The translations under genes and the position numbers were made by a program. Below are positions 1-64,000 of a stretch of 64,000 nt of DNA, in pieces. The notes beneath the pieces were generated by a model that worked only from the letters and a program-made list of their open reading frames with translations, was not told the origin of the DNA and did not search any database. The DNA is from Thermodesulfobacteriota bacterium. Its GTDB lineage: Bacteria > Desulfobacterota > Desulfobacteria > Desulfobacterales > JACKCP01. Where the stretch lies: positions 333-64,332 of the forward strand of contig JBNJDM010000003.1 of NCBI GenBank assembly GCA_051744925.1, written 5' to 3'. The stretch's first letter is position 1; each line of letters opens with the position of its first letter.

Positions 1-394
1 TTTTTAAAAGATCTATATAATATCCATAAGGAAGGGTTTCATTAAGACCTCCTACCATATGTATCTCTTTTACAGGTTCATTTATCTTTTCTAAGATCTC
101 TTCCTTTACATCTTCCATAGAGTACTGATAAGAATCTTTTGTGCAGTAATCTACTGCATAAGCACAGAAAAGGCATCTGTTTCTGCAGATATTTGTATAA
201 TTAAGATGCTGATTGTATATAAAAAAAGAAGAATTACCGTGAAGCATTTTTCTTTTGTACTGAGCTATCTGAGCTGCTCCCATGAGATCTTTTGTGTTAT
301 AAAGCAAAAGACCGTCTTCAAAATTAAGACGTTTGCCTTTTAAAACTTTCTCATAAATTTTTTCCAGGTTTTTATCTGAAAATACCGGTTCCAT
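1..394 (-). CDS. Radical-SAM enzyme of the MqnE/MqnC/CofH type (futalosine-route menaquinone family), N-terminal ~131 codons; ORF runs off the left window edge
   Basis: Not in the ORF track because no stop lies in the window. Own translation from the ATG (complement of 392-394): MEPVFSDKNLEKIYEKVLKGKRLNFEDGLLLYNTKDLMGAAQIAQYKRKMLHGNSSFFIYNQHLNYTNICRNRCLFCAYA... It has a CxxxCxxC radical-SAM motif in the NYTNxC context remembered for MqnE/MqnC/CofH. The exact family member cannot be resolved. Confidence 0.6.
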   Translation of the reverse strand, partial: MEPVFSDKNLEKIYEKVLKGKRLNFEDGLLLYNTKDLMGAAQIAQYKRKMLHGNSSFFIYNQHLNYTNICRNRCLFCAYAVDYCTKDSYQYSMEDVKEEILEKINEPVKEIHMVGGLNETLPYGYYIDLLK

Positions 395-426
395 AGTATT
401 CCTGTTTATTAGTATTAAAAAAAAGA

Positions 427-446
427 TTATGACCAACCGGTCATAA
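427..446. promoter_or_regulatory. Inverted repeat TTATGACC-aacc-GGTCATAA, candidate operator upstream of the Mqn-like gene
   Basis: 8-bp perfect arms read directly, 33 nt upstream of the ATG at 394. The half-site ATGACC/GGTCAT is the same as in the palindrome in front of the tetR gene at 27649. Confidence 0.35.
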
Positions 447-459
447 TATGTCAAGAATA

Positions 460-1167
460 TTAATATCTGGCTGGCTTTTCATATTCTTCAAACCATTGAT
501 CCACATCAGTGTTGACACTTCTGGCCTGAGAATTTGCAAGTTCATCACATCTTTCATTATATTTTATTCCTGCATGTCCTTTTACCCATCTGAATTCAAT
601 ATTTAATTTTTTATAATAATATTTTATCTCTTTCCAGAGATCTGAATTTAAAACATTATTCTTATCAGACTTGACCCAGTTGTTTTTTTCCCATGAATAT
701 ATCCAGCCCTTATTTACAGCATTAACTATGTAGGCTGAATCTGTATGAAGTATAATTTTTCTTTTTTCATTTTTTAAAAATTCAAATGCTTTTATGCATG
801 CAAGCATCTCCATTCTGTTATTTGTAGTGTGCCTTTTTCCTCCTGAAAGCTCTTTTATTTCGCCGTCATAAATAATTACAGCTCCATAGCCTCCGGGTCC
901 GGGGTTATTAATGCACCCTCCATCTGTAAAAACTGTAACATGATCATTATTAATCTCAGGTTCATCTCCGGAAAAAGATTTTTTTTCTTTTTTTGTATCA
1001 GAAACATTATTCATAAAATCAAGAGCATCCTGATAATCATAAAAACTTTTATATACAGCACCTTTGAATCCATCAACAGCTGCTTTTGCGCCATCAGGAC
1101 CGAACCACTGAGTAAATATTTTTCTTGTTTTCCCTTTAGCCACAGCATACCATTTTTTTTTTGCCAT
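460..1167 (-). CDS. rnhA: Ribonuclease H1 with N-terminal hybrid-binding (HBD/caulimovirus-viroplasmin-like) domain
   Basis: 235 aa. The N-terminus KKWYAVAKGKTRKIFTQW...YKSFYDYQDALDFM is HBD-like. The C-terminal RNase H core carries the DEDD residues (VFTDGG, NNRMEMLA, HTDSAY, NERCDELA). Confidence 0.85.
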   Translation of the reverse strand: MAKKKWYAVAKGKTRKIFTQWFGPDGAKAAVDGFKGAVYKSFYDYQDALDFMNNVSDTKKEKKSFSGDEPEINNDHVTVFTDGGCINNPGPGGYGAVIIYDGEIKELSGGKRHTTNNRMEMLACIKAFEFLKNEKRKIILHTDSAYIVNAVNKGWIYSWEKNNWVKSDKNNVLNSDLWKEIKYYYKKLNIEFRWVKGHAGIKYNERCDELANSQARSVNTDVDQWFEEYEKPARY

Positions 1168-1276
1168 AAATCAGACAAGCTCCAAAAGTTAAATATTGTG
1201 TTCAGAACAAACTTTACTTGATAAATTATTAAAATTTTAATAGCTAATTTCTATAAAAATATATCAGGGAGACTAT

Positions 1277-1753
1277 ATGAAAATTATTGATAAATTAAAC
1301 AAAAAAATACAATTAAGATTATTTAATAAAATAGACAGGGCTATTGACCAGATAAAATACGGTCTTTACGCACGGATTAACAAAGATTCAGGATTAAAAG
1401 GAGAACCTGAACCCGGTTTATTTGCAGCAGCTGTAGTTAATGAACTTTTTTCTCTTCCTCCTAAAACATCTGAAGCAAAAAAATATCTTGAACAAAACAA
1501 AAATAAGATTGATGCTTATATTGCAGATTTAAAAAACAATGATGAAGTAATAGATGTACTGACCCAGGCCATGAAAATAAGACTTACAGTAGTGTTCCAC
1601 GCTGCAGGCTCGGGAGTATCTGATAATTTTGCACGAGTACCTTATAATAATCTCGATAAAAAAGGCCTTATCCAAGAAGATGCAGAAATTATGTCTACGG
1701 ATCAGTTCATAAAATTTGCAAAAAAATATATTCAGTCAAGTCCAAAATATTAA
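1277..1753 (+). CDS. Hypothetical protein (158 aa), first gene of a tightly coupled two-gene cassette
   Basis: ORF track, with RBS GGGAG upstream of the ATG. No motif recognised. The stop lies 8 nt before the next start. Confidence 0.5.
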   Translation: MKIIDKLNKKIQLRLFNKIDRAIDQIKYGLYARINKDSGLKGEPEPGLFAAAVVNELFSLPPKTSEAKKYLEQNKNKIDAYIADLKNNDEVIDVLTQAMKIRLTVVFHAAGSGVSDNFARVPYNNLDKKGLIQEDAEIMSTDQFIKFAKKYIQSSPKY

Positions 1754-1761
1754 AGGAAATA

Positions 1762-2328
1762 ATGAATAACTTAAATATATATCACTACACCCCGAAATTT
1801 AATCTTTCTAAAATATTAAAAGATGGTGTAATTAAAAGATCTCATGGATTCAGTGAATGGGAAAAGCCTGCAGTCTGGCTTTCATGCGAGTCTTTTTTTG
1901 AAAACTCTGCTTTTTTTCTTCATAAACAAAACAATATGCTTGTTAAGAGAAAAGAAAGGGAGGTCAACAGTCTGGGTAAGGCAAGAATAAAGATAAATAC
2001 TTCCGGAACACGAAGTTTCACTTTTCACCAGTTTAAAAATATAAGCAGAATATCTACAAGAAATTTTAAAACAATTCAGCAGCTTGCTGAAGAGTGCGGA
2101 TCAGATCCTAATATGTGGAGGGTTTGTTTTTCAGATATTGAAAAACAAAACTGGGAAAAAATTGAAATATATAATGATAAAACTCTTTTATGGGAAGATT
2201 ATGAGTATTTAAATAAGCCTGAACTTTTTAATTACCTCAAAGAGATAAAATCTCTTATAGATTACATGGACAGTAATCAAAAAAGCAGGCTTGCAAAACA
2301 TCTTAAAAAAATTGAAAATAAACTTTAA
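1762..2328 (+). CDS. Hypothetical protein (188 aa) with N-terminal IYHYTPKFNLSKILKDGVI motif
   Basis: ORF track, with RBS AAGGAA 5 nt upstream. The N-terminal YHYT..NL..IL..G pattern resembles the start of several ART-like/DUF families. See findings. Confidence 0.5.
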   Translation: MNNLNIYHYTPKFNLSKILKDGVIKRSHGFSEWEKPAVWLSCESFFENSAFFLHKQNNMLVKRKEREVNSLGKARIKINTSGTRSFTFHQFKNISRISTRNFKTIQQLAEECGSDPNMWRVCFSDIEKQNWEKIEIYNDKTLLWEDYEYLNKPELFNYLKEIKSLIDYMDSNQKSRLAKHLKKIENKL

Positions 2329-2331
2329 AAA

Positions 2332-2799
2332 TCAACCTTCAAAACAGATTTCAAGAGTAAATTTCCCTCCTGTTTCATTCTCCTGAAAAGGAACAGCTAT
2401 CTTTGGCCCTTCAGTAATATGCCTGAGTTCATGTTTTTCACCTGTAACTACACTAGGTATTGATCCGTCAAAAAGATATCCGTCAACTTCGAGCTCCTGG
2501 CGAGCCTGGCCTGAAACCATATTTGCAATCTCACCTGAAGCTTCAGCTACATCTTCATTCAATTCGGTTATATCTTCACCAAACATATTGGAAACAATTT
2601 TAAGTATTATATTTTTCTCAAAACTTATTGAAAAAGAACCGTTGGGCGAACCAGTAAGACCTACTATGCTGCTGACATCTCCAGTAGCTGTAGTCTCTTT
2701 TTTTAAATATGGTTTGCCTGGGGTAACCTGAATAAAAGCCATAGTTTCAAGAACATTTTTTGTTGCTGTAATAAAAGGATTTACCAGTTCAGCTTTCAT
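2332..2799 (-). CDS. CheX/CheC-like chemotaxis phosphatase family protein
   Basis: 155 aa. N-terminus NPFITATKNVLETM plus overall length and pattern typical of CheX. No other che genes are adjacent. Confidence 0.65.
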   Translation of the reverse strand: MKAELVNPFITATKNVLETMAFIQVTPGKPYLKKETTATGDVSSIVGLTGSPNGSFSISFEKNIILKIVSNMFGEDITELNEDVAEASGEIANMVSGQARQELEVDGYLFDGSIPSVVTGEKHELRHITEGPKIAVPFQENETGGKFTLEICFEG

Positions 2800-3027
2800 T
2801 ATATTCTACTCCGGGTTAATTCTTTAAATAGACTAAGATAAGATTTTTATAAACTTAGCAGATATTATAATCCAAATCAATTCAGTTTTATTAAAATCTC
2901 TTTAATGCACTTCTCAAATCCAGACATCATAAGCTTTAAATCAAAAAAAACAAAAAACATTTAAGTCTGAACTTAGCTGATATCAGGATGTTTGCGACAG
3001 CATATATTTAACAGTTTTAACCTGCAG

Positions 3028-3954
3028 TTAATCAAGATCAAAAAGACCTGTGCTTATATATCTTTCACCTGTACTTGGCAATACAGTTACAATATTAATA
3101 TTTTTGCCCTCATATCTTTGTGAAATTATTTTTGCTGCATATACAGCCGCGCCAGAAGATATTCCGCATAAAAGACCTGAAAAACGGGCTGTTTTTTTTG
3201 CGTATTCCATTGCCTTTTCACCGGAAACCTGAATAACTTCATCTATTATATCTGTGTCAAGAAGATCAGGCACAAACCCGGCTCCAATCCCCTGAATAGA
3301 ATGAGGTCCTGGTTTACCCCCTGTAAGTACAGGTGATTCGCTCGGCTCCACCGCAATGATTTTTATGTTTTTATCCTTTTCCTTAAGGTATTTTCCGGTT
3401 CCGGAAATTGTTCCGCCTGTTCCTACACCTGCTATAAAAATATCTGTGAGTCCTTCTGTATCTTCATAAATTTCAGGGCCTGTTGTATTATAATGAGCAG
3501 CTGAATTATATTTATTTGAGAACTGATCAGGCATAAAATCGGCTTCTTTTTTTTCTATCATATCCTGAGCTTTATCAAGTGCCCCCCGCATTCCTGCAGA
3601 AGGATCAGTAAGAACAAGCTCAGCACCAAAATATTCAAGAAGTTTTTTTCTTTCAGTACTCATTGAAGAAGGCATAACAAGAGAAAGTCTGTATTTTTTT
3701 ATTTTGCATAATGCGGCCAGAGATATTCCTGTATTTCCGCTTGTAGGCTCTACAATTCTTGAAGACATACTGATTTTATTTTCTTTTTCAGCACCTTCAA
3801 TTATATATTTTGCAGCTCTGTCCTTGACACTGCCAAGGGGATTTAAAAATTCTGCTTTTAAATAAATATTATTGCCTGAATCATCTATTTCTTCAGGGCA
3901 TAAAAAAAGCGGGGTTCTGCCTATGGAAAAATCAAGAGAATTAAAATATTTCAA
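3028..3954 (-). CDS. cysK: Cysteine synthase (O-acetylserine sulfhydrylase), PLP-dependent
   Basis: 308 aa with GSVKDR (PLP lysine), TSGNTG and GTGGT motifs. TTG start with GGAG 6 nt upstream. Confidence 0.9.
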
Positions 3955-4026
3955 TTATACCTCCGTTTAAATTAAATCAGTCCAAACCGTGACTGATGTT
4001 TAAACATTTCTTTGTTTCTAAAGATA

Positions 4027-4992
4027 TTATTTTGTCCAGAGATAATAAAATCCCTGATCATAAATATCAAAAGCTTTTTTAAGCTCAGACGGAGAAAGAT
4101 TATTTTTCATCATTGAAGCAGACAAAGAATTATAAATATTATCATCAGGATACACAGATCTTGTGTAGATAACAACACTTGGATCTTCTTTTATACCTGC
4201 AAGTTTTTTTGATACTTTATATGCATCTTCAAAATATCCGACCTGATCTACAAGGTTAAGGTCAAGTGCCTTTTCTGCAGTAAAAATTCTTGCAGAAGCA
4301 ATTACCGGTTTATTCTCTTCTGTAATATTTCTGTGTTTAAAAACAAGGTGTAGAAACCTGCCTGCAAGAGAATCAATAATTTCCTGTATTATTTCTTTTT
4401 CCTCATCCGCACTTTCCCTGAAAGGTGAACCAATATCCTTGTTTTTCCCCGATTTAACAACTTCAACATCAACACCTATTTTATTTAACAAAGAATGGGC
4501 TTTTAAATTTACAGTTACAGCACCTATTGATCCGGTAACTGTAGTCGGATGAGCAACTATATAATCTGAAGGAAGAGCTATGTAATAAGCCCCTGAAGCA
4601 GCTAGCCCCATAAAAAGGGAGACAACTTTAATCCCTGTTCTTTGTTTGAATTTTAAAATTTCATTATAAATAATATCACTTACATGACCTGAACCTCCGG
4701 GACTGTCTATTTTTAAAATTACAGCTTTTACACCCGGATCAACAGAAGCTTTGTCAAGTTTTGATTTTATTTCATGTAAAAGTCCGTGTTTTGATTTTAG
4801 TAACCCCTTATCCGGGTTATCAGAAATTAGTCCGTTAACTGTAATTACAAGAATTTTTTCATCAGAACCTTTTTTTAAAGTTGTTTCCTGAAGAGGATCC
4901 CAGGCACCTCCGGGCATAAGATTAATTCTTGGCATACACCCTGTTAAAGAAATGAGAAAAAAGACTAATAAAACTAAATTTATTTTTTTCAT
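4027..4992 (-). CDS. sppA: Signal peptide peptidase SppA (36K type), lipoprotein
   Basis: ORF track 4027..5079. I prefer the ATG at 4992 (MKKINLVLLVFFLISLTGC with lipobox LTGC, AGGAG RBS), which removes the overlap with the upstream gene. The ClpP/crotonase-like SppA core has DSPGGS and AASGAYY. Confidence 0.85.
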   Translation of the reverse strand: MKKINLVLLVFFLISLTGCMPRINLMPGGAWDPLQETTLKKGSDEKILVITVNGLISDNPDKGLLKSKHGLLHEIKSKLDKASVDPGVKAVILKIDSPGGSGHVSDIIYNEILKFKQRTGIKVVSLFMGLAASGAYYIALPSDYIVAHPTTVTGSIGAVTVNLKAHSLLNKIGVDVEVVKSGKNKDIGSPFRESADEEKEIIQEIIDSLAGRFLHLVFKHRNITEENKPVIASARIFTAEKALDLNLVDQVGYFEDAYKVSKKLAGIKEDPSVVIYTRSVYPDDNIYNSLSASMMKNNLSPSELKKAFDIYDQGFYYLWTK

Positions 4993-5054
4993 ATATAAAC
5001 TCCTGGCTAGCTGCTGTAATTTTAAATAATTTATATAAATCTTTTTTAAAAAAT

Positions 5055-5735
5055 TCAGGATATGCACCTGAATATGCAATTCTTGATTTCACCTGCAAGA
5101 AACTTATAATGATCAAGAGTTTCTTCCCCGGACATTTTATAATATGTCAGTCCGTGTCCTGCATTTTCAAGAAAGTATACAAAAGACTTATCACCGGTTT
5201 TTTTGTCGATATTTTCCAGAAGCTCCCTGCTGCATAAAGGATCTTTTGTTCCGCTGAAAAAAATCATTGGAGAATCTATTAAGTACAAAGGTGAATCATT
5301 AACTTTATCCTTTTTTCCGGGAGCATGAAGAGGGTATCCGAGAAAAACCATAACTTCGGGAGAAAAATAGTTTGCTGCACATATTTCAGCTGCAATTCTT
5401 CCTCCAAGGGATTTACCTATTACAATCATTTTTTTTGAGGGAAATTCCTTGTGATTTCTCATAAAACTATAAGCTTGAAGCCATGCTTTCTTAAGCACTT
5501 TAGAAGAATCAGGAGATTTTCTCCCTGCATATCTGTATGGAAAATTAAATCGTAAAACAGGTATATTATTTTCGGATAAAGTCTCTGCGGTTTTCTCAAG
5601 AAGTCCGTTATTAATGTCATTATTTGCACCATGTGCTATAACTGCTGAATAATCTGAATATGAATCAGGAATATTTAAGATGCAGTTAAACTTTTTTTCA
5701 CCGTCAGTTTTTAATAAAATCTCTTTTTTCTGCAT
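5055..5735 (-). CDS. Alpha/beta hydrolase (dienelactone-hydrolase-like)
   Basis: 226 aa with GKSLGG nucleophile elbow (GxSxG) and C-terminal GHG. Confidence 0.6.
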   Translation of the reverse strand: MQKKEILLKTDGEKKFNCILNIPDSYSDYSAVIAHGANNDINNGLLEKTAETLSENNIPVLRFNFPYRYAGRKSPDSSKVLKKAWLQAYSFMRNHKEFPSKKMIVIGKSLGGRIAAEICAANYFSPEVMVFLGYPLHAPGKKDKVNDSPLYLIDSPMIFFSGTKDPLCSRELLENIDKKTGDKSFVYFLENAGHGLTYYKMSGEETLDHYKFLAGEIKNCIFRCIS

Positions 5736-5865
5736 AATTTATCTCAGATATTTTAAATTTTAATTTTGAATACTTAAAATTTACTTTAAACTAAAAATAA
5801 TAAGAAAACAACTGAGATGAAATAGGCCTAAAAGAAAAAAATATTTCAGGAGAACAAAAAAATAT

Positions 5866-6393
5866 ATGGAAGAATTTATAGACATACTCGATGAAAACGG
5901 AAATTTTACCGGAATTATAAAATCAAGGGAAGAAGTCCATGAAAAAGGTTACCTGCATAAAACAATACATGTATGGGTTGTAAACAGCAAAAATGAAATT
6001 TTAATTCAGAAAAGGTCTGCAACAAAACTTACTCATCCGGGAATGTGGGATGTATCGTGTGCAGGTCATGTAAGCGCAGATCAGACATCAAAACAGGCTG
6101 CAATTGACGAATTGTATGAAGAAACTGGACTTTTAGCAGACAAATCTGAACTTAATTATATTGTTTCAATTGAAAAAAAATTCTTTAAAGATAAAATCAA
6201 AGACAATGAAATTTATGATGTTTATCTGGTAAATAAGGATATGGACTTAGATAAGTTAAATTGTGATCCTGAAGAAGTAGAAAAGCTCGATCTTATAAAA
6301 GCTGAACAATTTTTTAAAAATGCAAAAACAAAATCCGACTTTATAAATAATGAAAAAGAATATTTTATTATGAAGAAAATCCTGCTTGAATAG
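5866..6393 (+). CDS. NUDIX hydrolase (IDI-like subgroup)
   Basis: 175 aa. Nudix box GHVSADQTSKQAAIDELYEETGL (GX5EX7REUXEEXGU pattern). Confidence 0.8.
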   Translation: MEEFIDILDENGNFTGIIKSREEVHEKGYLHKTIHVWVVNSKNEILIQKRSATKLTHPGMWDVSCAGHVSADQTSKQAAIDELYEETGLLADKSELNYIVSIEKKFFKDKIKDNEIYDVYLVNKDMDLDKLNCDPEEVEKLDLIKAEQFFKNAKTKSDFINNEKEYFIMKKILLE

Positions 6394-6513
6394 AATAAGA
6401 ATCACTTTATAATACTTTTTACACTAAAAATATTATAAATTCCAACTTCACAAAATTTAAAATTTTATTTTCAATATTTTATTCAGATAAAATAAGATAA
6501 AAAGGTATTTAAA

Positions 6514-7014
6514 ATGGAATACAAAACAAAAAGTTTCCCTGAGAAAAAAAGAATTGCACTTATTGCCCATGACGGAAAAAAAGATGAACTTCTTTCGTGG
6601 ATTCAATCGAATAAAAATCTTTTAATTGATCATGAGCTTTATGCCACAGGAACAACAGGTTCAATAATAGAAAAAGAACTTGAAATAAAAATCAACAGAA
6701 TGCAAAGCGGGCCCCTTGGCGGAGACCTCCAGATAGGCTCTTTGATAGCTGAAGGGAAAATAGATTTTCTTGTATTTTTCTGGGATCCTCTTGAAGCACA
6801 GCCCCACGAACCAGATATAAGAGCTTTGCTCAGACTTGCTGTTTTATGGAATATTCCTGCAGCTACAAATGTATCAAGTGCAGATTTTATTTTTTCTTCA
6901 CCACTTTTTTCAAAAGATTATAAAAGAATGGTTCCTGACTATGATAATTACCAGAAAAAAAGAGAAGATGAGATTGATAAATGCATTAAAACCTGCGCCA
7001 GAAGTACTGATTAA
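6514..7014 (+). CDS. mgsA: Methylglyoxal synthase
   Basis: 166 aa with IALIAHDGKKD, ATGTTG and PHEPDIRALLRL motifs typical of MgsA, plus a roughly 30-aa C-terminal extension. Confidence 0.9.
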   Translation: MEYKTKSFPEKKRIALIAHDGKKDELLSWIQSNKNLLIDHELYATGTTGSIIEKELEIKINRMQSGPLGGDLQIGSLIAEGKIDFLVFFWDPLEAQPHEPDIRALLRLAVLWNIPAATNVSSADFIFSSPLFSKDYKRMVPDYDNYQKKREDEIDKCIKTCARSTD

Positions 7015-7175
7015 TAATTATACACGGTTTTAAACTTTTAATTTTATGGTAAAATTATAATAAAGTCAGTTAATTACTTTAAGTTTTAAAAATTTATGCA
7101 GAGCAAACTTGATAACCTCTTAATTTAGATATAAACAGATCGTATTAATATGTAAGATTTATAAGGAGATTTTGT

Positions 7176-8036
7176 ATGACATCAATTGGAATAACAACAG
7201 ATTCAACAGCCGATTTTCCTGAAGGCGTTGCAGAAAAATTTAACATCCGCATTATGCCGGTTCATGTTGTATCAGATTCCAAAGATTATCTTGACGGCAT
7301 AGATATTTCAGGCAAAGAGGTTCTTGATAAAATGAAAAATAACAGCTCTGTGTTCACAAGACCCGGAACACCTGCAGAATATGCTGATTTATTTGAAAAT
7401 ATGCTTAAAAAATACGACCAGGTTTTATCATTTCATATTGCATCAAATCTTTCAGAATGCTTTCAAAGCGCTAAAAACGGATTAAAACTCCTTCCGCCTG
7501 AGGCTGAAAAAAGAGTAAAAATATTTGATACAAAATCGACAAGCATAGGCCAGGCCATGTATGTAATAAAAGCATGCGAAATACTAAAAAAAGACAAAAC
7601 TATAAAAGATATAGAAAACAAAATTAATCTTGAAATGGTAACCTGCGTAAGTAATTTTACTGTTGAATCACTTAAATGGCTGAAGAAAAACGGTAAAATA
7701 GGTTCTTTTGGAGCTGCTTTTGGTAATATGCTCGATCTTAAGCCTTTAATAGTTCTTAAAGACTCCTCATTAAAGCCTATAGGAAACATAAGAGGTAAAA
7801 AAAATATTTTAAATGAAATGGCTTCATATGCAGGCAAGACCAAACAAAGAACAGGGTTTGATTATGAGGCCTGGATTACTCACTGCGAAGCACAGGAAGA
7901 TGCCGATTATTTAGGAAAAAAACTTGGAGAAAACCTTGAAACAGATATAAGTAATATTAAAATAATCAAAGCAGGCGCATCAATAGCTGCACAGACAGGA
8001 CCGGGAAGTATCGGATGGGGAATGATAAAAAAATAG
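7176..8036 (+). CDS. DegV family fatty-acid-binding protein
   Basis: 286 aa. ITTDSTADFP N-terminus and a length typical of DegV. Confidence 0.85.
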   Translation: MTSIGITTDSTADFPEGVAEKFNIRIMPVHVVSDSKDYLDGIDISGKEVLDKMKNNSSVFTRPGTPAEYADLFENMLKKYDQVLSFHIASNLSECFQSAKNGLKLLPPEAEKRVKIFDTKSTSIGQAMYVIKACEILKKDKTIKDIENKINLEMVTCVSNFTVESLKWLKKNGKIGSFGAAFGNMLDLKPLIVLKDSSLKPIGNIRGKKNILNEMASYAGKTKQRTGFDYEAWITHCEAQEDADYLGKKLGENLETDISNIKIIKAGASIAAQTGPGSIGWGMIKK

Positions 8037-8060
8037 AAAAGGGCGTAAAAACGCCCTTTT
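8037..8060. terminator. Bidirectional intrinsic terminator between convergent degV and sod
   Basis: AAAAGGGCG-taaaaa-CGCCCTTTT, a GC stem flanked by an A-run and a T-run. Confidence 0.7.
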
Positions 8061-8117
8061 AAATATAAATTCAGATATTTTTAAGTTTTCTAAAAACTTT
8101 ATTATATTCGTAAAAGT

Positions 8118-8807
8118 TTACAAATCAGCCTTATTAAAATTCTCAGCCGCAAAATCCCAGTTTAAAAGATTTTCAGTTACATTTTCAAGGTAATCACCCC
8201 TTTTATTGTTGTAGTCAAGATAATATGAATGTTCCCATACATCTACGCATAAAAGAGGAACAACTCCTTTAAGAGCAGCATGATCAGCATTTGAAGTAGT
8301 TATAATTTCAAGACCGTCATCACCTGCAACAAGCCATAACCAGCCGCTTCCGAACTGAGACTTGCCTGCACTGATAAATTTCTTTTTAAAATTTTCATAC
8401 GATTTAAAAGATTTTTTTATTTCTGAAAGAATTTTATTATCAGGTTTGACAGGTTCAGGAGTAATCGATTTAAAAAAGAAATCATGATTTAAAGCCTGTC
8501 CAAGATTGTTATACAAAGAAGAATACTTTTCCTTATTTTCAATTTTTTTAAGAATTTCAAGCGGATCACTACCTTTTACTTTATCAAGCTTCATAAGTCT
8601 GTTTGAATTTTTTACATAACTCCTGTAATGGACATCATGGTGAAGCTTCATTGTTTTTGCAGAAATATGCGGTTCAAGATCAGAAACTGCGTATTTTAAA
8701 GGACTTACTTTTACTGAGCCTGTTTTTGTTTCTGTTTCAGATGAGCATCCTGAAAATACAAGTATAAGTGCGACAAATAAAAAAACACTTGTCTTAAATT
8801 TAAGCAT
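8118..8807 (-). CDS. Fe/Mn superoxide dismutase with N-terminal signal/lipobox-like sequence
   Basis: 229 aa with HHDVHY and DVWEHSYYLDY metal-ligand motifs. N-terminus MLKFKTSVFLFVALILVFSGCSSE. Confidence 0.9.
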   Translation of the reverse strand: MLKFKTSVFLFVALILVFSGCSSETETKTGSVKVSPLKYAVSDLEPHISAKTMKLHHDVHYRSYVKNSNRLMKLDKVKGSDPLEILKKIENKEKYSSLYNNLGQALNHDFFFKSITPEPVKPDNKILSEIKKSFKSYENFKKKFISAGKSQFGSGWLWLVAGDDGLEIITTSNADHAALKGVVPLLCVDVWEHSYYLDYNNKRGDYLENVTENLLNWDFAAENFNKADL

Positions 8808-8858
8808 AATCTTAACTCCTTTTGTTTTTTGTTAATTAATCCGGTTGTCAGCCAAATA

Positions 8859-9527
8859 TTAATTAATTACTTCTGCTTTGATTATTTTAATATCTTTTTT
8901 TGGTCTGTCATGTTTTCCGGTTTTAACTTTTCCGATTTTTTCTACAATATCAAGCCCTTTTACAACTTCTCCAAAAACTGAATACTGACCGTCAAGAGCA
9001 GGTGTACCTCCTTGATCAGTATATATTTTCTTTTGTTCCGGTAAAAACTTTGTACTCATTTGTTTTTCATAAGATTTAAGTTCTTCTTCTGAAAAAACTT
9101 TGCCGGTTACAATAAAAAACTGTGAGCCTGAAGATCTCCTTGCAGGATTATACTCGTCAGGAGTTCGAGCAGCAGCAACTGCCCCTTTTTTATGGAAATA
9201 TTCAGGAAGTATTTCTGCCGGAATAGTATAACCCGGACCGCCTCCTCCAAGTCTTTTCTCTTTTGAAGCATTTTTTGAATCCGGATCTCCTGCCTGTATC
9301 ATAAAATTATCTATTATTCTGTGCATAAGAAGTCCGTCATAAAAACCTTCATTAACAAGCTTTATAAAATTATCTCTGTGATAATCTGTCTGGTTATACA
9401 AAACTATGGTTACATCTCCCAAATCGGTTTTTAAAAGAACTCTGGTCCTTTCTTCTGCTGACAAAGACGGTGAAAAGATAAAACCGACCATACAAAAAGC
9501 CAGCATACATACAAATAATTTTTTCAT
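8859..9527 (-). CDS. Cyclophilin-type peptidyl-prolyl isomerase, secreted
   Basis: Track start 9539 is a TTG. The ATG at 9527 has GGAG 7 nt upstream (MKKLFVCMLAF... signal peptide). Cyclophilin core: HRIIDNFMIQAGD, SQFFIV. Confidence 0.9.
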   Translation of the reverse strand: MKKLFVCMLAFCMVGFIFSPSLSAEERTRVLLKTDLGDVTIVLYNQTDYHRDNFIKLVNEGFYDGLLMHRIIDNFMIQAGDPDSKNASKEKRLGGGGPGYTIPAEILPEYFHKKGAVAAARTPDEYNPARRSSGSQFFIVTGKVFSEEELKSYEKQMSTKFLPEQKKIYTDQGGTPALDGQYSVFGEVVKGLDIVEKIGKVKTGKHDRPKKDIKIIKAEVIN

Positions 9528-9617
9528 AAATTGCTCCAAATAATAGCGTTTAAATTTTTTAACTTGTGCAAATGATCAAAAATTCAGGTTTCATATCAGT
9601 TAAGAGTCATCTAAAAA

Positions 9618-10493
9618 TTATAAAGTCTTATCATAAACAAACTTTTTAATCTCTTCAAATACTTCATCAGGTTTTTCCATTGGGATAAGATGGCCTGCAT
9701 TTCTTATAATACACCCTTTTGAACCTGGACATTTTTTTAAAAATCTTTCATGTTCTTTATCAAACATTACATCTGAATACTCAGCTCTTATAAGAAGAGC
9801 CTTAGTTTTAACCTTTGAAGGCCAGAACCATGCACCAAGGGGATAATTTTCAAAAATCTGAGCTTCTGCTTCAGGCGGGCATAAAAGTTCTACACCGCCA
9901 TTTTCAGATTCTTTTAAACCGTATGTAATATATGATCTTAAAAACTCATCCTTAAAATTTTTAAAAAGGGATTTGTCTTTAAAATAATCGTATGCTTCCT
10001 GTCTGCTTTCCCAGTGCATTCTCCTTGCTCTGGCTCTTTTTGCCAGAATAAAAAGATTCTTTTTACCTATAATTCTTATAAGAGTCATAAAAGCGATATA
10101 TCTGTATGGAAGAAGTACAGGATCTATTAATACTATTTTTTCAAAAAGATCAGGTCTTTTCACAGCTGCAAACATTGTTGCTACGGCTCCTATACTGTGG
10201 CCTGTTCCGATAACAGGGCCCGGAGCTTTTTTATCAAGAAAATCTATTAAATCATAAGCAGCCTTCATCCATGAAGTATTCCCCTGTGTCTGTGAATCCT
10301 GGCCCCGTTGTCCCATTCCCATAACCCGAAAATCGTCAGTTAAACGTTCCATAAAAGGAATATAAACACTTACCGGAAAACCGTTTGCATGATAAAAATG
10401 CAAAGGTTTTTTATCTCCTCCACTGTCAAGATAACTTAAGTTTAAACCATCGACCTGATGTGAATCGCAGTCGAATTTAAAATCACTTGTCAT
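9618..10493 (-). CDS. Alpha/beta hydrolase
   Basis: GHSIGA elbow. I prefer the ATG at 10493 (MTSDFKF), which abuts the cinA stop instead of overlapping it by 29 nt. Confidence 0.7.
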   Translation of the reverse strand: MTSDFKFDCDSHQVDGLNLSYLDSGGDKKPLHFYHANGFPVSVYIPFMERLTDDFRVMGMGQRGQDSQTQGNTSWMKAAYDLIDFLDKKAPGPVIGTGHSIGAVATMFAAVKRPDLFEKIVLIDPVLLPYRYIAFMTLIRIIGKKNLFILAKRARARRMHWESRQEAYDYFKDKSLFKNFKDEFLRSYITYGLKESENGGVELLCPPEAEAQIFENYPLGAWFWPSKVKTKALLIRAEYSDVMFDKEHERFLKKCPGSKGCIIRNAGHLIPMEKPDEVFEEIKKFVYDKTL

Positions 10494-10494
10494 A

Positions 10495-11754
10495 TTATCC
10501 CTCTTTATACTTTTCAATTTCATTGATTAAATAATAAACAGCTGCAGCTGCAAACATTTTTTTATTCAAAAGCCTGTCTTTAAAGTCACGCTGAAATTTA
10601 AACGAAACTGTTTTTTCAGGAGTAGAAACACCAATAAAAACTGTTCCAACAGGTTTACCTTTAACTCCGCCGGTCGGTCCTGCAATTCCTGTTGTTGAAA
10701 CACCAAAATCTGATCTGCCTTTAAGTTTTGCTCCGCATGCAAGTTCTTCAGCGCATTGATAAGAGACTGCGCCGTATTTTTTTATTGTTTCCGGATCTAC
10801 GCCTAAAATATCTGTTTTTGACTCATTTGAATATGTTACTGCAGATAATTTAAAGAAATCTGAACTTCCTGAAATATCAGTTAAAAGATTACCTATCAGT
10901 CCTCCTGTACAGCTTTCTGCAACAGATAAAGTAAGATTTTTTTCTTTTAAAAAACCTGCTGCTTTTTCAAAAAGGGTCTCCCCTTTATACGAAACTATAT
11001 TATTTTGAAGTTTTTTAATTACATATTCAGATGCAAGATTAAGTCGTTTTTCAATATCAGCTCTTTTGTTTCCGGTTGCATATAAACTAACAAAAATATG
11101 AGGGAAAACTGCCTGAATTCCAAGATCTATTTTTGGTAAATTCTTCTCATCAGGAAACTTTTTATAAAAATCGGATAACTCTTCTCCAACTGCAGATTCA
11201 GGCATTTTAAAAACTGTTAGTTTTCTGGAAACATAAAAATCGAGTGATTTTATTTTTTCATCAAAAATCTTATCAAGCATTTTTTCAAGTTCAAAAGGAA
11301 CTCCTGTTAAACAGTATATATTTGTATTATTGTGTCTAAAAAAAAGCCCCGGAGCAGTTCCTGAAATATTTTCTATAAATTCTGATTTTTCAGGAATTAC
11401 AGCCTGAACCTGATTTACTTCAGGCATTTCAATATCTCTTTTTATAAAAAATTCTTTTACCGAATCATAGGCTTTTTTATTTAATGAAAGGCCGCAATTA
11501 AGAACAATTGCTGCAGCCTGCCTGGTTCTGTCGTCTTCAGTTGGCCCAAGCCCTCCTGTAACAATTACAATATCAGATTTTTGAGAAGATTTTTCTATTA
11601 AATCAGCAAGATGTTCTTCATTATCTCCGCAGCAATGATGGAATAAAACATCAATACCTGCATGTGTAAGCTTTTTTGAAATCACAGATGAATTTGTATC
11701 TGCAACATCACCTGTCAGAATCTCTTTGCCTGTTGCAATAATTTCAGCTTTCAT
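10495..11754 (-). CDS. cinA: CinA family competence/damage-inducible protein (MoCF-binding domain plus PncC NMN amidohydrolase domain)
   Basis: 419 aa. MKAEIIATGKEILTGDVADTNS N-terminus, with a C-terminal CinA domain (VAESCTGG). Confidence 0.85.
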   Translation of the reverse strand: MKAEIIATGKEILTGDVADTNSSVISKKLTHAGIDVLFHHCCGDNEEHLADLIEKSSQKSDIVIVTGGLGPTEDDRTRQAAAIVLNCGLSLNKKAYDSVKEFFIKRDIEMPEVNQVQAVIPEKSEFIENISGTAPGLFFRHNNTNIYCLTGVPFELEKMLDKIFDEKIKSLDFYVSRKLTVFKMPESAVGEELSDFYKKFPDEKNLPKIDLGIQAVFPHIFVSLYATGNKRADIEKRLNLASEYVIKKLQNNIVSYKGETLFEKAAGFLKEKNLTLSVAESCTGGLIGNLLTDISGSSDFFKLSAVTYSNESKTDILGVDPETIKKYGAVSYQCAEELACGAKLKGRSDFGVSTTGIAGPTGGVKGKPVGTVFIGVSTPEKTVSFKFQRDFKDRLLNKKMFAAAAVYYLINEIEKYKEG

Positions 11755-11811
11755 ATATTTGCCTTTTTTCAGATCCAGGAATTATTAATTTACAAATTTA
11801 ATACGTCTGAT

Positions 11812-13419
11812 TCAGATCTTATCAAAAAAATCGTTTCCTTTATCATCTGTAACCAGAAAAGCAGGAAAATTTTCTACCCTTATTTTATGTACAGCTTCCA
11901 TTCCAAGCTCTTCATAATCTATTACCTCAACTTTTTTAACAGATTCTTTTCCGACTAAAGCAGCCGCACCACCAATTGCACCAAGATAAAACCCTTTAAA
12001 CTTTGAGCAGGCGTTTTTTACAGCAGGTGTTCTGTTCCCCTTGCCTATCATTACAAGAGAACCTCCGTGTTCCTGAAACTTATGAACATAGGAATCCATT
12101 CTTGCCGAAGTTGTGGGTCCAAAAGATCCTGAAGCATAACCCTCAGGAATTTTTGCTGGTCCTGCATAATAAACAGGATGATTTTTAAGGTAATCAGGCA
12201 TGTAATTTTCTTTTTCCAGTTTGTTCATTATTTCTGCATGTGCAATATCTCTTGCAACTACAATATCGCCTGTTAAAAGAACCGGAGCAGAAACCTCAAG
12301 CTCTGAAAGTTTTTTTCTTATTTTTTCCATTGGCTGATCAAGATTTATATGCACCGGAGACTTAAAATCTATTTTTTCGTCAGGCAGGTACACAGAAGGA
12401 TCTTTTTCCTTTTTTTCAAGAAAGATTCCGTTTTCATTAATAAGTGCAAACTGATTTCTGTGGGCATAGCAGCTTACTCCGATACTTATAAATACCGAAG
12501 CTCCGTGTCTTGGAAGCCTTAAAACTTTTGAATCAAGACAAAAATATTTTCCTCCGTATTGTGCACCAAGGCCTGTATTTAAACAAATATTACTGGCAAG
12601 ATTTTCAACCTCTTTATCCCTTACCCCAAGATACTTATTATTTTTTTCATGCGGAATATGATCAAGTGCACCTGCTGTAAGAAGTTTTAAGGTTTTAAGG
12701 TTCATTTCAGGAGATGTTCCACCTATAACAATTCCAAGATGATAAGGAGGACATGCAGCTGTACCTGTTTTTTTTATATTTTCTTCAAGAAATTTTTTTA
12801 ATTTTTCAAAATTTAAAACAGACTTATTTTCAGTAAAAAAAAATGTTTTATTGGAAGAACCTCCGCCTTTTGCAACAAATAAAAATTTAAAACTCCTTCC
12901 TTTGCCGGAATAAAGATCTATTTGTGCGGGAAGATTGGTTTTTGAATTGTATTCTTCAAAAACAGAGTTTGGTATAAGCTGGGAATATCTGAGATTTTCC
13001 TGTGTATATGTATTATAAACTCCATGACTTATAGCTTTTTTTTCATCAAAATCAGTTAAGATTAAATTACCCTTTTCTCCGATAACAGAGGCTGTTCCCG
13101 TGTCCTGACAAAGGGGAAAAATACCTGATGATGCAGCAACAGCATTTTCAATAAGTTTTTTTGCCACAAACTTATCATTTTCACTTGAGTTTTTATCTTT
13201 TAAAATATTTGAAAGCTGCTGAAGATGGGATTTTGAAAAAAAATAGTTTATCATTGAAAAACTTTTCTGAGAAACAGTTTCAAAAGCTTTTGAGTCAATT
13301 TTTAAAAGCTTTGAATTACCTGCCTGTACATCTGAAATATAATCCTGGGATATTTTATCAAATTCAATATTTTTAAAATCGAATAAAGAATAGATCGGTG
13401 TATATTCAAAATCTGTCAT
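11812..13419 (-). CDS. Class I (Fe-S) fumarate hydratase, fused alpha/beta form
   Basis: 535 aa. CQDTGTA motif, with a C-terminal beta-domain (GPTTSARMD, GKG). Confidence 0.85.
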   Translation of the reverse strand: MTDFEYTPIYSLFDFKNIEFDKISQDYISDVQAGNSKLLKIDSKAFETVSQKSFSMINYFFSKSHLQQLSNILKDKNSSENDKFVAKKLIENAVAASSGIFPLCQDTGTASVIGEKGNLILTDFDEKKAISHGVYNTYTQENLRYSQLIPNSVFEEYNSKTNLPAQIDLYSGKGRSFKFLFVAKGGGSSNKTFFFTENKSVLNFEKLKKFLEENIKKTGTAACPPYHLGIVIGGTSPEMNLKTLKLLTAGALDHIPHEKNNKYLGVRDKEVENLASNICLNTGLGAQYGGKYFCLDSKVLRLPRHGASVFISIGVSCYAHRNQFALINENGIFLEKKEKDPSVYLPDEKIDFKSPVHINLDQPMEKIRKKLSELEVSAPVLLTGDIVVARDIAHAEIMNKLEKENYMPDYLKNHPVYYAGPAKIPEGYASGSFGPTTSARMDSYVHKFQEHGGSLVMIGKGNRTPAVKNACSKFKGFYLGAIGGAAALVGKESVKKVEVIDYEELGMEAVHKIRVENFPAFLVTDDKGNDFFDKI

Positions 13420-13636
13420 AATTTTTGCCTGACTGTTTAATATTAATTTTTTTGTTTTAGGTCTGATATTTTAATTTCACGAATTTCTAAGTTTTGTTAA
13501 ATCAGAAATTCAAAAAATATTTATGCTTATATTAATGAAAGGATAGTAAATAAATTTACAAAAGATTCAAAGAAAATTGTTTATTTTTTATTTTTGACAG
13601 AAAATTTAATATGAATGATTTGATTTAAGTTATAAA

Positions 13637-15034
13637 TCAGTTTTTTCTGTATTCATCTGCATCAATATCATATCTTTTCATGATTTTTTGAAGTGCCTGA
13701 CGCTCAAGTCCAAGATTTCGTGCAGTTTTAGAAACATTTCCTGAAGTTTTTTCAAGGCTTTTTCCTATAACCTTCATATTAAATTCATAAAGATTTTTTT
13801 CCTTGGCCTCTTTATAGCTTAAATTTTCATAATCTAATAATTCAACCCCTGAAAATAATGCATTATCTTTTTTATAACCTGCATCTGCAGGATTTATAAC
13901 ATCATCTGAAGAATAAAGAATACCTCTTATGATAATATTTTCAAGTTCACGTATATTTCCCACCCATTTTTCTGATGATAAAATATCCATAAGTTCAGGA
14001 GATATTCTTTTTATTTCCTTGTTCATTTTATTGCAGTGCTTTTCAAGAAGATGTCCTGCAATGGCAGGGATATCTTTTTGTCTTTGTCTTAAAGGCGGCA
14101 TTTCAATGGAAACAACATTCAGCCTGTAATACAGGTCTTCCCTGAACAATCCTTTTTGCACCAGATCAAAAAGATTCTGGTTGGTTGAAGCTATTATTCT
14201 TGTATCTACATTAACAGATTCTGTATCTCCAAGAGGCTTGATCTGTTTATCCTGAAGAACCATTAAAAGCTTTGTCTGAATAGAAGGTGATATTTCTCCG
14301 ATTTCATCAAGAAATATGGTTCCTTTGTCAGCTTCCTGGAAAAGACCTTTTTTATTTTTCTGGGCATGAGTAAATGCACCTTTTTTATAACCAAACAATT
14401 CACTTTCAAGAATATTTTCAGGAATTGTAGGACAGTTTACTGTAACAAAATTCTCCTTTTTTCTTTCACTTAAAGAATGAATCGCTTTTGCAGCCATATT
14501 CTTTCCTGTACCGGATTCTCCGGTCAAAAGAACTGTTACATCGCTTGGAGCAACCATATGAAGGGTTTCAAAAATCTTTTTCATTGAAGGACTTGAACCT
14601 ACAATACCGCTTAAGGCCTCATCTTTGCTCCGGCTTTTTAAAAGCCTCTGATTTTCCTTTAAAAGCAAAGCCCTTTCCATGGCTTTGTTAAGGCGTACAA
14701 CCAGGGCATCATGATCAAAAGGCTTGGTTATAAAATCATAAGCCCCTTTTTTCATTGCATCTATTACAGTATCTATATCTCCGTATGCAGTCATCATAAC
14801 AACAGTTTGACCCGGCTTTTCCTCCTTAATGATTTCAAGCAGATCAAGACCGTTCATTCCAGGCATCCTGATATCTGTAAGTATAAGATCAAAATCTTTA
14901 CTTCTGATAAGCTTAAGAGCATTATCTATATCTGAAACAGTTTTTATATCTGCATTAAGTTCGGATGATAAACTCCTTTGCAGCAGCTTAAGCATATCAG
15001 GCTCATCATCAATAATTAAAACCGAATCACTCAT
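13637..15034 (-). CDS. Sigma54-dependent response regulator (NtrC/AtoC family enhancer-binding protein)
   Basis: 465 aa. Receiver domain (DLILTDIRMPGMNG), AAA+ domain with GESGTGK and the GAFTHA (GAFTGA-type) loop, and a C-terminal Fis-type HTH. Confidence 0.9.
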   Translation of the reverse strand: MSDSVLIIDDEPDMLKLLQRSLSSELNADIKTVSDIDNALKLIRSKDFDLILTDIRMPGMNGLDLLEIIKEEKPGQTVVMMTAYGDIDTVIDAMKKGAYDFITKPFDHDALVVRLNKAMERALLLKENQRLLKSRSKDEALSGIVGSSPSMKKIFETLHMVAPSDVTVLLTGESGTGKNMAAKAIHSLSERKKENFVTVNCPTIPENILESELFGYKKGAFTHAQKNKKGLFQEADKGTIFLDEIGEISPSIQTKLLMVLQDKQIKPLGDTESVNVDTRIIASTNQNLFDLVQKGLFREDLYYRLNVVSIEMPPLRQRQKDIPAIAGHLLEKHCNKMNKEIKRISPELMDILSSEKWVGNIRELENIIIRGILYSSDDVINPADAGYKKDNALFSGVELLDYENLSYKEAKEKNLYEFNMKVIGKSLEKTSGNVSKTARNLGLERQALQKIMKRYDIDADEYRKN

Positions 15035-16205
15035 TTTGATCTCCTGTTATGCATGTATTATCTGCAGGAAGATAAATTGAAAAAGTAGTACCTGAATTTT
15101 TTACACTTGTAACAGTAATATCACCTCCATGATTTTTAACAATACCATAGCTTACTGACAACCCAAGCCCTGTTCCTTTACCTGTAGGCTTTGTTGTAAA
15201 AAAAGGATCAAAAATTCTTGAAAGATTCTCTTTTTCTATACCTTCTCCTGTATCCTCAAGGTCTATTTTTATTTTCTCATTTTCAAGTGAAGTTTTAATA
15301 TAAAGATTCCCGTTAAAATTCATTGCATGATTTGCGTTCATTATAAGATTTATAAATACCTGCTTAATTTTTTCGGCATCTATACATATTTCAGGGATAT
15401 TATCTGAATATCTTTTTATTATATCAGTGTTATTAAATGCTGTATGCGACTTAACAAAACTAACTACATCATCAAGAATTTCATGAATATTATAAAGCTT
15501 TTTTTTCGGCTTTGAACTTCTGGAAAAACTTAAAAGATCTTCTACAATAACTTTGCAGTGCTTAACATGTTTTTCTATTATTTTTAAATCTTCATATTTC
15601 TGCGGGTCTTTTTCTGACCTTAAAAGAAGCTGATTATAACCAAGTATTATACCAAGCGGATTGTTTATTTCATGGGCAACTCCTGCAGAAAGTTCTCCGG
15701 TTGCAGCAAGTTTTTCAGCTTGTGCCATCTGTTTTTCAAGCAAAGTTCTTTGTTCTGCCTCTTTTCTCAGTTTTTCAGTTCTTTCTGCAACCCTTTGTTC
15801 AAGATTCTGATTAAGGGAGATAAGTTTACTATGAGTTATTTCAAGTTCTTTTTTATCATGCACAACCTGCATGTATATCTTCCATATCTGTCTGAAAAAT
15901 ATAGTTATCGAACCGACAAGAATAAATGCAAATGTATTTACAGATCCGGAAAAAGGCCTGATATCATTCCATATTTCAAGATAGCCATTAATAACAAGAG
16001 CCTGTTTTAGTATATGACCGGCAGATCGTGATACAGCAAAAATTACAAGACCGTAGCACACCCATACAAGGTAGCTTAAAATCACATTCTCACTTTCTTT
16101 ACTTCTTAAGCTTAAAGCTTTTTTCAAGCATAAAAAAGAAAGCAGAATCATTAAGACTGATCCTGTGACATCAACGAAAAGTACCGGGTAATATGTTATT
16201 TCCAT
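15027..16205 (-). CDS. Sensor histidine kinase with multi-TM N-terminus and no obvious periplasmic domain
   Basis: 392 aa. H-box AHEINNPL, N box NLIMNANHAM, G boxes DTGEGI and GTGLGL. Overlaps the RR gene by 8 nt. Confidence 0.9.
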   Translation of the reverse strand: MEITYYPVLFVDVTGSVLMILLSFLCLKKALSLRSKESENVILSYLVWVCYGLVIFAVSRSAGHILKQALVINGYLEIWNDIRPFSGSVNTFAFILVGSITIFFRQIWKIYMQVVHDKKELEITHSKLISLNQNLEQRVAERTEKLRKEAEQRTLLEKQMAQAEKLAATGELSAGVAHEINNPLGIILGYNQLLLRSEKDPQKYEDLKIIEKHVKHCKVIVEDLLSFSRSSKPKKKLYNIHEILDDVVSFVKSHTAFNNTDIIKRYSDNIPEICIDAEKIKQVFINLIMNANHAMNFNGNLYIKTSLENEKIKIDLEDTGEGIEKENLSRIFDPFFTTKPTGKGTGLGLSVSYGIVKNHGGDITVTSVKNSGTTFSIYLPADNTCITGDQNE

Positions 16206-16352
16206 ATTTTTCTCCGACAGTATCAGGGCTTTTTATTTTATAATCTTACTGACCGATTAAAAAGTTTGTATATAAATCAGACGGTTTAAGCCGGATTATG
16301 CTATTTACACTAAATAGTAAACCTGTTGCAGAACAAGAATGCAAATCAGAAA

Positions 16353-16796
16353 TTATCCCTGTTTTTTTTCCAAATCGAGATATTTAAGACCGGAATATAA
16401 AAAATATAAAGCAGGAACACATAAAAAATGATCCATTTTACCCAAATAATACAAATACTCAATAAAACCTGAGTTGTTTGAAGACTGAATAAGGTAAACA
16501 AAGCCGTTTCTTGAAACATCCACAAGCTCAAGCTGTTCATCCAGATAATGCATAAGAACAACATCTAAATTCCATAAAATAAGGAAAACACCAAAAAGCT
16601 GAAAATATCTTTTACTTTTTCCTTTTAAAAACCATTTATCTCTCAGCCAGTAAACAAAAGCACAAAGAGACAAAAGAAAAAATATGTGTCCCAGCTGATG
16701 AACAATAATCCCTTCGCTACCGCCATGTGCCTGAATTGCATATGCAGGTTCAGATAAACAAAGGCAAATAAAAATAAATATTAGTTTTAATTTCAT
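16353..16796 (-). CDS. Small membrane protein with signal peptide and His-rich segment (uncharacterised)
   Basis: 147 aa. MKLKLIFIFICLCLSEPAYA, then AHGGSEGIIVHQLGH and hydrophobic spans. Overlaps the upstream gene's stop by 4 nt. Confidence 0.55.
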   Translation of the reverse strand: MKLKLIFIFICLCLSEPAYAIQAHGGSEGIIVHQLGHIFFLLSLCAFVYWLRDKWFLKGKSKRYFQLFGVFLILWNLDVVLMHYLDEQLELVDVSRNGFVYLIQSSNNSGFIEYLYYLGKMDHFLCVPALYFLYSGLKYLDLEKKQG

Positions 16797-17374
16797 TTAT
16801 GGTTAAGCTCCGAATTTAACAGTAATTTACTTAAAAAATATTTTTTTATAAAAAAAATAAGAACTAAAATTAAATTAAACAAAATTATAAACATAATTGA
16901 AGCAGGAATTTTATAATGAAAAAAACCTATTGTTTTAAAATTCTGATCAAAAACAGAATAGTCAATCCATATAAGAAAGAAAAACATAGGGAAAAAATAA
17001 GTAATTCCAGCATTAAAAAATTTTTCAATTAATATATTTTCGTAAGCCTTGTCAGCAGAATCGTTTATTCCTTTTTTCAAACTCTGCTTAAGTTTTTTTT
17101 CTTCAATATCATCGAGATATTTTAATGATGATATTTTTTCTTTTAACTCTTTATCATATTCTTTGGTTTTTTTTTCTTTAAAATAAAATGAAAGACAGGT
17201 GCTGACTAAAGCGCAAACAAAAGATACTGTAAAAAGAAAAACCATATCTCCGGCTTTAATAAACGGGGAAAATATAAATTGCATAAAATAATCAATAACA
17301 TTGATTACAGGTATAATAAATCTATATAAAACAAAGTCTAAAATTAAATTTATTATATCTAAAATAAAATCCAT
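16793..17374 (-). CDS. Uncharacterised membrane protein, TM / Lys-Glu-rich coiled coil / TM-TM layout
   Basis: 193 aa. Hydrophobic N-terminal third, KEKKTKEYDKELKEKISSLKYLDDIEEKKLKQSLKK, then two further hydrophobic spans. Confidence 0.55.
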   Translation of the reverse strand: MDFILDIINLILDFVLYRFIIPVINVIDYFMQFIFSPFIKAGDMVFLFTVSFVCALVSTCLSFYFKEKKTKEYDKELKEKISSLKYLDDIEEKKLKQSLKKGINDSADKAYENILIEKFFNAGITYFFPMFFFLIWIDYSVFDQNFKTIGFFHYKIPASIMFIILFNLILVLIFFIKKYFLSKLLLNSELNHK

Positions 17375-17520
17375 GTCTTTATCAGCCTTTTAGTACTTTA
17401 CCCGGCTTATTAAGCCGGGCAGTGAGTACAACGTATGAATGGAGGACTATATGTCTGAGGCCAGGGAAATATATTATTTGTACAAAGTCTTATCTTTTTA
17501 TTTCCCTGATCAGAGATAAT

Positions 17521-19173
17521 TTATCTTAAAAACGGTACTGCACCCGTATATTTAAGAAAAACTATAAACAATATTACAGCAAGCGCGCGCTTTAGAAAAA
17601 TTTCCGGAAGTTTTTTCTGAATTTTAGGACCTATTTTACCGCCGATTATTGCACCAGCTGCAATAAGAGCAGCCATTATCCAGTCAGGCTGGTATCCGTC
17701 TACAAAATACTTTGCAATACCGCCCACAGAGTTGGCAAATGTACCGCACAAGGAAATAGGAACAGCTATATACATTGGATAACCCATTACAGAAGTCATA
17801 AAAGGAACAAGCATGAATCCGCCGCCTACACCAAATGCCGATGCAATACATCCGATAAGAATACCGCCGATAAACAATACCAGAGGATTTGCCTTGAAAG
17901 ATTCTCCCCAGAAGCTGAAAGAAAGCTTGGTTAAAGACCATTTCTTATCAAGGGAAATTTTACCCATCTGAGCAGCTCTGCCTTCTTCTTTGGCTTTTTT
18001 AATTTCTTCATCAAATTTTTTAACAATAGCGTTAATAGCCTGCTTTTTTTCAATCGATTTTTTTGTTGATTCAAGCCATAGTTTAATAAAAAGAACCAGA
18101 CAGAAAAAACCAAGATAAAATTTATATGCCTTCATTGGAAGATATTTTGCTGAATACTCCGGACCAATCCAGTATGCACCTATAATAATACCTGTTACAA
18201 AAAAGAGGGCTACCGGCCATGCAAGCCTGCCTTCTTTAAAATATGTCCAGACAGATGTTATTGGAGAACAAAGTGTTAAAAACATGTTTGTCGGTTTTAC
18301 TGCATTAGCACCATTAATACCGACCATACCATTGGTGCCGATTACTGTTATCTGAAATGCTGCTGTAAAAAGGCCGCCTGCAGCTCCTACAATTACAAAC
18401 ATAGTACCTATAATAAAAGCTCCAATAAAAACAACCAGAGGATTCATATAAGTACCTCCTATAGCAAAATAAAAACCTCTTTTCTGTACATTTACAGTGT
18501 CTTCCATATTTCCGTTTACATAAAGATCCAGCTTTGTTTCAGGAGGTATTTTGTCACTTATTTTAAATGAAGCGCTGTATTCACCTGTTTCTTTATCAAG
18601 GGATATTTCAACATCTTCATTCCATGATTTTGAATCATCAGGACCCATTATCATTCTGGCATTTCCACCGCCTATGGGCATCTCTTTTGAAACAGTATTA
18701 ATTCCAAACTGATCTTCATGTGTAAAAGTAAGAAACTCCCACTGCTCTTTTGTATCAACTGAACCAAGCAACTTTTTTGCGTCTTCAGGGATATTTTCCC
18801 ATTTATTAATTTTGTTTACTTCAATATCCCACCTGAAAGGTTTAAACCATCTGCCTTTTGATACAGTCTTTGGAGTTGCAAAAGATTTTGGAGATGTTGT
18901 CAGAACATAATAAACTGGAGGAATTTCGGTATCCCCAAACATCTCCCTGAGCTTTTCTTTTTCCTGTGATCCGACTGAATCATCAGCTTTAAATAATTTT
19001 TTGGAACTTAAAACAAGATAAAGATCTTCTTCCGGAGCAATTTTTCCGCTTACCTCTATTTTTTCTCCAGCTTCAGGTTTTTTATCTGATATATCAGCAG
19101 CAGATAATACCCAGGGTAAAAAAAATACAGATAGAATTAAAAAAAGTGTTAATAATTTTATCCTTTTAAACAT
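17521..19173 (-). CDS. TauE/SafE (DUF81, TSUP) family transporter with ~230-aa N-terminal exported domain
   Basis: 550 aa. Signal peptide, soluble domain, then two 4-TM halves with GAAGGLF and GVGGGFMLVP motifs, separated by a Lys-rich loop. RBS AAAGGAG. Confidence 0.7.
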   Translation of the reverse strand: MFKRIKLLTLFLILSVFFLPWVLSAADISDKKPEAGEKIEVSGKIAPEEDLYLVLSSKKLFKADDSVGSQEKEKLREMFGDTEIPPVYYVLTTSPKSFATPKTVSKGRWFKPFRWDIEVNKINKWENIPEDAKKLLGSVDTKEQWEFLTFTHEDQFGINTVSKEMPIGGGNARMIMGPDDSKSWNEDVEISLDKETGEYSASFKISDKIPPETKLDLYVNGNMEDTVNVQKRGFYFAIGGTYMNPLVVFIGAFIIGTMFVIVGAAGGLFTAAFQITVIGTNGMVGINGANAVKPTNMFLTLCSPITSVWTYFKEGRLAWPVALFFVTGIIIGAYWIGPEYSAKYLPMKAYKFYLGFFCLVLFIKLWLESTKKSIEKKQAINAIVKKFDEEIKKAKEEGRAAQMGKISLDKKWSLTKLSFSFWGESFKANPLVLFIGGILIGCIASAFGVGGGFMLVPFMTSVMGYPMYIAVPISLCGTFANSVGGIAKYFVDGYQPDWIMAALIAAGAIIGGKIGPKIQKKLPEIFLKRALAVILFIVFLKYTGAVPFLR

Positions 19174-19224
19174 TTTATTCTCCTTTATAAAAAAACCATT
19201 AAAATTTTATTGAAACCATAACAA

Positions 19225-19239
19225 AGCAATTGATGTGCC
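19225..19239 (-). promoter_or_regulatory. Sigma54 promoter, consensus TGGCAC-N5-TTGC, driving the TauE-like gene cluster
   Basis: Complement of gcaattgatgtgcca reads TGGCACATCAATTGC. The -12 GC lies 52 nt upstream of the ATG at 19173. Confidence 0.7.
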
Positions 19240-19430
19240 AGATTCAAGTTCAAAACCTACAACTAGTTAAACCACTGTTTTAAAAGGATATATAATTAAA
19301 AGCTTTTTCAGTACCAAAGAAAAGATATAAGAATTAAGATACAAATAGGTTAAATTTTATGCACATTAATCAATTCTTACTTTTTATAGCCTTATTTGCA
19401 AGGTTATAAAAATTGAAACTTTTTTTATGC

Positions 19431-19452
19431 TATGCATAATATTTTATGCATA
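19431..19452. promoter_or_regulatory. Two palindromic TATGCATA boxes (candidate enhancer/UAS for a sigma54 activator)
   Basis: TATGCATA at 19431-19438 and 19445-19452. A third near-copy TATGCAca lies at 19358-19365. All sit between two divergent sigma54 promoters. Confidence 0.45.
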
Positions 19453-19550
19453 CATATATAATAAAAGAGCTAAAACAAGGACTTTTACTGTCAAAAAGCC
19501 CAAAACTTAGCATAAACTAAAGTGTTTTGCTATTATTAAGGTATATTATC

Positions 19551-19566
19551 TGGCATAAAAATTGTA
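19551..19566 (+). promoter_or_regulatory. Sigma54-type promoter TGGCAT-N5-TTGTA upstream of the DUF169 gene
   Basis: GG and TG at the canonical -24/-12 spacing, 48 nt upstream of the ATG at 19614. The same variant hexamers occur at 42724. Confidence 0.55.
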
Positions 19567-19613
19567 TAGTATTTTAGGAATTTAAATTTTAATCAAATCC
19601 AAGGATTAATATA

Positions 19614-20408
19614 ATGAATACAGAAATGACATACACTAAAGCATTTGAAACTTTAATATGGAATTTCAGGCTCGATTTTGACCCTGTTGGCATTAAATTT
19701 GTTTTTGATGAATCAGAAATTGACAAACTGCCTATTACCCATACAGCTAAACCAAAGCTATCTTTCTGCCAGTATCTTGCAGCGGCAAGGTCAGCAAAAC
19801 ACTCTCTTTTTCTTAAACCAGGACAATGTGCGTGTAAAAATGCCCAGCCTGTTTTCGGCTTTAGATCTCTTGATAAAGAAACGGACTGTAAAAACCATAA
19901 AAAATATCTCCTGGATGATGATCTTTCATGGCAGGCTCCACAGGAAAAAGCAAGACTTGAGGAAGGCAGCTGCCATGGAATATATATGGCTCCTTTAAAT
20001 GAATTTGATAAAATTGATGCAGATCCTGATGTAGTATTTATGATGGTTGTTCCTTACCAGGCATATCATATTTTAAATGATTATATGGGTGCAATGCACA
20101 AACCGAATCTGTCTTTTTTTGCCACACCTAATTCAGCTGTATGTTCAGGAAGTGTTTATGCATACAAAAATAAGACTGCAAATATGAACACTATGTGTGC
20201 TGGTTCAAAAGCATCCGGAAAAACTGAAATGAACTATATGAATCTTTTTATTCCTGGTGATCAGATTCTTCAGACAGTTGAGCAGCTGGAAAAAAGAATT
20301 GAAGTAACAGGCGGCCCCTCCCTTCTTGGTGCTGGTGGACAACCATGGCCCGGACTTGATGTATGTTCAGGATGTCCGATAGTAAAATTTACTGAAGTTG
20401 AAAAATAA
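19614..20408 (+). CDS. DUF169 family protein
   Basis: 264 aa. Cys-rich pattern and the PVGIKF opening remembered for DUF169. Function unknown. Confidence 0.6.
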   Translation: MNTEMTYTKAFETLIWNFRLDFDPVGIKFVFDESEIDKLPITHTAKPKLSFCQYLAAARSAKHSLFLKPGQCACKNAQPVFGFRSLDKETDCKNHKKYLLDDDLSWQAPQEKARLEEGSCHGIYMAPLNEFDKIDADPDVVFMMVVPYQAYHILNDYMGAMHKPNLSFFATPNSAVCSGSVYAYKNKTANMNTMCAGSKASGKTEMNYMNLFIPGDQILQTVEQLEKRIEVTGGPSLLGAGGQPWPGLDVCSGCPIVKFTEVEK

Positions 20409-20477
20409 TTTTTTAAGATATTAACTCCTCTTAAAAGTTAATAAACTCCTTTAATCATAAAATAACCTTTTATGATC

Positions 20478-20507
20478 CGGTGCAGAAAGTTTTTACTTTC
20501 TGCACCG
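20478..20507 (+). terminator. Stem-loop terminator after the DUF169 gene
   Basis: CGGTGCAGAAAGT-tttt-ACTTTCTGCACCG, a 13-bp perfect stem. The downstream T-tract is weak (ctctttatatt). Confidence 0.6.
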
Positions 20508-20557
20508 CCCCACTCTTTATATTCCGAATGATTTCATCTTCAGTTTATTTACATCTC

Positions 20558-20585
20558 TTGCAATTAAGAAATTCTAAGGTATAAT
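20558..20585 (+). promoter_or_regulatory. Sigma70-type promoter TTGCAA-N16-TATAAT
   Basis: Read directly. The -10 element lies 24 nt upstream of the ATG at 20609, with RBS GGGAGG between them. Confidence 0.55.
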
Positions 20586-20608
20586 TTAAGTACAACCAGG
20601 GAGGAAAT

Positions 20609-21151
20609 ATGAGTTATATAACCTACAGAATAAACAGCTCTTATGAAATTGTATATACATCATCAATGTGGAATTCTTTTGCAAAGGGAAATCATGGAGA
20701 AGACAACACAAACAAAATGGTCATGAATAATAATTTAATGGATTTTATAAGTGATCCTGAAACCCGTGAAATCTATAGAATGCTTGTTGAAAAGGCTAAA
20801 AAAACAAAACATACAGTCAAAGTTCCTTTCAGGTGTGACTCTCCCGAAGACAGGAGATTTCTTGTGATGGAGATAGAACAACTTGAAAACGGGCTTATTG
20901 AATTCAGATCAATTCTTAAAAAATCTGAAAAGCGAAAAACAGTAAGGCTTCTTGAACGAAACATTCCAAGAAATGATGATTTTGTTAAAATATGCAGCTG
21001 GTGCAAAAAAGTTTATATTCCTGAAACTGATTCATGGGCAGAAGCAGAAGAAGCAGTAATACATATGAAACTTTTTGAAATGGATAAACTTCCGAGTCTA
21101 ACTCACGGTATATGTGACAAATGTTACAATGATCTTAGAGAAGCTATTTAG
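20609..21151 (+). CDS. PAS-like domain protein with C-terminal CxxC...CxxC zinc-ribbon tail (uncharacterised)
   Basis: 180 aa. Tail CSWCKKVYIPETDSW...THGICDKCYNDL. Confidence 0.55.
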   Translation: MSYITYRINSSYEIVYTSSMWNSFAKGNHGEDNTNKMVMNNNLMDFISDPETREIYRMLVEKAKKTKHTVKVPFRCDSPEDRRFLVMEIEQLENGLIEFRSILKKSEKRKTVRLLERNIPRNDDFVKICSWCKKVYIPETDSWAEAEEAVIHMKLFEMDKLPSLTHGICDKCYNDLREAI

Positions 21152-21181
21152 TTGCTGAATAAAAACTCTTTTTTTTATTAG
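21152..21181 (+). repeat. Copy F of dispersed intergenic motif (TTGCTGAATAAAAACTCTTTTTTTTATTAG)
   Basis: Begins directly after the TAG stop at 21149-21151. Aligns with copies at 28292, 29532, 56051 and 56858. Confidence 0.4.
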
Positions 21182-21275
21182 TTCTTAAATTAAATCGAGT
21201 TTAAACTTAAAGATACCCGCGTATTTTTGATGTCAAAATTTTCATCTTCCTTTCAGACAAATAATATTCAGCTTA

Positions 21276-23012
21276 TTACGACATATCTGCATTTATAAAT
21301 CCACGGACTGAATTAATAAGATAAATTTTATCAGCATTTTTAAGATCTTTTTTTAAAATCATCTTTTCAGAAACAATATTTTTATCCAGAAGATAATTAC
21401 GCATAGTTCCGGGAAGAAGTCCGGCTTTTGAAAACGGGGTATAAAGTTTTTCATTTTTTTTAATTACTATATTTGCAAAGCAGGTTTCAGTTATATTATT
21501 ATTTTCATTAAAAAGAACAATATCATTAAACTCAGGATGTTTTTTTAAAATATTATTATAAAAACTTCTGTTTGTTGTTTTGTGGTATAAAAATCTGTTT
21601 TTTGAATCTACAGGCTCATCTGCTAAACATATTTTCCAGGTTGTTTTATTATCAAGAGGATTTTTTTCAAGCAGATTTTCTTCATATTCAATATTTCCGA
21701 ATCTGTCACATAAAAGCCTTACCCTTAAAAACTCTTCTGATCTGAAATTTTTAAAAAATTGTAAAAGATTATTTTTTTTAAGCTCAAAAGAAAAGTACTC
21801 TGCAGAATCAAGAATTCTTTTTATATGATATTTTTCAAGATAAAAACCATTGCCCGGAATATAAAGTAAAGTTTCAAGAAGCTTAAATTCAGGCTCAGGC
21901 TCAGAAATTATTAGAGCTTTGCTCTGGCATTCTTTATACTCCTTTTTAGCAGAAGAATCCCAGACAATTCCTCCACCTGTTCCGTAAAACGCTTTTTTAT
22001 TTTGTTTATTAATATACATGGTTCTTATTGCAACATTAAAAAGAGATTTTCTGCCGGGCTCAATAAAACCAATAGTCCCTGTATAAACACCCCGGGGATT
22101 TTTTTCTGTATGATTTATATATTCCATAGATTTAATTTTAGGTGCGCCTGTTATTGAAGCACATGGAAACATTGCCTCAAAAATTTCACAAACAGATTTA
22201 TCTGTTGTGCATGTAACTTTAGATGTCATTTGAAAAACTCTTGAATATTTTTCGATTTCAAAAAGCTTATCTGTATTAACACTTGATATTTCGGCAATTT
22301 TTCCCATATCGTTTCTGATCATATCAGTAATCATTACATTTTCTGCTCTGTCTTTTTCTGAAGTATAAAGTTCATTTTTTCTCAGGCTGTCTTCTATATT
22401 ATTTCTTCCCCTCTGGATTGTTCCTTTCATAGGTTTTGAAATAAGTTTATTTTTATCAAGCTTAAAAAAAAGTTCCGGAGAACCGCTTAAAACTGAAAAA
22501 TCAGGTGTATCTATGAATGCCGAATATTTTGAATCAAGATGTGAAAAATTATTAAAAAAAACTGAAAAAGGGTCATCTTTAAAATCGGTTTTAAGATTAA
22601 ACGTATAATTCAGCTGATAAATATCGCCTTTAAATATTTTTTCTTTTATAAAATCGATTTTATTTTTGTATTCCTGGTAATCAAAAGGAAGTTCCCAGTT
22701 TAAAAAATATTCGGCTTTGCTTAAATTACCAAACAAAATATGGTGTGGGATAATCTCTTTTTTTTTAAATATTCCAAACCAAAATTCATCACAATAATCT
22801 TTTTTATTAACTGAAAAATTGGGATCAAAAGCTCTTGATGCTTCATAACTTAAAAAACCGGCAACATAAAACCCTTTTAAAGTCATATCCTCTATATAAG
22901 AAAAAGCTTTTTTTATATTTTTATAATTATCTGATCTTATTATTTCAACAGGTTTATTAAACAATACCCAGCTGTTGCTGTTATTTTTAAATATTACACA
23001 GTTTTCAAGCAT
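21276..23012 (-). CDS. pabB: Aminodeoxychorismate synthase component I fused to an aminodeoxychorismate-lyase-like (fold-type IV) domain
   Basis: 578 aa. Chorismate-binding domain (SKPMKGT, GAPK, GGGIV), with a C-terminal roughly 200 aa carrying YHKTTNR, ETCFANI and LPGTMR. Confidence 0.8.
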   Translation of the reverse strand: MLENCVIFKNNSNSWVLFNKPVEIIRSDNYKNIKKAFSYIEDMTLKGFYVAGFLSYEASRAFDPNFSVNKKDYCDEFWFGIFKKKEIIPHHILFGNLSKAEYFLNWELPFDYQEYKNKIDFIKEKIFKGDIYQLNYTFNLKTDFKDDPFSVFFNNFSHLDSKYSAFIDTPDFSVLSGSPELFFKLDKNKLISKPMKGTIQRGRNNIEDSLRKNELYTSEKDRAENVMITDMIRNDMGKIAEISSVNTDKLFEIEKYSRVFQMTSKVTCTTDKSVCEIFEAMFPCASITGAPKIKSMEYINHTEKNPRGVYTGTIGFIEPGRKSLFNVAIRTMYINKQNKKAFYGTGGGIVWDSSAKKEYKECQSKALIISEPEPEFKLLETLLYIPGNGFYLEKYHIKRILDSAEYFSFELKKNNLLQFFKNFRSEEFLRVRLLCDRFGNIEYEENLLEKNPLDNKTTWKICLADEPVDSKNRFLYHKTTNRSFYNNILKKHPEFNDIVLFNENNNITETCFANIVIKKNEKLYTPFSKAGLLPGTMRNYLLDKNIVSEKMILKKDLKNADKIYLINSVRGFINADMS

Positions 23013-23166
23013 TAAAACAAGTTAACCTTTAATTATAAATATTTTTAAAAATTTATGTATCCCGTAAATATCTAAAATACTTAATTTAGAAAAGATTATT
23101 TTTCTAAAATCTGGAATTAACTTAATCTGTAAAAAATTTTATCTGTTTAATAAATTAATGCTAGCT

Positions 23167-23182
23167 GTTAGATATATCTAAC
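23167..23182. promoter_or_regulatory. Perfect 16-bp palindrome GTTAGATATATCTAAC next to a TTGACA -35 box
   Basis: Read directly. TTGACA lies at 23189-23194, followed by TATATT/TATTCA -10 candidates. All are upstream of the HD-GYP gene. Confidence 0.4.
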
Positions 23183-23259
23183 TTTTAATTGACAAAAAAA
23201 TTGATACGATATATTCACAAAAAAGATAGGCATAACTAACAATATTCAGGAGGTTAATA

Positions 23260-23934
23260 ATGAGCGGTAATCCGCCTTTGAAAACAAAATTTATATTTGG
23301 TGAATTTAAACCGGTTTGCCAGACCTGTCCGGTTCTTCCAAAATATTCAGATCTTCTTCATGAGTTTGCAGCGTCACTTGGAAAAGCACTTGATGCAAGA
23401 GACAGCTCCACAAAAGAGCACTCAAATCAGGTAGCTGATATATCTTCAATTTTATCAAAATCTTTAAAGCTTAAAAATGAACAGATTGAAGTGATTCACA
23501 TGGCAGGTCATCTTCATGATATTGGAAAAATAGGAATTTCAGATGAAATACTTTTTAAAAAAGGACCACTTACTTCAAAAGAATGGGAAACAATTAAAAA
23601 GCATCCTGAAACAGGAGCTGAAATTGTTTCAGGAATCAAGGGATTTTTAGAAAAAAATTCTATAAAAGATATTATTCTTCACCACCATGAAAGATTTGAC
23701 GGCAAAGGTTACCCTTTTGGACTTAAAGATTATGACATTCCCATTGGCGCAAGAATTATAGCTCTTGCCGATTCTGTTTCTGCAATGGCGCAGAACAGAC
23801 CTTACAGAAAAAAATCAGATTTTGACAGCATAGTATCAGAAGTATTTAAAAACTCTTCTTCACAGTTTGACCCCATGGTCGTAAATGCATTCACCAAAAA
23901 CCTTGAAATAATTGAAAATTATTTAATGAGGTAA
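23260..23934 (+). CDS. HD-GYP domain phosphodiesterase (stand-alone)
   Basis: 224 aa with HLHDIGK and HHHERFDGKGYP motifs. RBS AGGAGG. Confidence 0.85.
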   Translation: MSGNPPLKTKFIFGEFKPVCQTCPVLPKYSDLLHEFAASLGKALDARDSSTKEHSNQVADISSILSKSLKLKNEQIEVIHMAGHLHDIGKIGISDEILFKKGPLTSKEWETIKKHPETGAEIVSGIKGFLEKNSIKDIILHHHERFDGKGYPFGLKDYDIPIGARIIALADSVSAMAQNRPYRKKSDFDSIVSEVFKNSSSQFDPMVVNAFTKNLEIIENYLMR

Positions 23935-23936
23935 AT

Positions 23937-24059
23937 ATGGAAATTACAGAATTCACATCTTCAGGTAAAAGAAAAAAACTATATCAGATAAAAGGTCATT
24001 ATCACTGCTCAATAGTAGGAACATGCATAAGCCTTAAAGAGCTTAATAAAATCAATTAA
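23937..24059 (+). CDS. 40-codon ORF coupled to the HD-GYP gene (MEITEFTSSGKRKKLYQIKGHYHCSIVGTCISLKELNKIN)
   Basis: Own translation; below the ORF-track cutoff. GAGG lies 6 nt upstream of the ATG. The ATG starts 3 nt after the HD-GYP stop. The 3' end overlaps the dctM stop by 8 nt. Confidence 0.3.
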   Translation: MEITEFTSSGKRKKLYQIKGHYHCSIVGTCISLKELNKIN

Positions 24060-25353
24060 GATATCCTGATAATCTCGGAAGAAAAAGTACAAAATCGGGT
24101 AAATAAGTAATAATCATAAGTACAAGAATCTGAATCAGAAGAAAAGGCATAACAGATTTTGAGACTTGTACAATACCCCGGTTTGCTATAGAACCGGTTA
24201 TAAAAAGTGAAACTCCCATAGGTGGTGTACAATACCCTATTGCAAGGTTTACTGTCATAATAAGACCAAAATGCAAAGGATCTATATTAAAATTGGAAAG
24301 CATTGGAATAATTACAGGGCCGATTATAAGCACAGCTGAAATGATATCCATGAACATCCCGATTAAAAGAAGAAAAATATTCATAACAAGCAAAAAAACA
24401 ATTGCAGAATCGATATTTGACATTACAAGATCTGTGATTCTGCCTGGTATATTCTCCATTGTTATAAATCTTCCAAAACATGTTGCACCTGCAACTATAA
24501 GAAGAAGTGTAGCTGAAGTTACGGCTGAGTTTATTGTTACATAGTATATATCTTTAAATTTCATTGTCCTGTGTATAAAGATCTCTACTGCAAATGCATA
24601 TACACATGCAACAACAGCAGCTTCGTTGGCTGTAAATATACCTGAGAATATACCTCCGAAAATTAAAACAGGAAGCATAAGAGCAAAAAAACCTGACTTA
24701 AATGCTGTAATCACAGATTTAAAATCAGGTGGAGGATTTCTTACTATTACCTTATCATTTCTGAAGTAAAACATTGTATAAACGCATACAAGAACAATAA
24801 TAAGAATTCCCGGTATAAAACCTGAAAGGAAAAGCCCTTCAAGGGATACATTTGTTATCATTGAATATAAAATCATACCAATACTCGGAGGAATAATTAC
24901 TCCCAGATTGGGAGCACTTGCCATAAGACCGGTTGAATATGAATCAGGGTAACCGTGTTCTCTGAGCGCAGGAATCATAAATCCGCCTATGGCAACAACT
25001 GTTGCAACTGTTGAACCTGAAATTGCCCCAAACATTGCACAGGCCAGAACACCTGCCATGCCGAGTCCTCCAGGAAGAAAGCTTACAAGAACGTTTGCAA
25101 CATTTATAAGCTTTTTTACAATTGTTCCCTTTGTCATAATATTTCCGCAGAGAATAAAAAAAAGAACAACCACAAGTGCAAAATTATCAAGACTTTTTAA
25201 AAGAGTCTGGGCTGTAATCATCAAAGGCATGTCAGTAAAAAGTATAAAACCTGCCAATGCTGTAAAAAAAAGAGACATAAAAACAGGAATGTAAGCTGCC
25301 ATACATCCTATTAAAATCAAAAAAACTATAATGTCAGATGACAAAAAAGGCAT
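24052..25353 (-). CDS. dctM: TRAP transporter large permease
   Basis: 433 aa polytopic membrane protein, in the dctP-dctQ-dctM gene order. Confidence 0.9.
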   Translation of the reverse strand: MPFLSSDIIVFLILIGCMAAYIPVFMSLFFTALAGFILFTDMPLMITAQTLLKSLDNFALVVVLFFILCGNIMTKGTIVKKLINVANVLVSFLPGGLGMAGVLACAMFGAISGSTVATVVAIGGFMIPALREHGYPDSYSTGLMASAPNLGVIIPPSIGMILYSMITNVSLEGLFLSGFIPGILIIVLVCVYTMFYFRNDKVIVRNPPPDFKSVITAFKSGFFALMLPVLIFGGIFSGIFTANEAAVVACVYAFAVEIFIHRTMKFKDIYYVTINSAVTSATLLLIVAGATCFGRFITMENIPGRITDLVMSNIDSAIVFLLVMNIFLLLIGMFMDIISAVLIIGPVIIPMLSNFNIDPLHFGLIMTVNLAIGYCTPPMGVSLFITGSIANRGIVQVSKSVMPFLLIQILVLMIITYLPDFVLFLPRLSGYLN

Positions 25354-25379
25354 TTAAATATTTCTCCGGGAAAAAATAA

Positions 25380-25421
25380 AGCAGCAGTAGTTAGTCCGGA
25401 TTCTGGTAAAATACTGCTGCT
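25380..25421 (-). other. Intercistronic stem-loop between dctQ and dctM
   Basis: AGCAGCAGTA...TACTGCTGCT, a 10-bp perfect stem with a 22-nt loop. Confidence 0.45.
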
Positions 25422-25434
25422 GATAAAATAAAAT

Positions 25435-25920
25435 TTAAATCATAAAAAGTCTGTAAAATCTTCCGGCAGATCTTACAATCATAAGAAAGCCGGAAACAGG
25501 AAATATCATATAAATCCAGGCCATTGGGATTTTAAGTATAATTGTTTTCTGATTTGTCATTTTCATAAGCTCTATAAGCTCTGCTCCGAACTTAATTAAA
25601 CAGATTGAAAAAACAACAGTTGCAACAAGAGCCAGAATTTCAAAAAATTTTTCAGATTTCGGGAAAAACTGAACAACTGCATCAATTTTTATCTGAGAAC
25701 TGTTTTTTACTGCAACTGAAGCGCCTATAAAAGTAGTATAAATTATTACAATCCTTACAAGTTCTTCTGACCAGGCAAGTGTATATGAAAACCCGTATCT
25801 TAAAACAACATTCATAAAAAGACTTATAAGTGCAATTATTACACTTGCAAAAAGAGTAAACTCTTCAAAAAATGTTAACGCTTTTTCAAAACCGCGGACT
25901 GTTTTTTTAAAATAATACAA
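25435..25920 (-). CDS. dctQ: TRAP transporter small permease
   Basis: 161 aa, 4 TM, positioned between dctP and dctM. Confidence 0.85.
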   Translation of the reverse strand: MYYFKKTVRGFEKALTFFEEFTLFASVIIALISLFMNVVLRYGFSYTLAWSEELVRIVIIYTTFIGASVAVKNSSQIKIDAVVQFFPKSEKFFEILALVATVVFSICLIKFGAELIELMKMTNQKTIILKIPMAWIYMIFPVSGFLMIVRSAGRFYRLFMI

Positions 25921-25922
25921 AT

Positions 25923-26984
25923 CTATTTCCTGTAATTCAGAAGGGTCTGAACTTCTTTTAAGTAATTATCCGGCTGATATTTATCTCCAGGATAATTTTT
26001 ATTAATTCGTGGTGCATATTTTTCATGAACAGAAGCTGCTTTTTCTTTAAGAGTTTTCATATCCTGATCACTCATTTCAAAAAATTTAATCCCGGATTTC
26101 TTTGCTTTAGCAATCTCGTTTTCTTCCTGTTGTTTTGTTTCTTTTCTTATCTGTTCACATACTTTATGTACTGAATCTTCAAAAGTGTTTCTTAAATCTT
26201 CAGGAAGTGAATTAAGCCATGCTTTATTAAAAACCCAGATAAAAAGACCCTGAGCATAATTTACCTGTGTAAAATATTTAGCAACTTCAAATTTTTTAGT
26301 TATATTACATACCATGGGTGTATGATCCAGACCTGTAATTACTCCCTGCTTAAGTGAAACAGGAACATCAGACCAGGGCATTACAACTGGCTGAAAATCC
26401 CAGTTTCTGTATAAAAGCTGATTAACTTCAGCTTCTGCAATTCGAAACTTAATTTGTTTTGCATCCTCAATAGTTTTTACAGGTTTTGTGGTTGCCCATC
26501 CGTAATTTCCGTATCCTGTTATATCAAGACCTGTAATTCCTACATGATCTGCTGCATTTAAAAAATGACTGAAAAGTTTTTTATTATCAGTAAATTTATC
26601 GAGTTTTTCAAAAGAATCGACAAGAAAAGGAAGGTTAACAATTCCAAATCTTGAGCCCATATTGGTTGCTGCAACAGAGCTTACTCCCATTCCCTGAACT
26701 GCTCCCATCTGCAAAAGGTTCAAAACTTCAACCTCTCCTCCAAGGACAGATAAGGGTTTGTAATCAACATAAATTTTTCCGTTTGTAGCTTCCCATACAG
26801 CATCTCTTATTGCAAAACCTGCATAACTTCCCTTAATAACAGGATGAGTAACATTTGAGATAACGCATTTGTATTGTGCACCTGAAGGATCAAAATCGGG
26901 CTTCCATTTTTCCATGGAAGACTTTGCAAAGCATATCTGATTTAAAATCAATATAAGCAAAGCTGCCAATAAATATTTTTTCAT
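25923..26984 (-). CDS. dctP: TRAP transporter substrate-binding protein (DctP family)
   Basis: 353 aa with a signal peptide, and operon context. Confidence 0.85.
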   Translation of the reverse strand: MKKYLLAALLILILNQICFAKSSMEKWKPDFDPSGAQYKCVISNVTHPVIKGSYAGFAIRDAVWEATNGKIYVDYKPLSVLGGEVEVLNLLQMGAVQGMGVSSVAATNMGSRFGIVNLPFLVDSFEKLDKFTDNKKLFSHFLNAADHVGITGLDITGYGNYGWATTKPVKTIEDAKQIKFRIAEAEVNQLLYRNWDFQPVVMPWSDVPVSLKQGVITGLDHTPMVCNITKKFEVAKYFTQVNYAQGLFIWVFNKAWLNSLPEDLRNTFEDSVHKVCEQIRKETKQQEENEIAKAKKSGIKFFEMSDQDMKTLKEKAASVHEKYAPRINKNYPGDKYQPDNYLKEVQTLLNYRK

Positions 26985-27042
26985 TTATAACTCCGGAATC
27001 TGTTGTTTTATTATATAAATCAATGATTTAAAACTCACTGAT

Positions 27043-27630
27043 TCAACTATTATAATGTTCAGCTAGAACAATAATAACTTCTCTTAAATCGTTTGCATTG
27101 AACTTTCTGTAACCTAGCTGGTGCTGAATCAGAAAACCTTCAAATAAAGCTGTTACAACAGCTCCGAATTTCTCCATTTTTGCTCTTTTATTTTTTGTAA
27201 AAGGATCAAAAATATCCGCAAATATTTCAGGAGAAAGCCTGTATACTCCCTGAAGAAGCTTTTCCCTTAAATCTTTTGTTTTTGCAGCATGGACTGTGAA
27301 CTCAAGAAAAATATCAGCCCATCTCGAATCATCAAGAAGGGTTGTTAAAAAATCGAGAACAATTTCAAGGGCTTCATCAAAATCTTTGGCTTCTGATAAT
27401 TTTTCATCTCTTATGTCTCTGTGCTGCTTTAATTTCTGGCCCATTATATCCAGAAAAATATCTCCCTTGCTGCTCCAGTATCTGTAAAAATTTCCTTTTG
27501 CATACCCAGCTTCACAGGTTATTTCAGATATTGTAGCTTCCTCAAAACCCATTTCATTAAAAGTTTTAACAGCAGCTTTCATAAGCTCACTGCGCGTCAT
27601 CTCCGACTTTTGTTTTTGCCTGCTTACCAT
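27043..27630 (-). CDS. TetR/AcrR family transcriptional regulator
   Basis: 195 aa. N-terminal HTH (FNEMGFEEATISEITCEAGYAKGNFYRYW). First gene of the tetR-dctPQM string. Confidence 0.85.
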   Translation of the reverse strand: MVSRQKQKSEMTRSELMKAAVKTFNEMGFEEATISEITCEAGYAKGNFYRYWSSKGDIFLDIMGQKLKQHRDIRDEKLSEAKDFDEALEIVLDFLTTLLDDSRWADIFLEFTVHAAKTKDLREKLLQGVYRLSPEIFADIFDPFTKNKRAKMEKFGAVVTALFEGFLIQHQLGYRKFNANDLREVIIVLAEHYNS

Positions 27631-27648
27631 AATTTACCTCTTTCATAT

Positions 27649-27665
27649 AATGACCGATGGTCATT
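27649..27665. promoter_or_regulatory. Palindrome AATGACC-gat-GGTCATT, candidate TetR operator
   Basis: 7-bp perfect arms, 19 nt upstream of the tetR ATG. Confidence 0.5.
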
Positions 27666-27874
27666 TTTAATTTATAATTATGGGAATGTCAACTATAAAG
27701 ATGACTTGATTTTATTATTCAGATATTGTTTATTTTTCTTCATATATAAAGGTGCTGAAAAACCTTTCCGGTATGATTAATTTTATTCATTCGGTTTTTT
27801 GAACTTATTGAATTTTTAATTTGCCACTGATATAGTCTTTTTTCTTTATAATGGTGTAAAATCGGAGAATACAG

Positions 27875-28246
27875 ATGAAAGATACTGTAAATATTCTTAA
27901 GGCATTATCTGATAAAAACAGACTAAAAATAATTTATGCTCTCATGGAAACAGATGAGCTTTGTGCATGCCAGATAACAGAAATATTAAAAGTAAAAGGT
28001 GCTACAGCTTCAAGACATCTTGCTGTTCTTGCAAGTGCAGGTCTTCTTGAATCGAGAAAAGAAGGAAGATGGGTCTATTACAGAATTAATAACGACTTTT
28101 TTGTAAAGTATAATAATGAACTTTATCAATGGATTAAAAACGAAAAAACAAATTCTGAAGAGTTTAAAATTGAACATAAAAAGATCTCTCACATCTTAAA
28201 ACAAGACCCTGAAGTAATATGCAAAAAACAAAGAGGAGTTGTTTAA
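27875..28246 (+). CDS. ArsR/SmtB family transcriptional regulator
   Basis: 123 aa. LSDKNRLKIIYAL...ELCACQITEIL...ASRHLAVLASAGLL wHTH. Confidence 0.85.
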   Translation: MKDTVNILKALSDKNRLKIIYALMETDELCACQITEILKVKGATASRHLAVLASAGLLESRKEGRWVYYRINNDFFVKYNNELYQWIKNEKTNSEEFKIEHKKISHILKQDPEVICKKQRGVV

Positions 28247-28290
28247 GCACTGGAATTTTATTTCAACTCCTCTTTTAAACTAATTTAGTA

Positions 28291-28424
28291 CTTGGCCGAA
28301 AACTAGAATTTTTTGTTCAGTTCAAGGCAGATTAAAAATTTAACCGCAGGAATACTGAAGTATTTTGAGGATTAAATTTTTAATCTAACGTAGAAATGGT
28401 CAAAAAAGGCAGTTTTCGTTCATC
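28291..28424. repeat. 134-nt imperfect extended palindrome (MITE-like or structured-RNA element) flanked by 13-bp direct repeats AACTAATTTAGTA
   Basis: Inner 15-bp perfect stem 28329-28343 / 28372-28386, with an apical mini-stem AATAC-tgaa-GTATT. The outer arms share TG..CGAAAACT and a T6 tract. Flanking direct repeats lie at 28278-28290 and 28425-28437. Confidence 0.45.
28292..28320 (+). repeat. Copy A of dispersed intergenic motif (TTGGCCGAAAACTAGAATTTTTTGTTCAG)
   Basis: Preceded by TAGTA, as in copies D and E. Forms the left arm of the 134-nt element. Confidence 0.45.
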
Positions 28425-28453
28425 AACTAATTTAGTAAAATATTTTATGATTT

Positions 28454-29203
28454 ATGAACGGATTTAAATTTATGAATACAGTAAAAACTGACTGCATTGA
28501 AACGCAATACTCTTTAAAATCTGACTTTATCCATGCATTATCTGCTGTATGGCCTGTTTGTCTTGGATACCTTCCCCTTGGCCTTGCAATGGGCGTATTA
28601 GGAGAAAAAGCAGGACTTTCACCGGTTCAGGTATGTTTTATGTCTCTTGCAGTTTTTGCAGGAAGCGGCCAGTTTATTGCCATTTCAATGATTTCAGCCG
28701 GAGCTTCCGCATTTTCAATAATTATGACAACATTTATGATCAACTTGAGACACCTTTTAATGAGCTCTTCTCTTTCTGTATATTTTAAAGATGTTCCGGG
28801 TAAAAAGCTTTTCCTGTTCAGCTACGGAATAGTTGATGAAACTTTTCTTGTTAATATTGAAAAACTAAAAAGCGGCCAATGGGGAATAAACAGATCTATT
28901 ATAGTTAATTTTTCAGCTTTTTCTGCCTGGGCTTTAAGCACAACAACAGGATGCTATTTCGGAAAATTTATACCCCAGGATGCATTCGGAATTGATTATG
29001 CACTTACTGCAATGTTTATATCTCTTCTGGTGCTTCAGTTAAATAGTTCAATTTATATTATAACAGCTATTATAGCAGGTTTTGGCGCTGTTGCAGTATC
29101 AATGATTATTCCGGGAAATCTTTATATAGTTATAGCCTCTGTTTCAGCTGCAGCTGCAGGAGTAGCAATTAAAAAAAAGGTTAAAAAAAATGGAAGATTA
29201 TAA
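28454..29203 (+). CDS. azlC: AzlC family branched-chain amino acid exporter subunit
   Basis: 249 aa polytopic protein, followed by an overlapping azlD. Confidence 0.8.
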   Translation: MNGFKFMNTVKTDCIETQYSLKSDFIHALSAVWPVCLGYLPLGLAMGVLGEKAGLSPVQVCFMSLAVFAGSGQFIAISMISAGASAFSIIMTTFMINLRHLLMSSSLSVYFKDVPGKKLFLFSYGIVDETFLVNIEKLKSGQWGINRSIIVNFSAFSAWALSTTTGCYFGKFIPQDAFGIDYALTAMFISLLVLQLNSSIYIITAIIAGFGAVAVSMIIPGNLYIVIASVSAAAAGVAIKKKVKKNGRL

Positions 29204-29519
29204 ATATATTCTTATTGTACTTGGAATGGGGATTGTTTCATTTATTCCAAGATGGCTTCCCCTTTTTTACTTATCCAGAAAACAGCTTCCTGATTTAATT
29301 GTGGAGTGGCTTGGACTTATTCCTGTATCAATTTTAAGCGCACTTTTATTTCCGGCTTTATTTACTAAAAATAATCCAAAAATTATTTCTCTTGTTTCGC
29401 CTGAAACTGCAGCGGCCATCCCAACATTTATATTTGCGTGGATTACAAAATCGATTGGCGGAACTCTTATTGCAGGAATGTTTTTTTACTGGGCAGCGGG
29501 AAAGTTTATTTTTACCTGA
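29190..29519 (+). CDS. azlD: AzlD family protein
   Basis: 109 aa, 3-4 TM, 14-nt overlap with azlC. Confidence 0.8.
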   Translation: MEDYKYILIVLGMGIVSFIPRWLPLFYLSRKQLPDLIVEWLGLIPVSILSALLFPALFTKNNPKIISLVSPETAAAIPTFIFAWITKSIGGTLIAGMFFYWAAGKFIFT

Positions 29520-29531
29520 GTTGAATAATAA

Positions 29532-29564
29532 TTGAGCTAAAACAGAATTTTTTGTTTAAGCAAC
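29532..29564 (+). repeat. Copy C of dispersed intergenic motif (TTGAGCTAAAACAGAATTTTTTGTTTAAGCAAC)
   Basis: Starts 13 nt after the azlD stop. Shares the TTAAGCAAC tail with copy E. Confidence 0.45.
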
Positions 29565-29803
29565 TGATTTTTGATAAAAAGTTATGTCTGTGCCGGTGCT
29601 TAACTGAGCAGCAGATATCATTTAAATTAGTGTATAATTTTTACAAATTACAGAAGTGACTCTTTTTAAAAAAAGACTTCACATAAAATTAAATTGTTTT
29701 ATAGTGTTTTATAAGATAATTAATGATTTATAAAATATAAAGTTTTTGGTTCATTTACTGATTATATAATAATTTTTAGCAATACTTTCAAGGAGTTTCA
29801 TAA

Positions 29804-30802
29804 TTGAAATTAAAATGCCCTAACTGCAGTAAAATTTATAATATATCTGAAAGCAGACTTCCTGATAATCCCGATTTAAAATTTAAATGCAAATCATGCA
29901 GCGGTATTATTTCTGTTAAAAAAGATATACTACTCGAATTCGAAGATTCAATCAGCACAGACGATAAAACAGAAAAAAAAGAAGAGTTTCTAAGTAAAGC
30001 AAAAGCTCTACCTCCGATTCCAAAAATTTTATTTAAAGCAAGAGAAATTATTAATGATGAATCAAGAGATTTAAGAGATCTTGCAGAAGTTCTTGAAAAA
30101 GATCAGGCAATGACAACAAGGGTACTAAAAATTGCTAATTCTGTTTATTACTCCCTTAAAAGTCCTGTTAATTCTGTTCAGCAGGCTTGTGTTATTCTGG
30201 GTGCAGATACCCTGCTTCAGATGATTACACTGGCAAGTACTTCAAAACTTTTGAGCAAAGAACTTAAAGGCTACTCAGTAAGTTCCGGAGAAGTTTTTTC
30301 ACACTCAACAGGTGTTGCTTTTGCAGCAAGGCTTATTGCCTTTGAAACATTTCCTGAACTTGCAGCAGAAGCTTTTTCAGCCGGAATTCTTCATGATGCC
30401 GGAAAACTTGTTCTTGATGAACATCTTGTAAAAAACAAGGAATTCTTTGTTGCTAAAGTATCTGAAGGTATACCTGTTCATACTGTAGAAAAAGAAATTT
30501 TCGGATTTGATCATGCTGAAATCGGACACGATTTTTTAAAAAAATGGAATATACCTGATGTCCAGTGTAAAGCCATCAAATGGCATCATGAGCCTTCTAA
30601 ATCAGAAGGCAATGAACTTGCATATATTCTTCATGCAGCCAATGCACTTGTTCTCCTCCTGGAAGAAATGAACGTAAATGATAGTATTCAGGTAGAAACA
30701 GAGACTCTCGATTTTTTAAAACTTGACTGGGAAAAACTTGAAAAGATCAGAGCAGAAGCTAATAAAGCTACAGAAGAAGTTTTCCACGGATTCATAAATT
30801 AA
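29804..30802 (+). CDS. MJ0042-type zinc-ribbon plus HDOD domain signalling protein
   Basis: 332 aa with a TTG start after AGGAG. N-terminus CPNCSKIYNISESRLP...FKCKSCSG. The HDOD-like remainder has GILHDAGK and FGFDHAEIG. Confidence 0.75.
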   Translation: MKLKCPNCSKIYNISESRLPDNPDLKFKCKSCSGIISVKKDILLEFEDSISTDDKTEKKEEFLSKAKALPPIPKILFKAREIINDESRDLRDLAEVLEKDQAMTTRVLKIANSVYYSLKSPVNSVQQACVILGADTLLQMITLASTSKLLSKELKGYSVSSGEVFSHSTGVAFAARLIAFETFPELAAEAFSAGILHDAGKLVLDEHLVKNKEFFVAKVSEGIPVHTVEKEIFGFDHAEIGHDFLKKWNIPDVQCKAIKWHHEPSKSEGNELAYILHAANALVLLLEEMNVNDSIQVETETLDFLKLDWEKLEKIRAEANKATEEVFHGFIN

Positions 30803-30827
30803 GCATAAAAAATAAATTATTATATAT

Positions 30828-30874
30828 CTGAATTGAACGTTAATATTTTTTAAATTATAAAACGCTCAATTCAG
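30828..30874. terminator. Long hairpin between convergent genes (bidirectional terminator candidate)
   Basis: CTGAATTGAACG...CGCTCAATTCAG, 12-bp arms with one mismatch and an AT-rich loop. Confidence 0.5.
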
Positions 30875-30887
30875 CTTATTCTTTTTA

Positions 30888-32903
30888 TCAAACAAAATCC
30901 CTTGGTATTTTCTCATCCCAGGTTTTAGTAAAAATGCGGCTTTCATTTCTGTAAGCATCCAGATCAGCTTTTATTCTGAACTCTTTCTTATCAGATGTCA
31001 TTACAGTTTTTGTAATTATATAGATCTCTTCCTCTTTTGTTTTAAAACTTCTTCTTGTCTTAATTTCAGCTTTTAATGAATCATAGCTGTTATTTGTGTA
31101 AGAATATTTTTCATTAGCTGTACTACCAAATTTCAGATCTTTATCCTTAAGATAAAAAGTTTCTTCTTTATTTATGACATTTAATGAATTTTGATTTGTT
31201 GCAAGATTGTAATCAACATTCCAGCAACGATATGCAGGTTCTTTTAATTCAATATTTTTGTCAGGAATAAGATCTGAAGGAGGAGGATCAAAAACCGGAT
31301 TTTTTGCTTCTGATGTATCTGTTTCAGGAATCAGAATTTTGGAGTTATCTGTATAAACTGTAATTTCAGCAGGTTCAGGCGAAGGCCATGCAAGAGGCCA
31401 GTATGAGGAAGAAACAGCAATTCTTAAGCTGTGTCCTTTTTTAAAACAATGAGCAGCATAATTAAGTTTTACTCTGACCCTGTATTTTTTAAAAGGTTCA
31501 AGTTCTTCAGGAAACTCATGGCTGTTTCTGTGGGTCAGATTTAAAAGACCGTATGAAACTCTGGATGAATTTCCATCCGGATCAACATCACAAAGCCTTA
31601 CTGCAACCATAGCCTGTGGTTTGTCTGAACTTATTTCAAGTTCAGCTGTTACAGCACCTGCAATTTCAAGCTCATGATCAAGTGGTCCGTAATCGAATAC
31701 AACAGAACCTCCGTCATCTTCTCGCTGATCCTTGGGCAGATCTGTAGATTCAGCATATGAGCACCATTTCCCTGCAAAAAAGCCTGTGCTCAACGGACTT
31801 TTTATGCTTATTTTTTCATTTTCATCATTTTTTTCACTAAGATTTTTATTTAAAAGCTTATTTCCTGAAAGTCTGTATTCCTGTGGTTTAATGGTTGTTG
31901 ATGGCCATCCATCCAGAGCAACAAAGCGTCCGGGTCGCTGACTTTTATATGGTGAAAAAGAATCCTGCATCCATAAAGTAAGCTTTGGATCATTTTTTAC
32001 GCCGTTATCAATCCCTTTAAGATGAAAATCCCACCATCTTACGCATTCTTTTATAAAATCGATACTCGGCCCCGGTCCGCCAAGATGAGGATATTTATGA
32101 TTCCAGGGACCAACCAGACCCTTGACAGGTGAAGACAGCTTTTTAACAAGCCTGAAAACACTGTTTGAATATCCGTCTGCCCATCCGCTTATTGCAAAAA
32201 CAGGACATTTTATTTTTGAATAATCCTCACAAACCGAGCCATGCTTCCAGAAAAAATCTCTTTTCTGATGTTCAAGCCAGTTTTTTACCCATAAGCCGCT
32301 ATTTTCAAGACGCTGTTCCCACAGATCAAACCAGATATCGCCAACTAAAGCAGGATCAGGGGGAGTTGAATTAAAGTCAAACATTGTTGAGGCCCATGAA
32401 AAATTATCAAGAAGAAGGCATCCTCCCATGTAATGCACATCATCAGCATATCTGTCATCTGTGGAACATAGGGTTATAACCGCTTTTAAAGGCTCAGGCT
32501 GAAGTGCAGCCAGCTGAAGACCACTGAACCCTCCCCATGAAATCCCAATCATTCCAACATCTCCGTTGCACCATGGCTGATCCGAAAGCCAGTTTATAAT
32601 TTCTATTCCATCTTCAAGTTCTCTTTCAAGATATTCATCTCTTAAAACCCCTTCTGAATCTCCGCTCCCTCTTATATCTATCCTGAGACTTACATACCCT
32701 TCTTCAGCAAAAAAGGGATGAATCATTGAATCCCTTTGCGCAGTAACATCATTTTTTCTGTATGGAATAATTTCAAAAACAACCGGAACAGGCTTTTGTT
32801 CAGCATCTTCGGGCATCCATGCAGTTGCTGACAGATTTACTCCGTCATTCATTTTTATTTTAATATTTTCGACTTTTTTTACTGTTTTTTTGAGCATATA
32901 CAA
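30888..32903 (-). CDS. CocE/NonD family hydrolase (S15 X-Pro dipeptidyl-peptidase-like)
   Basis: 671 aa. GISWGG nucleophile elbow and a large C-terminal beta domain. Confidence 0.8.
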   Translation of the reverse strand: MYMLKKTVKKVENIKIKMNDGVNLSATAWMPEDAEQKPVPVVFEIIPYRKNDVTAQRDSMIHPFFAEEGYVSLRIDIRGSGDSEGVLRDEYLERELEDGIEIINWLSDQPWCNGDVGMIGISWGGFSGLQLAALQPEPLKAVITLCSTDDRYADDVHYMGGCLLLDNFSWASTMFDFNSTPPDPALVGDIWFDLWEQRLENSGLWVKNWLEHQKRDFFWKHGSVCEDYSKIKCPVFAISGWADGYSNSVFRLVKKLSSPVKGLVGPWNHKYPHLGGPGPSIDFIKECVRWWDFHLKGIDNGVKNDPKLTLWMQDSFSPYKSQRPGRFVALDGWPSTTIKPQEYRLSGNKLLNKNLSEKNDENEKISIKSPLSTGFFAGKWCSYAESTDLPKDQREDDGGSVVFDYGPLDHELEIAGAVTAELEISSDKPQAMVAVRLCDVDPDGNSSRVSYGLLNLTHRNSHEFPEELEPFKKYRVRVKLNYAAHCFKKGHSLRIAVSSSYWPLAWPSPEPAEITVYTDNSKILIPETDTSEAKNPVFDPPPSDLIPDKNIELKEPAYRCWNVDYNLATNQNSLNVINKEETFYLKDKDLKFGSTANEKYSYTNNSYDSLKAEIKTRRSFKTKEEEIYIITKTVMTSDKKEFRIKADLDAYRNESRIFTKTWDEKIPRDFV

Positions 32904-33481
32904 TTTTGTCCTTTAATTTCACAAAAAATAAAATCTCAATATCCAGATTAAATTAATCTTGCATTGGATTATTCTTTAATATATTATTTAAAAAAATCTA
33001 CATTACAAATCATTCTCATTCTAAACAGCTCATATTTAAACTGTTATACTCTGTTTTCCTTAAAAAAACCGGTAACAGAATACAAATAAGATTACAAACC
33101 AAATTTTTCAGATTTTTAAAAGATAAAATATTCTATAAAAAAATTACAGTATATCAAGCAGCCTCAATTCAGGTGCAAAACCGCTCTTATTCAAATCCGG
33201 TCTCTGTATTAAGGCCAGAAGCTGCTCAATGAGCATCTGAAAAGGCTGCTGATATTGAAAATTTCAAGTCTAGTGGATACGATTTATTTTTATTTGTTAA
33301 GCTATAAAATATATTTATAAATATCTAGATAAAAGAATTAAATCTTTAAAACCTATGACTCGCCTCTTACCTTTAATACAATTTTACAAGTCAAAAAAAT
33401 CATTGCATTTATTAAAAATTCATTCCATAAATTTATTTCGTATACAAAACAAATTTAATCATTAGCTTTACTGGAGATAAA

Positions 33482-35311
33482 ATGGCTCAACTTCTTTCAG
33501 ACCCAGGAGACCAGGAATTTCTTTTATTTGAAATTTTTAATATTGATAGTTTTTCAAATTCAGTCAAATTCAGCGATTTCAACAAAAAAACATGTAAAAT
33601 GATCTTAAAAGAAGCCCGGAAACTTGCTGTAGAAGAACTAATCCCCTCAAACAAGGAAGCAGATGTTCATAATGGTCATCCAGACGGTGTTAATTTTATT
33701 AATGGAGAAATTTTGGTTCCGAAATCTTATCACATCCCTTATGAAAATTTCTGCAAAGGAGGCTGGCTTGCAATGTGTGATGAAGAACAGTGGGGAGGAC
33801 AGAATATGCCCCAGCTTCTTGCTGGGGCATGTGTTGAACTTTTTATGGGAGCAAACCCTTCATTTTTCAATTACCCTGCTCTTACCCACGGAGCCGGAGC
33901 CATTGTAAAAGAGTTTGGCAATGATTTACTAAAACAAAAATACCTTAAAAATATGTTCTCAGGAAAATGGGCAGGAACCATGTGCCTTACAGAATCTCAG
34001 GCAGGTTCTGATGTAGGAGCAGTAGATACAAAAGCTTTTAAAAATCAAGACGGCACATATTCCATAGAAGGAAACAAAATATTTATTTCAGGTGCAGATT
34101 CAGATCTTGTGGAAAATGTTATTCATCCAGTGCTTGCCAGAACAGAAAATGCACCTTCAGGTACTTCAGGAATATCACTTTTTCTTGTTCCAAAATATCG
34201 GCTGGATGATCAGGGAAAAACCACAAATATAAAAAATGATGTAGAAATAACCGGAATTGAAGAAAAGCTTGGTATGCACGGCAATGTTACCTGCAGCGTA
34301 TCATTCGGATCAAAGAAAAAATGTACAGGAGAGCTTGTTGGTAAAGAAAACAAGGGTATGAAGTATATGTTCCTGATGATGAATGAAGCACGTCAGGGAG
34401 CTGCACTCCAGGCTCTTGGAATATCTTCTGCATCATATGCAAATGCAGTAAACTATGCAAAAGAAAGAATTCAGGGTCCGGATCTTCTTGAAGCAGCCAA
34501 AGATAACCCTGTTAAAGTCCCAATTATACAGCACCCTGATGTGAGAAGAGAACTTCTTACAATGAAGGCACTTATAGAAGGCAACAGATTTTTATCATAT
34601 TACCTGAAATGGTGTACAGATAAAGCAAACATAACTAAAAACAACGATCAAAAAGAAAAGTTTAAAAATATTATTGAGCTTTTAACTCCTGTTTCAAAAG
34701 CTTATACAACTTTTAAAGGTATTGATATCACTGCATCAGGGATTAAGGTTTTTGGAGGATACGGTTTTATTGAAGAATATCCCCAGGCACAGTTTTACAG
34801 GGATGTAAGAATAAGTTCGATTTATGAGGGTACCAACGGAATTCAGGCCATGGATCTTTTGGGTAGAAAACTTGGGATGAAACAAGGCAAACCTTTTCTT
34901 GACCTTATGAATGAAATCCAAAAAACTGTTAAAAAAGCTGAAAATTCAGGTCTTAACAATATATCTGAAAAACTGTCAGGACTTCTTTCAAAAGCAGGAG
35001 AAGCAGCAGCATCAATAGGGAAAACAGCTTCAGGGGAAAATATTCTTGATGCATTTGGTTCAGCTTCAATTTTTCTGGAGTCTGTTGGAGACCTTTGCAT
35101 GGCATGGGCCCATGCTGAAAAAGCTTCAACAGCTGCCGGTAAAATTGAAAGTTCAGGCAAAAAGGATAAAACCTTTTACCAGGCTATTCTGAAAACAGCA
35201 GAATTTTACTATGATGTTATTGTACCTGAATCCCTTGGCAGACTCGATTCTCTTAAAAAAATAACAAAAACAGTTATGTCTATGCCGGAAGCAGGTTTTG
35301 CATCAAAATAA
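33482..35311 (+). CDS. Long-form acyl-CoA dehydrogenase (~600 aa class with C-terminal extension)
   Basis: 609 aa. ACAD N/M/C domains (LTESQAGSD, YEGTNGIQ). Confidence 0.85.
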   Translation: MAQLLSDPGDQEFLLFEIFNIDSFSNSVKFSDFNKKTCKMILKEARKLAVEELIPSNKEADVHNGHPDGVNFINGEILVPKSYHIPYENFCKGGWLAMCDEEQWGGQNMPQLLAGACVELFMGANPSFFNYPALTHGAGAIVKEFGNDLLKQKYLKNMFSGKWAGTMCLTESQAGSDVGAVDTKAFKNQDGTYSIEGNKIFISGADSDLVENVIHPVLARTENAPSGTSGISLFLVPKYRLDDQGKTTNIKNDVEITGIEEKLGMHGNVTCSVSFGSKKKCTGELVGKENKGMKYMFLMMNEARQGAALQALGISSASYANAVNYAKERIQGPDLLEAAKDNPVKVPIIQHPDVRRELLTMKALIEGNRFLSYYLKWCTDKANITKNNDQKEKFKNIIELLTPVSKAYTTFKGIDITASGIKVFGGYGFIEEYPQAQFYRDVRISSIYEGTNGIQAMDLLGRKLGMKQGKPFLDLMNEIQKTVKKAENSGLNNISEKLSGLLSKAGEAAASIGKTASGENILDAFGSASIFLESVGDLCMAWAHAEKASTAAGKIESSGKKDKTFYQAILKTAEFYYDVIVPESLGRLDSLKKITKTVMSMPEAGFASK

Positions 35312-35350
35312 AAAATAATGTAAAAAATGACCGGGTTAAACAGACAAAAG

Positions 35351-36490
35351 CTACTCAGATTTTCGAAGTGTAATAAAATTTATTTCACCCGGAGACCATA
35401 AACGCATCCTGGGACCCCATGTTCCTGTTCCTTTTGACACAAGAAGAAGCATTTCATCAATTGTGTAAAGACCTGTTATATATGGATACTGACTTTTTAC
35501 AAGATAATTAAAAGGCCATATCTGACCGTTATGTGTATGGCCTGAAATCATAAGATCAACACCTGCATCAGCTGCTTGTTCTGCCATCCACGGTGTATGT
35601 GATATAAGAATAACAAGTCCTTGATTTTTATTTTCCAGAGCTTTTTCAAGATCAGATTCAGCTTTTCCTGAATGTCTTCGTGAAGATGTAAAATCATCTA
35701 CTCCTGCAATTACAAGACCAGGCAAAGGACTTGCGTTTTCATTTGAAAGAAGCGGGATATCAGCTTTTTTAAGAATTTCTCCGGTAACATCTTTTCTTCC
35801 GGAGCGAACAGTATCATGGTTTCCCCTTACAGCCCATACTCCAAAAGGGGCATCAAATTTTTTCATAACAGGTATTATTTCTTTAATATTACTTCTTCTT
35901 TCAAAAAGATCGCCTGCAAGAACAATTAAATCAGGATTTAATTGTTCGAGCTGTTCTGTTCTCCGGCTGAGCCACTCAGCTCCTATCATCATTTCACCTG
36001 CATGAAGATCAGAAAGAACAGCAAGTGTAATACCGTCATATTTATCAGGCAGATTTTTTAAAAATACTTCCCCGGTTTGAACAACAGGAGGACGAAGTCC
36101 CTGAAAATGGGCAATAATAATAAGTACTGCTCCAAAAACAGCAGCAGTTGTCTTTATACGACCTGAATACTTTTTAAAGAAAAAACCGAATCCGCATATT
36201 ATATCTGCAATAAAAAATGTTACAAAAAGCAGAAATACAGATGCTGTCCACTGCATTCCCGCAACTTCAAGAAGAGCTGATATAATACCAAAATCGCTGT
36301 GTCTGTATATACGGCTTATTAAATATACAATCCAGGTAAGTATTCCTGTAAATATAACTGCTTTTCTTCGTGATTTTTTTTTATTAAAAAAAGGCAGAAA
36401 ATAGATTTTTGCAAAAACATAAATATGCAGAAAAGTTATAATTGATGTTAAAATAGTACCGAAAAAAGAAATAATATCCCCCTTGTTCAA
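35351..36490 (-). CDS. Membrane-anchored metallophosphoesterase
   Basis: 379 aa. N-terminal TM spans, then DLHAG, GDLF, GNHD and GHTH motifs. Confidence 0.8.
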   Translation of the reverse strand: MNKGDIISFFGTILTSIITFLHIYVFAKIYFLPFFNKKKSRRKAVIFTGILTWIVYLISRIYRHSDFGIISALLEVAGMQWTASVFLLFVTFFIADIICGFGFFFKKYSGRIKTTAAVFGAVLIIIAHFQGLRPPVVQTGEVFLKNLPDKYDGITLAVLSDLHAGEMMIGAEWLSRRTEQLEQLNPDLIVLAGDLFERRSNIKEIIPVMKKFDAPFGVWAVRGNHDTVRSGRKDVTGEILKKADIPLLSNENASPLPGLVIAGVDDFTSSRRHSGKAESDLEKALENKNQGLVILISHTPWMAEQAADAGVDLMISGHTHNGQIWPFNYLVKSQYPYITGLYTIDEMLLLVSKGTGTWGPRMRLWSPGEINFITLRKSE

Positions 36491-36606
36491 AATATTCTTT
36501 TGAGCTTAATTTACTTGTGAGCAAATTTATAGTTTACGCGATTATTAAATTTAAATATTCTTGTCTTTAAAAGTCGACCAGTTCAAAAAAACATACATAA
36601 GGCAGT

Positions 36607-36862
36607 TTATTCTCTCAAAAAAGGAATATTATCATTTAAAATATTTTTAACCCGGATTTTTTCCTTTTGTAAAAAAAGATAATCATCATTAACACTCATG
36701 GGCCCTCCCATAAGAACAACTCCGCAATTTTTTTCAATTTCAGGGAACTAAAAATCGTATGCATTTAAAATTTCAAGCTTAATACTGTTTTGCTCAGCCC
36801 ATTTTTCTATATATCCGAACCCTTCAAAGGGAACATGTTTTACAATATATATTTTTTTTCAA
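36607..36862 (-). pseudogene. Remnant of a class I glutamine amidotransferase-like gene
   Basis: Own translation: (TGA)KKIYIVKHVPFEGFGYIEKWAEQNSIKLEILNAYDF*FPEIEKNCGVVLMGGPMSVNDDYLFLQKEKIRVKNILNDNIPFLRE*. It has an in-frame TAG at 36748-36750. The candidate TTG start is out of frame by one base across an A8 run. The ORF ends just before where the catalytic GICLG box would be. Confidence 0.6.
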
Positions 36863-36884
36863 ATAACAAACTCCATAAAATAAA

Positions 36885-39800
36885 TCAGTTACCGATAAAA
36901 CTGCACCCTGGACCTGAAATCATGCTTCTGCCTCCGGATGCAGGTTCAATATTCAGCTGAAGAGGAACTGAATCCTTCAAAGCCTGAACATGGGAAATAA
37001 CACCTATTACCTTACCTTTGCTGTTAAGTTTTCCAAGACTTTCAAGCGCAGTTTCAAGGCTTTCATCATCAAGGGTTCCAAAACCTTCATCAAGAAAAAG
37101 TGAATCAACCTTTATATTTTTTCCTGCCATATTTGAAAGTCCAAGGGCAAGACAAAGACTTACAACAAAAGATTCTCCTCCTGAAAGATTTTTTGAAGAC
37201 CTTATTTCTCCGCCCTGATAATTGTCTATAACATTGAGTTCAAGGGGATTTGTTAAATCTCTTGTAAGAAGATACCTGTCAGTCATTTCCTGTAACTGTC
37301 GGTTTGCAAGATTTACCATTACTTCAAATGTAAGTCCCTGGGCAAAATTTCTGAATTTTTTCCCATCTGAAGAACCTATAAGTTCATGGAGATTATTCCA
37401 TTTTAAGCATTCTTTTTCCTGGTTTTTAATCTCTTCAATTTTTTCTTTGAATTTTATTTGATTTTCTTTGTTGCGGTTTAGGGCTGAATTAATTTCACCT
37501 TTTTTTTCATTAATAAAGGCAAGTTTATTATTATATTCCTCTTTTTCTTTTAAAAGATCTTTATAATCTTTTTCTGATTTATGATTTTGCTTTTCTTTTT
37601 CCAGAGTAATTTCAAGATTTGCTAAAACAGATTTTACATTTTCAATATTTTTATTATTTTCATCAATTTTATTCTTAAGATTTTTTCTTTCTTCCAGGGT
37701 AAGATAAGCTTCAAGATAATTTTTTTCAGAATCAAAACCTTTATTTTTAAGCTGTTTTACAAATTCTGATTCAAGTTCATTAATCTCTTTTTCAAGCTCT
37801 GATATATTTGTATGAATATCTTTTATTTTTTCTTTTGATAAATAATACATTTTTGATGCCTGATTATGTTTTTCAAAAGATTTATTAAAATCTGTTTCAG
37901 ATTTCAAAATTGAATTTTCAATATTTTTTTCTTCTGTATCAGGATCTTTATCACCAAAAATTTCTTTTCTTTCATAAACTAATTTTTCAAAATCAGAGTT
38001 TCTTTTTTCAAATAATTTTTTATTTTCTCCAAGCTCGTTTAATTTAGTTTCCTTTGCCTGATTATTAAGATCAATTTTTGAGCTTATTTTTTGAATTTCA
38101 TTTTTTATCTCAATTTCTGCTTCTTTTTTTTCATTCCATAAATCGTATCTTTTTTTAAGCATTGAAATTATTTCATCAGGATTTTTTTCATCAGGGCCTG
38201 ATACATCAATACCTTGAAGTTCTTTATAAATTGAATTTTTTGTATCTTTAATCTGTAAATCTAAATTTTGTTTTTCATCAGATATCCTTTTAATCTCATT
38301 TTTTGTATTTGTTATCTTATTATTAAGATCAATTTGTTGTTTTTCGGTTTCAGAATATTTTAAAGAAATTTTATCAAGCTCTTGCCTGCTAAGCTTTATA
38401 TAATTTTCTGTTTCATAAATATTTTTTATTTTTTTCTTATAATCCAAAGAGATTTTTTCAAGTAAATCTGTTTTTTCAGCAAGACCTTTTTCAATATTTT
38501 CAAAATCTATCTTTAATTTTTCAAGCAGCTCAAAATAGAGAGCTTTTTTATTTTCAGCTTCTGATTCAATCTCAGAAATTCTTATTTTTAAATTTTTAAT
38601 TTCCGAGTCGGTTGTAATTTTAGAAGCATTAAGTTCATCCAAGAAAACGGCTAATTTTTTTCTTTTATCTTTTTCAGTGTTTAATTTTTTTTCTTCATCA
38701 CTTTTTTCAGGGACACCTTGCTGCGAATAAGGATGCTTTGTTGAACCGCATAAAGGACAAGGTTTATTATGTTCAAGCTTTTTTCTTTCTTTTTCAAGAC
38801 TTTCAATTTTAGATAATAAAATAACCTGCTTTTCAAGAAGCTCTATTGTTTTATCGTAATTTAAAAGATTTATTTTTTCAAATTCAAGTTTTTGTATTAT
38901 TTCTGTTCTGGTTTTTTCAGCATTTTTAAGCTTATCTTTTAATTCATCTCGTTTTTTTAAAAGCTCTTTTTCTGCGCCTATTAATTCAAAAGATTTTTTA
39001 GCTGATTCATAATCGTTTTTTATTTTTTCAAGATATGAATTTAATTGCTCAGGAGTTTTTCCTTCAAGAAGGTTATAAAGTTTTTCATTTAAACTTGTTA
39101 ATTTTTTATTTTCAGATTCATAATCTTTTTTTATTTTTTCAAACTCTTGTGATTTTTTATTTAATTGTTTTTCAAACTCACCCAGACTTGATTTAAGTTC
39201 TGAAATTTCTCTATCTTTTGATGTTGCTGTTTGGGTATCTTTTTTTAAGGACTCTAAATAAGATGTTATTTTATAATAATTATTAATCAGTTTTTCATGA
39301 TTTTTATTTGCTTTTAAATACTCTTCTGTTTTTTTAAGCTCATTTTGTTTTTGCTTTAAATCTGTTTCATTTTGATTTTTTGCTTTAATTTCTTTTGATA
39401 AATCATGTTCTGATTTTTTAATCCGTTCTTCAATTGAATTTAAATCTTTTTGTATCTCTTTTAAAATAGTATCTTTTTTTCTTGCCTCATTTAATATTGC
39501 TAATTTCTGATTTTTATCTTTTTTTAAATTTTCAAGAACTATCTTTTTTTCATCACTGTCTTTTTTGGATGATTCATATTCTTTTTCATAAAACAAAAGA
39601 TCTTTTTTAAAAACTTCAAGATCTTTTAAATATTTATTGTAAGTTTTCCTTTTCAGATTCAGGTTATCATAAAATCTGTCAAGCTCAGCTGCTTTTTCAG
39701 CAAGTTCCAACTTTTCTTTTTCAGGCTTTAAAACTTCTTTTAAAGCGTTTAATGATTCAAGCTCTTTTTTCCTTTCTTCAATTTCAGTGTTAATTTTTTT

Positions 39801-40553
39801 TAAATTATCTATATGATTAATACTTTTTATAATATCATCAAAAATCTGTAAAACCGATTCATGCTCCTTATTTAAAGACTCAAGCTCTTCATAAAAAACC
39901 TTTTTTTGCTGATCATCAAAAATCTCAATTCCTTTAATCTGATTATTAAGGTTTTCCAGAAGTTGTGACTCTGATCTTTTTTTTTCATGAACTTTTACAG
40001 AAATTTCACTGTATATTTCAGTTCCTGTTATCTCTTCAAGAATCGGGGCTCTTTCACCCGGAGTTGCATCAAGAAATGCGGCAAAACCACCCTGGGCAAG
40101 AAGTGCAGACCTTGTAAATCTTTCAAAATCAAGTCCTGTTTTTTCCTTAACAGTAAAAGGAACTTTACTTAAACCTGTTTCAACAATTTCTCCTTTTTCA
40201 TTAAATATTTCATGCTTTGGCGGCTGAAGCTTTTCACCTGCTTTTTTTCTTGATCTGTGCTGAGCAAAAAAAGCTGTGAAAATCCCTTCTGATGATAAAA
40301 AAGTTACCTCGGAAAAACATTCTCCCTTTGTTCTTGACATGATTTCATTAAAAGATGATGTAATTTTTCCAAGCCTTGGGGTTTGTGCATAAAGTGCAAG
40401 TGTTACTGCATCAAGAACTGTTGATTTACCTGATCCTGTAGGTCCGGTTATGGCAAATATACCTTCGGCCTGATACGAACTTTCTTCAAAATCGATTGTC
40501 CACTCACCCTCAAGTGAATTTAAATTTTTAAATCTTAATTTTAAAATTTTCAT
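36885..40553 (-). CDS. sbcC: Exonuclease SbcC (SMC-like ATPase)
   Basis: 1222 aa. Walker A GPTGSGKST, a long coiled coil with zinc hook CPLCGS, and C-terminal signature LSGGE plus Walker B LFLDEGFG. Confidence 0.9.
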   Translation of the reverse strand: MKILKLRFKNLNSLEGEWTIDFEESSYQAEGIFAITGPTGSGKSTVLDAVTLALYAQTPRLGKITSSFNEIMSRTKGECFSEVTFLSSEGIFTAFFAQHRSRKKAGEKLQPPKHEIFNEKGEIVETGLSKVPFTVKEKTGLDFERFTRSALLAQGGFAAFLDATPGERAPILEEITGTEIYSEISVKVHEKKRSESQLLENLNNQIKGIEIFDDQQKKVFYEELESLNKEHESVLQIFDDIIKSINHIDNLKKINTEIEERKKELESLNALKEVLKPEKEKLELAEKAAELDRFYDNLNLKRKTYNKYLKDLEVFKKDLLFYEKEYESSKKDSDEKKIVLENLKKDKNQKLAILNEARKKDTILKEIQKDLNSIEERIKKSEHDLSKEIKAKNQNETDLKQKQNELKKTEEYLKANKNHEKLINNYYKITSYLESLKKDTQTATSKDREISELKSSLGEFEKQLNKKSQEFEKIKKDYESENKKLTSLNEKLYNLLEGKTPEQLNSYLEKIKNDYESAKKSFELIGAEKELLKKRDELKDKLKNAEKTRTEIIQKLEFEKINLLNYDKTIELLEKQVILLSKIESLEKERKKLEHNKPCPLCGSTKHPYSQQGVPEKSDEEKKLNTEKDKRKKLAVFLDELNASKITTDSEIKNLKIRISEIESEAENKKALYFELLEKLKIDFENIEKGLAEKTDLLEKISLDYKKKIKNIYETENYIKLSRQELDKISLKYSETEKQQIDLNNKITNTKNEIKRISDEKQNLDLQIKDTKNSIYKELQGIDVSGPDEKNPDEIISMLKKRYDLWNEKKEAEIEIKNEIQKISSKIDLNNQAKETKLNELGENKKLFEKRNSDFEKLVYERKEIFGDKDPDTEEKNIENSILKSETDFNKSFEKHNQASKMYYLSKEKIKDIHTNISELEKEINELESEFVKQLKNKGFDSEKNYLEAYLTLEERKNLKNKIDENNKNIENVKSVLANLEITLEKEKQNHKSEKDYKDLLKEKEEYNNKLAFINEKKGEINSALNRNKENQIKFKEKIEEIKNQEKECLKWNNLHELIGSSDGKKFRNFAQGLTFEVMVNLANRQLQEMTDRYLLTRDLTNPLELNVIDNYQGGEIRSSKNLSGGESFVVSLCLALGLSNMAGKNIKVDSLFLDEGFGTLDDESLETALESLGKLNSKGKVIGVISHVQALKDSVPLQLNIEPASGGRSMISGPGCSFIGN

Positions 40554-40555
40554 AT

Positions 40556-41782
40556 TCAGTCTGCATTCTTGTCTTCTTCATAAATTAAATTTACAATTTC
40601 TTTATAAGCCTGTTTAAGCTCAGGCCTTGATTTTTCAGGAATTTCATTTGAATCAAGGCATTTATCAAAAACCTCGAATACATCAAGTTCTTCAAGAACC
40701 TGATCTTTTTCACTGTCTGATTCAATTTTTTCAGCTATTTTTTTATTTTTGATTCTTACTATATCAACCTCTGATCCTTTTACTATATCTTCAGTTCTTT
40801 GCCTTAAATCTGCCCGTAATTCATTATCTTCATAAATAACTTCTGCAAAACAATTTTCGTTTTTACTTACAAGCTCTGAAAGATTTGAGTTTATTTGGTC
40901 AAAATTTCCTTTAACAGAATAAAGCTTTTTAAATACAGGGATTTCAATTTCTTTTATATCAGTTGAATCATCTGTAAATTCAACCATAATAACCTTTTTT
41001 TTCTGATTTGCTTCATTAAAGCCCATTGGAAGAGGAGAACCACTGTATCTGAAATTATTAAGACTTTTAATTTTTTGTGGAATATGAAGATGGCCAAGTG
41101 CAAGATAATCTATCTCTTCAGGAAAGCTGTCAAGTCCTATATGTCCTATTGAACCTGCATAAAGCTCCCTTACACCGTCATCAGAATAAGTCAGTCCGCC
41201 TGTGGCAAAAAGATGACCTGTAGCAATTATAGGGATATTTCCACCATTTTCTTCTCTGATTTTTAAAGCGTATTCAACAGCTTTTTGATAATGGGATTTT
41301 ATACCTTCAGTTATTTTCTTTTCTTTATCACCAAGCGACTCTCCGCTTTGCGCAGTTCTTACATCCCTGTCCCTGAGATATGGTACACAGCAGAAAACCG
41401 CTTTTTCACTTTTTTTATTTTCAAGAAGAATTACTTCCTTTGAAATATCAGATTCAGCCTCACCAAATACATGAACTCCAAGATTATCTAATATAGCTCT
41501 CGGAGCATTGAGAAGGGTTGGTGAATCATGGTTCCCGCCTATAATAATTATATGGGAACAATCTGTTTTTAAAAGATCTCTTAAAAAATTATAATATATT
41601 TCAAGTGATCTGTTTCCCGGAGTTGTATTATCAAATATATCCCCTGCAGCTACAACAATATCTATTTTATTTTCATCAACAATTCTTACAAGCCACCCAA
41701 GAAACATTTCAAATTCTTCATATCTTTTTCTTGAATACAGCCTTCTGCCTATATGCCAGTCTGAAGTGTGGAGAATTTTCAT
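40556..41782 (-). CDS. sbcD: Exonuclease SbcD (Mre11-type nuclease)
   Basis: 408 aa with HTSDWH, GDIFD, GNHD and GHLH motifs. Confidence 0.9.
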   Translation of the reverse strand: MKILHTSDWHIGRRLYSRKRYEEFEMFLGWLVRIVDENKIDIVVAAGDIFDNTTPGNRSLEIYYNFLRDLLKTDCSHIIIIGGNHDSPTLLNAPRAILDNLGVHVFGEAESDISKEVILLENKKSEKAVFCCVPYLRDRDVRTAQSGESLGDKEKKITEGIKSHYQKAVEYALKIREENGGNIPIIATGHLFATGGLTYSDDGVRELYAGSIGHIGLDSFPEEIDYLALGHLHIPQKIKSLNNFRYSGSPLPMGFNEANQKKKVIMVEFTDDSTDIKEIEIPVFKKLYSVKGNFDQINSNLSELVSKNENCFAEVIYEDNELRADLRQRTEDIVKGSEVDIVRIKNKKIAEKIESDSEKDQVLEELDVFEVFDKCLDSNEIPEKSRPELKQAYKEIVNLIYEEDKNAD

Positions 41783-41885
41783 TTTTTCCCAATATTTTTC
41801 AGTTCATAATTTTTTTAATTGATGATTTGATAAGTTCTCTTTAGAATCTTTTAAAGAATAATTCTATATAACAGGAGCTGATTGG

Positions 41886-42572
41886 ATGATCAAAGATATT
41901 AATAATGAATTAACAAATCATATTTTTTCTGTTCTTAACTCTGATATAAAATATTTCCTTGATATCGGATGCGGTGATGGGGATTTAACCGCAAAAATAT
42001 CAGAAAAATGCAGATTCACAGCTGGTATAGAACCTGATTTTAAAAAAATTAGTCATACAAACAAAAAATCCTCAGACAAACTTTTTTTTCTTGTTAATAC
42101 AGGTACAGAACTTTCATTTAATGACTCATCATTTGATATGGTTTTATTTTGTCAGTCTCTTCATCATATTCCTTCTGACATGCAAAATTATGCCCTTAAA
42201 GAGGCAGACAGAGTTCTTAAAAAAAACGGAATTATGCTTATAATTGAACCTTTGTACAACACAGGACTTTACGGAGAACTTGTTGCTCTTCTGAATAATG
42301 AAAAAGAACTTAAAGCAAATGCACTCAAGGAAACAAAAAAACTTGAAAAACAAAGCTACACCCCTGTTTTTGAAAAACAGCTTAAAATAGATTTTCTCAT
42401 AAACGGATTTGATGATTTTTATAATTCCAAAGTAGAAAACAAACCGGGTATTAACTGGAATAAAAATATTGAATCAGATGCAAAAAAAATTATTGCAAAA
42501 GGAGAGAAAAAAAATAACGGCAAAATTATAATCGACTATTTTATCAATTCTTTTTGTTTTAAAAAAAATTAA
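41886..42572 (+). CDS. Class I SAM-dependent methyltransferase
   Basis: 228 aa. Motif I LDIGCGDG. RBS AGGAG. Confidence 0.75.
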   Translation: MIKDINNELTNHIFSVLNSDIKYFLDIGCGDGDLTAKISEKCRFTAGIEPDFKKISHTNKKSSDKLFFLVNTGTELSFNDSSFDMVLFCQSLHHIPSDMQNYALKEADRVLKKNGIMLIIEPLYNTGLYGELVALLNNEKELKANALKETKKLEKQSYTPVFEKQLKIDFLINGFDDFYNSKVENKPGINWNKNIESDAKKIIAKGEKKNNGKIIIDYFINSFCFKKN

Positions 42573-42613
42573 ATTTTTTTTAAAATTGTGCTTCTTGTTT
42601 AAATTAAAATGTA

Positions 42614-42646
42614 GTGTAATTATTACACATAGGGTAATAATTACCC
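42614..42646. promoter_or_regulatory. Tandem 15-bp palindromes GTGTAAT-t-ATTACAC and GGGTAAT-a-ATTACCC (candidate enhancer/UAS)
   Basis: Both are perfect (42614-42628 and 42632-42646). Centred about 95 bp upstream of the sigma54 -24 element at 42725. Confidence 0.45.
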
Positions 42647-42723
42647 GCAAAAAACTGTAACAAAAATACTTAGTACAAAACATTAAATTTTATTTTTAGT
42701 TATATTTCAAGAATTTATAGACA

Positions 42724-42739
42724 TGGCATAAAATTTGTA
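42724..42739 (+). promoter_or_regulatory. Sigma54-type promoter TGGCAT-N5-TTGTA with no downstream ORF
   Basis: Same hexamers and spacing as the element at 19551. Confidence 0.5.
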
Positions 42740-42749
42740 TTATATAGTA

Positions 42750-42864
42750 CAAATGGTTAAATAATTATCAGCTTAAGCAGCATAATAAAAAGCAGATAAG
42801 CAAATTTTTCATTGTTCTCCTTCTTAAAGACCCCCTGATGAAAATCAGGGGGTTATTTTTTTTT
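42750..42864 (+). ncRNA. Candidate sigma54-dependent small RNA (~115 nt; 5' end estimated)
   Basis: Bounded by the sigma54 promoter and an intrinsic terminator. The only ORF is ATGGTTAAATAA. Contains the CU-rich tract TTCTCCTTCTT (42815-42825). Confidence 0.35.
42831..42864 (+). terminator. Intrinsic terminator
   Basis: CCCCCTGAT-gaaa-ATCAGGGGG, a 9-bp perfect stem with a GAAA loop, followed by TTATTTTTTTTT. Confidence 0.8.
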
Positions 42865-43055
42865 AAAAAATTATTTAAAAAAAACTTTTTTTTTAAAATA
42901 AAAACAAGTATAGTATTTAAAATTAATAACAGAAAACAATATTTGTTTTCTAAAGAAGGGTTCTCTCCTAAGATCTAATCTTAATAATAAATTAGAATTT
43001 TCTTAAGAATGTAATCCAGCAACAATCAAAATGTAATAATTTAAGGAAAAAGTTA

Positions 43056-43256
43056 ATGGCAAACGGAATTGTAAAGTGGTTCAACGAGAGTAAAGGTTAT
43101 GGTTTTATTGAGCAGGAAGAAGGATCAGATGTTTTTGTTCACCATACAGGAATAAACATGGACGGATTTAAGACTCTTGCAGAAGGTCAGAGAGTAGTAT
43201 TTGACGTTGCAGAGGGTCCAAAAGGAAAAAATGCTGTAAATGTAACTCCTCAGTAG
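43056..43256 (+). CDS. cspA: Cold-shock protein (CspA family)
   Basis: 66 aa with [12 protein letters not shown] and VFVHH RNP motifs. Confidence 0.95.
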
Positions 43257-43282
43257 CATTTTTTTATAGCAATAAAGATTTT

Positions 43283-43316
43283 AAAGCGCCTTTTTTTTTA
43301 AAGGCGCTTTTTTTTT
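43283..43316 (+). terminator. Intrinsic terminator after csp
   Basis: AAAGCGCC...GGCGCTTT followed by a T-run. Confidence 0.7.
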
Positions 43317-43400
43317 GCGTAAATTCAAGAATAATTTTTAACAGTAAATTCTAAACTTAATATCAGTGCAGCTTGAAAATCGTTTAATTTAAGTATAACC

Positions 43401-43416
43401 TTGCAAAACAGAATTT
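43401..43416 (+). repeat. Partial copy G of the dispersed motif (TTGCAAAACAGAATTT)
   Basis: Matches the 5' half of copies C and D. Overlaps the -35 box of the promoter below. Confidence 0.3.
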
Positions 43417-43444
43417 GACATTTGCACAAAAAAAATTCTAATAT
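43415..43444 (+). promoter_or_regulatory. Sigma70-type promoter TTGACA-N18-TAATAT
   Basis: Read directly, about 30 nt upstream of the NIL-ferredoxin start. Confidence 0.5.
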
Positions 43445-43473
43445 TTTTCTTTTATTTGAACGGAGGTTATAAA

Positions 43474-43899
43474 TTGGTTTCAAAAATACTGATATTAAGG
43501 TTTCCCGGAGATCTTACACATAAAGCTCTTGTTTGTAATCTTGTCAAAAGATTTGATCTTACTTTTGCAATACTTCATGCAGAAATTTTTCCCAGAAAAG
43601 AAGGGCTTCTTATTATAGAACTTTCAGGGAGAAAAGACCATTTTGAAGATGGTGTTGAATACTTAAAATCACGCGGTGTAATTGTAAAAACTGCAGATCA
43701 GGAGATTACACGTGACGAGGAAAAATGTATTCACTGCGGAGCCTGTACTGCTGTTTGTCCGACACAGGCGCTTTTTATAAAAAGACCTGAAATGTTTGTT
43801 GAGTTTGATCAGGAAAAGTGTACTGTCTGCGAGTTATGCGTACTTACCTGCCCTGTAAAGGCTATGATTGTAAGCCCAAAAAATGAGCATTTTTTTTAG
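43474..43899 (+). CDS. NIL-domain protein fused to a 2x[4Fe-4S] ferredoxin domain
   Basis: Track start 43456 is a TTG overlapping the RBS. I prefer the TTG at 43474, 7 nt after GGAGG. Cluster motifs CIHCGACTAVCP and CTVCELCVLTCP. Confidence 0.75.
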   Translation: MVSKILILRFPGDLTHKALVCNLVKRFDLTFAILHAEIFPRKEGLLIIELSGRKDHFEDGVEYLKSRGVIVKTADQEITRDEEKCIHCGACTAVCPTQALFIKRPEMFVEFDQEKCTVCELCVLTCPVKAMIVSPKNEHFF

Positions 43900-43901
43900 C
43901 A

Positions 43902-44963
43902 ATGAGTAAAACAAAAATTGCAGCTGCAGTAAGCGGAGGCATAGACTCTCTTGTTGCTGCTTTTATTTTAAAAAAAAAATATGATGTAACAGGAATTCAT
44001 TTTTTTACAGGTTATGAATCCCGGAAAAAATCTCATATAAAATCCGAGATAGAAAAGATGTGTAAACATATTGATATTCCTGTTTTTTTTGTTGATATTA
44101 CAAATGAATTCAACGAAAAAGTTGTATCATATTTTAAAAATTCATACCTGAGGGGTTATACTCCTAACCCATGTCTTATATGCAATCCATTTATAAAATT
44201 TTCGCTTATTCCAAAAAAAGCAGAAGAACTTGGAATAGATAAAATTGCAACAGGCCACTATGTAAGAACTATAAAAGATAATACCGGTAATATATATATT
44301 TCAAAAGGAATGGATGAATCAAAAGACCAGTCTTATTTTTTATCAATGGTTAAACCGGATGATTTAAAAAAAGCCGTATTTCCACTTGGTACACTTAAAA
44401 AAAGTCAGGTAAGAAAAATTGCAGATAACTTCGGGCTTTACCCTGTTGAAAAAAAGGAAAGCCAGGATATCTGTTTTATTAAGAATAAAGACTACAAGGA
44501 TTTTCTTAAAAAAGATAAATCTTTTACTTTTAAAAAAGGCGATATAAAAGACATAACAGGTAAAAAAATCGGAACACACAACGGTGTTTTTAATTTTACA
44601 ATAGGCCAGAGAAAAGGGATCAACTGTCCCGGGCCTTATCCTTATTATGTAACTGAAATAATACCTGAAAAAAACCTTGTAATCACAGGCTCAAAAGAAG
44701 ATCTTTGTTCTGATTATCTTTTTGCAAAAGATTTAAACTGGTTTAAATCACCTGAATTTCCCGTATATGCTAAGGTTAAAATCAGATATTCACACACTCC
44801 CCAGAAGGCTTTCATTGAAAAACCTGATAATAAAAACAGGGTTAAAATAATATTTTCTTCACCTGTAAAGTCTGTAGCTCCGGGACAGGGAGCTGTTTTT
44901 TATGATGATGAAGATAAAATAATTGGTGCAGGATATATATCAAAAGAAAATGAAAAAATTTAA
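43902..44963 (+). CDS. mnmA: tRNA 2-thiouridine(34) synthase
   Basis: 353 aa. PP-loop AAVSGGIDS, catalytic Cys context NPCLICN and ATGHY. Confidence 0.9.
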   Translation: MSKTKIAAAVSGGIDSLVAAFILKKKYDVTGIHFFTGYESRKKSHIKSEIEKMCKHIDIPVFFVDITNEFNEKVVSYFKNSYLRGYTPNPCLICNPFIKFSLIPKKAEELGIDKIATGHYVRTIKDNTGNIYISKGMDESKDQSYFLSMVKPDDLKKAVFPLGTLKKSQVRKIADNFGLYPVEKKESQDICFIKNKDYKDFLKKDKSFTFKKGDIKDITGKKIGTHNGVFNFTIGQRKGINCPGPYPYYVTEIIPEKNLVITGSKEDLCSDYLFAKDLNWFKSPEFPVYAKVKIRYSHTPQKAFIEKPDNKNRVKIIFSSPVKSVAPGQGAVFYDDEDKIIGAGYISKENEKI

Positions 44964-46245
44964 ATCAATAACTCTTGGCTGCAAATGTAATCAGTTTGAA
45001 TCCGATTCAATAGCAATGCAGCTTAAAAATAAAAACTTTGAATACTCCGACTCAGAACCTGATATTGTTATTGTAAATACCTGTACAGTTACTTCCAGAG
45101 CCGGAGTTCAGTCAAGACAGGAAATTAGAAAAGAGTTAAGAAATAATCCGGATGTAAAAATTTATGTCACAGGATGTCACTGCCAGACACAGCCGGATGA
45201 AATAAAAAAAATCAGCCCTGATATTGTTTTAGTTCCCCAGGATAAAAAAAATTTAATTCCCGATCTTATTGAAAAAAATTATGACCTTAGTGGTGCTGAC
45301 GTAAACAGCGTTTGCACAGATCAGGTCTTCAGATTCATGCCCACAGGCAACTTTGAATCTAAAACACGGGCATATTTAAAGATCCAGGACGGATGCAATT
45401 CATTTTGCTCATATTGTATTATACCATATGCAAGGGGAAGAAGCAGAAGCATGGAGTTTGAAGTTGTGCTTCAGGAGCTTGAAAGGCTTAAAGAAAGCGG
45501 ATACAAAGAGATTGTTCTTACAGGGATTCATATAGGCCTTTACGGAAAAGACCTTAAAAACAAGACAGACTTTACCTCTCTGATCAAATATATTGCAAAG
45601 CGCAAAAACAATTACCCAAGACTTAGAATAAGTTCAATTGAACCAGATGAAATTACGGATGAAATAATCGAAATTGCATCTGAAGACAGTATTCTCTGCC
45701 CTCATTTTCATATTCCTTTTCAAAACGGTGACGATTATATTCTTAAAAAAATGAAAAGACCTTATTCTTCAAAATTTTTAAAAGATCTTACTTTAAAAAT
45801 AAAAAACAAAATTCCGGATGTTTCAATGGGAGCTGATATTCTTCTCGGTTTTCCTGGAGAGTCAGAAACCTGTTTTACAAACACTTATAATTTGCTTAAA
45901 GATCTTCCTGTTTCATATCTTCATGTTTTCCCTTTTTCTCCGAGAAAAAATACTCCTGCAGCAGAATTTAAAAATCAGGTAAACGGGAAAATTACAAAAC
46001 AAAGGTGTGAAATCACAAGAAATCTTGGTGAGGTTAAAAAAGAGGAATTTTACATGTCCCAGTCAGGGAAAAGAAAAAATATTCTTTTTGAAAATCAAAG
46101 AGATAAAAATACATCTCTTTTAAAAGGTTTTACACAAAATTATGTACAGGTTTTTTATAATGGTGAAGATGATCTTAAAAACCAGGTTACTGAATTAAAA
46201 ATGATTTATAATAAAGATAAACAGATAATGGAGGCAGAACTTTAA
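44950..46245 (+). CDS. mtaB: Radical-SAM methylthiotransferase (MtaB-like)
   Basis: I prefer the ATG at 44950 (MKKFKSITLGCKCNQFES), a 14-nt overlap with mnmA. Has the UPF0004 domain, the GCNSFCSYCIIPYARG cluster and a TRAM-like C-terminus. Confidence 0.8.
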   Translation: MKKFKSITLGCKCNQFESDSIAMQLKNKNFEYSDSEPDIVIVNTCTVTSRAGVQSRQEIRKELRNNPDVKIYVTGCHCQTQPDEIKKISPDIVLVPQDKKNLIPDLIEKNYDLSGADVNSVCTDQVFRFMPTGNFESKTRAYLKIQDGCNSFCSYCIIPYARGRSRSMEFEVVLQELERLKESGYKEIVLTGIHIGLYGKDLKNKTDFTSLIKYIAKRKNNYPRLRISSIEPDEITDEIIEIASEDSILCPHFHIPFQNGDDYILKKMKRPYSSKFLKDLTLKIKNKIPDVSMGADILLGFPGESETCFTNTYNLLKDLPVSYLHVFPFSPRKNTPAAEFKNQVNGKITKQRCEITRNLGEVKKEEFYMSQSGKRKNILFENQRDKNTSLLKGFTQNYVQVFYNGEDDLKNQVTELKMIYNKDKQIMEAEL

Positions 46246-46266
46246 AAACAAAAGCCTCAATTTAAT

Positions 46267-48153
46267 TTAAAAAACAAAAGACCTTTCAACAATATCCCTT
46301 GTTCTTCTTATAATTTTTTCATAATAACTGCTGTTTCTCTGGAGATAAAATTCTATCTGAAAATTCTGGTTTTCATCTTTTATCTGCTTTAATTTTTTCT
46401 GAAGCCCGTACGGAGAATTTATCCTGGTTACAAAAAGTTCTCCCCAGGTTGTTTTATAAATAAGTGCAAAATTGTTAATATTTTTTTCATAATGAACCTC
46501 CTCAAAACTTACAACAATAAAAACTTTCTGAATTCTTTCTTTTTTAAGATAAAACAAAGGTGAATTATCAAGAACATCGCATCTTCCAAGAAAATCCTTG
46601 AGTTTTAAAGAAAGATTAATAATTTCCTGAAGGCTTACACTGGTAGGATTCGGCTCCATTCTTATTCTTCCGACTTTAAAAAGATCATTCCACACAGTAA
46701 AGGCCGCAGCCCTTACTATATCGGCACCTTTAAAAAGAGGCACAGAGCGGTCATTGCCTGCAAATACTTTCCAGACCTTATCTTCATAAACAAAAGTGAT
46801 ATCCAAAAGATTAAACTGTTCAACAGGTTTCGGGACAAGATTGACCTTATTTTTTTTCTTTTGATAAATTGAGGCAATTTTTCTGCCCAGAACTGTCAAA
46901 TCTCTTTTATTTATATGGGCATTCTGCCTGCCTGCTGATGAAATTATTTTATAAAAACCAAAAAGCTCCTGAACAAGTCTTTTCCCAAGCTGTATCTGAG
47001 TTGCCATATCCCAGTTATTAAAGTTTGAAAGATGGAACTGAACATCTCTTGGTATGCCTGAATTTTTTAAAAATCTGTTTACAAGATCTTTTTTAAGCTG
47101 ATTTTTTTCCACTACCTTCATGTTGCATCTTAGAAAAAAACATTCTTTTAAAAATGAGAGCCTTGCTTCATCAAGTCTTGAACTAAAGCTTTTCATAATA
47201 AGGTCAACAGTAAATGTCATGGGATCAATAAAGTCATTGTTCTTTGATTTTAAAATTTCCTCTCTGAAAATATCTGCGGCAAGACGTCTTTGGGAATCTT
47301 CTATATGCCTGTTAAGCAAAGCCATCTTAATTACTGATTTGAGCGGACTTCCAAGAGCTTTTTGAAGCTGCCACAGTGAAGCTCCCAGAAATTCCTCTGA
47401 TTTAATCTGAGGAAGATCACCAAAATCTATATATTCATATCCTCCTGATATTCCGGAGCTTATTTTCTGGTAAGTAGATTCATAATCCAGCTTTTTATTG
47501 CTGTCATAACATACCCACCAGAAAGGAGTTTTACCCATAATCACAAGAGTTGTTCTGTAAAACTCCTCCATAAGAATATTTTTTTGGGCAGAGCCTGAAC
47601 TTTCCTTGTCAAGTTTTCCAAAGTATCCGTTTTTGACATCATTAATATCTGAAATAAAAAAATAAAGTGGAATTTTACAGTTTGCATCAAACCAGTCTTT
47701 TATAAGGTTGATTTTTTCTGTAAGATACTGATGATTTTTTCTGCCCATTTTCTTAAAATCACCGCATACCCAGATATCACAGTCCGAATAAGCTGTCTGT
47801 GCAATACTTCCTATGCTTCCGATTGTATAAATCCCGTCAAGTACAAACAAATCCTTGTTTTTAAGGTAGAGCTGACCGGATTCTTCAATTTTGAACATTT
47901 TTTTAAATACAGGTTCTTTTTTTTTAATTTCAAAAGAATTATCAATACCAAAAACCTTGAAAGAGCCCTGCATTTCAGGAACAAACCCTGGACATTTTTT
48001 ATGATTTATGCTTAATAACCACGGGAGAAGATAAAGAATTTGTATACTCTCTTTAGGAGAAATTTCTCTAAACAGAGCTTTCCTTTTCTCATTATATAAA
48101 TTGAATATACTATTGTTTCTTGAAATACTTTTTTCGAGACTTATTTGAGACAT
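46267..48153 (-). CDS. cyaA: Class I adenylate cyclase (CyaA-type catalytic region, short form)
   Basis: About 628 aa from the ATG at 48153 (the track begins at an upstream TTG, 48159). GSIGSIAQTAYSDCDIWVC and EEFLGASLWQLQKALGSPLKSVIKMALL match, from memory, E. coli CyaA GSTSSVGQSCSSDLDIWVC and [28 protein letters not shown]. Confidence 0.8.
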   Translation of the reverse strand: MSQISLEKSISRNNSIFNLYNEKRKALFREISPKESIQILYLLPWLLSINHKKCPGFVPEMQGSFKVFGIDNSFEIKKKEPVFKKMFKIEESGQLYLKNKDLFVLDGIYTIGSIGSIAQTAYSDCDIWVCGDFKKMGRKNHQYLTEKINLIKDWFDANCKIPLYFFISDINDVKNGYFGKLDKESSGSAQKNILMEEFYRTTLVIMGKTPFWWVCYDSNKKLDYESTYQKISSGISGGYEYIDFGDLPQIKSEEFLGASLWQLQKALGSPLKSVIKMALLNRHIEDSQRRLAADIFREEILKSKNNDFIDPMTFTVDLIMKSFSSRLDEARLSFLKECFFLRCNMKVVEKNQLKKDLVNRFLKNSGIPRDVQFHLSNFNNWDMATQIQLGKRLVQELFGFYKIISSAGRQNAHINKRDLTVLGRKIASIYQKKKNKVNLVPKPVEQFNLLDITFVYEDKVWKVFAGNDRSVPLFKGADIVRAAAFTVWNDLFKVGRIRMEPNPTSVSLQEIINLSLKLKDFLGRCDVLDNSPLFYLKKERIQKVFIVVSFEEVHYEKNINNFALIYKTTWGELFVTRINSPYGLQKKLKQIKDENQNFQIEFYLQRNSSYYEKIIRRTRDIVERSFVF

Positions 48154-48364
48154 GGCCAATAACCGTATTAACTGTCATAAATGTGAGTACTACTACGTAA
48201 CCTGGGACAACCAGCATCCGCATGGGTGCAGAGCTCTGGGCTTTAAAAGTGCAACTATGCCTTCTATTGTTGTTTTTCAAAGTTCCGGATCAAAATGCAG
48301 ATTTTATTCCCCTAAAAACAGCAGAAAAAACAAAAACTCAGGGAAAAATAAAATTATAGTTTAG
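48152..48364 (+). CDS. Small 4-Cys protein (70 aa) with Lys/Asn-rich tail
   Basis: ORF track: MANNRINCHKCEYYYVTWDNQHPHGCRALGFKSATMPSIVVFQSSGSKCRFYSPK... Cys at 8, 11, 26 and 49. Locally higher G+C than its flanks. Antisense between two minus-strand genes, so coding status is uncertain. Confidence 0.45.
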   Translation: MANNRINCHKCEYYYVTWDNQHPHGCRALGFKSATMPSIVVFQSSGSKCRFYSPKNSRKNKNSGKNKIIV

Positions 48365-49766
48365 AAATAAAATCTTTAACCTCATCCATTTTCCCGCATG
48401 TAAATTTTCCCTCAGGACATTTTCCATCCATATAGCATCCGGGGCCTACTTTTTTAAAAATATCAGGTTCTTTTTTTCTGAGCAAAGAAAGCATTTCGCA
48501 TGCAATCTCTCTTATTTCCCACTGAGCTCTCATACATGTTCTGAGTCTGAAAAAATGGAAAAGTTCCCTTGCATTCATTGAAGAAACTGCATCAAGTCTC
48601 ATTCCGGCAAGTAAAAAATATGCAAGATCATGACTGTTTTTAAGCTTATCTTTAAAAATAGTATATAATTTTATATGATTTTCATATGATTTTTCATAAA
48701 TATTTAAAGCTTTTTCATTATTTTTTACAGTCTCAGGTATTATAAAATCATTAACCCTTACTCCGTAATTAAGGCCGGGTACAATAACAGACTGAATTCT
48801 GTGCCTTACAAGATGTGTTAGGCAGGCAAGAGTCATTCTGTTTATCCTGAATCCGAAATTAATATTTTCAAGAGCTCTTGGTCTTCCGTCTTCTACTATA
48901 TATTTAATTATATCCTGATAAATTTCAGGATCATTTTCTATAATATTCATGGCATCTTGTGAACTTATTCCTGTTTCTGCTGCAATTTCAGATAAAACCA
49001 TATTAACAGAAGCATTTTCTGTGGATGAAATAAGTTCAGCTTTTTTATCAGGAAGATAATCAGTATCAATTTTATCTTTTAAAAGTGTTCTTACTTTTTG
49101 TGGAAGTTCATCTTTAAATCTGGCAATTTTTTCAATCATTGAAAAAGGCTCGTTAAAAATAGCTTTTGACTGATCAAGGAGCATTTGTCCCAGCTTTTTT
49201 ATTTCAGGATATTTAGATCCTCTTCCATAACATGCTGAATAAATAATCTTCATAAGCTCTCTTGCATTTAAAGTGCAGTAAAAATTGCTTCTGAAGGCAT
49301 ATGGAAGTATAAATCTGGCGTCCTCTCTTGGGATATCCTGTTCTGTAAGTTGTGAATATGCATTAAATAATGAAGCAATACCTTCTTTATACTGATTTTC
49401 AAGATCCTGTTTTTCCTCATCATCTACATCATCATTGAATCTTAATTCCGGAAAAACAAAACCCATTTTTTTATAATCTACATATCTTCTTGACTTTACA
49501 GTAAAAGAAGCAAGTCTGAATTCTATTATAAACTGTTCCACAATTACTGAAACATTATCAAAAACTATTGTAAAAAACGCATGCTCAGAAACAGAATGAT
49601 GCCCCATTTCAAGGACTTTTCCTATTAATGAGGTATCCTGGCTCGTCATACTTTCATTAAAAATTTCAAGCGCACTACCTTTGGTGGTTGATATTCTTGC
49701 TGCCGCAAGACAAAGATTTGAGGGCTTACTTGTATGTTCTACTATCAAAGCTTTTGAATTTATCAT
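48354..49766 (-). CDS. thyX: Tandem (fused two-repeat) ThyX-like FAD-dependent thymidylate synthase
   Basis: 470 aa. Repeat 1 has GHHSVSEH and EFR-x7-SRRY. Repeat 2 has RHR-x7-GLNY and RELFHFFRLRTCMRAQWEIR. The C-terminal tail is Cys-rich (GPGCYMDGKCPEGKFTCGK). Confidence 0.65.
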   Translation of the reverse strand: MINSKALIVEHTSKPSNLCLAAARISTTKGSALEIFNESMTSQDTSLIGKVLEMGHHSVSEHAFFTIVFDNVSVIVEQFIIEFRLASFTVKSRRYVDYKKMGFVFPELRFNDDVDDEEKQDLENQYKEGIASLFNAYSQLTEQDIPREDARFILPYAFRSNFYCTLNARELMKIIYSACYGRGSKYPEIKKLGQMLLDQSKAIFNEPFSMIEKIARFKDELPQKVRTLLKDKIDTDYLPDKKAELISSTENASVNMVLSEIAAETGISSQDAMNIIENDPEIYQDIIKYIVEDGRPRALENINFGFRINRMTLACLTHLVRHRIQSVIVPGLNYGVRVNDFIIPETVKNNEKALNIYEKSYENHIKLYTIFKDKLKNSHDLAYFLLAGMRLDAVSSMNARELFHFFRLRTCMRAQWEIREIACEMLSLLRKKEPDIFKKVGPGCYMDGKCPEGKFTCGKMDEVKDFISKL

Positions 49767-49783
49767 CTCTTAAACTCTTTTTT

Positions 49784-50632
49784 TTAAATTCTACAGGTTC
49801 TGATATCGCTTACGATTATTCCCTTTGCACCTATTTCTGAAAGCTGATCCATCATATTGTTAACATCTTTTTTCTTAACCATTGATTTTACAGCAATCCA
49901 GCCTTTTTTACTTAAAGGTGAAACAGTAGGAGATTCAATGCCGGGTGTTACTTCAGAAGTTTTTTCAAGCATTTCTTCTTTTATATCATATTCTATTATT
50001 ACATATTCCCTTGCAGTTAAAATTCCTTTAACCCTCTGGGTAAACAAATAAACATCCTTATTTTCAAGCGCTTTATTTGTTCTTGATATAAGAACAGCTT
50101 CAGATTTTAATACAGGATCTCCAATAACTTCTAAACCTGCTTCTCTAAGGGTTCTTCCTGTTTCAACAACATCTGCTATAGCATCTGCCACTCCAAGTTC
50201 TATGGATATCTCCACAGCTCCGTCCAGCTTTACTATATCTGAGTCAAATCCTTTTTCTTTAAAATCAGAGGCAACTATTTCAGGATAAGATGTAGCTATT
50301 CTTTTACCGTTCAGCTCTGAAACAGACTCAAACTCACCAGATTTAGCTGCATAATAAAACTTGGATTTACCAAAACCAAGACCGAACACTTCAAAAACAT
50401 CTGTTTTACTGTCTACTGCAAGGTCACGTCCTGTAATTCCAAGATCAAGAATCCCCCTGCTTACATAAACTGCAATATCACGCGGCCTTAAAAAAACAAA
50501 TTCTATGTTGTTTTCAGCATCTGTTATCATAAGTTCCTTGCCGACTCTGCGGCAGGAATAACCTGCAGAACGCACAAGATCAACTGCATCTTCTGACAAA
50601 CTACCCTTGTTTGGAAGAGCGATTTTCAACAT
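49784..50632 (-). CDS. hisG: ATP phosphoribosyltransferase, long form
   Basis: 282 aa. MLKIALPNKGSL N-terminus and a C-terminal regulatory domain. Confidence 0.9.
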   Translation of the reverse strand: MLKIALPNKGSLSEDAVDLVRSAGYSCRRVGKELMITDAENNIEFVFLRPRDIAVYVSRGILDLGITGRDLAVDSKTDVFEVFGLGFGKSKFYYAAKSGEFESVSELNGKRIATSYPEIVASDFKEKGFDSDIVKLDGAVEISIELGVADAIADVVETGRTLREAGLEVIGDPVLKSEAVLISRTNKALENKDVYLFTQRVKGILTAREYVIIEYDIKEEMLEKTSEVTPGIESPTVSPLSKKGWIAVKSMVKKKDVNNMMDQLSEIGAKGIIVSDIRTCRI

Positions 50633-50652
50633 TTTAAACTAATCTCCGTTTT

Positions 50653-50916
50653 TTAAAGATATTTGTATACATCTTCCAGTGTTAAATCACATGCCAGCAT
50701 CATTACCTGAATATGGTACAAAAGCTGTGAAATCTCTTCAGCTGTTTTCTCTTTTCCTTCATATTCAGATGCAATCCAGACTTCACCGGCTTCTTCTAAA
50801 AGCTTTTTCCCTATATTGTGTACTCCGCCATTCAAAGCTTTAACAGTTCCGGAGTCAGGATCGTTATTTTCTTTTTTCTTTTTAAGTTCTTCAAACAATT
50901 CTTCAAATCTTTTCAT
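50653..50916 (-). CDS. hisE: Phosphoribosyl-ATP pyrophosphatase
   Basis: 87 aa. MazG-like HisE pattern (LEEAGEV...[14 protein letters not shown]). Confidence 0.85.
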
Positions 50917-50953
50917 AATTTACCCGAATTTATTTATTTAATTTATCCTGAAT

Positions 50954-51568
50954 TTAGATTTCTATATCATTAAAATACTTTTTAATCTTAATTTTAAAAT
51001 CATCCGGATCTTTGAATAATATTGCATTTATCCCTTTTTCTTCAGCCCTTTTTATATGGGGGTTGTGATCATCAATAAAAAGAGTATTCCCCGGATTTTC
51101 CCCCATTTTTTCAAGTGCAAGGTCAAACATTTCAGGTTCTTTTTTTGTAATACCGAGATGAAAAGAGTTGAAAATATTATCAAAATATCTGAAAAAATTG
51201 TATTTTTTATCAAGCTCATCAAGCCAGTTTGTCTGGTCGCTTAAAATTGCTGTTTTAATATTTTTCTTTTTTAACTGTTTTACAAAATCTATCATTTCAT
51301 CTCTTACAACAAATCTGTCCAGAATAAACTGAGTAAGTTCGCTGTTTGACTCCTTTATACCTGTTTTTTTCTTAAGAAGATCCCAGAACTGATCAGAATC
51401 AGACTCACCTTTTGTAAAACCGCAATCATATACAAGATCGAATGCTGTTTTTTTTAAAGCATCCACCTCAAAGTCATAATTTTCTGCAAGCTCTGTTATT
51501 CCCTGCTTAAAACCTTCCATTGCAAGAACACCGCCGAAATCGATGAGAACAAGTTTTATTTCATTCAT
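50954..51568 (-). CDS. HAD-superfamily hydrolase (subfamily IA-like)
   Basis: 204 aa with LIDFGGVL motif I, SDQT motif II and FIDD motif IV. Confidence 0.7.
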   Translation of the reverse strand: MNEIKLVLIDFGGVLAMEGFKQGITELAENYDFEVDALKKTAFDLVYDCGFTKGESDSDQFWDLLKKKTGIKESNSELTQFILDRFVVRDEMIDFVKQLKKKNIKTAILSDQTNWLDELDKKYNFFRYFDNIFNSFHLGITKKEPEMFDLALEKMGENPGNTLFIDDHNPHIKRAEEKGINAILFKDPDDFKIKIKKYFNDIEI

Positions 51569-51599
51569 ACTTTTTCCTGTGTATCTTTTTTTATTAATT

Positions 51600-51615
51600 G
51601 CAAAAAATTTTTTGC
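51600..51615. promoter_or_regulatory. Perfect 16-bp palindrome GCAAAAAATTTTTTGC upstream of the HAD gene
   Basis: Read directly, 32 nt upstream of the ATG at 51568. Confidence 0.25.
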
Positions 51616-51696
51616 CTGAAACCGAAAATAAAATTCTTAAAACACATTATCAGTATCACAGGTTTAATTAAAATAAAATCATGTATATATACTGAT

Positions 51697-51728
51697 TAAA
51701 AAAGGCCTGATTTTATCAGACCTTTTTT
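51697..51728 (-). terminator. Intrinsic terminator after leuD
   Basis: On the minus strand: GGTCTGAT-aaa-ATCAGGCC (one G-U pair) followed by a U7 run. An A-run lies on the other side. Confidence 0.7.
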
Positions 51729-51788
51729 AACTAAACATTTGTTTACAAAAAGAATTTTTATGTTTTTTAATCAGTAAATCTGCAAAAA

Positions 51789-52313
51789 TTAATAATTTTT
51801 ATCCGCAAAATCGACCCATCCACCTGAATTAACAAGCTTTTCATCAAAACCTGAAATAGAAAACTTTATATGCTTTTTCTTTTTTCCCGATCTTATGGTA
51901 AAACTTTTATCTTTCAAATCTGTTTCAAGGTAAACTTCTTTTTCATTTCCAAATTCATCAAACAAAGAATCGATTTCTTCCTTTGAAAGACTTACAGCCA
52001 TCATTCCGCAGTTAAACATATTCTGCCTGAAAATTCTGGCAAAAGACTCGGCAATAACTATATTTATACCGTTAACCTCAAAAGCCCATGGAGCATGCTC
52101 TCTTGATGATCCGCAACCGAAATTTTCTCTTGTTATTACAACAGATGCATCTTCAATCTGTTTTTTGTTAAATCCGCTTAAAGTAAGATCTTCAAGCAGA
52201 TAAGGCTTTAAAGCTTCCTTTGATATCTCAGTAAGATATTTTGCAGGTATAATTTCATCTGTGTTTATATCATCTCTGTTAAGAAATAAAACTTTTCCGT
52301 TAAAATTCTTCAT
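51789..52313 (-). CDS. leuD: 3-isopropylmalate/homoaconitate-type dehydratase small subunit
   Basis: 174 aa with a GCGSSREHA motif. Confidence 0.85.
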   Translation of the reverse strand: MKNFNGKVLFLNRDDINTDEIIPAKYLTEISKEALKPYLLEDLTLSGFNKKQIEDASVVITRENFGCGSSREHAPWAFEVNGINIVIAESFARIFRQNMFNCGMMAVSLSKEEIDSLFDEFGNEKEVYLETDLKDKSFTIRSGKKKKHIKFSISGFDEKLVNSGGWVDFADKNY

Positions 52314-52325
52314 ATATATAACTCC

Positions 52326-53612
52326 TTAACCTTTAAAAAACGGTGAATTTTCAATAAAGCCTGATATAGCGGTCTGAGCAGCCGTTGCAGGACTCATAAG
52401 ATGAACAGTTCCGCCCTTGCCCATTCTTCCGTTAAAATTCCTGTTTGTAGTTGATGCGCAGACTTCACCTTCTGCAAGAACACCATTACTCATCCCAAGA
52501 CATGCTCCGCAGGTCGGGTTTGTAACACAAAACCCCGAATCCATAAAAATCTGAATAATTCCCTTTTCAAGAGCCTGTTTGTAAACATCGGGTGTTGCAG
52601 GAGAAACTATTCCTCTGACATCATCATTAATTTTCTTTCCTTTAAGAACATCTGCTGCTGTTTCAAGATCAGAAAGTCTTCCGTTTGTGCATGAACCTAT
52701 ATAAACCTGATCTACTTTTACATCCTTAAACTGACTTACAGGTTTTACCTGGTCAGGTTTAAAACCGTAAGTCGCCACAGGTTCAACAACAGAAGCATCA
52801 ATATTTATAACTGAAGTATATTCAGCATCTTCATCAGATATCCATTTGCTATATTGAGCAAGTGCGTCCTCTTTGGAATCATAATCTTTTTCTATAAAAG
52901 GCCAGAGATAATCTACTGTTTTTTCATCAGGACGGCAGATTCCGGAAGTTCCGCCTGCTTCAATTGCCATGTTGCAAAGAGTCATTCTTTCTTCCATGTT
53001 CATTGAATCTATTACTTCACCTGTAAATTCTATTACTTTATTTGTAGCTCCGTTTACACCTATCTGACCGATGAGATATAAAATCACATCTTTGGCATAT
53101 ACACCTTTATTTAAGTTGCCGCTTATTTCGATTTTAACAGTTTCAGGATATTTAAAAGCACACACACCCTTTAAAATACCTACTTCAAGGTCAGTAGTTC
53201 CGACTCCTGCTGCAAAAGCTCCGAAAGCACCGTGGGTGCATGTATGGGAATCACCCATAATAATTGTGTATCCTGGTCTTGCAAAACCTTTTTCAGGAAA
53301 AAGGGCGTGGCAGACACCGTTTCTTCCTATATCAAAAAAATCTTTTATATTATTCTTTTTTGACCAGTCTCTTAAAATCTTACCCTGAAGAGCAGTTTTT
53401 GAATCCTTGGCAGGTGTTACATGATCTATTACAACTTTTATTTTATCAGGATCAAAAACTCTGTTTTTACCCCTTCTTTCAAGATCATTAACTGCTATAG
53501 GTGTTGTTATTTCATGGCAGAATACCGCATCAAGACGAAGTACATTTACTCCTTCTTCCGGTGTATCTACAAGATGAGCATCAAATATTTTTTCAGCTAT
53601 TGTTTTTCCCAT
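52326..53612 (-). CDS. leuC: 3-isopropylmalate/homoaconitate-type dehydratase large subunit (archaeal-type, ~420 aa)
   Basis: 428 aa. Aconitase-family Fe-S ligand contexts (GDSHTCTHG, GSCTNGR, CGACLG). Confidence 0.85.
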   Translation of the reverse strand: MGKTIAEKIFDAHLVDTPEEGVNVLRLDAVFCHEITTPIAVNDLERRGKNRVFDPDKIKVVIDHVTPAKDSKTALQGKILRDWSKKNNIKDFFDIGRNGVCHALFPEKGFARPGYTIIMGDSHTCTHGAFGAFAAGVGTTDLEVGILKGVCAFKYPETVKIEISGNLNKGVYAKDVILYLIGQIGVNGATNKVIEFTGEVIDSMNMEERMTLCNMAIEAGGTSGICRPDEKTVDYLWPFIEKDYDSKEDALAQYSKWISDEDAEYTSVINIDASVVEPVATYGFKPDQVKPVSQFKDVKVDQVYIGSCTNGRLSDLETAADVLKGKKINDDVRGIVSPATPDVYKQALEKGIIQIFMDSGFCVTNPTCGACLGMSNGVLAEGEVCASTTNRNFNGRMGKGGTVHLMSPATAAQTAISGFIENSPFFKG

Positions 53613-53643
53613 CTGTAATATAACTCCTTATATTTAATTTTTT

Positions 53644-54231
53644 TTATTTGTTGATAAAAAGTCTTGGCGGTGTAGTTACCCACATAGCCTTAAGTACATC
53701 ATTACCGCTGTTTTTAAGTTTATGCGGTATATCTGAAGCAAAAGATACACTGTCACCTTGTTTAAGGTTATAGTTAAAACCTCCGTATTCCAGTGTACCT
53801 TCACCGCTTATAATAAAACCGAGCTCTTTTCCTGCATGTCCGTACTCACTGCTTCCTTTTTCTCCGTTTTCCGGTATCTCAATAATATATGCCTCTATAT
53901 CATGGGTTTTTCCTTCTGCAGATATAATTGAAGAAAGCTGCTGATAAGTGATGTCTCCTATAGTTCTTGTATTTCTTTCATCAGATCTTACAACACTTAC
54001 TGACCTTTTTTTTCTGTAATCTCTGAAAATATATTCAATATCTACATCTAAAACATCAACAATTGTCAGAAGAGTATCTATGGAAGGTGATACCTTGTTT
54101 CTTTCAATTTGTGATATAAGACTTTCGCTGACCCCGGCCTCTGAGGCAACAGTTTTAAGGGTAAGATTCTTTTTTTCCCTGATATTTCTGATTTTATTTC
54201 CAAAAGGGTATTGCAGCCCAGAATTTATCAT
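53644..54231 (-). CDS. XRE-family HTH regulator with C-terminal cupin domain
   Basis: 195 aa. HTH LKTVASEAGVSESLISQIERNK and a cupin GDSVSF...PHKLKN. Confidence 0.8.
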   Translation of the reverse strand: MINSGLQYPFGNKIRNIREKKNLTLKTVASEAGVSESLISQIERNKVSPSIDTLLTIVDVLDVDIEYIFRDYRKKRSVSVVRSDERNTRTIGDITYQQLSSIISAEGKTHDIEAYIIEIPENGEKGSSEYGHAGKELGFIISGEGTLEYGGFNYNLKQGDSVSFASDIPHKLKNSGNDVLKAMWVTTPPRLFINK

Positions 54232-54370
54232 AACTTAACCTCCTTAAATATTTATTAACTTAACCTGAAAAAAAAAATCAGGCAAGAACAAATAAAATTT
54301 ATTGAAATAGGCAAAATTAAATCTTATTAAAGATAAATATTTACAATTTAAATCTATTTAAAGGAAATTT

Positions 54371-55288
54371 ATGGATTACCCCGACCTTTCAGTAAAAATA
54401 GGAAAAATCACATTAAAAAACCCTGTAATTCCGGCTTCCGGTACTTTCGGTTACGGGCTTGAATACGCAGATGTTACAGATATTTCAAAACCCGGAGCTA
54501 TTGTTGTAAAAGGTCTTTCACTTAAACCTTCCAAAGGAAATCCCTCGCCAAGAGTTGTTGAAACTCCTTCAGGGCTTTTAAATGCTGTAGGTCTTGAAAA
54601 TATAGGAATAGATGCTTTTATTGAATCAAAACTTCCTGCACTGAAAAAATACAATACACACATAATTACAAATTTATACGGTCAGACAGAAGAAGATTAC
54701 ATTAAACTCACAGAAATAATAAACAAAGAACCTGATATTTCAGGAATAGAAGTAAATATATCATGTCCAAATGTAAAAAAAGGCGGGCTTGCCTTTGGAA
54801 CTTCGCCTGAAACATGCTTCAGCCTGATATCTGAAATACGAGCCAAAACAGATAAAACTCTTATTGTCAAACTTACACCTAATGTAACAGATATAAAACC
54901 TATTGCTGAAAGTGCTCAAAAGGCAGGTGCAGATGCTGTTTCCCTTATAAATACAATCACAGGAATGGCAATAGATGTAAAAACAAAAAAACCTCTTCTT
55001 GCAAATATTACAGGTGGTCTTTCAGGACCAGCCATACGTCCGGTAGCTCTGAGAATGGTTTATGAAGCAGCATCAGTTGTAGATATCCCTGTAATCGGGG
55101 TCGGAGGAATAACAAACTATAAAGATGCCCTTTCTTTTATTATTGCAGGAGCCACTGCTGTCCAGGTAGGAACAGGGAATTTTATCAACCCCAAAACCTG
55201 CGAAAAAATAATAAATAAAATGTCAAAATATTTAAAAAAACAAAATATAGACTCAATATCCGAACTTACAGGATCTTTAATAGTTTAA
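54371..55288 (+). CDS. pyrD: Dihydroorotate dehydrogenase, class 1 (1B-like catalytic subunit)
   Basis: 305 aa with ASGTFGYG, NISCPNV (Cys base) and GVGGI. Confidence 0.85.
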   Translation: MDYPDLSVKIGKITLKNPVIPASGTFGYGLEYADVTDISKPGAIVVKGLSLKPSKGNPSPRVVETPSGLLNAVGLENIGIDAFIESKLPALKKYNTHIITNLYGQTEEDYIKLTEIINKEPDISGIEVNISCPNVKKGGLAFGTSPETCFSLISEIRAKTDKTLIVKLTPNVTDIKPIAESAQKAGADAVSLINTITGMAIDVKTKKPLLANITGGLSGPAIRPVALRMVYEAASVVDIPVIGVGGITNYKDALSFIIAGATAVQVGTGNFINPKTCEKIINKMSKYLKKQNIDSISELTGSLIV

Positions 55289-55427
55289 TACTTCAGGTTT
55301 ATTTTTGTATCATTTATTCATTTTTTAAAAAACAGGAACACTTTCTTATTGAACACTGATAAAATTAATTTAATATTTGTTATTCCTTGAACATATTTAA
55401 AATTTACGTTAATAAACAATAACAATG

Positions 55428-55443
55428 TATTCATATATGAATA
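55428..55443. promoter_or_regulatory. Perfect 16-bp palindrome TATTCATATATGAATA
   Basis: Read directly, 50 nt upstream of the ATG at 55493. Confidence 0.3.
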
Positions 55444-55492
55444 ACCCTCTACAATCTAATTTTTTATTATCTCAAAACAAAGGAGCTGTATT

Positions 55493-56047
55493 ATGAAAAG
55501 ATTAATGGCTGTTTTAATTATCAGTTTATTGATGTCATCAGGTGTTATGGCACAGGAAGTCGCAGGAGTTCAATTTCCTGAAAAAACAACTATTTCAGGT
55601 AATGAAATGGTTCTTAACGGAGCCGGTGTAAGAAGTAAAATGTTTGTCAAGGTTTATGCCTGCGGTCTTTATCTTAAGTCAAAAACCAGCAATGCATCAG
55701 AAATAATAAATGCTGATGAACCGATGTCGATCAAACTGGTAATTACAACAGGACTTGTTTCAAAAGAAAAAATGCAGTCTGCTATGACCGAAGGATTTGA
55801 ATCTTCAACAAACGGCAACACAGAAGCTCTTCAGGACAAAATAGATACTTTCAACAACTGCTTCCGCGACGAAATTGTTAAAGAAGATGAATATGTTATG
55901 ACTTATGTTCCTGAAACAGGTGTTGTAGTTGAAAAAAACGGGACTGAAAAAGGTGTGATCCCGGGAATGGACTTTAAAAAAGCTCTTTTTGGAATCTGGC
56001 TTGGCGAAGAACCTGCAGACGACAAGCTTAAAAAGAGTCTTATCTAG
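55493..56047 (+). CDS. Secreted chalcone-isomerase-like family protein
   Basis: 184 aa. Signal peptide, with the LNGAGVRSKMFVKVYACGLYL pattern remembered for bacterial CHI-like proteins. Confidence 0.6.
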   Translation: MKRLMAVLIISLLMSSGVMAQEVAGVQFPEKTTISGNEMVLNGAGVRSKMFVKVYACGLYLKSKTSNASEIINADEPMSIKLVITTGLVSKEKMQSAMTEGFESSTNGNTEALQDKIDTFNNCFRDEIVKEDEYVMTYVPETGVVVEKNGTEKGVIPGMDFKKALFGIWLGEEPADDKLKKSLI

Positions 56048-56050
56048 TAT

Positions 56051-56078
56051 TTGGCAAAACCGTAATTTTTTTGTTAAG
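56051..56078 (+). repeat. Copy D of dispersed intergenic motif (TTGGCAAAACCGTAATTTTTTTGTTAAG)
   Basis: The TAGTA prefix includes the gene's TAG stop (56045-56047). Confidence 0.45.
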
Positions 56079-56095
56079 AAAATAGCTAATAAAAT

Positions 56096-56123
56096 GCCGG
56101 GTTTTAAGCCCGGCTTTTATTTA
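56096..56123 (+). terminator. Intrinsic terminator
   Basis: GCCGGG-ttttaag-CCCGGC followed by TTTTATTTATT. Confidence 0.65.
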
Positions 56124-56147
56124 TTCCCCGTTTTTATATAAACCCTG

Positions 56148-56834
56148 TTATTTTTCTAAAAACTCGTCTTCTGCTTCTTTTGCAAAATCTCCCGAAATCG
56201 TAGAATCTACTTTGGTGAAAAGATTTTTGTATACGTCAAGAGAACGCCTTTTTATCTCTTCATAAGGGAGTTCATCAAAATGTCCAAAGTCTTTGAGATA
56301 AGACATATGCTTTCTCCCCTTTTCGTCATACTCATGAAAAAGAGAATCGTTTTCTCCGTCAAAATCAAGTGGTTTAACCCTGAATTTATCGCAGAGCTCT
56401 TTATTAAAGGTCGGAGTAACCTTGATCCATTTATTGTTAAGATAAAGCTCTGTATACCCGTGATAGTAAAAAGTATCAGTGCCCATAACCTCTTTTAGCC
56501 GTTTTGTGGTGAGATGATTTTTCACATCTGCAAGCCCTGGTCTTGCAGGGATCCCCACAGCCTTCAGAGCTGCACATAAAGCTACAGCCTTTGCAACACA
56601 ATAACCTTTTTTTCTTTCAATTATTGAACTTGCTTTCATTCCTTGTCTTGTAAAATCGATGTCATACGGGCTGTAAAAAATTTCATCCCTTACTGCATAA
56701 AAAAGAGATACTGCTTTCTGCTTAAGCGTCATATCTTCAGATGTATGTTTTTGGGCAAAATTTTTAACAATTTCACTGTCTGAATCCATAAAAAAAGTCG
56801 GTTCCAGATAAAACTGCAGATCTTTTTCAGTCAT
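56148..56834 (-). CDS. Transglutaminase-like cysteine protease-fold protein
   Basis: 228 aa. KKGYCVAKAVALCAALKAVGIPAR (Cys nucleophile context), followed by His and Asp candidates. Confidence 0.7.
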   Translation of the reverse strand: MTEKDLQFYLEPTFFMDSDSEIVKNFAQKHTSEDMTLKQKAVSLFYAVRDEIFYSPYDIDFTRQGMKASSIIERKKGYCVAKAVALCAALKAVGIPARPGLADVKNHLTTKRLKEVMGTDTFYYHGYTELYLNNKWIKVTPTFNKELCDKFRVKPLDFDGENDSLFHEYDEKGRKHMSYLKDFGHFDELPYEEIKRRSLDVYKNLFTKVDSTISGDFAKEAEDEFLEK

Positions 56835-56857
56835 ACAAACCCCCTTTTATTTAGTAA

Positions 56858-56890
56858 TTGACCGAAAACCAGATTTTTTTATTAAGCAAC
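56858..56890 (+). repeat. Copy E of dispersed intergenic motif (TTGACCGAAAACCAGATTTTTTTATTAAGCAAC)
   Basis: Preceded by TAGTA. Reads as TTGACC-N16-TATTAA, but no plus-strand gene follows. Confidence 0.45.
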
Positions 56891-56915
56891 AATTTAAAAA
56901 CAAGCAAAATATATC

Positions 56916-58346
56916 TTAATCAAGGTCAAAGTTATTTATAAGCTCTGATTTCATATTTAAAAGAATCTCTTTATCATCATTACTTAAATCATTATTTTCC
57001 AAAAGCTCTTTTGTTTTAATTAAAGCCTCTTTTGGTGTTAATCTTTTATTACCGAAAAAATCTATGGGCGCTTCTTTTTCATCAGATGGATTTATTGCTT
57101 TAAAATATCTTTTTTTCTCATCTTCTATATCAGGATAATTTTCACAGGGATAGTTTCTGAAAATAAGTCTTTTTGCAAGAATCTGATTTGTTTTATCAAG
57201 CTGGTCAATCATTTTAACTTTATCATCTAAAGGAATTTCATGAAACTTTGAACATTTTATCTGCTCACTGTCAGACATAAACCCCCTTTCATAAAGCTTT
57301 GCATCAGGATCAACACCTTCAATAACAGGGTATCTGTAATTTATATAATAATTGCAGATATCTTCAAAAATACTCTGATTTTCACGAAGGTATCTTAAAT
57401 TGTTATTAAAATTATTAATCTGCTCTGTATTCAGTTTGGACATAAATCTGTCATGAAGAGGAAGTATAAAAGGAGGTTCCCCGAATTTTTTCCGGATTAT
57501 ATATGAATTTTCTTCGATATTTTCTTTTGTTATATCTGTAATATTATCCAAATCGAGTCTCAGCCATAAAGTCTGATTGGAATAAGGGACTGATTTACCA
57601 AGACAAAGACAGGGAGCCATAAAATTATTCTTTTTACCTATTTTACCGTCCACAAAAAGACCTGCTCTGTGAATTCCAAGCCTTGACTGAAATGCTTCAT
57701 TTATGGAATCACATCTTTTTTTATCAAAATTTTTTACAAAAAAATCTGATAAGTATTTCCATACATTTTTATCCTGTAAAAAAAGTTTTGCAAGGTTAAC
57801 TGTAGCTTCAACATCAGCAAAAGCATCATGTGCAGCACCTTGTGTCAGAGCATTCAATGAGGCAAGATTTTCAAGTTTTAAGGATATTTCATTGTCTTTA
57901 TAAGGCCATTTAATTAAATCACTGCCTGAAAAAAGGTAATAAAAAATTGCCATTGGATAAATATCCATTCTAAAGCAGTTATTCTTAAACTGATGCGTAT
58001 ACGGAGTAAGAAGATTTCTGTAAAAAGCAAATCTTAAAAACTCGTCATCAAAACCAAGAGTATTGTAACCAAGAGAGATTGTTCCCGGAGTATTAATCAT
58101 CTGATGAATTTTATATACAGCCTCAGCTTCTGATATACCCTCTTTGAGCTGTTCAGGAAAAATTTTATGAACTAAAAGGGCTTCAGGTGATATAATTATA
58201 TCATCTCGCAACCTTATATTAAAATTTTCGGTTTCAATGATATTAAAGTCTTTATCAGTCCTTACAGCAGCAAACTGAATAATCTGATCAAAACATTTAT
58301 TAAGACCGCTTGTCTCTAAATCATAAAAAAGATAAGTCTGATTCAT
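56916..58346 (-). CDS. sbcB: Exodeoxyribonuclease I
   Basis: 476 aa. DEDDh N-terminus (FYDLETSG, GYNTLGFDDEF, HDAFADV). Same length as the enterobacterial enzyme. Confidence 0.85.
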   Translation of the reverse strand: MNQTYLFYDLETSGLNKCFDQIIQFAAVRTDKDFNIIETENFNIRLRDDIIISPEALLVHKIFPEQLKEGISEAEAVYKIHQMINTPGTISLGYNTLGFDDEFLRFAFYRNLLTPYTHQFKNNCFRMDIYPMAIFYYLFSGSDLIKWPYKDNEISLKLENLASLNALTQGAAHDAFADVEATVNLAKLFLQDKNVWKYLSDFFVKNFDKKRCDSINEAFQSRLGIHRAGLFVDGKIGKKNNFMAPCLCLGKSVPYSNQTLWLRLDLDNITDITKENIEENSYIIRKKFGEPPFILPLHDRFMSKLNTEQINNFNNNLRYLRENQSIFEDICNYYINYRYPVIEGVDPDAKLYERGFMSDSEQIKCSKFHEIPLDDKVKMIDQLDKTNQILAKRLIFRNYPCENYPDIEDEKKRYFKAINPSDEKEAPIDFFGNKRLTPKEALIKTKELLENNDLSNDDKEILLNMKSELINNFDLD

Positions 58347-58367
58347 AAATAACCCGGATTTAAAATT

Positions 58368-59072
58368 TTAAATTAATTTAAGATCTTTATCAAAATCCCA
58401 TTTTCCAACAGCATCTGAATAATTACCAAGATACCTGTCAATCAACTTTAAAAACTCTTTTCTTGAAATCTCTTCAGCATTAAATCTTGAAAGATTATCT
58501 GTAGAAACCTGACAGTCGATTAAAGGAAAACTCCATTTTTCAAGCTGTCTAACAAGATATACAAAACCGGTTTTGGATGCATCATCTTTTTTTGTAAACA
58601 TAGACTCACCAAAAAAAATTCTGCCAAGAGATACGCCGTAAAGTCCTCCTGCAAGCTCATTACCGCTCCATACTTCAACAGAGTGGGCATATCCGAGATT
58701 ATGTAACCGTGTATATGCATCAATTAGTTCATCTGTTATCCAGGTTTCTTCGCCGTTTCTGATTCTTGAGTATGCACATTCAGTTATAACGGCCTCAAAG
58801 CATGTGTCCATTGTAACTTTAAAATAATTTTTTCTGATTTTTTTTTTGAGTGATTTTGGTATGTGCAAATTTTTTACAAAAAGAACCATTCTCGGATCAG
58901 GAGACCACCAGAGAATTGGAGTTGAATTGTCATACCATGGGAAAATACCTGTTCTGTAGGCAAGAAGAAGTCTTTCAGATTCAAGACCTCCCCCCATTGC
59001 AAGCAGACCGGATCTGTCAGCAAATTCAGGAGGAGGAAAGGAAATTCTGGAAGTAAGTTCAAAAACAGGCAT
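58368..59072 (-). CDS. aat: Leucyl/phenylalanyl-tRNA--protein transferase
   Basis: 234 aa with GIFPWY, WWSPDPR and GESMF motifs. Confidence 0.9.
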   Translation of the reverse strand: MPVFELTSRISFPPPEFADRSGLLAMGGGLESERLLLAYRTGIFPWYDNSTPILWWSPDPRMVLFVKNLHIPKSLKKKIRKNYFKVTMDTCFEAVITECAYSRIRNGEETWITDELIDAYTRLHNLGYAHSVEVWSGNELAGGLYGVSLGRIFFGESMFTKKDDASKTGFVYLVRQLEKWSFPLIDCQVSTDNLSRFNAEEISRKEFLKLIDRYLGNYSDAVGKWDFDKDLKLI

Positions 59073-61315
59073 CAGCTCTTTTTGTAAGCAAAAGTAAATT
59101 TATTATTCCTGCAGCCTACAGTAACTTTACCGCCTTTTGATATTTCACCAAATAAAATTTCATCAACCATCTTGTCTTTAATTTGAGACTGTATAACTCT
59201 TGCAAGAGGTCTTGCACCGTAATCTTTATCATATCCTTCTTCGGCAAGGAGTTCTCTGGCTTTTTTAGTAACTTTGACCTCAATTTTCTTTTCTTTAAGC
59301 TGAGCTGACATTTCATTTACAAACTTGTCAACAATCTGAATCATTACACCCTTATCAAGCGGATTAAAATATACTATCTCATCAAGCCTGTTTCTGAATT
59401 CAGGCGGAAACAGTTTATCAAGAGCGGTCTTACCCTTGGAAAGAGCATCATTTTTTGCATTCCCAAAACCTATGGAATTTGAAACCATCTCTCTTGCACC
59501 TGCATTGGAAGTCATCATCAAAACAACATTTCTGAAATCGGCATGTCTGCCGTTATTATCTGTAAGTCTTCCGTAATCCATAACCTGAAGAAGTATATTA
59601 AAAATATCAGGATGAGCTTTTTCTATTTCATCAAGAAGTATAACAGTATGAGGGTTTTTCTTTACTGAGTCTGTTAAAAGTCCGCCCTGTTCAAAACCTA
59701 CATATCCGGGAGGAGCTCCTATAAGTCTTGCAACAGAATGTTTTTCCATGTACTCGGACATATCGAATCTTAAAAAATTAATCCCTAAAATTTCTGAAAC
59801 CTGTCTTGCAAGCTCTGTTTTACCTACACCTGTAGGACCAGTAAAAAGAAAAGAACCTATAGGTTTTTCAACAGATCTTAAACCTGCTTTTGATCTTTTA
59901 ATTGCAGATGTAACAATTTCTACTGCATGATCCTGTCCATAAAGATATTTTTTTATCCCGGCCTCAAGCTTTGCAAGCTTATTCTTGTCGGTTCCGGTCA
60001 TCTGCTGAAGAGGAACTTTAGCCATTCCTGAAATAACATTTGTTATCTCTTTTTCTCCAACTGATGCCTTTTTTTTGTCGGACAGAGCAATCATCGCCCC
60101 TACTTCATCAATAACATCAATGGCCTTATCAGGCAGATATCTTTCATTGAGATGTCTTAATGAAAGCTTTACAGCCGATTCAATTGCATCATCTCCGTAT
60201 TTGATCTTGTGAAAGTCTTCATATCTTTGTTTAAGACCTTTTAAAATATCTATTGCTTCATCTTCTGTAGGTTCGTTTATATCGATTTTTTCAAACCTTC
60301 TTGAAAGAGCTCTGTCTTTTTCAAAATGATTTTTGAATTCTTCGTGTGTAGTAGAACCTATACATCTGAAATTTCCGCTTGTTAGTGAAGGCTTTAAAAT
60401 ATTTGAAGCGTCCATGGAACCTGAATTTGTAGCACCGGCTCCGACTATTGTATGGATTTCATCAATAAACAAAATAGCATCATCCATACTTTCAAGCTCT
60501 TTTAATACTTTTTTCAGTCTTTGTTCAAAATCTCCCCTGAATTTTGTTCCTGCAAGAAGTGACCCGAGATCAAGGGCATAAATTTTTGCATTCATCAGCT
60601 TATCAGGTACATCACCTTCAAAAATTTTCTGGGCAAGACCTTCTGCAACAGCAGTTTTACCGACTCCGGGATCACCTACAAAAACAGGATTATTCTTTCT
60701 TCTCCTGCATAAAACCTGCATTGACCTGTTAACTTCACTGGAGCGGCCTATTAAGGGATCAATTTTCCCGCTTGCAGCTTTTTCAATCATATCGACTGTA
60801 TACTGAGCAAGAGCTGTATTTTCTGTTTTTTCATCCTGTTCCACAGCCCCTGAATCAAAACCAAACCCGCTTTTTTTATAAGCTTCACTTCCCTGTCCGT
60901 GGGCAATATAATTAAGTATATCTATCCTTTTTATGCTCTCTTTTTTCAGAAAAAAGGTTGCATGTGAATGTTCTTCTTCAAAAATAGAAACAATTATATC
61001 ACCTACATTAATTGTCTGCTTTTCAGCAGCTTTAGCATGATTAACAGCTCTTTGAATAACTCTTTGAAATCCTATTGTCTGCTGAAGAACATAATTGGAA
61101 TCTTCAGGCATGGTTTCAAGGTGTTCATCAAAATATGTTTTTAAGTCAGATTTTAAAACCTGAACGTTTCCTCCGCATGATTCAATAATCTCTATGCCGT
61201 AAGCATCATGAAGAATTGCAAATAATACGTGCTCAACGCATACGTATTCATGCCTTCTTTTTTTTGCTTCCCTTACAGCAAACCCGAGTGTTGCGCTTAA
61301 TTCCTTACTTATCAT
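59072..61315 (-). CDS. clpA: ATP-dependent Clp protease ATP-binding subunit ClpA
   Basis: 747 aa. Two AAA+ modules (GDPGVGKT, GPTGVGKT) and an N-terminal Clp repeat. Confidence 0.95.
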   Translation of the reverse strand: MISKELSATLGFAVREAKKRRHEYVCVEHVLFAILHDAYGIEIIESCGGNVQVLKSDLKTYFDEHLETMPEDSNYVLQQTIGFQRVIQRAVNHAKAAEKQTINVGDIIVSIFEEEHSHATFFLKKESIKRIDILNYIAHGQGSEAYKKSGFGFDSGAVEQDEKTENTALAQYTVDMIEKAASGKIDPLIGRSSEVNRSMQVLCRRRKNNPVFVGDPGVGKTAVAEGLAQKIFEGDVPDKLMNAKIYALDLGSLLAGTKFRGDFEQRLKKVLKELESMDDAILFIDEIHTIVGAGATNSGSMDASNILKPSLTSGNFRCIGSTTHEEFKNHFEKDRALSRRFEKIDINEPTEDEAIDILKGLKQRYEDFHKIKYGDDAIESAVKLSLRHLNERYLPDKAIDVIDEVGAMIALSDKKKASVGEKEITNVISGMAKVPLQQMTGTDKNKLAKLEAGIKKYLYGQDHAVEIVTSAIKRSKAGLRSVEKPIGSFLFTGPTGVGKTELARQVSEILGINFLRFDMSEYMEKHSVARLIGAPPGYVGFEQGGLLTDSVKKNPHTVILLDEIEKAHPDIFNILLQVMDYGRLTDNNGRHADFRNVVLMMTSNAGAREMVSNSIGFGNAKNDALSKGKTALDKLFPPEFRNRLDEIVYFNPLDKGVMIQIVDKFVNEMSAQLKEKKIEVKVTKKARELLAEEGYDKDYGARPLARVIQSQIKDKMVDEILFGEISKGGKVTVGCRNNKFTFAYKKS

Positions 61316-61317
61316 TA

Positions 61318-61632
61318 TTATGCCTTCTCCATTGAACTTTTTAATGGAAATCCGTTGCTCCTGGCAAGGGATGTTACTGTCTCTACTTTGGTTTCGGCCA
61401 GTTCAAAAGGATAAACTCCGCATATACCGACCCCTTTTTTATGAACATTGAGCATAATCTGCTCTGCTTCAGATTCGGACTTATGAAAAACACTTATAAG
61501 AACATCAATAACAAAGTCCATTGTTGTATAATCGTCATTATGCAGAAGTACTTTATATAAAGGAGGTTCCTTAGTTTTATCCGAGATGTCAGATACTACC
61601 TCCTGATCTGTACCCGGATTTAATATAGCCAT
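61318..61632 (-). CDS. clpS: ClpS adaptor (N-end rule)
   Basis: 104 aa with YKVLLHNDDYTTMDFV and HKKGVGICGV. Confidence 0.95.
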   Translation of the reverse strand: MAILNPGTDQEVVSDISDKTKEPPLYKVLLHNDDYTTMDFVIDVLISVFHKSESEAEQIMLNVHKKGVGICGVYPFELAETKVETVTSLARSNGFPLKSSMEKA

Positions 61633-61698
61633 AGTTCTTCCTTCCTAAAGCCTTTTCTTTTAAATATCGTAAACATTAAAATAATATTAATCAAGAGT

Positions 61699-64000
61699 CT
61701 ATGCTCCGCAGCACTTTTTATATTTTTTACCGCTGCCGCACGGACATGGATCGTTTCTTCCTGTTTTAGGCTCTGAACGCTTTACAGTTTTTTGATTTTG
61801 TGAACCTTCATCACCCCTTGAAAAAACCATTTCTTCTTCAGGAACTTCTGAAAAAAGCGGTTTCTTTTCTTCTTCAAACCCTCTTTCTACTTCTATCCTG
61901 AATAAAATATTTATTATTTCATCTTTAATTTTTTCTATCATGTTCTGAAACATGATAAAACCCTCACGCTTATATATAATAAGAGGGTTTTGCTGTGCAT
62001 AACCTCTTAAACCTATACCTTCCTTAAGATGATCCATATTAAGAAGATGATCCTTCCAGAATGTATCAACTGTCTGAAGCATTATAAAATGCTCAAGATC
62101 CCTCATATTTGAAGAACCTATCATATCTTCCTTTTTTTCATATTCCTGCTCGCACTTTTCATAAATAAAATCTCTGATCTCATCTTCCGGCATATTCTCA
62201 ACTTCGACCTCAGGAGGCTCTGATACTTCCAGACTGAGATTTTTCTTTATTTTTTCAGCAAGATATTCCCATCCGTACTCCCTTGATTTATCTTCCTGCC
62301 TGGACAGGACAAAATCAGCTGCAACTTCCTGTGATTTGCTTTCCATCATTTCCAGAATTTTTCTCTTAAGATCAGAATGGCTTAAAGCTTCTTTTCTTTC
62401 TCTGTAAATAACCTCTCTCTGGGCATTCATTACATCATCATATTCAAGAAGATGCTTTCTTATGTCAAAGTTATGGCCTTCAACCTTTTTCTGAGCATTT
62501 TCAATGGCCCTTGAAATCATGCCATGCTCAATTGTTTCGCCCTCCTGCATACCAAGACGATCCATAACTTTTGTTATTCTTTCTCCGCCGAAAATTCTTA
62601 AAAGATCATCATCAAGGGAAAGATAGAATTTTGAAGAACCGGGATCTCCCTGACGACCTGAACGTCCCCTTAGCTGGTTATCGATTCTTCGGGATTCATG
62701 TCTTTCTGTACCAAGTATATGCAGTCCACCAAGATCTGTAACCCCTTCGCCAAGAACAATATCTGTTCCTCGACCTGCCATGTTTGTGGCAATTGTTACA
62801 GCTTTTTTCTGACCTGCCATGGCAATAATTTCAGCTTCTTTATCATGCTGCTTTGCATTGAGAACCTCATGGGGTACTCCCCTTTTTTTAAGCATTTTGC
62901 TGAAATATTCAGAAACATCAATTGAAATTGTACCTACAAGAACAGGCTGTCCGGTTTTGTAACAATCTGCAATTTCATTGATTGCCGCATCATATTTTTC
63001 TTTTTTTGTCTTATATATGGCATCAGGATAGTCTTTTCTGATAAGAGGCTTGTTTGTAGGTATAACAATAACTTCAAGCCCGTATATCTCGGCAAACTCT
63101 TTGGCTTCTGTTTCTGCTGTACCGGTCATACCGCTTAGTTTATTGTACATTCTGAAATAGTTCTGAAAAGTAATTGAGGCAAGGGTCTGGTTTTCATTTT
63201 CAATAACAGCATTTTCTTTGGCTTCAAGGGCCTGGTGAAGACCTTCACTGAAACGTCTTCCCGGCATAAGACGACCAGTAAATTCATCTACAATTATTAC
63301 CTGATTGTCCTGTACAATATAGTCGATATCTTTTGTAAATATAGAATGAGCTTTAAGAGCCTGATTAATATGGTGAAGATTTTCTATATTATGAGGATCA
63401 TAAATATTTTTTACATCAAGTTCATTTTCAACTTTTGAAACACCTTCTTCTGTTAAAAGAACATTTTTATCTTTTTCATCAACTGTATAATCAGTATCTT
63501 TTTTTAATTTTCTTACAACTTCATCTGCACGCTTATAAAGTTCTGTCGATTTTTCAGCAGGACCTGAAATAATAAGAGGGGTTCTTGCTTCATCAATTAA
63601 AATAGAGTCGACCTCGTCAACTATTGCAAAATTAAGTTCCCTCTGTACAAGGTCTTCACTGCGGAATTTCATATTGTCTCTTAAATAGTCAAATCCAAAC
63701 TCATTATTTGTTCCGTAAACTATATCACTATTATATGCATCTTTTCTCTCCTGATCACCTATTCCCTGGACAATAACACCTACACTAAGTCCGAGGAACT
63801 TATACAGCTTACCCATCCATTCAGCATCCCTTGATGCAAGATAATCGTTAACTGTAATTACATGGGCGCCTTTACCTGTCAGCGCATTAAGATAAACCGG
63901 AAGAGTTGCTACAAGAGTTTTACCTTCACCTGTTTTCATTTCAGCAATATTGCCTTCATTAAGAACAACACCGCCGACTATCTGACAGTCAAAATGTCTC
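61699..64000 (-). CDS. secA: Preprotein translocase ATPase SecA, N-terminus beyond the right window edge
   Basis: The track begins at an internal Met (MKTGEGKT is Walker A). The frame stays open to the window edge (..[28 protein letters not shown]). C-terminal zinc motif [14 protein letters not shown]. Confidence 0.95.

Follow-up and report, generated by a model that had tools for sequence, protein, structure and literature searches.

The window analysed in this study is a stretch of 64,000 nucleotides (64 kb, about 2% of a genome), and the locus described here lies in it between a methyltransferase gene (41886-42572) and cspA. The methyltransferase is 100% identical to a protein from a Thermodesulfobacteriota MAG, and its relatives are named Desulforegulaceae. 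In the initial annotation, the gap between the two genes was described as holding a transcription unit with no ORF. All the sequence features described there were found at the stated coordinates, and the predicted unit was found to be conserved in 7 further sequence variants. The coordinates of all the features are collected in Table 1.

Table 1. Features of the small RNA locus and of the adjacent cspA gene, in window coordinates.
Feature	Position	Strand	Remark
Palindrome 1, GTGTAATtATTACAC	42614..42628	.	Perfect, 15 bp; candidate site for an enhancer-binding protein, ~128 bp upstream of the predicted start
Palindrome 2, GGGTAATaATTACCC	42632..42646	.	Perfect, 15 bp; ~110 bp upstream of the predicted start
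Sigma54-type -24/-12 promoter, TGGCAT-N5-TTGTA	42724..42739	+	Overlaps AT-rich TAWTAT/TATAnn
Predicted small RNA, ~115 nt	42750..42864	+	Start predicted from the usual spacing to the -12 element
5' stem-loop	42765..42799	+	9 bp, 1x1 internal loop, 15-nt apical loop; from folding
Conserved single-stranded 23-mer, UUUUUCAUUGUUCUCCUUCUUAA	42805..42827	+	Candidate seed; identical in 7/8 variants
CU tract, UUCUCCUUCUU	42815-42825	+	Part of the 23-mer
Intrinsic terminator	42829..42864	+	11-bp stem, GAAA loop, A + U9; hairpin 42829-42854
cspA context (outside the small RNA)	42909..43256	+	Likely sigma70 -10 TATAGT at 42909-42914; CDS 43056-43256

Related loci were looked up on contigs carrying homologues of the window methyltransferase (83-84% and 49-52% identical). 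In these contigs the gene order is kept, with the methyltransferase gene, a gap of ~480-540 bp, cspA, a NIL-ferredoxin gene, mnmA, and a radical-SAM methylthiotransferase-like gene with the domains UPF0004 and Radical_SAM. Two more loci were found via NIL-ferredoxin homologues. One of them (L035) has the same gene order as the window, while the other and most divergent one (L037) has the unit and cspA without the methyltransferase; its nearest upstream gene, DUF2339, ends ~500 bp before the promoter. The window alignment of intergenic regions, extended with L020/L021, L035 and L037, gave 8 distinct variants of the unit (the window and 7 others) from about 6 clades of uncultured Desulforegulaceae-like bacteria, and in 8/8 variants the unit is single-copy and immediately precedes cspA. 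In these clades the methyltransferase next to the unit has an identity of only 50-84%, while promoter block, CU-rich tract and terminator are conserved and keep a fixed spacing. Since the block is conserved in relatives, the features at 42614-42864 are more than chance occurrences, although the conservation does not extend to the palindromes beyond the closest clade. Neither the unit nor an adjacent cspA was present at two other NIL-ferredoxin loci (L036 and L041, the latter from Desulfonema ishimotonii), and a further locus with a methyltransferase homologue (L019, protein P0008) showed no synteny and no unit. When MnmA was used as the query against genome contigs, only distant relatives with 34-40% identity were returned.

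The promoter motif reads TGGCAT-AAAAT-TTGTA in the window. It had been likened to an element in front of the DUF169 gene, and the sequence agrees with this. For the pattern TGGCAY-N5-TTGYW, 4 matches were counted in 64 kb where 0.25 would be expected, a 16-fold enrichment; no shuffle gave as many as 4, and three of the four matches are intergenic and correctly oriented. The other matches include the near-identical TGGCATAAAAATTGTA before the DUF169 gene at 19551 and one before a TauE/TSUP transporter gene; TSUP transporters are reported to be sigma54 targets in Desulfovibrio (PMC4641369). Among the variants, TATAGACATGGCAY-N5-TTGTAWTATA is nearly invariant in 7, and when six clade representatives are anchored on the GG, the invariant columns are TGGCA-N7-TG-N-A-N-TATA with a variable spacer. 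The most divergent homologue has TGGCAC-ACTAC-ATGCA, a canonical sigma54 GG-N10-GC arrangement, without the TATAGACA that precedes the motif in the other variants. Across all the fetched loci, TGGCAY-N5-WTGYA matches only at the promoter of this unit. The -24 GG and -12 GC elements, 10 bp apart, thus lie directly upstream of the predicted transcript, with the caveat that the -12 element is GT rather than GC (TTGTA, not TTGCA) in 7/8 variants, which counts against sigma54. Also, TAWTAT (CAATAT in L037) and TATA overlap the promoter, are equally conserved, resemble a sigma70 -10 element and would give nearly the same start. From the sequence, the promoter is likely to depend on sigma54, and an additional or alternative sigma70 promoter may exist with nearly the same start. 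Of the sigma54 promoter that had been proposed, the invariant TGGCA and TG.A columns and the canonical form in L037 are in favour, but the conserved sigma70-like -10 keeps the assignment from being exclusive.

The predicted RNA has homologues of 114-135 nt and a folding z-score of -3.7. Its 5' half cannot be aligned between clades, and yet a hairpin is found at the same place in every homologue with a different sequence. RNAalifold, applied to 5 divergent homologues, gave an 11-bp helix at this hairpin, and 4 of the 11 pairs show compensatory changes. The terminator stem, with 6 G-C pairs and followed by AT9, is invariant in CCCCCUGA/UCAGGGGG (written elsewhere as CCCCCTGA/TCAGGGGG), while its loop varies. 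The strong GC-rich terminator of the initial annotation, with a GAAA loop and a U-run, was confirmed, and its stem is 11 bp. A comparison for compensatory changes gave one pair, from A-U to G-C, in L037. Terminator-like sites number 3 in 1.7 kb against 0.3 expected, and the U-run follows the hairpin on the plus strand only.

Among the variants compared, no conserved ORF was found on either strand of the unit. On the plus strand of 42750-42837, the sole ATG-initiated frame is ATG GTT AAA TAA, and it holds here, as had been stated, that nothing longer occurs. From position 42838, within the terminator loop, a low-complexity ORF of 46 codons opens, and it is not conserved because the sequence of that loop differs in relatives. 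The mini-ORFs of the plus strand, MVK* in the window and MAR... from the hairpin loop of L016, L020 and L035, were likewise rejected as unconserved. The unit therefore combines the features of a base-pairing small RNA, namely structured ends, an unpaired seed and an intrinsic terminator with no conserved ORF. Two promoter boxes, a hairpin conserved in structure only, a conserved single strand and a terminator together make up the signature of a small RNA gene, and we consider it very probable that 42750-42864 is a real one.

The conserved single strand of the RNA is the 23-mer TTTTTCATTGTTCTCCTTCTTAA; the L037 version, AAATCATCATCCTTACTCCTTA, keeps UCAU...CUCCUU. The CU tract within it had been described as complementary to a GGAG-type ribosome binding site, and this is correct, but the description as an anti-Shine-Dalgarno tract is too narrow, since the 23-nt stretch is complementary to the AUG and the first few codons as well. 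Its exact complement is UUAAGAAGGAGAACAAUGAAAAA, made up of an ideal ribosome binding site (AAGGAG), a short spacer, AUG and AAAAA. In the partition function of each homologue, the CU core has a predicted unpaired probability of 0.67-0.96. A metagenome scan with the 20-mer TTCATTGTTCTCCTTCTTAA returned 13 loci, of which 3 are the small RNA unit and 10 are unrelated genes matched by chance; all of these 10 matches are real gene starts, with a Shine-Dalgarno sequence and ATG on the opposite strand. As the matches beyond the unit are only gene starts, what the 23-mer complements is a genuine translation initiation region. In L037 the diverged seed is still complementary to AAGGAG-N5-AUG, which argues that both the anti-Shine-Dalgarno and the anti-AUG parts are under selection.

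Pairing energies were evaluated against the 72 translation starts in the window. It was found that the 23-mer gives a mean duplex energy of -9.1 kcal/mol, compared to -7.2 kcal/mol for fully shuffled seeds (0/100 as good as the 23-mer) and -8.0 kcal/mol for seeds keeping only CUCCUU (4/100 as good). Pairing at <= -12 kcal/mol was reached for 22% of the start regions versus 5% of the internal windows. Since it performs better than the controls on starts, the 23-mer resembles the complement of the organism's consensus start region AAAGGA...AUGAAAAAA. On the other hand, 23 identical nucleotides exceed the needs of a simple seed, which is a point against reading it as one.

In target prediction, which covered the 64-kb window only, the 23-mer pairs with translation starts in general better than the controls do, and no convincing single target emerged. 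The best candidate in the window is the start of clpS, UUAGGAAGGAAGAACUAUG, at -19.1 kcal/mol, and it is borderline with p ~0.05 against both nulls. The cspA leader was rejected as a target: shuffled seeds reach energies there that are just as good, and the sites predicted show no conservation. No other copy of the 23-mer or target-like complement occurs in the window (<=3 mismatches) or in the related loci (<=4-5 mismatches). The exact 20-mer scan brought up no target in the source metagenomes, its matches besides the unit being unrelated starts of genes in other organisms. As 64 kb is only ~2% of the genome, the true target probably lies outside these data. If the base-pairing reading is true, the start region of an L037-type target would read approximately AAGGAGUAAGGAUGAUGA. 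The features of Hfq-type RNAs are present, with the terminator hairpin, a long U-tail and a preceding A/U-rich single strand, and no Hfq motif turned up when all six reading frames of the window (~2% of a genome) were searched.

Two perfect 15-bp palindromes with a shared core had been reported upstream of the promoter, and they are found at these positions (Table 1). Their core, GTAAT-N-ATTAC, has 3 occurrences in the window where 0.07 would be expected. Palindrome 1 is identical in L005 and L008, which form the closest clade (3 genomes together with the window), and it does not occur as such elsewhere, while palindrome 2 is perfect only in the window and is replaced by GTATAACAATTACCC and GTATAACAATTATCC in L005 and L008. 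In the other clades the palindromes differ, or there is no more than a loose GTA-N5-TAC core at -130 to -190; such a core recurs in L009 and L016. The palindromes had been proposed as enhancer sites. With one confined to the closest clade and the other perfect in the window only, those at 42614-42646 are weakly supported candidates for activator-binding sites. No activator gene is found among the neighbours of the small RNA. The window encodes an NtrC-type activator and a kinase at 13637-16205, a point in favour of sigma54, and rpoN was not seen in its 64 kb (~2% of a genome), a point against.

All clades keep a TAnnnT hexamer downstream of the terminator, and it is followed by a conserved cspA 5' UTR of ~135 nt. 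From this hexamer and leader, cspA most likely has its own promoter. No match to the Rfam cspA thermoregulator was obtained up to E = 10 in 42500-43100. With no such match, and with the strong terminator separating the unit from cspA, a cspA 5'-UTR thermoregulator was rejected.

Comparison with relatives supports the overall reading of a sigma54-dependent small RNA that had been made from the window sequence alone. We put the probability of the following reading at roughly 0.6: the unit would be an independently transcribed, non-coding RNA that acts in trans, is controlled by sigma54 and an activator, and pairs with translation starts. An enhancer-binding protein bound upstream would activate RNA polymerase-sigma54 at TGGCAT-N5-TTGTA, and we infer that transcription would begin at or near the start predicted from the -12 element. 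Folding of the transcript would give a hairpin at the 5' end, then an A/U-rich linker left unpaired, then a strong terminator carrying a U-tail. Such a layout is typical of Hfq-type small RNAs, and Hfq might be involved. In one or more mRNAs, the unpaired 23-mer would then pair with the start region, from the Shine-Dalgarno sequence across the AUG into the first codons. Such pairing would block 30S binding, and translation of the putative target would be repressed. The strict linkage to cspA is left unexplained by a purely trans-acting role.

Several other explanations were weighed against this one. The same small RNA could be transcribed from a housekeeping sigma70 promoter, with TGGCA...TG being incidental or part of a second overlapping promoter. 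Two arrangements are conceivable, one with a -35 TAGACA, 17 bp and TATAnA, and the other with a weak -35 and the -10 TAWTAT. TAGACA (5/6) is conserved in 7/8 variants, TAWTAT (CAATAT in L037) keeps A2 and T6 in 8/8, TATA is invariant with a perfect TATAAT in L037, and a consensus scan lists TTTATA-18-TATTAT at 42714-42743. However, a good -35 and a good -10 never occur together in one frame: the partner of TAGACA is TATAnA without the critical final T, and the partner of TAWTAT is TTATAG, which matches 2/6. The most divergent homologue loses TAGACA, keeps TGGCA and improves the -12 to GC. Sigma70-like consensus matches in this AT-rich DNA are at the chance level (10 found versus 9.6 expected), and a sigma70 promoter gives no account of TGGCA being placed exactly 10 bp from TG in all clades. 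We regard this origin of the transcript as unlikely. The unit could also be a conditional leader of cspA, with sigma54 transcripts ending at the terminator except when something overrides it, such as a Csp protein bound to the 23-mer beside the hairpin. On this view the short RNA would not be a base-pairing regulator but a product of attenuation or a decoy that binds Csp. The 23-mer is 74% pyrimidine, and proteins with a cold-shock domain have a preference for single strands rich in U and C and are able to antiterminate. The unit is always the immediate upstream neighbour of cspA, also in loci with another gene before it, and in a computational survey csp genes (COG1278) are enriched behind predicted sigma54 promoters (PMC12316311). 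Against these points, the terminator is strong (11-bp stem and U9), the conserved TAnnnT behind it would be the -10 of a promoter belonging to cspA itself, with a typical long 5' UTR, and pairing of the seed with the cspA leader is no better than that of shuffled seeds. The seed of L037 keeps CAU and CUCCUU at a spacing like that of a translation start, which a Csp site would not require. No conserved alternative antiterminator pairing is visible across clades, and an attenuator with an alternative antiterminator helix was rejected as inconsistent between them. A leader function is thus quite unlikely in our judgement.

The unit might also be no separate gene at all, the conserved block being the 3' UTR of the methyltransferase gene and the terminator ending its mRNA. 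There is no other terminator between the methyltransferase stop at 42572 and 42829, so that read-through from this gene probably ends at the terminator of the small RNA. But the unit persists in L037 without a methyltransferase, with the nearest upstream gene ending far from the promoter, and it is therefore not merely a 3' UTR; the case that had been named as a refutation, a terminator that merely ends the upstream mRNA, does not apply. The two promoter boxes with a variable spacer and the conserved 23-mer would be unaccounted for as well, and we hold this explanation to be very improbable. Almost negligible is the chance that the minus strand encodes a small protein, or a type I toxin whose antitoxin would be the plus-strand RNA. 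Read in reverse complement, the 23-mer gives a perfect Shine-Dalgarno sequence with ATG, and in the window AAGGAG-AACA-ATG is followed by a 14-codon hydrophobic ORF, MKNLLICFLLCCLS. The corresponding frame, however, has 3 codons in L005 and L008 and 24, 31 and 24 unrelated codons in L009, L016 and L020, and the hairpin has its U-run on the plus strand only. A type I toxin-antitoxin pair was rejected since the antisense ORF ranges from 3 to 31 codons and is unrelated between homologues. Within the small RNA reading itself, the 23-mer could be a generic mimic of the 30S start site, with CUCCUU resembling the 16S anti-Shine-Dalgarno sequence and CAU the anticodon of the initiator tRNA at the correct spacing, and the RNA would act as a global translation brake coupled to cspA. 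We consider this version distinctly improbable. If it is true, an enhancer-dependent stress signal would produce an RNA that masks strong translation starts genome-wide and that cooperates with, or titrates, the neighbouring cold-shock protein.

The preferred reading, a base-pairing small RNA under sigma54 control, would add a well-defined conserved RNA family to a group of poorly studied, uncultured relatives of sulfate reducers (Desulforegulaceae-like Thermodesulfobacteriota), with clear boundaries, a testable promoter type and an unusually long conserved interaction surface. Enhancer-dependent small RNAs would thereby be extended beyond Proteobacteria and Desulfovibrio, and the linkage to cspA together with the conservation over 23 nt could point to a connection between sigma54 signalling, translation control and cold shock. 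A sigma54 promoter predicted "upstream of cspA" may belong to an interposed RNA gene, which matters for computational surveys of sigma54 regulons, where promoters are assigned to the next ORF.

The sequence was not recognised as a known small RNA in the initial annotation, and no family was found for it in Rfam either. With Rfam 15 at the gathering score, there were 0 matches in the window and the 7 homologous loci. Up to E = 10, there were 28 sub-threshold matches, which were due to terminators only and had neither Qrr nor GlmY/GlmZ among them; the best ones, psRNA14 (29.6 bits versus 60) and PyrR (28.6 versus 54), aligned with the terminator alone. Qrr1-4 of Vibrio and GlmY/GlmZ of enterobacteria are enhancer-dependent sigma54 RNAs of ~100-200 nt with an intrinsic terminator, and Qrr pairs with translation start regions together with Hfq. 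Compared with these RNAs, the one in the window has no match in sequence or structure, the taxon, the seed and the cspA context differ, and the gene is single-copy. An unpaired pyrimidine-rich motif directed against the ribosome binding site also blocks translation in RsaE/RoxS of Firmicutes and NfeR1 of Sinorhizobium. Their motifs are short, repeated and C-rich, often in loops, and their sequences are unrelated to that of the window RNA, which has one continuous stretch of 23 nt whose reach takes in the AUG and the first few codons too. MicL and DapZ of enterobacteria are small RNAs embedded in 3' UTRs with promoters of their own. Like them, the window RNA probably shares a terminator with the upstream mRNA; unlike them, its promoter is in the intergenic spacer and not in the upstream CDS, and the unit persists without that gene in L037.

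The closest likeness by description is with Desulfovibrio. There, the response regulator DVU0679 targets Dv_sRNA2 (PMC3333781), the sigma54 regulome of D. vulgaris includes four ncRNAs (PMC4641369), and two small RNAs with RpoN promoters were mapped in D. alaskensis G20 (PMC4045070). Small RNAs dependent on sigma54 are thus already known, including in Desulfovibrio, and the mechanism class is established. As at the window locus, and in the same phylum, a -24/-12 promoter and an activator site precede a short transcript without an ORF, although the Desulfovibrio RNAs belong to a different order and family and were likened to the unit by description, not by sequence. In the DVU0679/Dv_sRNA2 pair the activator gene is adjacent to the small RNA, whereas the unit in the window has no adjacent activator. 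We therefore place the RNA as a new family within the known class of enhancer-dependent small RNAs, and its distinctive points are the conserved 23-nt stretch complementary to translation start regions and the fixed position upstream of cspA.

Despite differing stem sequences, the apical loop of the predicted small RNA's 5' hairpin reads AUGGCGAGA in L016, L020 and L035, which represent three clades. In L037, the most divergent of the homologous loci that carry the unit upstream of cspA, it reads AUGAUGAUA. In the window and its closest relatives, L005 and L008, the loop has 15 nt and is unrelated to either version. The conserved apical loop could serve as a second interaction site. Mini-ORFs of 5-35 codons also begin in it, and these are themselves unconserved. 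Outside the window clade, in L016, L020, L035, L009 and L037, the linker that leads from the 5' hairpin to the 23-mer (the conserved, predicted single-stranded stretch taken as the candidate seed) contains a second CU-rich motif, found in the versions AUCCUUAA, GCCCUUAU, ACCUUUAC and GCCUCCAA. In L016, L020 and L035, part of this motif pairs with an AAGG(G)AU stretch close to the 5' end. The motif may thus act as an additional anti-SD element that is masked. As for partners of the 23-mer, the top prediction in the window is the start region of clpS (-19.1 kcal/mol), of borderline significance. The coordinates of the homologues, of clpS and of the other features are summarized in the table.

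Coordinates of small-RNA homologues, sigma54-type promoter matches and genes (window positions unless a locus is named)
Feature	Position	Strand	Remark
Small-RNA homologue	L016:4908-5040
Small-RNA homologue	L020:2364-2493
Small-RNA homologue	L035, about 2313-2447
Small-RNA homologue	L037, about 1340-1465
Sigma54-type promoter TGGCACATCAATTGCT	19225-19240	minus	directed at TauE/TSUP transporter gene
Sigma54-type promoter TGGCATAAAAATTGTA	19551-19566	plus	directed at DUF169 gene
Third sigma54-type match TGGCATTAAATTTGTT	19688-19703		within annotated DUF169 ORF
Class I adenylate cyclase gene	46267-48159	minus	equivalent position in L005, L009, L016, L035
clpS, first gene of clpS-clpA pair	61318-61632	minus	start region UUAGGAAGGAAGAACUAUG

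Elsewhere in the window, a single intergenic region (19174-19613) holds two putative sigma54-type promoters, recognized by sequence, in opposite orientations. The third match, by its location in the DUF169 ORF, may therefore represent an internal promoter or indicate a wrongly placed start codon. There is also a near-copy of palindrome 1, the candidate activator site: GTGCAATTATTACAC at 25830-25844 differs from it by one base and lies within an ORF (25435-25920), close to the 5' end. It is either a chance occurrence or a second site for the DNA-binding protein that would recognize palindrome 1.

Downstream of the small RNA, the conserved block of cspA, NIL-ferredoxin, mnmA and a radical-SAM methylthiotransferase-like gene ends with the class I adenylate cyclase gene in all relatives. 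Directly after the small-RNA terminator, cspA has its own TAnnnT -10 element, TATAGT at 42909-42914, and its 5' UTR is about 135 nt long. The cspA leader (42865-43055) is strongly conserved in all clades; it gave no match to the Rfam cspA thermoregulator, and may therefore be a separate cold-sensing leader.
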